Below the pieces are notes generated by a model. The model saw only the letters and a program-made list of their open reading frames with translations, was not told the DNA's origin and ran no database searches. DNA of 63,254 bases, filler included, from Collodictyon triciliatum (lineage: Eukaryota), in the NCBI GenBank assembly GCA_043381765.1. It is 4 parts of 4 records of this genome, joined end to end, with 100 filler letters (N's around TTAATTAATTAA, not from the genome) between each part and the next. Parts side by side here need not be neighbours in the genome. Positions count along the whole stretch, not along the records: positions 16,125 to 32,123 come from JBHJMP010001600.1; 3 more parts are not named here. One strand, written 5' to 3'. Each line of letters starts with the position of its first letter. Position 1 is the stretch's first letter. Below, one piece after another: positions 1 through 63,254 of this stretch. Both the position numbers and the translations under genes were made by a program.

Positions 1-157
1 AAAAAAAAAAACAAAAAAAAAAAAAAAAAATAAAAAAAAAAAAAAAAAAAAAAAAAAGAAACGAAAAGAGTAGAAAAGTTAAATAAAGGGACAGCATGCT
101 AGCTGAGTAAACGCCAGATCATAGAGCGAAGGGATCAAACCCACGTCGTCGGCGCAG

Positions 158-2176
158 ATGGACACTCCGTCCACTTCTTCCACCATGACTCCTTCTGCGA
201 AGCCCCTCAGGTTGAAGGAGGCCCCGCCTCCAAGGTATAAAAGTTATAAAACTACTTGACAGCCTTCATCCTTTTCCTTTTTTTTCCTTTTGTTTCTTTT
301 TCTTTTTTCCTTTTTTTTATTTTTGCCTTGTTTTTTGCCTTGTTTTTTGCCTTGTTTTTTTTGCCTTGTTTTTGCCTTGTTTTTGCCTTGTTTTTGCTTT
401 GCGAGAATAAAAAAATAATCGAAGGGGGATAACCTCGAACGAAGGGATATTTGAACAACAAAAACAGTACCTGTTTATCTATTTTATGGCTTTGTTTATG
501 AAAATAAAAATTACTCATTTCTTCGGATCAGTTCGGATGGAAAAAGACTTTTGACGCACAACTCAGGTGGGGATGGGATGAATGCATACCAAAGGCACGT
601 TAAGTTTATGCGAGCATACGCTCGTTTCTATGGCACTGGAAAGGCAGAGTCCTCCGAAGCTGTTGGGTTGACAGATTACGACATTCTTCGAAAAGAACAC
701 AGGTTGTACAAAGCATGCACACGCTTTACCCCTATTTACCAATTACAAAAATCACATCTCATTCATATCATATTTGCAAGATAAACAATGAGTTTGATTA
801 TATTTTCAATTGGTCAATAATTCAATAATATCGACCACAGCAACAATATTTTTAACAGATTATTTAGCGAATAACAATAAGAACAATAAATTAATGTTGA
901 TTGAAGACGTAATAATGAAAACTGGGTGGTAGGTTTATACGCAACGATGATGAAGAAGACGAGGCAAACTGGGATAAGAGACTTGCAAAGAAATATTATG
1001 ATAAATTGTAATAATGGATTCTAAATATTTAGCAACTTCAGACATACGGTTTTAATGACAAGAGATACAAAATCACACCATTTATTGCGATAAAACTGAT
1101 GATATATTTTATCATGATTATAAGGTTCAAGGAATATTGTATAGCAGACCTCTCCAGATTTCATACAGGACAAGTACATGGATCTGTTTATTTTCGCAGC
1201 TACACATAAAGAAAAATTGCTTTTAAAATAAAAAATTATCTGTTTTATAGATTGGGCTACGTTGGAGAACAGAGAAAGAGGTCTTTGAAGGAAAAGGTTT
1301 CTTTTTTCCCTCACAATTATCTTGTTTGATGGCATATTCCCTCTAACCCTACAGATTCACATTTACTGGGTCTCATTAATCAGTGATGGAAAAAATAAAG
1401 GACAGTTTATTTGTGCGGGTAAACAATGTGAAGAAAGAAAATGTCTGACAAGTTACGAAATAAATTTTGGATACGTTGAGGAAGGACAGAAGGTATTTCG
1501 TTCCTTCATCAACCATCCAGCAATTCGATTATTCAGACCATCTAAAATATCATACTACTAATTGTATTATTTTCTTTTCATATGGGAGATTATGAATTTG
1601 TTCATCCACAATTTTAAGTTTCCTTATTACCTTACTTCCTTCTTTCATTTCTCCATCTCGCCTTTTTTTTTTATTATTATTTATTTTGCTCTTTAAAATG
1701 GACGTTGAATTAAAAAAAATGTACAGAAAAATGCTTTAGTTAAAATTCGTTTGTGCGACCCCTGTGTCGAGAAAATTAACTACAAGAGACAAAAGAAGTT
1801 GGAGAAGGCCAAGTCAAGGGAAGAAAAAAAATCAAAGAAAATGAGAGGGAATTCAGTTGGCAATCCTTTTGGTCCGAAGGTTGAAGATGGAGACGGTAGT
1901 TACCTTGTCTAGGATACCATTCTATCTTTACATCTCTGCTCGAACAAAAAGAAAGAAAGGAATAGCTCATGGTCACCACAAATCGATAATTATATAGGGA
2001 AAGAAAAGAGAGAAGGAAAAGGAGATGATGAATCCCAAGATCTCCCAGAACAGGAGCAAACCGAGACTGTCCATAAACTGGAAGATGATGGTTCGGATGT
2101 TTGGAGGAAGAGGCCGGAGCTCGAAAAGACTGCAGATGACGACTTGGATGACTACTTCAACGAATTATTCCCTTGA
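158..2176 (+). CDS. FRA10AC1: FRA10AC1-like spliceosomal protein (multi-exon)
   Basis: Spliced exons read MDTPS...MNAYQRHVKFMRAY...TDYDILRKEHR|FIRNDDEEDEANWDKRLAKKYYDKL|FKEYCIADLSRF|IGLRWRTEKEVFEGK|GQFICAGKQC...SYEINFGYVEEGQK|KNALVKIRLCDPC...DYFNELFP*. This matches the FRA10AC1 motif series. Introns are GT-AG with consistent phases. Confidence 0.92.
298..398. repeat. T-rich minisatellite (TTGCCTTGTTTT)n in intron 1
   Basis: Tandem TTTGCCTTG units are directly visible. Confidence 0.85.
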
Positions 2177-2417
2177 TAAACAAAAACGACCAAATATGGA
2201 GATATCCCATCCATTCAGCGAATTTCAGTGAATCCAATCGTGGAAAATAGCATTCAGCGAATTTATTCAGCGTTTGTGAAGGGACTCTCGATCAAGTCTG
2301 GAAATTAAATTAACACCAAAGAATTAAATAACGGATTAAAAAATAACGAAATAGAGCAGGAAGTTGCATCAAATACGAGCGGTTCAAGTGATTCAAACAA
2401 GGGATCAGTGGTATAAG

Positions 2418-2448
<31 letters not shown>

Positions 2449-2595
2449 CAAAACAAAACAACAAAAGGAATTCCTTCTTTGTGTGCAATGTGTCCAAGAG
2501 GCCATTCAGAACTTTTCCTTCTTTCGTTGTTCCCCTTGAAAATCTGTAGGGTACTTTCTGCGTGGAGGTTCACAAAGGCTCTGTGGACTTCTGCG

Positions 2596-4905
2596 ATGGA
2601 TCCTGAGCTCGAACGTGGGCGCTTGGATTTGGCCTATCGCGAGTTGTCTGACTTATCCAGTGAGTGGAGCCGCAGATTTGGCACTGCAACTGTCGAGTTG
2701 GATCTAACCGGGAATCAGTTCAGGTATTTATAATTCTTTTCTTTTCTTTTCTTGTTATCAATATTATGCACCGGTTTATTCATCGCAACACATATTTTTA
2801 TGACTCCCAGCAAAAGCTAGACGATATCATAATTTAACTGAGCGTTTTCTCTGTTGCATGTACGTAATACAAACAGCGATCTTCATTTTCTGCGAGATTT
2901 TAAAGCACTAGAGACGTTAGTGGTGGACGAAAATAAGATGACATCTCAATCAAAGTTTGGAAAGTGTCCGACTCTGCACACGCTCTGTATCAACAAAAAC
3001 AACATCACAAATCTCGCAGCGTTTGTGGACCACATCCACCTTCGACTCCCAAATATTCGCTACCTATCTATGCTCCAGAACCCGGCCTGCCCAAACTTTT
3101 TCAACAATTCGTCTTTGAAGCAGTACAGAGACTACAGGCATTTCTCCCTCTTTTTTTTTTTTTCAACAACGCATTTACTGAACCTTGAGCAAATTACATC
3201 AATCCATTTCATGTTAGAGATTTTGTTTTCATAGACACATTTCAATCGCATAGGTTATTTGTCATCAGCCGATTGAAGACTCTGATATTTTTGGACTCGA
3301 ATCGTATAACAGAGGATGAAAGAACCGAAGCCGAACGAGTCTATGGGCGACTTTCGTCTCTGGATGTATGCTTTGTTCAGATATCAGCATTTTTTTTTTC
3401 ACAATGCTTGTTCCCACAATAACATGGGTTCATGTCAACATTTTATAATATGTTTTTGTTGATAATACCACAAGCATCACCTTCTCATATAAGTCACTTT
3501 TTTTTTCCCGTAATCTATGTAATTATATGATTCCAACGAGCCCAACAGAGTACGGCAGAAAAAGATGCGCTCAAACAGACACTTTCAACAAAACTACTCA
3601 TCAAGGAAGGAGATGAGGTAAACGACAGCTGCACTTAAAATTATACTTTTTTTTTTTGTAGCCTCAATAAAAGAGGTATACATTTTCCCCTATCTTTGTT
3701 ACATTATTCGCACCAATCAGCAGAAATCCCTCCGCCTCCCCCCAAAAAAAAGAAGAGAAAAAGAACAAGATTCCATTTCATAGCAACCAGAATTCCCCGA
3801 TTCAGAGTCAGTCCACGAGCCAAAACGCAAGCCCAAGCAAAAATCGTCTTCAGCAGCATCACAGTCTGAATCACGACGCACATCAACAGCCTCAAATCGG
3901 CGCACAACAAACGCAGTTTCGCCACCATCACAATTGTCAGCAGCATCAACCCCGCCTCCTCCGCCTCCTCCGCCTCCCCCGCCACCTCCTCCACCAGCGG
4001 TAATCCAACCCTCATCGCCAAATCCGCCTCCAGTCTCTTCCAAAACAACCGAGTTCGCACCAGTACACGATGCAAAACCCACACGACGAGCAACCATCAC
4101 ATCTGCCAGCTCGGAGAAGCCATCTGCATCTACACTGCCTGCTCCCCCTCCGCCTCCAGAATTCACTCTATCAGACCCTGACAACACTCAGGAGAATCAG
4201 GAAACAAAAAATGCTGAAGAGGAGACAGAAAACACACCCGAAATACCCGGCTCAAACTTTGCCGCAGCCGCAGCTGCCGTTGTCGCCGCAAGAACACAAC
4301 GCATGTCACAGTCACAAAACTCGCTGGAGCGACCTGCAAACAAAAAGCAGATAGACGCAGACACTAATCCCCAACCCCAATTCCTCGTCAAGCTTCGCCC
4401 TGTCACGCAACCGCACCCGGGCTCTTCTCAGAAGCTGGGCAAGCAAAACGACCAGCCAGATACTGCCCCAGCATTCCCGAAGCCTTCTGTCATCAGTCAG
4501 GCCAGACTCACCCAGGCAAAGCAGCCTGCTCCGCACCAGAAGCCGCCCACCCAAACAGCATCTGCAAAAGACAGTAAAGACCCTGTTATTCCCTCCTCAA
4601 GGTCGAATGCACAAAGTCACAAGCAAGTTGCACCTGCCCATGAACCAGTGCAGACCGATGAGACAGACGAACTCGAGCTTCCGGCTGTCTCGGCTGCTTT
4701 GAACAGGCGCCTGATGCGGGACTTTGGGACTGGGGAGGCAGGAGTGGATTTGGACGATGAAGACAGATGCTCGGTCATCTCACACTCGGTTCGCTATGTT
4801 CCTCCTCCTCCGGCCAACATGTTTGGGGAATTCACTTCAAACGACCTGAACCGCGGAAACGAGAGCAGCAGCGAGAGCGAGTACGATGCTGCTTGGGATG
4901 AATAG
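2596..4905 (+). CDS. LRMDA/U2A'-type LRR protein with a long Pro-rich, low-complexity C-terminal tail ending in an acidic Trp motif
   Basis: MDPELERGRLDLAYRELSDL...LDLTGNQF|SDLHFLRDFKALETLVVDEN...LHTLCINKNNI...LSMLQNPACPNFF...YRDYR|LFVISRLKTLIFLDSNRITEDERTEA (LRRs plus LRR cap). The large last exon (ORF 3934-4905) has a poly-Pro run and ends in ESEYDAAWDE*. One GC-AG intron at 3138-3253. Confidence 0.85.
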
Positions 4906-5513
4906 ATTAGGTGTTCTCAACCAGGCGCTGCTCGCATTACCTTTTGCCTCACTGTCTTTGCTTTTCTTTTCTTTACATCGTGAGATGTCTTGTTTTTCTG
5001 AGAAGCGCACTTTTTTCGCGAAGCGTGGTTGACGGAGGTGGTGATGTGTTTGTGACTCTGCTTTCTTTTCTGATCTACGTGGAAGGCAAACGCCAAGACA
5101 TTATTTCCTTTCCCTTTTCCTTTCCTCTTTTTGTCTTTGTCTTCATTTCCCCGCTTCCCAAATAAAAGCGCCGCGCCCGAGGCCAAACTCATTGAGTCTG
5201 GCATTTGCTGTCCATCCAGTGAAAGCCCAACTCAGAAGCAGACAGATAGCGTGATGGATACCTTTCCAGAAGTGTCCTTCTGCTCCCGGGAGTTGCAGAG
5301 CCACCACTTTGAGAGGGCGGGTGTGTTTGGTTCATGCTCCGGCGGATTCATGATGACATATTCGGGACGCGGTAGTCCGTGTGATTTGTACCACGAATCA
5401 GCAACAGGCAGCCGACTCAACTCTGGCGGATGTGCCCGTCTGCCCTTCGACGTTGCTTTATTCAGTAGAACGCCTTCGCTCTTCATCAGGGAGCGGGTGT
5501 CGCAAGCACTTGG

Positions 5514-5557
5514 CAGACGTCAGATGTCAGATGTCAGATGTCAGATGTCAGATGTCA
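5514..5557. repeat. (CAGATGT)n heptamer tandem repeat
   Basis: About 6 copies are visible. Confidence 0.85.
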
Positions 5558-6072
5558 GCAAATAGAGTGTGGTGAGGAGAAAAGCAGATAGCAGCGACTT
5601 GGAAAGATTCAGAGTTCCCGAAGGCTCAATTAAGGGCCATCAAGGAGTTGAACGCATTCACAAGCGAGCGGCGTGTCGAGAAAACAGGACAGCTTATGGT
5701 TGTGATTGAAAGAAAAGAAAAAAGATATTAAAAATGATTTGAGGTTCCACAGGATAACACAAAAAGGAGAGTTTTTCGATGCCAAGGGAGGGTTCCAAGT
5801 GGTCCTGACAGCAAGTTCAGCGCAAGGTGCGCGAATATGTCCCAATCGCGGCTCCTCCAGGACATTTATTTCAGTAGTGATTCCTAAATGCGAACCACAT
5901 TATTCTTTGTTCTAAGAAAAGGCTAACTAAGCGCGCTCTCATAAAAGAGTGAAGCGCGGCGTAATCGAAACAAATGGAAATCCCACTGGATGAAAGTCTC
6001 CTCAACCCAACATGCATGAACAAATGAATAAGTATCAGTGAGAGAAATTCAGATGATAGGCAAGAAAATACA

Positions 6073-9324
<3,252 letters not shown>

Positions 9325-10476
9325 ATCTGAGACGGTTGTTGCGCTTTTGGCGTGTGCTATGAAGATTTGTGAATACGTCGGTTAGGTTTGTTTTTTGTAA
9401 CATTCTCTTTCCTTATTTTTTATCTTCTTTGTCTTTTTTTTTTCGTCCTTTTTTCCCCCTTTCTTCCTCTCTTCCTCCATACTTCCGTTTATTAGTGGTT
9501 CGTGCGAGTTATGCGTTGTGATAATGGTGGTTTCCTCTACTAGCTTTTCTTTTTTCTTTTTTCTTTTTTCTTTTTCTTTTTTCTTTTTCTTTTTTCTTTT
9601 TCTTTTTTTTTTCTTTTTCTTTTTTCTTTTTCTTTTTCTTTTTCTTTTTCTTTTTCTCTTTTTCTTTCTCTATTCTCTTTCTCTTCTTGGTGTGTATGGG
9701 TGTTAGAGTAAAAGTGTTTTCTCTGATTTATAGAGCAGGCCAATAACCAAGAGCGACTCGACGACGAAGGAAGAGGGTGAGAGAAACGCGAGGCAAAATG
9801 GACAACCCAAACAGACGAGACTTTTTCAGGTTTTTTTGAAAAGAATGAGACAAGGATTTCGGATGCGGAACCTGGAAGGAATGTGTTCGGTTTCAAGGAA
9901 TTCGAAGTGGTGGTATTGGGCGGCAGGATTTGGTCTAGCGAGCATGTGTCTGGTATTGGAGCGTCCTAATTGCGTTGTGAAGAATTGCACGAGTGGATGT
10001 GGTTGTTATCACGGAAAGTATGAAAAACAAATCTGTCCTCATTTGGTGAATGCAACGGAAGTAAAGTTGTGCACTGCAATCCATCGTTTTTTCAATTTTT
10101 GAAATTTTGAATGAAATTTGTAATCTATTTGTGGATTATAATTGAAAAGCAATATACATTCTATTTTATGTCATATTGATGATGCAATTATATAATTTAC
10201 ATAATTTGTTGTAATTTTCTTTCTTCTTGCGATGGAAACACCACCATCGGATTCTCCGAGGCCATTTAATCTGACTTGCAACGAAATTTTAAGACCCACA
10301 GAGATAGCCACCTCTATCAATAAACACGCACATAACCATGTCATTTATGAGTGTGTAAGTGTTGGGCCAATTCAGGATCAAAGAAAAAAGAAGAAGAAGA
10401 AAGGTTAAGAAAGAACGGGAGGAGGTTGCCGGACAGGTTCGTTGTTAACGATAAGAGTCTCCTAAAGTTCAACTCA

Positions 10477-13400
10477 TTAATTTTGCAACTCTCGAAAATG
10501 AGGTCGAAGTTCAGGGTCTTCAGACCAACATTGTTGCATCATCCATACACGATGCTTGTTCATGCTACCCTTCAACTCAGGCCGTAGGCCATTCATCATG
10601 TAAATCTGAAGCAAAAACTGGTTTTCACCCTTGAATGGAACATCCCTAGTGTCAATCTCCCATAACATAATTCCGAATCCAAAGACATCCGCCTTTTCGT
10701 CATATTTCTTTCCTTTCATCACCTGTGTTTCATTTACTCAATTTTTTCTTTCGCCTGATAAATTCTAATATTTAAACAAAAATTATTAAAATTCACGCAC
10801 CTCTGGTGCTTGGTACATAAGGGTACCACACTTTGTCATCGTACGATTGTTCGATTTGACTCTTGCAAAGCCAAAGTCACATATCTTTGCTTCAAAGTTC
10901 TGAGTGATCTATTGCGGAGGGAGAATTTTCCTCTTTTTTATGCTTCCTCATTCTTTATTTATCAAAAAGAATATTATTCTTCAACACATTTTTTTTTAAA
11001 AAGAAAAAGAAAAATAAAGGTTTTTTTTTTTTACCAGGACGTTCTCTGGTTTTAGGTCTCTGTGCAAAACTATTGGGGTTAGAGAGTGCAAGTAGCTCAT
11101 CCCATTGATAATACCATCAATTATTTTCAGCCTGGATACATTTTTTTATTTAGAAAGACTACAATAACTCTATTAAATGAAAAATTGTTTGATTTTTTAA
11201 TTCTGATTATTATTATTATATATATTTGCATGTTGTACTTTTCAGTCTCTCCAATATCTAAAGACTGATCGAGGAGCAAGTTGCGTAAGTTTCCGGGTTC
11301 AACCAACTCCATTACAATGGCCAGGTTTGGCAAATCAGCACAAGCAGCGACAAATTCCACGATATTTTGATGCTTTAATTTCCTTATAAATAATGCATTT
11401 TTCGTGTTTCAATCAAACGATAATGGAATCCTAATTCATAAAAATTTACATATTAATGAAAAAAACCTTATGATAGAAACCTCTGCCAGAAACGATAGAT
11501 ATTTTTCATCTATTGTTCGAGTGTTCTCTTTTGATAGATTTTTTATAGCCACTCTTTTATCCTGCAGTGATTTTCAGGTTTAAAATTATTACTTTATGAA
11601 TGATGTCGTTCAATACTTAACATAAAAACATGATTATGATTATGTGGAGATGATTTTCATCATCCAAAGGGTAGGCGTATTAGTTGTTTTTTTTAAATTA
11701 AATATTACTCTATATATTCCTCGATATACAGACCCAAATGAACCAGAACCAAGAGAATCTTTCTCAAATATTATATCATTGAAATCAACCTCCCATTCGT
11801 ACCTATTTCTTAGGGGGTCGACCAAGCTGTACTTCTTTATATTTGCTTCAATGTTTTTTGTGCCCTCTGTGTTACTCATACCCTTCGATTCTAAATTGCC
11901 CTGACTATTTGATATGTTACCGAATGCATCGAGGGCATGAGGATGGTCAATCGCAGAATCTAGACCAATTGAGGGCTAGAGTATTTCAATATTTAGGATG
12001 ATGTAATTTTTTTAATTTTCTATAGGCACTTTATATAAAAATTTGATCTTTGGGTTATACCTGTCCATTTAAAGAGATTGAAGAAGCTTCGAAATTAGTT
12101 GAAGAGAAATGAGTCATTCTCTTCAGGAGCTTCTTTGGGCATATCTAATGAATTTATGTTGCTTAACTTAAACGGAAAAAAAAAGCATAGTCCTGTCCAA
12201 TATAATGAGAGGCGAAAAAAGAAATAGAGGAATTGGTTTTGCATGTTATTTTTTGGCGTGGGATCTTGTATGGTAACCTGATACAATCTATTGGAATGCA
12301 CACTAGCATTACTCGGCCTGATTAAGTGGATGACATTTTCTATTTCCAAGAATTTAATCTGTTCTCCAAGTTCCTATACCCATTCTCTTAGTTACGAGTT
12401 TGCTTTTCAATAAGGCACAATTCAATCAAACATTTTAAAAAAAATTCCCTTTATTCGATTCAAAGAATCAAAATGTTTTAAATTGTCTTGTTTCACCTGA
12501 TGGACGGCATTGGTAAAGGTAATTTGGCCTCCGCAGGAAGATCTACTGAGCTTTATAGAACTCGAGACTACCTTAGAACAGTATATTAGAAAAATTTAAA
12601 AACTATAAAGTAAAAAGACCTTATAATAGTCATCAAACCATTGAGACTGTTAACACAATGACATACCTTTCCATTGAATTGCCTTCGTCGGCTTATTTCG
12701 TCAAGTTTGCTCTCGCATTTACCGAAATCTACACCCTAATGATAAAATTTAATTTCTTTAATGTAAGATTAATTGACTAACTTTTGTAGAATCTAATCAG
12801 ATTTTCTCACATACCATCTGTGGCCGTAATCCTTTCAGGTCTCCATCAGCAATAGGTTTACCATAATCGTGGGCTAGTAAGCATTCTGGCCATTCTATCT
12901 CATTTAGATTTGATTGCACCTCCAGACAAAACCTTAATGGACAAAATAATTTCATTCTTTGTTTTATTTATAATTAAATTACTTTATACCTCGCTGCATT
13001 TCGAATCGAATAAAGGAAAAAAATATTTTAATCATTTTATATTATCGGTGAGTATTTGTCACCTTATGGCTGATAGAACATCCTGAAAAATGATGACAAA
13101 GTTCTCCCCATCATTCTGGCTGATGTATCCATGACATTTTCTGCATTCCTTTAGGATAATAAAATTTTGAAATTCTTTTTTTTCTTGGAAAATATAAATG
13201 GGTTCTACCTTTCTAATGACGCTATTATAATTTATCACAGAATCTCCCATATACTCTGGTATCTCATCCCAAAGGGTATCAGAACCAAAAATACGGCAAG
13301 AGACAGAAGTTACATCCCCAGAAGGAGCCGCAACCTCCTCATTCAATATTTCCTTGGTGTATTTGTTAATGATTAAAATGTGAAAACATTTAATGCTATC

Positions 13401-15868
13401 AAGTAATTTACTAACCGACATCTCTGAATTTAAAGCATATTTTGACATCTCCATCAGACTCTATTATTCGTGTGGTAATTGTATTAAGAATCTGAACTGA
13501 AAAAGAAAACGGCAGTTATCCAATAAAAAAAATCTAAGCTACGATGAAAATAACCCAATAATAATCATAGTTAACACAAACTGATAATCTCTTGACAATA
13601 TCTTGAAATGACGGTCTTTCTTGGGCATTTTGTGACCATGAGTCCAATATTATAGCTCGGATTTCTGATGGGACCGTTTTCGGAATTTTCGGTCGAAGTC
13701 CATTTTTCAAGACTTGAATAGGAATGGATGAAATATTCTCAATGTCAAAATAAGGGTCCATCCTCGTAATTATCTCCCACGATATAATACCAAAACTGTA
13801 AACATCAGCGCTGATCGTGTATTCTTTCGCTTCTATTACTTCTGGAGCTAGCCATAGTAGGCTACCCAACCTGTTACTTTTTTCCATCGAACCTTGCACA
13901 GTTGTCAATCCAAAATCGCTGTTTATTATAGAAATCAGAAATCAAAAGTACTCTCTGGTAAATCAATAAAATAAAATAAAATAAAATAAAATAAAATAAA
14001 ATAAAATAAAATAAAATAAAATAAAATAAAATAATATAAAATAAAATAATATAAAATAATATAATATAATATAATATAATATAATATAATATAATATAAT
14101 ATAATATAATATAATATAATATAATATAATATAATATAATATAATATAATATAAAATAAAATAAAATAAAAGTAAACGTGAAAGCAAAAGCAAAAGCAAA
14201 AGCAGTGATGAAAATGATAAAAAGAAATTATATCAATGTAACACCTGACTTTAAGGCGGAATCGATCATCAGCCTTTGTTATAAAAGTTTTATATTAATA
14301 AAAAATTCAGATTGATAAGATCGTTATTATTGAATTTATACCAGAATATTGAGGCTCTTCAAGTCTCGATGGATAATAGGAGGATTTGATAAATGAAGAT
14401 ATTGCATGCCTTTGAACAGGAAAATGGTACATGGTTAATCTAGGCAGTTTCTCTAACACCAATTATGGGCCGTCATCATATTTGACTGTAAGAATGTAAT
14501 TGGTTTATACCTCTGGATATATCAGACATGAAATGAAGCTTTTGTGAATATGTAACTGCCCTATCTTCATGTAAAACATCATATAAACTGCCTTGATGCA
14601 TTAATTCACATAATATACAAAGACTTGATTCATCGAAGCATGCTCCCATGTAAAGCACGATATTTGGATGTCTTAATCGTCTATGTTATAAATTTTTGGG
14701 TTTAAAATTAAATATTGTGTAAATTCTAAAATAATTTAAACATTACACCATCATTGATATTTCACTTTTGAACGCCTGAATCTGGTTTTTATTGAGCCTT
14801 TTTTCAGATAGGACTTTAATAGCTACTTCTGTTCCTCTCCATTCACCTTTAAAAACCTTCAGTAAAAAAATCGTAAAAAAAGTCAATCCAAATCTGAAAG
14901 GTCTCCCATCCATTATACAGATATAAAATGCCATCATTTACATATTTGCGATAAATCTGAATTCTATTTACCTCTCCATAGCTTCCACTGCCTATTTTCT
15001 GTCCAAAAGAGAGCTCAACAGAACTTATAATCCCGTACATGTCATTAACAGCACCCTTTACATTATCAATCATTTTTTTGCGATAAACAAGTATGCCAAC
15101 AACCATGAAAATGAAGGCGCCAACTACCGGCCCAATCAACCATAGATTTTCAGCCCTTCTTGATGCGGTATCTACTTATTAATTATAAATAGGTATTGAG
15201 CAAAGTTATCTTGTCAAACCAGAATCATTATCAATCTGTATAATCCTAATAATTATCAAGTGGAAACCTTTAACGCATTTATTCTGTTGTCGGTGAGGTA
15301 CAGGTCGGTAGAAATGAATCATTAGTATTAAAAATTATTTGTGTATTTCTCTCCTTTCAAAGTAAAAAAAAAAATACATTTAGCATGTAATATGCGTCAC
15401 GGCAGACACAATTCTCCGTTGCAGATTCATAAAATGAATTGTCAGGGCAACCTACATATGTAAATGTTACATTCCTATGCTTTCTAGCATACTGTATGTT
15501 GACAGGTAACTTTAAACGTAATTTAAATTACAGAGCTTCCAATTAATTTCTCTTGGCAAACCTAGATAATACCAACTCTTCACATCGAATTCTAATAGTG
15601 GTCCAACTGAAGGGACTCGGGCTCTTTTTCCTTTTCGAGTATCATAGTCTGACAGTATGAAATCCTGCAATTCAATGTCGGATATTCTCTAATATTTTGG
15701 GGGTACAAAATTATTTTGGATAAAAATTTTAATAAAGACAAAAAAAAAAAAATCGAGATCTTCTAAACTCGATAAAAATTAAGTAAAGACCATTAGTGGG
15801 GACGTCGGTATGAGGACATCTATGGCATTTGGATCATAGTAGTCATCGTCACCCCCACCCAGGAAGCG
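10477..15868 (-). CDS. Single-pass receptor: Cys-rich ectodomain - TM - TKL kinase - degenerate class III cyclase - TKL kinase (5'-partial)
   Basis: Ectodomain GCPDNSFYESATENCVCRDAYY. TM WLIGPVVGAFIFMVVGILVYRKK. Kinase 1: IGSGSYGEV, VAIK, HRDLKSLNIL, DFG, WLAPE. Cyclase-like: APSGDVTSVSCRIFGSDTLW...GYISQNDGENFVIIF...GLRPQMGVDFG. Kinase 2: LGSGSFGSV, HRDLKPENVL, DFG, YQAPE. Truncated by the contig end. Confidence 0.9.
13965..14170. repeat. (AAATA)n/(TAATA)n microsatellite, intronic
   Basis: Directly visible. Confidence 0.95.
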
Positions 15869-15923
15869 CTGGTATTAGACATAATACTCTAAATTAAAAT
15901 AGAAGATACAGAAATACAGTAAA

Positions 15924-15940
15924 ACAACAACAACAACAAC

Positions 15941-16024
<84 letters not shown>
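15924..16024. repeat. (AAC)n(AAT)n microsatellite at contig end
   Basis: Directly visible; runs into the linker. Confidence 0.95.
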
Positions 16025-16124
16025 NNNNNNNNNNNNNNNNNNNNNNNNNNNNNNNNNNNNNNNNNNNNTTAATTAATTAANNNNNNNNNNNNNNNNNNNN
16101 NNNNNNNNNNNNNNNNNNNNNNNN
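16025..16124. other. Artificial contig linker (N44-TTAATTAATTAA-N44)
   Basis: 100-bp spacer with a six-frame stop cassette, identical at three sites. Confidence 0.97.
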
Positions 16125-16236
16125 TTATTCTCTTTTTTTTATTCTCTTTTTTTTATTCTCTTTTTTTTATTCTCTTTTTTTATTCTCTTTTTTTTATTCT
16201 CTTTTTTTATTCTCTTTTTTTACTCTCTTTTTTTTC
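16125..16236. repeat. (TTATTCTCTTTTT)n minisatellite at contig start
   Basis: Tandem 13-15 nt units are visible. Confidence 0.9.
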
Positions 16237-16491
16237 ATTCTCTCCTTCCATTTTTTTTGGGCCGATCACATACAAAAGGTCAGCGATGCATTCGCGCAAT
16301 AGATGGTTCTTCGAAACCTTCCGCGATGTATTCCAGTTCTGGAGATCTATTGTGGAAAATACAGTGTCTCAAACGCAACCTGGAGCGAGACAGAGGCGCC
16401 GCAACAACAAAGCCTTGGCAGGAGCTGAAGGCGAGGGAAATCCGCGAGGTGTTGAGCGCATCTAAGAGACGCAGCTGCACAGGGACTGGTC

Positions 16492-17762
16492 ATGAGTGGG
16501 GCGAGTTTGCCGCAGGACTCACTCGCAGACATGTTGGATCAGCTGCACCGGTTTTCGTCACCACCGCCGCCCGTGGAAGGAAGCAACCGCGGGAAAGCGC
16601 TCCGCATCAAGGTTGTGACAGCAGGAAACACTGGGGCCGGGAAAAGCTGCCTGATCAAGCGGTATTGCGAAGAGAAGGTTGCTTGTGTTTCTTTCCGCTT
16701 ATACTTTCAGCAAACTCAAAGTATGTAAGGAAACAGAGAGAGATAACGGGGGAGTGATGAGGCAGAATTATTGTCCTCTTTTTTTTTCTCTCTCTCTCTC
16801 GTTGGGTTGCAGTCCTTTGCTTCTGATTAAGCATTTCCCACTTCTCTTTTCCTTTCTTTTTGCATGTGCTTTTGGGGAAACGTATGCAGTTTGTGTCAAA
16901 GTACATATCCACGATCGGCGTTGACTACGGAGTGAAGCGCGTCACGGTCGACGGGACGGTTGCCAAGGTCAACTTTTGGGATCTTTCTGGACACAGCGAC
17001 TTTGCGGAGGTGCGGAACGAGTTCTACGTCGACACACAAGGCGTGAGTTCAGCATCCCCTTTTTCTTTTCAATATGCCGCAGCCCATGGCACTCACGACT
17101 AGTCCACGTAATCTTTGAGATTAAAGAATGGCATATATATACAATATAAAAATGTGAGGAAAGGAGGATAATGTCGGTATATCTACTTTGTTTTACAGCT
17201 GATTCTGGTCTTCGATGTGACGTCAAGAAAAAGCTTCGATGACTTGCAGATATGGCTGAACGAGGCGATGCGCAGTGGTGTTCAGAATCCCATAGCCATT
17301 CTTTGTGCGAATAAGGTTCATCTCCGCATGTCGTTACTCTCTTTCCTCCCTTTTGGCCATTGATTGCTCGTAAATGGTTAGTGTGACCTTCGCGACACAA
17401 AAAAGAACTGCATCGGCGAAAAAGAAGGGCGAAGTTGGGCCATGGAACACGGAATGCCGTTTGTGATTTTATTCCATAATCACATCCAAAAAAAAAAAAA
17501 AAAAGATAAATATCAAATCTCGTAATTTGAATGTGAGTATATTGATAACGTTCTCTCTCTAAAGCTGTTTTTTTTTCATGAACGTCCAGCTAAATGTTTT
17601 TTTTTTATTTATTCCTATTATATTTCCTTTCATCTATTCCTTTACATGATTACCTAACACTCTTGTAGGTACTTTGAGACATCTTCGCTGACTGGTGCAC
17701 AAGTGAAAGAGATGTTCAATTATGTTTTTAGCAAAATAGTCGAGCGAGTGCGACCTCGATGA
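16492..17762 (+). CDS. RJL: RJL-family (DNAJC27/RBJ-like, no J domain) small GTPase
   Basis: RIKVVTAGNTGAGKSCLIKRYCEEK|FVSKYISTIGVDYGVK...KVNFWDLSGHSDFAEVRNEFYVDTQG|LILVFDVTSRKSF...LCANK|CDL...|YFETSSLTG. KSCLIKRYCE, DLSGH (catalytic Gln replaced by His) and VRNEFY are RJL signatures. No prenylation motif. Confidence 0.9.
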
Positions 17763-18273
17763 AACTTTTGCTATTCATATAGTGTATGAATCACATATAA
17801 TTCTTTCATAAATCCATATATTTTTTACAATACCATTCATCTAAAATTACTGAATGGACTTTATTGTTTCAAACCACTGCAATAGCACCTCTGATTTCGG
17901 TGATTGATAACAATATATGGAAATCCACATTCCGAGTTCTGCCAAAGGCAAAGACGCACTTGTCTTTCTCTGGTGTACAAAGCATTATTATTAAGCTCAG
18001 CATTTCATAAACAAACTATGTCTGATTATTTGGTTTGTTCCGGGGAAATATAGTCACGAGGCAGAAAAAAAAAAAAGACAAGTAGCTGACGAGCGAGGAT
18101 GGCAGCCCTCTGGCATGTTCAGAAACCTTCAAGCTTCCTTCCTCAAAACTATCTCTGAAGTGGTTGTGCTTGTGTTTATGACTAGATATGTGTCAGAAGA
18201 AGAAAGAATGATAAGGAAGCACGAGTAAATGCTAGAGTTCTTGTCGGCAGCACTCTGGATTAGAGTTGGCAAA

Positions 18274-21200
18274 CTAAATGAGCGTCAACTCTTCGTCTTC
18301 CTTGGGTGCGACAAGATGCACCAACTCGTCCAACATGCGTTGTTGGGATTGATAAGTGTCCGAGTTGTTTTCCAGGGCCGAAAGAAGCATTAGATATTGA
18401 CCCATAATTTGCTTTTGTCTGTATTGTTGCGCAGATTAATTGAAGATGAATAAAACAATCGCTTTACATATAACCAAGCAAAGTGTAAACGTGAGAAAGG
18501 CGATAGAAAAAAAACGGAGATACACATCTCTTAAGAAATTGAAGATTTCATAATTTAAGGCAGAAAGCTGACCAATGATAATAAAGTGGGGAGAGAATAA
18601 CCTGTGGGGAATATGGTCGTCTGGATAGTAATCATCAACCGACTTTGGCCCCGTGAACTCGTCGCGAATCATTTTTTTCAATTTAGACGAGCGGTCGCCT
18701 TCCTTCCTTTGTTCTTCTTGCTACGAGTGACCATGACAAACAAGTCAGTGGCACAAACATTTGATAAGAATATAATCGAGTGTCTGTGCTGCAGATATTG
18801 ATACGGATGTATCGAGGTTTTTCTGCAATCACGAGAATGGAAAGGCTAGGTAAATATTTAAAGTAAGGAAAGCTCTAAAAGGCATCCACCTCTTCTTTAG
18901 CCTTAATCTTTTTCATTTTCTTTTTCATGTGCATCTGATTCGCTTGCAGGTTGTTGACGATGACGGCAACAAAGAAATTGGTCAGCACAAATGTTTCAAT
19001 CACAATGAAGACAATCAGGAAGATAATCTGCAAACGATACCCAACAAAATATTGGTAAAGTGCCAAATTTTCTGGTTAGTACATAAAAGAATAGGCATGT
19101 GCGGTATTAGCATTCTGTGTTTTGGAGATGCAATAATCATGCATAGAAGAAGGGGGAAATGAAGGCATACGATTGTCTTATCTTTCCCTTCGATTGAATT
19201 GTACAGCTATTTGAGTAAAGAAACGAGAAAATGTGAGATACAGCATCCAAGTGGGCACAACTATCCGCAAGTATCAATAAAAATCGGGCAATCATGAGGC
19301 AACCAACAGAGAATGAATATATGAAGCTCGGGATTAAGTCAAATTCGTTCATACTTTAAACCAGTCGTCGAGCGAAAGGACTGTGAACAGCATGAAAATG
19401 GATATCCACATTTGCCCGAATCTTTCCGGGTCGATATCGCCATAAAGCTCTCTTCCGATGGTTGCAAAGATGACTGGGTTATACAGTGATCAAGGAAAAC
19501 TCTCATAGGTTTCTTTCCTTCCATTCGCTTCAGATGTGCTCCACGAATAGAGTAGAATGGAGTTGGAGAATATATCACATATCTCGCTTCGTGTGGAATA
19601 TCAAACTGGCTTTCTTTAAAATAGAAAAACTCAAATTGAATGCAATAAATTGAAAAAAATTGTCAAAATAGGGGCTTTGGATACACATAATCAAGCTCAG
19701 CAACATGACGATGCTTCCAAGAGCAGGGATCGACTTGAGAATTGTACTGACGATAGTTTGCAAACTTTGCAGAAAGCTTACAGTTCTCAGAGTACGAAGG
19801 GCTCTAAGCGCGCGAATAGCACGGAAGACTCTGAGGAGACGAAAGATTTTGGGATTCATACTACCAGTAGATNNNNNNNNNNNNNNNNNNNNNNNNNNNN
19901 NNNNNNNNNNNNNNNNNNNNNNNNNNNNNNNNNNNNNNNNNNNNNNNNNNNNNNNNNNNNNNNNNNNNNNNNNNNNNNNNNNNNNNNNNNNNNNNNNNNN
20001 NNNNNNNNNNNNNNNNNNNNNNNNNNNNNNNNNNNNNNNNNNNNNNNNNNNNNNNNNNNNNNNNNNNNNNNNNNNNNNNNNNNNNNNNNNNNNNNNNNNN
20101 NNNNNNNNNNNNNNNNNNNNNNNNNNNNNNNNNNNNNNNNNNNNNNNNNNNNNNNNNNNNNNNNNNNNNNNNNNNNNNNNNNNNNNNNNNNNNNNNNNNN
20201 NNNNNNNNNNNNNNNNNNNNNNNNNNNNNNNNNNNNNNNNNNNNNNNNNNNNNNNNNNNNNNNNNNNNNNNNNNNNNNNNNNNNNNNNNNNNNNNNNNNN
20301 NNNNNNNNNNNNNNNNNNNNNNNNNNNNNNNNNNNNNNNNNNNNNNNNNNNNNNGTATAGTAATTTGAGGATATCTCTGTTTTCTTTTCCACTTGTAGAA
20401 GAGTCTCACGAGTGTAACAGCAATAAATTGGTGGGATATAATCGTTGGTATGTCAAACCTGATCTCATGGAGGAGGACTTGTCAGTCTGGATGGCGATTA
20501 ACAGAGTGTTCATCAAAATGATTAACAGAATAAAGTTTGTAAACTTTGCAGATTCAACTATCTTGAAATGGGTTTGTGAATTGAAATAGGGATTAAATTA
20601 TAAATTAGATAAAATGGTTGCTGATTTGAAAGTGGCAAACTAAAATATAAGAAAGAATGATTCTGTGGGCACAATTTTATGAATATTATGAACCTCCATT
20701 ATGTAGAGTCTCAAAGGAGACCATTGAGAGAGGGTTCGTTTTTTTCTCATCGCCGCGAGTGTATTGCTTTTGTTATGGCGAATATTAAAAAAAAAAAAAA
20801 AAAGAGAGAGAGAGAGAGAGAGAACCGATATTTTGGTGAATTGCTATTCCATGATATCGATTTCTAAATTTTGAGGCAAAAGATCTAGAGGCTTGGAGTT
20901 TAAATAGTACGCACTACTAGCTATTTTTCTCTTTCTTTTTTGGCTTCGTATCGGTGCATATTAATTTAATTCAAATGATTTTCAAATGATTATAATAAAG
21001 CTATGAAGAGTGACAGGACTAGCACAAACTTTGCAGCGTGGGCACGCAAGGCCATCGGGATAGTCTCGGAAGTGTTTGTGCCTGAAATGCTCGCACTAGT
21101 CTTTGACGCGCTTTCAGAATCTGTCATTGAGCGGGTTTCGCTCTCTGTCTCCGAAATTATGGAGTTGGATTCCTCTGCAGAGCTGAGAATACATAAATTG

Positions 21201-21412
21201 TTGTGTAGATATGTTCGATTAGAGTTGAGAGGCTTTAAAAAAATGGGAATGAATTGACAGGTTAAATGATTATGAACATTTCCATCGGCGAAACGCATGA
21301 AAATAGGACGAAGTGGACATAGAAATGTGGCTCTGAAAAGAAGTAAAAAAAAAAAAATAAAAAGGCGATATACTTCACTAAATGGGGGGATATGGACTCA
21401 CTTAGATTCCAT
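18274..21412 (-). CDS. CatSper1-like 6-TM cation channel alpha subunit (S2-S3 fall in the sequence gap)
   Basis: S1 FTNFILLIILMNTLLIAIQT. S4 RLLRVFRAIRALRALRTLRTVSFL. S5/pore IFATIGRELYGDIDPERFGQMWISIFMLFTVLSLDDWFK. S6 IIFLIVFIVIETFVLTNFFVAVIVNNLQ. C-terminal helix RQKQIMGQYLMLLSALENNSDTYQSQQRMLDELV. The start (MES|N, 21412) is inferred from splice phase. Confidence 0.85.
19873..20354. other. Scaffold gap (Ns) inside the channel gene
   Basis: N run without the linker cassette; channel exons lie on both sides in the expected order. Confidence 0.95.
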
Positions 21413-22318
21413 GGCAGGATATTTCTCAGATTGAGCGAAGGGTTAGTTTCGTATATTCGTGGATACGCTGTGGATAGTCCCCTACGAGTGAAAAGGTCAT
21501 TTTTAGTGACTGCAGACCTTCTTTTTTTTTTTTTCTAACTATAATTGTTTTCTGCTTCGATCATCAACTAGCTTCGCGTAAAAAATCTGTGTGGGGATTT
21601 ATTGCTCGAGCAACCAAAAGATGTAATGGTATGGAGAGGCGAAGAACGCAGGGGTCTATATCCATCGCCAAGGCGAATCAAGCAAGACCAAGGGCATATC
21701 CCGGAGACAGAGAAAACTGCCACTGTTTGGCTTTGCCATCCACAAGGAGCGAAACAACTCAGCCTCAGACGCTATGCGACTTGCATTTGTTGGAGTTGGC
21801 GTGTTTGCACTCAGCATGTTGCACAAAGTAAATCTGCCGAAACATTCCCGGGTGCCCAGCGATTGCAGCAGCAGACGATCTGCGAGACACTTTGTCGTGC
21901 TTGCGTACCTGCGGGAATAGAAAACCAGCTCCTGGGTTGAAACACAGACATACCGTCAAGTCTACCGCACGGACGAGACTGCTACAAAGTCTTTGCGATT
22001 CTCACAAACAAACACACCAGTAAAGTCTCGTTGCCGGTGACAGCGATGCCGTCAAACATGCGTTCAGAAGATATCCTTCTTCGCCTGGGTTATGCGCGGG
22101 GCTTGCTCTGTGCATAAACTGGTGCTATTCATCGAATGCATACCGATTATGTCCTTAACCAAAACAATCGCACACCGTTTGTTGCATAAGTGGAAATTAT
22201 ATGTTTATACATCTCGAATCGTCTGCTTGAGCCGATTTTTGCTTTTCCGATTGACGTAATACATGCATGTATATTAAGAAGTGTAGAGGATTAAGTTGAC
22301 TGAGTAGCCTCGCAGCCA

Positions 22319-26136
<3,818 letters not shown>

Positions 26137-26357
26137 AAAGATCGACTCACCACGACCTTAATCTGACATTTCACGAACTTTTTTTTTCATTGATCTTTCC
26201 TCTCTTTTATTAAACTATCGAAGCCAAGCAAGAATTATAAACCATAGAGAAACCAAACAATTATTTTCTGTCCAGCCAGGGCGAACTTGGATGTTTCAAT
26301 AAATAAATAAATGATAGGAAAGTTGTTTTTTTTCTTTTCTTTTCAATTTTTGACATT

Positions 26358-29300
26358 TTAATGATTTGTTTCCCTCTTTCTCTGAATTGCTTCTTCGTTT
26401 TCATCAGATGAGGAATCGGATGAATCGAAATCTAGTGACAAGTCATGCTCTGTGTCTGGCTCCTTCCTGATATTATATTTTGATTTCCGTTGCCGCGGCT
26501 CGGCCCCCATGGTCACCAACAAATCATGGACTGTCTTCGTCAGTTTTTCGCGGTGTCCTCCGGTTTCGACGTAGTCCTTCAAAGAGAACGAGACGTGATG
26601 CCCAGCATTTGCCATTTCATCCAACATTGCTTTGCCTGATTCAATGTCACCACATCGGGCGTACTTTCGAGCAACCATCCGGTACATCGAATGTGGCATA
26701 TGGAAGTTCTTTTCTTTCATTTCTCGCATGAGTTGTTGCATCTATGCAAATATGTGTTGTTGGTTGTGTGGTGAATAATAATAGAGCATAGCGCCACATA
26801 ATAGAAGATAACCATAATAAAAGGATGATAGAAATCATGAAAATGATAGTAACAGCAAGTACCCGAGTTATTTGATTTTGGGTGACAGCCATGGCAAGAA
26901 GAATGTTGTATGTTTCTTCGTCAGGTTTAATCTGTTTGAATGTGACGTAAATTAGTTGATAATTAAACATCTCGAGAACAGCATTCTGTACTAAATGCAG
27001 ACATACAACCAAGTAATGCCAAAGTATTTTCCTTTATTTTTTTCTTCGGACAAGGGTGCAGACTACTTTGTATCAATACCTCTGCAGATTCCATATCCTC
27101 CACAAATCGCAATGCAGCAAGATACCGATTTTTGATCAGGCAGCCATACAGAATTGCATTGAATGATTCGACACTCGGGGACGCATTGAACTTTCTAATC
27201 TCAGCAAGGGTTGCAAAAGCCCTGTCCAACTCACCGATCTGGAAGGAGAAACATTTTTTTAATGAGCTAGGATAGAGCAATTACAATCGGTTTAGTGTCA
27301 CCGGACGAATGTGATTTTTTCAATTAAATCTGAGGGTATCGAATACAATAATCCGCTAACTTGTGAGCATCCAAATATAATTGCGTTGATGCCCTCCACA
27401 GGTATTGATACACCCTGATTATGCAGGTCTTCCACTGTGTAGAACGCACTGTCAAGTGTTATTACATCTGTGGCGAGTGTCAGTCCCAGAGTCTTTTGCA
27501 TGCTATATGGCACAGGAATATTTCTGTTCTTGCATTCTGAAAGGAACTGAAAGCCTTCAGGGATTTTTCTAGCAGAAAACAGGGTTTGGAGCATCGAATG
27601 ATGAGCAGCGTTTGATGGTGAAATTTTCATCTGGCCATAATAATCCCACACCTACATACGCGTTTGTTAAAGATGGGCGGTTGCATTATTGAAGCATAAC
27701 ATAATCGTAATCTTGTACAATTAACAACTCGGCATGTATCACAGATTCACGAGAGTTTCTTCTGAAAGTGGGTAATCGAAATGATTAATATACTTGCAAG
27801 GCAAGTTCGCTGTCTCTGCATCGTGCTGTTGCGTATAGAATCATATTCAGTGTGTTCTCCTCTAAAGGTAAATGAATTCGCTTCGCTTTTTGAAAGAGTA
27901 ATGATGTCTACAATTGATAATTGGGAATTAGTGCGAGAGTATGAAAACATTATTTCCGACCACTTAGGAAGTTTGTCTAGTTCATCATCCATACATAATA
28001 AAATATGCCCTTTTTCTTCCCTTTTTTTTTTTTTTTGGTCGTATAAATGTAATATTTTGTATCATTCATCACTAGTTTGATAGTAATAGGGTGCATGGTG
28101 ATGTCATTAGATAGCAATTGAATATTACCGCCTCAAAATGACCGTACTGCGACGCTACTTGCAAGAACTTTTCCAGTGCTTGATTGCTCAGGATAAATGA
28201 GTCTAATAATTCAACAAAATCGATTGGGTGAAGAATTACCAATCCATCATTATTGCAGAAAATCGTCTAAAAAATCAAGGCTTCGCATGCATATATAGAA
28301 ATGTGACCAACTTGCTTCATTATCAAATTTTTGTAAGATTGTGAATGCGAGATTGATGTGTCCGTCTCTGAGGCATCTCAAAATAACATTCGAATTTGAT
28401 TCAGAGTCTAGGACCATCCCAGAGGCTTGAGAGTAGTTAAAATACCTTAATTTGCCATTTATTTATAAACATGAGAGACTTGGTAAAGCCTACGAGATAT
28501 AGAAAACTCTTCGCGCCCCAATCAAATACAAATACACCCATAAAAAAATGAGAATACATGACACCTTAAAATCCTATTTAATGCGTCAGCCTGCTCTGAT
28601 TTTGCAAGTATTCCAATCGCCCGTTCTATCTTTTGTGAATCGGGAGCCATTTTGGTCTCCAACATCATATCCAAGACAGAGAGCGCGCTGTCTTCGTCTG
28701 AAATCCGCAAGAAACTCTGATATGAGTTTAAAATTAATCCAATGATTCACGAGTATTATATTAATATCTACGAATAACATTGTTCCTTTTTAAAATAAAA
28801 ATACAATCAGAAGCTGAACCAAAATATTATTTTGACGACACCTTCCAAATGAGCGGCAAATATCTTTCGGGAGGAGATAGCCCAATTGATTTCATCTCTC
28901 GAATCAGAGAAAATGCGTGGTCCGGTTTATGAAGATTAAGATATGCAGTTACAAGGGACAAATACGCCAACTCAGTTGGTTTTACACTGGCCTCAGTCAT
29001 ATCTTCATACAACTATATCCATTAAAAAAAAAAACACATATCATAAATAAATATATCAACTCTAAAAAATTTTGTGGTGAAATGCCTGTCTATTATTTCC
29101 AAAGATGAGGAAAATGGCGTATAGTTTCCTTCTTTTCTGTATGTATAATTATACTTCTGCGATATCAATAATAAAAACCTTGATGGCCTTTGCAAGTTGC
29201 TCCCTATGAACAAGTCGAATAATATTTGGAGAGTGATTTTGTCTTATCGGCAAAGAATTTGTTGAATCCAACTCGACATTATCTGTACTTTCTGATGCAA

Positions 29301-29805
29301 TTAGGTCGGTTATTGAATTTTTTTTATCGATTTTCTCGTAAAAAAAAAAAAGAAGGATATTGCCGCTAATAAAAGCGATGTTTCTCAGATATTATCTTTT
29401 GTATCAGAGCATATGAAATTATATGAAATTATAATGGATAGTCTCAGTTGCACAGATAATCCGTCAAGAAAAAGAAATGGGAAAGTGCTTTCTTTTTTTT
29501 TTTTTAGCTTCCGCTGGGTCTTTGACGAGGCTCAGAAACAAATATGCGAACCCCCAATCGAGTCAAATCAATAGCGCACTTTTCATACGAAGGGGATTGC
29601 AAGGATAAGACGAGAACTTTTGTTTTAGTTCTTCCTTATTACCTTGTGTGAATGAACGTAATGGCACACGAAGGCCGATCGGTCCTTCAGAGGCGGAGTT
29701 AGGTTGAAACCCAAGAGTCCGGTTGTGGCTGGAAAGCAGTGTCTGCCTTTGGAGCGGGAAGTGAGCCAAACTACGCGAGACTCTACGAAGGAAGACAAAA
29801 GCCAT
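26358..29805 (-). CDS. Mitochondrion-targeted pentatricopeptide repeat (PPR) protein
   Basis: Arg/Ser/Leu-rich, acid-poor presequence MAFVFLRRVSRSLAHFPLQRQ...RSF. PPR motifs: LYEDMTEASVKPTELAYLSLVTAY, AFSLIREMKSIGLSP, AFATLAEIRKFNASPSVESFNAILYGC, IKPDEETYNILL, YARCGDIESGKAMLDEM. Confidence 0.88.
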
Positions 29806-32026
29806 TCCAAAGTCTTGAGAAACAAGATGCAGTCGTTCGATTAATAACATGTCTATGATGGTTCGTGAGCTCGATCGCATGCTTGCAAGAATAAAGCAAA
29901 ACAAAACAAAATAAAATAAAACAAAACAAAACAAAACAAATATAATATCAAATAAAATAAAAATAAATAAAATAAAACAAAACAAAACAAAACATATTTA
30001 ATTGCAATCAAAAGCAGTTAAAATAGGAATGAAATTCCAGTTCCTGCAATAGACGCACACTAGAGTAAACCTCACCCAGGGTCACCTTTTTTTTTTTTTT
30101 TGGGTTGTGCGTACTCCGAGCCATGTGTTGTACTATCAGTATACTTTTCCCTTTGTTTTTCTTTACTTGATTATATGTGTTGCGGTCATTCTATGTGGTT
30201 TTCTTCTCCGCACCGCCGAAATAATGTGCGACAAAATCAATGCGTCGACAACGTTGTGTGCGCCAACCTCAAATCCCATGCCAAGGCCACAAGAGCTTGT
30301 GCATACCCGGCGTCGGCGATGCGACTAGATAGAGGCAAGCAATCGTTGCGGATGTTTGGCTAGAAACCTCTTCTCACGTGCGATGTTATCGAGTTCAGAG
30401 TGAGGATAGGATGAAGCAATATCACTGGGAGCAACACAAAAGGAGACATTCTGAGGCTATGGTCCAAGGCAAAGACGTCGCATAGGATATCCATTTCATG
30501 GTACTTTTATGGCTAAAACTTCGACAAGTTACGGCATTTGTTCTTCATATTGATGAGTCAAAACATGCTCAACCTAATCCACAGATGCAAACCCAGTTCA
30601 TCAGCGTAATACAATCGGAAGAGGTGCTGTTACCGGGTTTCATTTTGATTGCGCGTAGTCTTAAAAAAATACTTCGAGGAGTTCGGGTGCTTGATGGAAT
30701 AACTAGATTCATTAAGAATTAGTCGGAAAGTAGGAAATTGCTTTATTTCGTGTATTCCTGGATAAAAAGAATTTTAATTATGTTGAAAATCAAGGAAGAT
30801 ATGGGCTTCGTCAAGTAATAGCTTATGGTTGTTATCTGGCGGTGCAAACTTTGGAATGAATCACCCTAGTATATTTATCTGCATTGGAAAAAAACTTCTG
30901 TTTATATTCAATCACTCTCTAATGCCACGAAAACTTTTCTATGTATTGTTTGCCATCTAAAAAAACTACCCAGAACAGCATTTTTGATCCAACAACCATT
31001 CTATTTTTATCACAAAAATGATGATACATTCTTTCATAGAATGAGTCAAGAAAACATCATTCGGTCGTATGACTTTTTAATCTTTGTATAAACGGCAGGA
31101 AATATTTCTTGGTATTTTTTTTTTAGAAAAACCTCGGACTCAACGACACATTAAAAAAAAATGCTATGTGCGCGGAATTTTTTCACAACATAAATAATTT
31201 GACTTGAAAACTAACGATAAAATTTAAAAACGAAATATACGCAATCCAGTGAAGTAGATGCTGGAATTGGGTGTTATAAAATGAAAATATCCATCGCTTG
31301 GTACAAGATTTCAGAAAAAATACGTGGAAGCAAGCATAACGTTTAATGAAAGAAAAATTATGACTACAAAAACACAGGTTACTTCTTTTATTATGAAATA
31401 TAAAAGGGCAAGTACGTTTTTTTTCTTGTTTTGATTTTTTCAAAAAGATATTCATGGAAAAGTTTTCAGCATGTCTATTTATGTGTCCGTTTTATTTTTT
31501 CCACCTTAAATGTAAAAATATGATGAAATCAGTACAAAAATTAACAATCAATCTGTTTACAAATCACTTCGTTCAAGAACGTCTTTTTGCTAAAATATAA
31601 TAATTTTTATATCTTAAAATTAGTTAAATCCTATCAACAGAGTTATATTTTAAAAAAATCATAGCAGTTGAATGAGTAGGTTGCAGTTCATTAGAAAAAA
31701 AAACACTATTGCATGCGAACTCACCTTGAAACTCTATCTCCTTGCAAAACGGACGACCGCCCAAAGGCTACTGCCAAAGCAAAGTTCCGCATAAGTTCCA
31801 CATAAGTTCAAGTTCATTGAAGACGCAACACCCAAAACGTTTCCACCAAAAAAAAAACGCAGTGGAACCATTGAAACACAAACGAAACCAAACGAAGACG
31901 CTGATCATCGTACCAAAGAGAGAGAAAAGAGGGAAAAGAGAGAGGAGAGGCGGATACTTATCGGCCTGTCCAGCATGTGCTTCCGCCAAACCCTCACTCC
32001 ATATTCCCGTTTGATACCGTGAAAAT

Positions 32027-32123
32027 CTTTTCTTTTCTTTTCTTTTCTTTTCTTTTCTTTTCTTTTCTTTTCTTTTCTTTTCTTTTCTTTTCTTTTCTTT
32101 TCTTTTCTTTTCTTTTCTTTTCT
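32027..32123. repeat. (TTTTC)n microsatellite at contig end
   Basis: Directly visible. Confidence 0.95.
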
Positions 32124-32223
32124 NNNNNNNNNNNNNNNNNNNNNNNNNNNNNNNNNNNNNNNNNNNNTTAATTAATTAANNNNNNNNNNNNNNNNNNNNN
32201 NNNNNNNNNNNNNNNNNNNNNNN
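32124..32223. other. Artificial contig linker
   Basis: N44-TTAATTAATTAA-N44. Confidence 0.97.
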
Positions 32224-33650
32224 TTTCTTTTTTGGGGGTCGTTAATCCCCCTAACGTTCCACGACAGAACGTTAAAACGCATTAATAATCTATTGGCTTT
32301 TGGAGGCCGTAGCCTCCGGTGGTTGGCCTCTCCGCTGGAGCTGGGTTGCTCAGAGTGGGATGGTTTACTCGAGTTATTCTTCATTTGGCCGATGCCATAA
32401 TTGCTCACGTTTCGGCCAGGATTTGTCGGATGGTCTTGGGATTTTGGCTACACCCCCTTTGTAGCTGGCGTGTTGGGAGATGCACTCTGTAGGTCATCGG
32501 TGCCCCTCGATTCCAATTTTTTCTCCCTCATCCACGCGGTAGGAAGGGCCACCCATGTTTCCACTTTCATTCTGGTTTGCTTTCTAGCTGTATTCGGTGT
32601 TGTGCTTGACTGATTTACTCTCTTTTCATCGATTGAGGCTTTATCTTTGACGGTTTCGGTCTTTTTTGGTGCGCCAGTGGTTGCAGGATGAATAATCGGT
32701 GTTTTATATTCGTCTACGTTTCTTTTTCTTGGATAGGAGAGTCGTTTCTCGCTGGGAGTCGCAAGAGTTTCGACAGTAGGTCTGCTCCCATAAACAGTAC
32801 TTGAGGAGTAAATTGTCGATTCCCGAAGCTTCAAGGTGCTCGCTTTCTTCCTCAGCAGAACCTTCTATGATGACGACAGGTTGGATGGACTGTTGTTCTT
32901 CTAATCCCGAGTCTGGGACGTCGCTTCTTATGGATTGCGCAGTACTTGCTGAAGACAGAGTCTCTTGGGTGGTTCCAGGAGCCATGCCAACTAAGATTGC
33001 TAGTGGATGTGGTTTGCTGGGTGCCTTATGCTTGTTTCTCGATGCTGTTACCGAGTTGGCTTGGGTTTCCCTTTCCTCGGCATCCTCTTCATGATTTAAA
33101 GGTGAGTTTGGTGAGATATCATCGGCTTGAGGATGTTGGTAATCTTGGAGGTTATCGATCTTTCCTCCACTTCCTCGAAGCCATTCCACGATTGATATTG
33201 CTTCCTCTGTGTTCAATGGTGAACTTGAAGCACTTTCGGGAAAATCGCCTGGTGTTTCGTCCATCATTTCGATATCCATTTCTTGATTTTGGGGCCGCTC
33301 CTGGAACCTTTGTCTTGATTGAGACTTCGAGCACTTCATCCACGGGTGTCTTGTCACGATTTCTCCCTCTGGCATTAAAGGACGACGCGTGTTGCCTTTG
33401 GCCTTGTTTGTGTGCTCTGGGCTTGTTTTGCACAGACGATTCCTGCACGGTTGGCCAGTCTTTAGCGCTTAAGTCGGCTACAATTGCGTTGGAGCCCAAG
33501 AAGCGAGTGGTGGCGTTTTGTTTGTTGGTGGCCGCTTGATTGGTGGAAATCGGCTTGAAAGTAGTTGTTTTTTGTGGTTTGACCTTTTTTGTCATACCCT
33601 TCTTTGTTGGGGAGAGTTGATGGGATGACAGACTCTTTGAGGGCGCGTAT
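32224..33650 (-). mobile_element. Degenerate non-LTR retrotransposon (L1/Tx1-like LINE): frameshifted ORF1-like region plus start of the ORF2 AP-endonuclease
   Basis: MRFNVLSWNVRGINDPQKR (32283 to contig edge) is the N-terminal motif of LINE APE domains. Upstream lies an intron-less, more GC-rich, S/T/P/K-rich coding region split over three frames, with an in-frame TAG at 32448. Confidence 0.8.
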
Positions 33651-52000: not shown

Positions 52001-55000
52001 GTGAAGCGTGCACCCTTGATGGAGAAGGTGAAGAAGCCTTTGTTCAGATTTTGCCATGATTCTATTTTGTTCTCAAAGAATAATTTTCTCATTTCGTATG
52101 ACTATCGTGCACAAGGTCACCATTTCTCTTTTTTTCGGGCACTGTTTTCAAGTTCCTTATTCCCAACTTATTTGAACATGATTTTTTGACAACAAATAAT
52201 AGCAAGTCGAGCCTCGCTTATCAATGCTGCAAAGTGCTTCGCAGTTGATGATGGTTATCTCTTGAAAAGGTTAACAACTCGAATTGTGAGCGCCAAGAAA
52301 GGACAAGGAAGGAGTGGATCCAGTTATGAAGTAGCCCTAAAAGTGCAAGAGGTTTGTGGATGATTTAAGAATCTGCCAAATATGAATTTAATACAGTATC
52401 CTCTTTATAAGGATGTTAAGGACATCCTTTTAATATTCAAAATTAGGCAATATATTCACGAGACGCGTTGGTAAAATCTATCTATGAGCGTCTCTTCCTT
52501 ATGCTGGTTAGACGAATCAATGAGAGGTTTTTTTCCAAACCAAATATTTTGAAGTGGTTTTTTATCGTATCTCATATAATGAATATTTAATGCACTACGT
52601 CACCTCGCATTTGGATTTTGCACTCATATATATATTTCAGCTTTTCGTTTGATAGAGAACAATCAGCCTCTTTTATTGGTATACTTGACATATTTGGATT
52701 TGAGTACTTTCAAGTGAGCTTTGATTTTACTCTACTACCACTTTTACCGTATTCCGAAGATATCAATGAATACAATCAATTAAATCAATTAATACCAAAA
52801 CATGAAATAACTTCATAATAATATCAACTATCAGAACAACAGCTTTGAACAGGCAAGCCTTCGCAATTTCAACATAAATCCTCTTTTGGAAATTCATTCA
52901 TGTTTAGATTAATCGCATCTCAAGCCGCTGCATAATTTTCCCTTTTAATTTTTTCACGATATTATTACAAATAATAATGTAGTTTTGCATCAACTTCGCC
53001 AATGAAAAACTGCAACAACACTTCAACGAACATCTTTTCATTCAGGCAATTTAACACTCGAATAATGTCTCTTATTGCAGAACTTCTCTGTGTATTCTAA
53101 ATGTGCCTGGTATTGATTTAATTTTTCTTTATTCACTTCGCACTAGGAACGTGAAATCTATAAATATGAAGGCATCAAAATGCCTGACATTCAATACACA
53201 GATAACCAAGATTGTCTTGATATGATAGAGAAAGTAATTTTTATTTTTCCTTCCCTATCTTAATAAAAAAAAAATCAAGAAAAAAGAAAAAAAAACTAAA
53301 ACATCACTTCATCTTCATATTTTGGAATAACTACACATATAATTCTTTTGTTTGACTTACTAAACCTTAACATATACCCAAATATTGGTACATCATAGAA
53401 ATCAGTTGGTATCATATCAATCTTGGATGAGGAATGTCGTCTCGCAAAATCTACCGATGCGTAATTCTTTGATTTTATTTGTTATTTATTTATTTTTATA
53501 TTTATTCTTTCCCGTTGGCATTGCGAAATCAAGATCGATTTGATTGGTTCACTGATTGGACTTCATTGCAGAACTTTTGCCAATCGTGTCCACAAAACAT
53601 ATGCTCAACATCCACGACTTAAAGTCCCAACCGTTTCTGCATCATCGGTATTCCACTTCATATGCTTCGAAATTCTTTACATTAAATAGTACATCTATTC
53701 AATATATGATTTTCCATTATTTTCCATTTTCCATTTTCCTTTTCCATTTCCTTTTCCTTTTTTCTCTTCTATTTCTTTGATTTCCTTTCATTCGCTTTTC
53801 CATCCTTTTTCCTGTTTCCACTGGTACAGAGCAATGGTCACTAATTTATCACTCCAACCATTCAACTAGGGATCAAATCGAGTTACCAAAGATGAGGCAT
53901 TCATTGTCAAGCACTACGCCGGAGAGGTATATTTTCTAGTATTTTAAATATGCTAATATCGATACTCAGAAGTAAAGCTTAGTCCTATTAAAATTTTGCA
54001 TTCTATTCTAATCAAGATACCCTAAATAATAATTAGGTTTGTTACTTGACAGCAGGATTTCGCGACAAGAATAATGATAAGTAAGACATAAAATCACATC
54101 ATGTTGGATGTATAATTAATGGTGAATTGAATACGTCGTCTTGTATTATATTTTCCTTTGTTTCGTGTGGATTGTCATGTTCAAAAATGGCCTATTATGT
54201 ACCTGGAGGTCAGGCATTAGCATTTGACCCACAAATAATCATACAGTTTGCATCCGGACTTTCTTATTCTCATGAAAACAAGTCAGAACGACATAATTCA
54301 ATCGCTTTTCAACGAATCTGTAAGTATTAGTTGTATAGCAATAGGATATATATTATTACAAAGGTACTCAAGTCCTCACTATTAAATATTGTGGTACTTT
54401 GATAGAATGAGGTTGGGCAGTCATCGGGATTTCGTAGTGTTGGAAGTTTATTTACTGTGGGAAATTTATCGTTACATACATTTGAGCAATCTACACCAAT
54501 TCATAAATTTGAATATCAGGCTCATCATCCACCTTTGGTCGCTGAAAATCCTTTCCATTGTAGAAACAATTAAATGAACTAGTGGAAAATTTAAATTCAA
54601 CCGTATGCCATTTCATTCGCTGTATCAAACCTAACGAACAACAAAAACCCGGTATTTATCAGGGCGGAATGATTCTAACACAATTGAGGTTTCTATTCTT
54701 CTAAAAATACAACCGGATTGATTGATTTGAAGCAATTTGACTTTTGTTTAAAAAAGCATATCACTTTTTTTTATTTTCTCTAATTTGCATATTTAATACT
54801 TTGCCATTTTCTTTATTACAACTATACTTCCATTTTATAATGTTTTAATAGTTAAGTATCTAATTTCCTCAAAGATGCAACGGGATGTTGGATGTACTTA
54901 AACTTATGCACGCTGGCTATCCTACCAGATGCCCTTATGATGATCTATATGGGAGGTTTGTCTTTTGGTTCATATTTATTCTTTACCAATGCAAACCCCG

Positions 55001-55882
55001 TTCTTGCCTCTTAATGGGAAAAAAAAGTATGTTAGATGATTGTCCAATTTTGTGAATTTACTCAGACTCTTCTCAATTTTTTATATCCGTTTCAATATTA
55101 TCTCCCTGCGACTCGTATGTGATGATAAGTCAGCAGTATCTCATAGCATGGAATCATACACAAAGCTGATTTGCCAAACTTATTTGAAAATAGGTTCAGG
55201 CAAATGTTACCTGCCTCTGTGGCTAAATTAGACCCTCCGTACTTTTGCGAGGCACTCCTCATGGTTCTCGAGTGTAACCCATCCGACTTTGCCCTGGGAT
55301 TGACAAAATTGTTTTTTAAATCAGGGAAGGTTTGAAAACCCCATACTCGCGCACAGTATTTTTTTTTATGTTGCATCATCATTTTACATATCATTTAATG
55401 AAAAATATCATGTTAACCCATTACAAATTAGTAAATAATCCAAAAAAATATGACTAAGTATCCCATTTTTAATCTTACATAGTTGGCATTCCTGGAAGAA
55501 CTTAGAGGAGAAGGAAAGGAGCTTCCTAAAGGCATAGTGGCTCAGATTACTCGATGGGTGAACCGAAAGCGATTAAAGAGAGCTATGTGGACCATCCTGG
55601 CGAACTACAAAAGTGACTACGCTACGATGGACGATATCTTGCCTTTTCAAAATTACTATGAATTATAACCCTTCGCCCATCCATTACATATTAATACATG
55701 TTGTGATAGTAACAAGGCGGCTTCAACAAATTCGGGCGCTCCGAAAGCTTATGAAGTACTCCTCGATTGTTTGGAGAATTACTCGAAGTCTATTTAGAAT
55801 AGCCAGGCGCATAAAATATAATAGGCTAGTGGTGATTGCCCAATCAGGTAAGGAAAGCATCAATTTTTCCATTTTCTTATTC

Positions 55883-55953
<71 letters not shown>

Positions 55954-58900
55954 TGCACTGCTATTTTATAACCACCTCAGCTGTTTCAGATTCATTTTAA
56001 AATATCGTCTTTAATTGTCATTCAGTTGCACGAATGCATCCCCATCGCAAGTTTTTTTTGGCTTCCAAGAAATCAGCAGTTATAATACAAAAATGGGTGC
56101 GTGGTTATCTCGCCAGAAAGGTACTTTTAAATTATTTGCCTAATTTCTTACAAAATCTTTTATTTTAAAAAGCACCTAAACCTCACCCCAACATGCAAAT
56201 AAAAACGCGAGTAAATGGCAACTATTTATTCATTCTCTTAAGACATGGAAGCCGCTTATTGAAGAATACCGTAATAGCGCACTGCGAAAAGAACTAGGTA
56301 ATTCCATAAGGAGATGACCCGACTCTGAAAAAAAAAACATAACTTTGTACACCAATTTTAAATTCACACGCAATAAATCTGTGACAAAAGGAACAGTATT
56401 TATTGACCAAGATACATAGTTAACTAATCATGTCTATGACCATTAATACCCACATAGAAATCAAGCGCCAGAAAGAGGAGTTAAGGATCAAAAAAGTATG
56501 TCATGTCCAGCGATAGATAACATTATGTGTATTGAGTATCAATCACTATATAAATATATATGCACTTAGGAAAAAGAGGAACTAGAGGCTCGGCAAAGAG
56601 AAAAAAGACGTGCCGAAATGGAGGAGAAGATACGAAAGGAGGTCTTGAGAGAAATATATTTCCCCCTTCTTATGTGTAATACCTGTGCTATTCTTTTTTC
56701 CATTTAAGTCCTTTCCCCCATCCTACATTTACCTCTTTTCATTTATGCACAGCAAGGTCAATTGTGACTGATATCTTTTTTTTTTTTTTTTTTCCAGAGG
56801 GAAGCCGAGCGATTGAAGTTAGAGGAGGAGGTAAATTTGCATTTTCATTCAATAGTTCATAGAACAATGCCATCGTTTTATTTTGATATTGATGCTGCAC
56901 TTTCTTCACGTTAACTTACCTTTAATGTGTGTATTTGAAATACAGTTAAATATTATAAAACATCATATAAAAGGAGCGCCAAGCTTTGGAAGCTAAAGCA
57001 CGAGCAAGAGAGGAAGAAGAATCAAGACTCAAGATAGAACAAGTAATTATATTTCCTTCCTTTTTTTTTTTTTAAACTATCACAGCCATGATATCCATTA
57101 AAATTCCTTTATTTTTGGAATTATAAACATTGATAACAATTCCTTTTTTTTTTTTTTAAAAAAAAAATAATGGCCTTTTAAGATTCTCTCTTAAATTATA
57201 CTCTGAATAGGCCCGTAAGAGAAAGGAATTAGAAGAAAAACAAAGAGAAGAGCAACGCCTTAAAGAATTGAGCGATTTGAGGTCTACAGTTTCTGCACAA
57301 GAGATCAAGGTAGTGTTGCAGAATATTTCTGATTAACACCTAAAACTTTCTAATGTCCCTCATTAATGAAACGAAGAGTTAGAAAAAGAAGGAATAATCG
57401 ATAATAATCTTTATTAGCGTTGGTAGTACTTATGCAATTTCATGTTGGTATCATTTTCTCCGCTTTTTCTTCTATGTTTTCTTAATAAATTTGACCACTT
57501 TGAGAGAATATTTTCGACTTCTTTTCCTTTTATGGCATAATCAGATTAGCAGCCTCCAAGAGCAACTATCATCGCGAGCTGCCGTTTCTGACCAAGAAGT
57601 ATGACTCTATATATGTCATGTCATATATTTACTATAACTTCTTAAGAACAATGTTTTATTCAATTTTAATTCATTTACTTGAATATAGTTGGAAGAGCTC
57701 AGGCTAAAATGCCGTTCATTACAATCTCAAAATGATGAGCTAACGTCAAATCTTGAGGACTTGAATGATGAAGTACATATTTCATAAACTTCCTCCCTCC
57801 TCTTATGGTGTATATCACAACTATCATCACCTTATTTTTCAAAGCCAATAACTTACACCATCCTACACAAAACTGAAAGGAAGAATAAAAAAAAATCATT
57901 TTTTTTTAAAAAAAAAGGAAGAATAACCTGAATATTTGTTTTTAGATGAAAGTTATGTCTTCAAGATTAAAGGCAACAGAAGCCGACTCCGTTCTGAGCG
58001 ATAGCAAAATATCATCAATCGAAAATCAATATCAATCCCAGATCCAGAAGCTTCGGATGGAAAATAAAAAACTTACAGTGGAGTCCCAAAGCTTCTCTGA
58101 AAGACTGGAAATGACTAAAAAACTGAAGGATTCTGTAATTTCCAAGATGGAAGAGGAGATTATTGAGATTGAACAAGAATTGGAGTCAGTTATTCAAGAG
58201 AGAAACGATGCCTTCAAGAGGGTGCATTAACATATATTATCTACATAATACATGATTATGTGTCATCATATATCGATACATGATATAATTGTCACAATTC
58301 TTCTTCTGTAATATATGTCTCTTCTGTGGCATTCAGTTTCGTTAGTAATGACTTATATTTCATTCAAAAAGATGGATGATATTCAAGAGGTTCATACGAA
58401 AGAAACACATAAATTGTCAGACAAGATTTTTAACCTTGAAATTGAATGCCAAAGCTGGCACCGGAAATATTCCACGTTGCAAGAATTAAACCGGAAGCTT
58501 ACAGACCAGGTTAATATATAAACCTTCCTATTTTTTTTTTTCGTGAAATAAATAATTTATTTGGTTTATAGTCCATTTCCTGTCCGAATGCTTCCTTCAT
58601 TCCCTCAACCAACATATTTTCTAACAAGTATTAACAAATTATTTTAAAACAGAATAATGTGCTCCAGTCTCAATATGAAGAAGAACAGCATAGAAACACC
58701 GAGTTATTATCAAAGCTTCAAGATAGAGCAACTAGGGGTTTATTCATTTCATATTTTCTCATAATTTTTTCCTGTCGTCAAATTTTCTATATAACTGCAT
58801 CGAGAAATACCATACTTTAAATTTTTCTTTGCTTATAAACTTGTAAATTCTCTTTGAGAGCGATTTTTTTAGTTATAAGAATGGAAAAAAAACCTTGCCG

Positions 58901-60988
58901 AATTTTAAACTCATATTCATACACTAGATCGTAACCAAAAGAGGGATTTGCATGATAAAATAATTCAACTGAAACGACTCGTAAAAAAATAATAATAATC
59001 TAGATGGTGTTTCCATGAGAATGTCTCTCTTGATTCATTAAAAGTGTTTCTTTTTTCTTTTTCCTTTTGTCTATTTTCTTTTTCCTTTTGTCTATTTGAT
59101 TTTTCTTTCACTTCCACTAAACAGAACTCATTAATAGGTTCAAGAAGCCAAAAAAACTTCAACCCATGAATCCCTCCTTTCATTGGAGAGGATGACTGAT
59201 GATTTTGAACAAAGTCAAGGGCAATTCTTAGAGTCCCTTGTAGAAGAGGAATTGGTAAATAGCAATCACACTCTTGCACATTCTGAAAAAAAAAATCAAG
59301 AAAATCCACATCACGCTTCTATATTTATATATTGAATTTATTATAGTTTGTAGCATTTATTAATTGTTCTTTTCTTGTTTGCATCTCAGACTCTTATTTT
59401 TTGTATTTGAAAAAAATTAAATCAATTAAAACAATAGAGCCAAGTTCGACGAGTTGCCAAAGCCGAGGATAGTAAATTACTGGAATCTGTCTCTAAGATA
59501 ATCAGAGGACAGGAGGTTGGTCACATGAGAATAGTTGGCTATATAAACAAAGGGAACACCAGTATTCGGCTCCTTTTTATTTATTCAATCATGGAATGCA
59601 ATTGAGTAACTGTGACGTATTTTTTTTCACACTACAGACTAGATCGATCCAGAAGACCGGGCAGCGTGAAGAGCTCATAATGAAATTGGAACAAGTGATT
59701 TTTTTTTATTTTGCTAAGCTATTGAGAGCATCATTTTTCTCTCTGTAATTTTAATAGGTTTTAATCAAAGTCTTACCAAAATATACAAATTCCAGTAATT
59801 TTGATGCTTTTTTTTTAAAAATTTTTTAATAAAAATAAATAATAGGATAACCAAGTTCTTCAGGAACATAATGAAAAGCTAGGAAGCAGAGTAATTTTTA
59901 TGTATCTATCTAAAATAAGATGAGATAAATCATGAAATAGGCAAAGGGACAGAAAAAACACATAAAAAATGGTGTATACAGGATAGTCGTGTGTTTGTTT
60001 GTTTGTTTGTTTGTTTGTTTGTTTGTTTGTTTGTTTGTTTGTTTGTTTGTTTGTTTGTTTGTTTGTTTGTATGTATGTATGTATGTATGTATGTATGTAT
60101 GTATGTATGTATGTATGTATGTATGTATGTATGTATGTATGTATGTATGTATGTATGTATGTATGTGCAAATAATGAGGTATATTCTCATATGGCACACG
60201 CTTATGACATACATAACTTTCTGATCAAATAAACACACCTATATAGATTTCCGATTTAGAGAGTCAAATCGAACTGATCAACCAGCAAAAACAGGAAACT
60301 GATCAATATGTAAGACATATCATTCTGCCTACTATTCCACCACTTTTTTTCCAAAAAAAAACCATGTGAACATAGTTGATATCTTTCGTACTATTGTGTA
60401 CATACGTCATAGGAATTGGAGCACCAAAATGGCCTTCTTGAAAACGAAAACAGATTGCTCAAGGACATGCAAAAGATGTTAAATGCAAAGGTGCTTTCAT
60501 TACCGAAATGCTATTGCAATATATTACTTTTTTATGGTCCCTTTTATCATACCAAACCTTGTACTTAGTTATTTAATGAAGGTGGAATCCTTGGAAAAAG
60601 AGATTGAATTCTACAAACAACAAAGATCTTCTGCAATCAACATAATTCAGACGGAGGTCGACGAGGAAAAGGTTTTGCATCGTATCACTTCTATGAATTA
60701 TACATTCATACGACCATGACTGTGCTGCTTTTTTTTTTTAAAAGAAAAATTAAGAAAAGCAAATAACTTTCGTAATCAACCTGTAGTAATATTTCTTGAT
60801 TCCTATGTGGCTAAGTATTTTTTTTTAATTTTATTGTGACTGAATAAAACCTCATAGAAATCACAATCGAAACTCCATGAAGACCTAGAAAAACTCAATG
60901 CACTGGTAAACCATGCTTGCTTCTTTCGCCACCAATCCCGTTTCATTACTACTCTTATGGTTATTCCTAAAACAAGAAGGGGCAACCC

Positions 60989-61019
<31 letters not shown>

Positions 61020-62694
61020 AAAAAAGAACCCCCCCCCCCCCCCCCCCCCCCGAAAAGAAAAAGAAAAAAAGAACCTTATGTATATGGCCATCTATAATTC
61101 AATGTGTTCAGAGTGAAGAGCTGCAATCAAAGCGTGAGGATAGGCTCCGTGCATATATCGAGCAAACAAAGAGGGTATGATTTTGTTTGTTATACTAACA
61201 TATTTGCGCAAGGGTAGTACATGTTAAATTGCGTAGTGATAATTACATTGTTATTGTAAAGAATTCTCTCAAAGATTGTAAGATACGATTTTGTGACAGG
61301 CCGAGTCGAAGCTGGACCAAAAGGAAAAAATCATTGAAGCTGCAAATAGTAAAATCGGCTCACTCACCTTAGCAGTTTGGTTTCTCTTCATATAATCTAC
61401 TATTATTTTTCTTGCATGTTAGCTTCAAAATGAGATTAAAAGAAGAAATTAAAGGACTGGGTGCGGTGAGAGTGAAGCTCAATGGAATTATCAATACGTA
61501 CCAAAACAACACATCAGTCCCACATAACAATTTCTCACAGATACAAGACAAAGAAAAAGAAATTGGGTCGTTGGCTTCGGCCAAACGCGAAGAACCGGTT
61601 TCAAAGGCCGCCTCATCAACAATCCAACCAAAAGATGATGGAAATGAGCACAGGTCGATGGTAAGCAGTATTTTATACTTTACCAGTATACTCAATTCCA
61701 GCTTCGTGGCGGTATTTAGTCACCCTCACTCTAAGATAGAATGTTCAATCTCCGATTGTGAATATATATTCATGACCAGAATTATGCACATACAACCATT
61801 ACTTTAATTTACCCTAGATCGTTTTGCTGTTTGAGAGTCTTCAGCAAGCTAACTTGATGACTATCGGCCAACAACACAGTGACCTTACCTCATTCAGCGA
61901 ACTCGTGATCAAAAGCAATGGGAGCATAAATGCCGTAAGAACAATGTATATGTATCAACATTACAGAGTCGCATTGTATAATTAATCTCTTTTAAACACT
62001 TCACTTTTTCTATCATTCTACATTATATAAACCTTTGATTGTTGCACTCAATAATTTTCTAATGCATAAATAAAAGAAAAAATTGATTTCCCCTACAACC
62101 TTTAACTATGTTGGATTATTTTATAATTGAAAAAAGTTACTGAAAAAAGCCACTGAGATGAGAAAGAACTTGCAGCTGAACTCAGAGAACCAGCGCCTTC
62201 TGACTTTCTTCTCTGAAACAGTACGGTTATATATGCTTTTTTTTGTTTTCCTTTTTTTTTTTCTGACACTGCTTCAACTCAGTAATTCACTTGTGCGGCT
62301 GCATTGGCATTAACCCTTGTTCTATTCTATTTATTTCATTTATTCACCTATTCAAATACGTACTCATGGTCAGGCTAAAAGCACTATGGAATTGAACGAT
62401 CTCCGTGAGAATGTGTTGATTGGTGCCATCCGCTCTACTGAAACTCCAGGCCTGGTAGCATCACCCAGTCCAAAAATTGGAATGGTAGGCATACACAATT
62501 TTCAGTCCCAGGGAACTTTCTTACAAATTCGAAATGCCCCAGGCTATGGCTGTTGTCATTCTCATCAAAACCTATCAAATGAATACCTATTAGGAGGTCT
62601 TTAATTGATCGACCATTCGCTTTTTGAATATCTTAAACTTTAATAGACATCACCTTCAACAACGGATAGAAAAAAAGTGTTCAAGACAAAGTGA
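49072..62694 (+). CDS. Myosin heavy chain, class VI-like: motor, insert-2-like segment, IQ motifs, SAH, long coiled-coil tail (~50 exons)
   Basis: [147 protein letters not shown]-rich stretch; stop at 62692-62694. Confidence 0.92.
55877..55952. repeat. (TTA)n microsatellite, intronic
   Basis: Directly visible. Confidence 0.93.
59993..60166. repeat. (GTTT)n(GTAT)n compound microsatellite, intronic
   Basis: Directly visible. Confidence 0.95.
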
Positions 62695-63254
62695 CAAGGC
62701 AAGGAATGATGGGCGGATGCATTTGGTTTAGATATAAGCCACTGGAATTCCTTTCGACGTCCCGTCGGTCACTTTTCATCATTCTCCCTTTGCCCGTTTA
62801 ACCCTTTTCGTCTCCTTTTTTTTTTTCTTCTATTTCGTTCAAGAGGAAATCATTCTGAAATCCATCGACACTTGCATTCAATTATGCGGTCCATCAAGAC
62901 ATTACTTACTCGGTTGATTCCAATACACACCATATCATCTCTACCACCCACAAAACTATAAACCTACAAGAAAGTCTGTCTATCGAGACAAATAGATCCC
63001 GACAAACACAAAAGCCAGCGCACGGTTAGACAACAATCAAAACGTAACATGAACAACCATGTAGGAAACAAACCAATTTTCGAATGAATATTACGATAAC
63101 AATGTTACTGATAGACTAACACCGCTATGCTTCTATTAATGCCGTTGGTTATAAAGATAATGAAAACAGCAAGAGCATAATAACAATAATAATAATAGCA
63201 AAAAAAAAAAAAAAAAAAATTTAGAATAGTTTTTGTTGCACCCCGATATCTTAA

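Follow-up and report, generated by a model that had tools for sequence, protein, structure and literature searches.

Does a locus in a free-living flagellate that resembles a sperm-type Ca2+ channel encode a genuine CatSper1-type subunit, or a single-repeat channel of another family that shares its fold? The question is raised by a minus-strand locus of Collodictyon triciliatum (GCA_043381765.1), which lies in a window of 63,254 nucleotides, the whole stretch of DNA analysed here. The original prediction had built a CatSper1-like subunit on four short peptides, and all four were recovered on the minus strand in separate exons (RVFRAIRALRALRTLRTVSFL in 19872-19685, LSLDDW in 19473-19355, NFFVAVIVNNLQ in 19027-18890, and QYLMLLSALENN...QQRMLDELV in 18418-18277); the predicted limits, 18274..21412, bracket the coding sequence exactly. 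In our reading, held with good confidence, the region is one intact, expressed nuclear gene, from a eukaryote whose nearest relative is Diphylleia rotans, a freshwater flagellate (Collodictyonidae, CRuMs), and it encodes a CatSper1-type pore-forming subunit.

The gene runs on the minus strand from 21412 to 18274 and comprises 416 codons, with its ATG at 21412-21410, a TAG stop at 18276-18274 and, in the gene model, a frame that is open throughout. Ten exons are visible, of about eleven in total, and all eight fully visible introns are of the GT..AG type, each 132-263 nt long. The features are as follows, each splice joint being given by the two positions that it brings together.

21402..21412, minus strand: exon 1, 11 nt, with start codon ATG 21412-21410 and donor GTGAGT (gene model; joint 21182/21402 in contigs of runs X1 and X2)
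21030..21182, minus strand: exon 2, Ser/Thr/Glu-rich cytoplasmic N-terminus; 57% identity to residues 5-50 of the D. rotans protein P0002 (joints 21182/21402 and 20766/21030)
20694..20766, minus strand: exon 3, cytoplasmic pre-S1 segment (…RKKRTLSQWSPLR…) (gene model; joints 20766/21030 and 20561/20694)
20459..20561, minus strand: exon 4, S1, ending in phase 1; the intron that follows falls where P0001, a genomic read-through of D. rotans, has one; animal CatSper1 HMM score of this ORF, 33.2 bits
19873..20354, no strand: run of 482 N; by comparison with P0001 and P0002 it is deduced to hide what remains of intron 4, the S2 exon, a further intron and the first part of the S3-S5 exon
19685..19872, minus strand: exon reaching from the last part of the S3-S4 loop through S4 (RVFRAIRALRALRTLRTVSFL) and the S4-S5 linker into S5; Pfam Ion_trans E 1.8e-10; 82.5% identity to P0002 (joint 19473/19685)
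19355..19473, minus strand: exon that completes S5 and carries both the pore helix and the SLDDW selectivity filter; CatSper1 chains are the top two of 177,635 PDB sequences (29.1 and 27.8 bits); joints seen
19171..19206, minus strand: 36-nt micro-exon (LYNSIEGKDKTI), filter-S6 loop, of the same length as in P0002 at the same place (joints 19206/19355 and 19027/19171 in X1 and X2)
18890..19027, minus strand: exon carrying S6 (…NFFVAVIVNNLQ), after which a long Lys-rich cytoplasmic helix begins; CatSper1 HMM score 39.1 bits; joints seen
18602..18720, minus strand: exon with a cytoplasmic linker (…GPKSVDDYYPDDHIPHR) (gene model; joints 18720/18890 and 18418/18602)
18274..18418, minus strand: last exon, encoding the conserved C-terminal helix (QKQIMGQYLMLLSALENN…QQRMLDELV) and closing with the TAG stop; animal CatSper1 HMM score 31.7 bits (E 6.7e-9)

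The micro-exon at 19206-19171, between pore and S6, was absent from the original prediction. The stretch 20355-20458, once considered a degenerate S2, was dropped as such and is intron, its donor at 20458 occupying the same place as the D. rotans intron and the contigs splicing across it.

The gene is intact, transcribed and spliced. Its structure is reproduced in RNA-like contigs of two public runs, X1 and X2, in which all eight predicted junctions appear as joints, and the joint 18418/18602 is present in the metatranscriptome X7 as well. A ninth joint spans the N gap, where contigs of X1 and X2 connect 19872 to 20458 through 165 other letters, keeping the frame with one ambiguous base (340 + 166 + 1 = 507, or 169 codons); the N run thus hides about 166 coding letters, for S2-S3. 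A 22-letter loose 5' end has no occurrence in the window.

With its own start and stop, and with S2-S3 inferred from the 165 bridging letters, the gene stands as a single channel repeat, and the window holds no second one. Among the 1571 six-frame ORFs of the window, channel-HMM matches with E < 0.01 occur only within 18277-20597 on the minus strand, and no further channel exons were found elsewhere in it by these HMMs. Other genes of the CatSper complex were likewise not found in the window, either by Pfam on 181 of its 211 ORFs of at least 70 aa (the other 30 lying inside the gene, 7, or overlapping other listed ORFs, 23) or by channel HMMs on the six-frame ORFs. The match to a channel lies far beyond chance, the S4-S5 frame alone reaching E 1.8e-10 on Pfam Ion_trans. 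In the D. rotans orthologue P0002, Pfam finds one Ion_trans repeat (residues 81-312), as it does in four relatives, with E around 1e-45 for the orthologues.

Judged by sequence, family and subtype are those of CatSper1. Using HMMs seeded with 10 named animal CatSper1, 7 named animal CatSper3 and 10 named bacterial channel sequences, the visible 360 residues reach 273.8 bits with the CatSper1 model, compared with 139.3 for the bacterial and 107.5 for the CatSper3 model; a control protein, the CatSper3-type one of Fabomonas, shows the opposite preference, with 372 bits for CatSper3 and 172 for CatSper1. Among solved single-repeat channels, mouse CatSper1 scores best for the orthologue and for every window exon tested. 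Residues 69-411 of the 415-aa P0002 align with residues 608-952 of mouse CatSper1 (7eeb chain A) in a single stretch of 193.4 bits that extends into the C-terminus, while in the same search no single Cav3.1 repeat exceeds 81 bits and bacterial channels score near 120. Mouse CatSper2-4 fall outside the best 60 matches of P0002 and hence below 112.9 bits, this absence being the sole measure of distance for CatSper2 and CatSper4. The C-terminal exon matches the CatSper1 HMM and neither the CatSper3 nor the bacterial one; searched alone against the PDB, its top match is the mouse CatSper1 C-terminus, at an E of 1.1 that is not significant by itself. A language-model search of the ESM Atlas with P0002 gave chordate CatSper3 and CatSper2, not CatSper1, as the nearest named clusters.

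Signatures of pore and voltage sensor agree with the subtype. The filter reads TLDDW in 69 of 82 CatSper1-type matches, T[AV]DGW in 38 of 56 CatSper3-type and TLESW in 20 of 27 bacterial-type matches, bearing out the predicted TLE[S/G]W-type pore of bacterial channels, and the alignment to mouse CatSper1 displays the TLDDW attributed to CatSper1. The window protein has SLDDW; Ser at the first filter position occurs in none of the 82 CatSper1-type relatives, and the CatSper filter consensus is [T/S]x[D/E]xW. Its S4 carries eight basic residues (one Lys and seven Arg), spaced one per third residue, a run equal to the CatSper1-type median of 8 and longer than the medians of 5 and 4 in CatSper3-type and bacterial-type channels. 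The claim of a single-repeat, CatSper1-type and not BacNav-like channel is therefore upheld by HMM scores, solved-structure matches, pore and S4 signatures and a C-terminal helix to which CatSper1 models alone respond.

The tree adds a narrower statement. It comprises 57 rows, without CatSper2, CatSper4, EukCat or TPC sequences, and places the window protein with two D. rotans paralogs in a clade (support 100/99), the paralogs being sisters (97/69) and the window gene lying outside the pair, so that it represents either a different species or strain within the group or a third paralog. This clade falls inside the group that contains every named CatSper1, with the CatSper3 group (100/99) and the bacteria (100/100) separate. 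Phylogeny, proposed as a check, thus nests the gene among named CatSper1 sequences and apart from bacteria, but the enclosing group has a support of 76/78 and AU tests reject no alternative: neither holding the window-Diphylleia triad with the CatSper3 group (p 0.352, dlnL 2.4) nor holding it with bacteria (p 0.177, dlnL 13.2) was rejected. It follows that the attachment of the long CatSper3 and bacterial stems is not fixed by the tree alone; for the most part, these tests probe where stems attach, rather than the membership of the window gene.

The closest known proteins are the CatSper1-type P0002 and P0004 of D. rotans (EukProt EP00002), which share 66-67% identity with the window protein (67% for P0002), its length, its Ser/Thr/Glu-rich N-terminus and its C-terminal helix. 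The window model is collinear with P0002, a complete transcript-derived protein of 415 aa, and the visible intron places are the same as in P0001. An AlphaFold model of P0002 on a 75-row alignment (pLDDT 82), superseding a run on 10 rows that was too poor (pLDDT 57.5), predicts the six-TM fold for this orthologue, and its first Foldseek match is the CatSper1 chain of 7eeb at 38% identity, by a small margin (E 8e-12 vs 3e-11 for NavAb). With mouse CatSper1 (7eeb chain A) the window protein shares the single 6-TM repeat, the xLDDW filter, a highly charged S4 followed by SFL-type residues and a homologous C-terminal helix, the alignment reaching the last residues. It differs from animal CatSper1 in lacking the His-rich N-terminus, in having Ser for Thr at the first filter position, in being short (416 residues) and in its host, a free-living flagellate and not a sperm cell.

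More distant families resemble it in part. CatSper3-type proteins (mouse 7eeb chain C; Thecamonas, Fabomonas, Chara and others) share the superfamily, size and filter Asp, but have a T[AV]DGW filter, a shorter S4 run and another C-terminus. Bacterial channels (NavAb, NaChBac, NavMs and the engineered CavAb) share the fold (TM-score by target 0.7-0.85) and the principle of tetrameric architecture, differing in their mostly TLESW filter and median S4 run of 4, in having no introns and in lacking the CatSper1 C-terminal helix. EukCat channels of diatoms, haptophytes and dinoflagellates are likewise, in the available text of PMC6509283, voltage-gated cation channels of eukaryotes, built from a single repeat and bearing a coiled coil at the C-terminus; the same text describes them as limited to red-type-plastid algae and as clades apart from CatSper, EukCatA-C being distinct from CatSpers (Helliwell et al. 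2019), and it is by description only that they are set apart here.

The N-terminus calls for a different interpretation from the one first given. Its composition is as predicted, with 16 Ser, 9 Thr, 8 Glu and a single His in the first 75 residues, but the idea that it replaces a His-rich pH sensor, with different gating as a consequence, finds no support: a His-rich stretch occurs in none of the 82 CatSper1-type relatives, which have at most 7 His per 40 residues, and sea urchin CatSper, according to the available text of Hwang et al. (10.1101/459487), has no enrichment in His at its N-terminus, yet alkalinisation activates it all the same. These sequences indicate that the His-rich N-terminus is a mammalian trait and that its absence is the rule outside mammals.

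Against the reading of an intact CatSper1 gene, one might set a pseudogene, a piece of some four-repeat channel or an error of assembly, as the 482-N gap inside the gene and the lack of a channel-like frame in 20355-20458, just upstream of it, could suggest. We regard this as extremely improbable: the pre-gap stretch is an intron with its donor at 20458 as in D. rotans, spliced contigs cross the gap in frame, the ATG-to-TAG frame is open and collinear with the 415-aa D. rotans protein, and the window contains no other channel exon. It is also very unlikely that the protein belongs to another single-repeat family, whether EukCat or bacterial-type NaV/CaV channels gained by a eukaryote, and merely resembles CatSper1. 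The gene is intron-rich, its pore has DDW and not ESW, the CatSper1 HMM exceeds the bacterial one (274 vs 139 bits), and the C-terminal helix is common to animal CatSper1 and missing from the bacterial and CatSper3 models; these points weigh against the observations that the 6-TM fold and many motifs are common to all single-repeat families, that Foldseek ranks NavAb nearly as high as CatSper1, and that grouping with bacterial channels was not rejected by the AU test in a comparison without named EukCat.

A subtler alternative accepts descent from CatSper1 and concerns the partners of the subunit, which could work without CatSper2-4 as a homotetramer, or as a tetramer of lineage-specific CatSper1 paralogs only, and would then be a simple Ca2+ channel, gated by voltage, whose filter reads DDDD. 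The presence of two sister CatSper1-type paralogs in D. rotans (97/69) is in keeping with this, as is the filter of the engineered homotetrameric Ca2+ channel CavAb, which is like LDDW. Additionally, no D. rotans protein could be assigned to the CatSper3 type among the 120 of 237 matches listed, of which 10 names were looked up (the five Trinity-named CatSper3-type matches among those looked up come from Fabomonas, Gefionella and Ploeotia), though this search was word-limited and its source a transcriptome, and transcriptomes can miss genes. Two further proteins, P0092 and P0104, were discarded as CatSper2/4 seeds, the best solved single-repeat match of P0092 being CatSper1. CatSper1-type and CatSper3-type proteins occur together in at least 11 other species among the matches listed, which argues for a conserved heteromer, and in the available text of PMC5362262 and 10.1101/459487 CatSper1-4, beta, gamma, epsilon and EFCAB9 are reported to be gained and lost together. 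On balance we consider a CatSper1 that works without CatSper2-4 unlikely. The specific proposal that diphylleids retain CatSper1-type subunits only (the two of D. rotans having duplicated inside the lineage), and that these could make up a working Ca2+ channel with neither CatSper2-4 nor the large auxiliary subunits, is quite improbable.

Under the favoured reading, a CatSper1-type pore-forming subunit, the protein is predicted to comprise a disordered Ser/Thr/Glu-rich N-terminus, one voltage-sensor domain (S1-S4), a pore domain, a long helix after S6 and a C-terminal helix specific to the family. The SLDDW filter puts an Asp at the selectivity site, and the pore made by four such domains would be selective for Ca2+. 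If the animal channel is a guide, the tetramer would contain one each of CatSper1-4 within a larger complex. The channel would occupy the flagellar membrane, where depolarisation, alkalinisation or both may open the way to Ca2+ entry and an altered flagellar beat.

The suggestion of a new lineage record survives only in a weaker form. No paper was found linking CatSper with Diphylleia, Collodictyon, Fabomonas or Mantamonas, with the proviso that the supplements of PMC6509283 and PMC5362262 may list protist CatSper; however, the D. rotans orthologue is already in EukProt, and the available text of PMC5362262 puts the origin of CatSper before unikonts and bikonts, in agreement with the spread observed here. 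The gene is an expected member of an ancient and widespread family, not a new kind of channel. CatSper1- and CatSper3-type proteins are also found in ancyromonads, malawimonads, archaeplastids, a euglenid, metamonads, a foraminifer and a labyrinthulomycete, and this distribution, together with the CRuMs gene, supports placing the origin of CatSper subunits in, or close to, the last eukaryotic common ancestor. One review (PMC7935092) gives a later origin, 'Apusozoa + animals + fungi'.

The locus thus contributes a CatSper1 orthologue from the CRuMs supergroup, a deep branch near Amorphea, that is known from genomic sequence, has its introns resolved and is transcribed. Heterologous reconstitution of animal CatSper is described as 'at a standstill' in the available text of 10.1101/459487, and short protist orthologues, which do without the mammalian additions, are candidates for expression in a foreign host, where the animal channel has not yet succeeded. 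If the CatSper1-only reading were true, such a protein would represent a minimal CatSper open to heterologous expression, which that text presents as unachieved for animal CatSper.

The channel gene lies on the minus strand at 21412-18274, where every peptide quoted in the original prediction was recovered in stop-to-stop frames. Two of these frames match Pfam Ion_trans, at E 1.8e-10 for the one with S4 plus the S4-S5 linker and at E 0.0024 for the one with S6. When the 62-residue S4-S5 exon was used as query, 15 of 277 candidate proteins matched at an E of 0.001 or lower, and the best complete match was P0002 (415 aa), a transcript-derived EukProt protein from Diphylleia rotans (Collodictyonidae, CRuMs). 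By tblastn, collinear pieces of the window account for the whole of P0002 except residues 115-167 and 270-290, and P0002 and the window protein share 66-67% identity. GT/AG pairs between these pieces were enumerated and scored against P0002, which gave one open model with ten visible exons. The missing S2-S3 part falls inside a run of 482 N at 19873-20354, and 20458-20355 is intron, the start of which matches the position of an intron read through in P0001, a protein from a D. rotans genomic contig.

Channel gene in the GT/AG model scored against P0002
21412-21402, minus strand: visible exon
21182-21030, minus strand: visible exon
20766-20694, minus strand: visible exon
20561-20459, minus strand: visible exon
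19872-19685, minus strand: visible exon
19473-19355, minus strand: visible exon
19206-19171, minus strand: 36-nt micro-exon, filling P0002 residues 270-281
19027-18890, minus strand: visible exon
18720-18602, minus strand: visible exon
18418-18277, minus strand: last exon, coding part
18276-18274, minus strand: stop codon TAG

Transcript evidence comes from public sequencing runs. X1 and X2 are two runs of one study, whose assignment as RNA is a guess, but their contigs are spliced. These contigs cover the exons at 99% or more and show joints at all eight fully visible predicted introns, each reading CT..AC on the plus strand and hence GT..AG for the gene. A ninth joint connects 19872 and 20458 through 165 letters of other sequence; together with one ambiguous base, these letters keep the reading frame, for 416 codons. 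Additionally, one contig of X7, a freshwater metatranscriptome, contains the last junction, and three short DNA contigs of X3, a freshwater metagenome, match exon-intron stretches with 0-2 differences. The gene is therefore real and transcribed, and its visible part is intact.

At the gene's 5' end, contigs of both X1 and X2 run on past 21483 and share 22-23 further letters that are found nowhere in the 63-kb window; these may represent a remote 5'-UTR exon, an adapter or a leader added by trans-splicing. One X2 contig departs from the window at 20941, within intron 2, with 31 unlike letters, and may be an alternative form or chimeric.

The type of channel was judged from structure-database and profile scores. 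Against all solved structures, P0002 gives one continuous alignment of 193.4 bits with mouse CatSper1 (7eeb_A; 69-411 versus 608-952) that extends through the C-terminal helix; the best single Cav3.1 repeat reaches 81 bits, bacterial channels up to about 120, and mouse CatSper2-4 stay under 112.9 bits, the lowest score among the matches listed. Four-repeat channels outrank CatSper1 only because the scores of their four repeats add up. The window exons rank single-repeat channels in the same order: CatSper1 chains are the top two of 177,635 sequences for the pore exon (29.1 and 27.8 bits; mouse CatSper1 pore TLDDW), with a bacterial channel close behind at 27.2 bits, and the S4-S5 exon matches CatSper1 at 38.2 bits in one stretch versus 30.1 for the best bacterial channel. 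The sole credible match of the last exon is the CatSper1 C-terminus, at an E of 1.1 that is not significant alone.

Class HMMs built solely from named animal or bacterial sequences place the visible 360 residues at 273.8 bits for animal CatSper1, versus 107.5 for animal CatSper3 and 139.3 for bacterial channels, which bears out the predicted CatSper1-like subunit; as a control, a Fabomonas CatSper3-type protein scores 172, 372 and 150.7 bits, respectively. The C-terminal exon matches the CatSper1 HMM alone (31.7 bits, E 6.7e-9). When all 1571 six-frame ORFs in the window were compared with these HMMs, matches came from the channel gene alone, so no second channel gene was found there.

Pore and S4 signatures agree with the class scores. 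CatSper1-type matches most often carry the pore TLDDW (69 of 82) and a median S4 basic run of 8, CatSper3-type matches T[AV]DGW (38 of 56) and 5, and bacterial-type matches TLESW (20 of 27) and 4; the window protein has SLDDW and a run of 8. Its Ser at the first filter place occurs in none of the 82 CatSper1-type relatives. The N-terminus is indeed Ser/Thr/Glu-rich and His-poor, as predicted, but the different gating read from it does not follow, since a His-poor N-terminus is the norm (at most 7 His per 40 residues in any of the 82 relatives). Hwang et al. (10.1101/459487) likewise describe sea urchin CatSper as still opened by alkalinisation without a His-enriched N-terminus, and assign pH sensing to EFCAB9.

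A careful IQ-TREE run of 57 rows, without CatSper2, CatSper4, EukCat and TPC, groups the window protein with two D. rotans paralogs (100/99); the CatSper3 group has support of 100/99 and the bacteria 100/100. All named CatSper1 proteins and the window protein form a group at only 76/78. AU tests did not reject joining the three window and D. rotans proteins to the CatSper3 group (p 0.352) or to the bacteria (p 0.177), which we take to mean that the points where two long stems attach are unsettled, and not to cast doubt on the subtype; the tree alone is no proof of CatSper1 orthology. The D. rotans paralogs P0002 and P0004 are sisters (97/69), and since the window gene lies outside the pair, either their duplication would postdate the split or the window gene would be a third paralog. 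An AlphaFold model of P0002 with 75 aligned relatives (mean pLDDT 82.2) predicts, besides six transmembrane and two pore helices, a long helix after S6 and another near the C-terminus (367-404), with residues 1-41 disordered. Foldseek ranks the CatSper1 chain from 7eeb first (E 8.2e-12, 38% identity); NavAb and NavMs follow just behind, so the predicted fold is generic for the superfamily.

Scored against 8000 candidates, a profile of ten relatives (A1) matched 196 proteins at an E of 1e-5 or lower. Among the best 120 of 196, matches are eukaryotic down to about 265 bits, including NCBI-named CatSper1 from Nematostella, corals, sponges, Lingula, Allomyces, Blastocladiella and chytrids, a Thecamonas 'ion transporter', and EukProt accessions from Fabomonas, Gefionella, Rhodelphis, Ancoracysta, Nonionella, Chromosphaera and Syssomonas; bacterial ion transporters lie beneath, at about 180-200 bits. 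One weak eukaryotic match, P0093, is CatSper3-type (189.8 bits to mouse CatSper3, 7eeb_C, versus 68.2 to CatSper1). A second profile (A2, from P0093 and P0099) retrieved a CatSper3 family of 237 proteins at E up to 1e-10, whose best 120 include named members from hemichordates, sponges, Thecamonas, Chara and Paratrimastix and EukProt members from Fabomonas, Gefionella, Ploeotia, Pygsuia, Picozoa and Rhodelphis. Both types occur in at least 11 species among the matches listed: Rhodelphis, Fabomonas, Chromosphaera, Gefionella, Oscarella, Cladochytrium, Thecamonas, Corticium, Mesostigma, Chlorokybus and Orbicella. D. rotans has CatSper1-type matches only among those listed, which is weak negative evidence regarding CatSper3.

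Matches of the two types reach archaeplastids (Mesostigma, Chlorokybus, Chara, Cyanophora, Rhodelphis) and also Gefionella, Fabomonas, Ploeotia, Paratrimastix, Aduncisulcus, Nonionella and Hondaea. Judged from these sequences, the spread is wider than the origin in 'Apusozoa, animals and fungi' given in PMC7935092. The Tritrichomonas foetus protein P0213 bears the name 'cation channel, sperm associated 1-like' but falls in the tree with the CatSper3-type clade, at the end of a very long branch (4.14); it may be misnamed, or the placement may be an artefact. Two unnamed ENA proteins, P0092 and P0104, form a divergent pair (TLDDW pore, long stem of 1.3) beside Lingula CatSper1 in the tree; among solved single-repeat channels, P0092 matches CatSper1 best, at 120 bits.

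The surrounding DNA is AT-rich and eukaryotic (GC 0.31-0.48 in 3-kb windows), with many microsatellites and short introns, and no tRNA genes were found in the window. Protein kinase exons (best PK_Tyr_Ser-Thr E 1.4e-23) represent at least two genes, upstream and downstream of the channel gene; other neighbours in the window are a NIF phosphatase, LRR, Fra10Ac1 and PPR. No CatSper auxiliary family was found in the 181 of 211 window ORFs scanned.

Other features of the window
10480-13941, minus strand: protein kinase exons, Tyr/Ser-Thr type (TKL-like; Pfam PK_Tyr_Ser-Thr)
16827-17099, plus strand: Ras-family (Ras-type) GTPase exon, E 4e-9, about 1.2 kb past the 3' end of the channel gene
33678-34986, plus strand: protein kinase exons, Tyr/Ser-Thr type (TKL-like; Pfam PK_Tyr_Ser-Thr)
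50000-50215, plus strand: myosin head exon, E 4.9e-19

A long (GA/TC)n-type microsatellite at 6686-7232 translates as SL/ES/TL repeats in all frames, and similar simple repeats are frequent throughout. At 16025-16124, 32124-32223 and 48225-48324, a pattern of 44 N, 12 bases and 44 N, each time adjoining a low-complexity repeat, looks like masking or scaffolding, not biology.

The suggested new lineage record holds only in a weak sense: a literature search on CatSper and protists turned up nothing on CRuMs, but the D. rotans CatSper1-type protein is already public in EukProt. Among the papers listed, none pairs CatSper with Diphylleia, Collodictyon, Fabomonas or Mantamonas, and the sole one with CatSper pairs it with Thecamonas. 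The gene itself was correctly spotted: it is an intact, expressed CatSper1-type gene of a diphylleid-like freshwater flagellate, and by homology its product would be a pore subunit of a flagellar Ca2+ channel.
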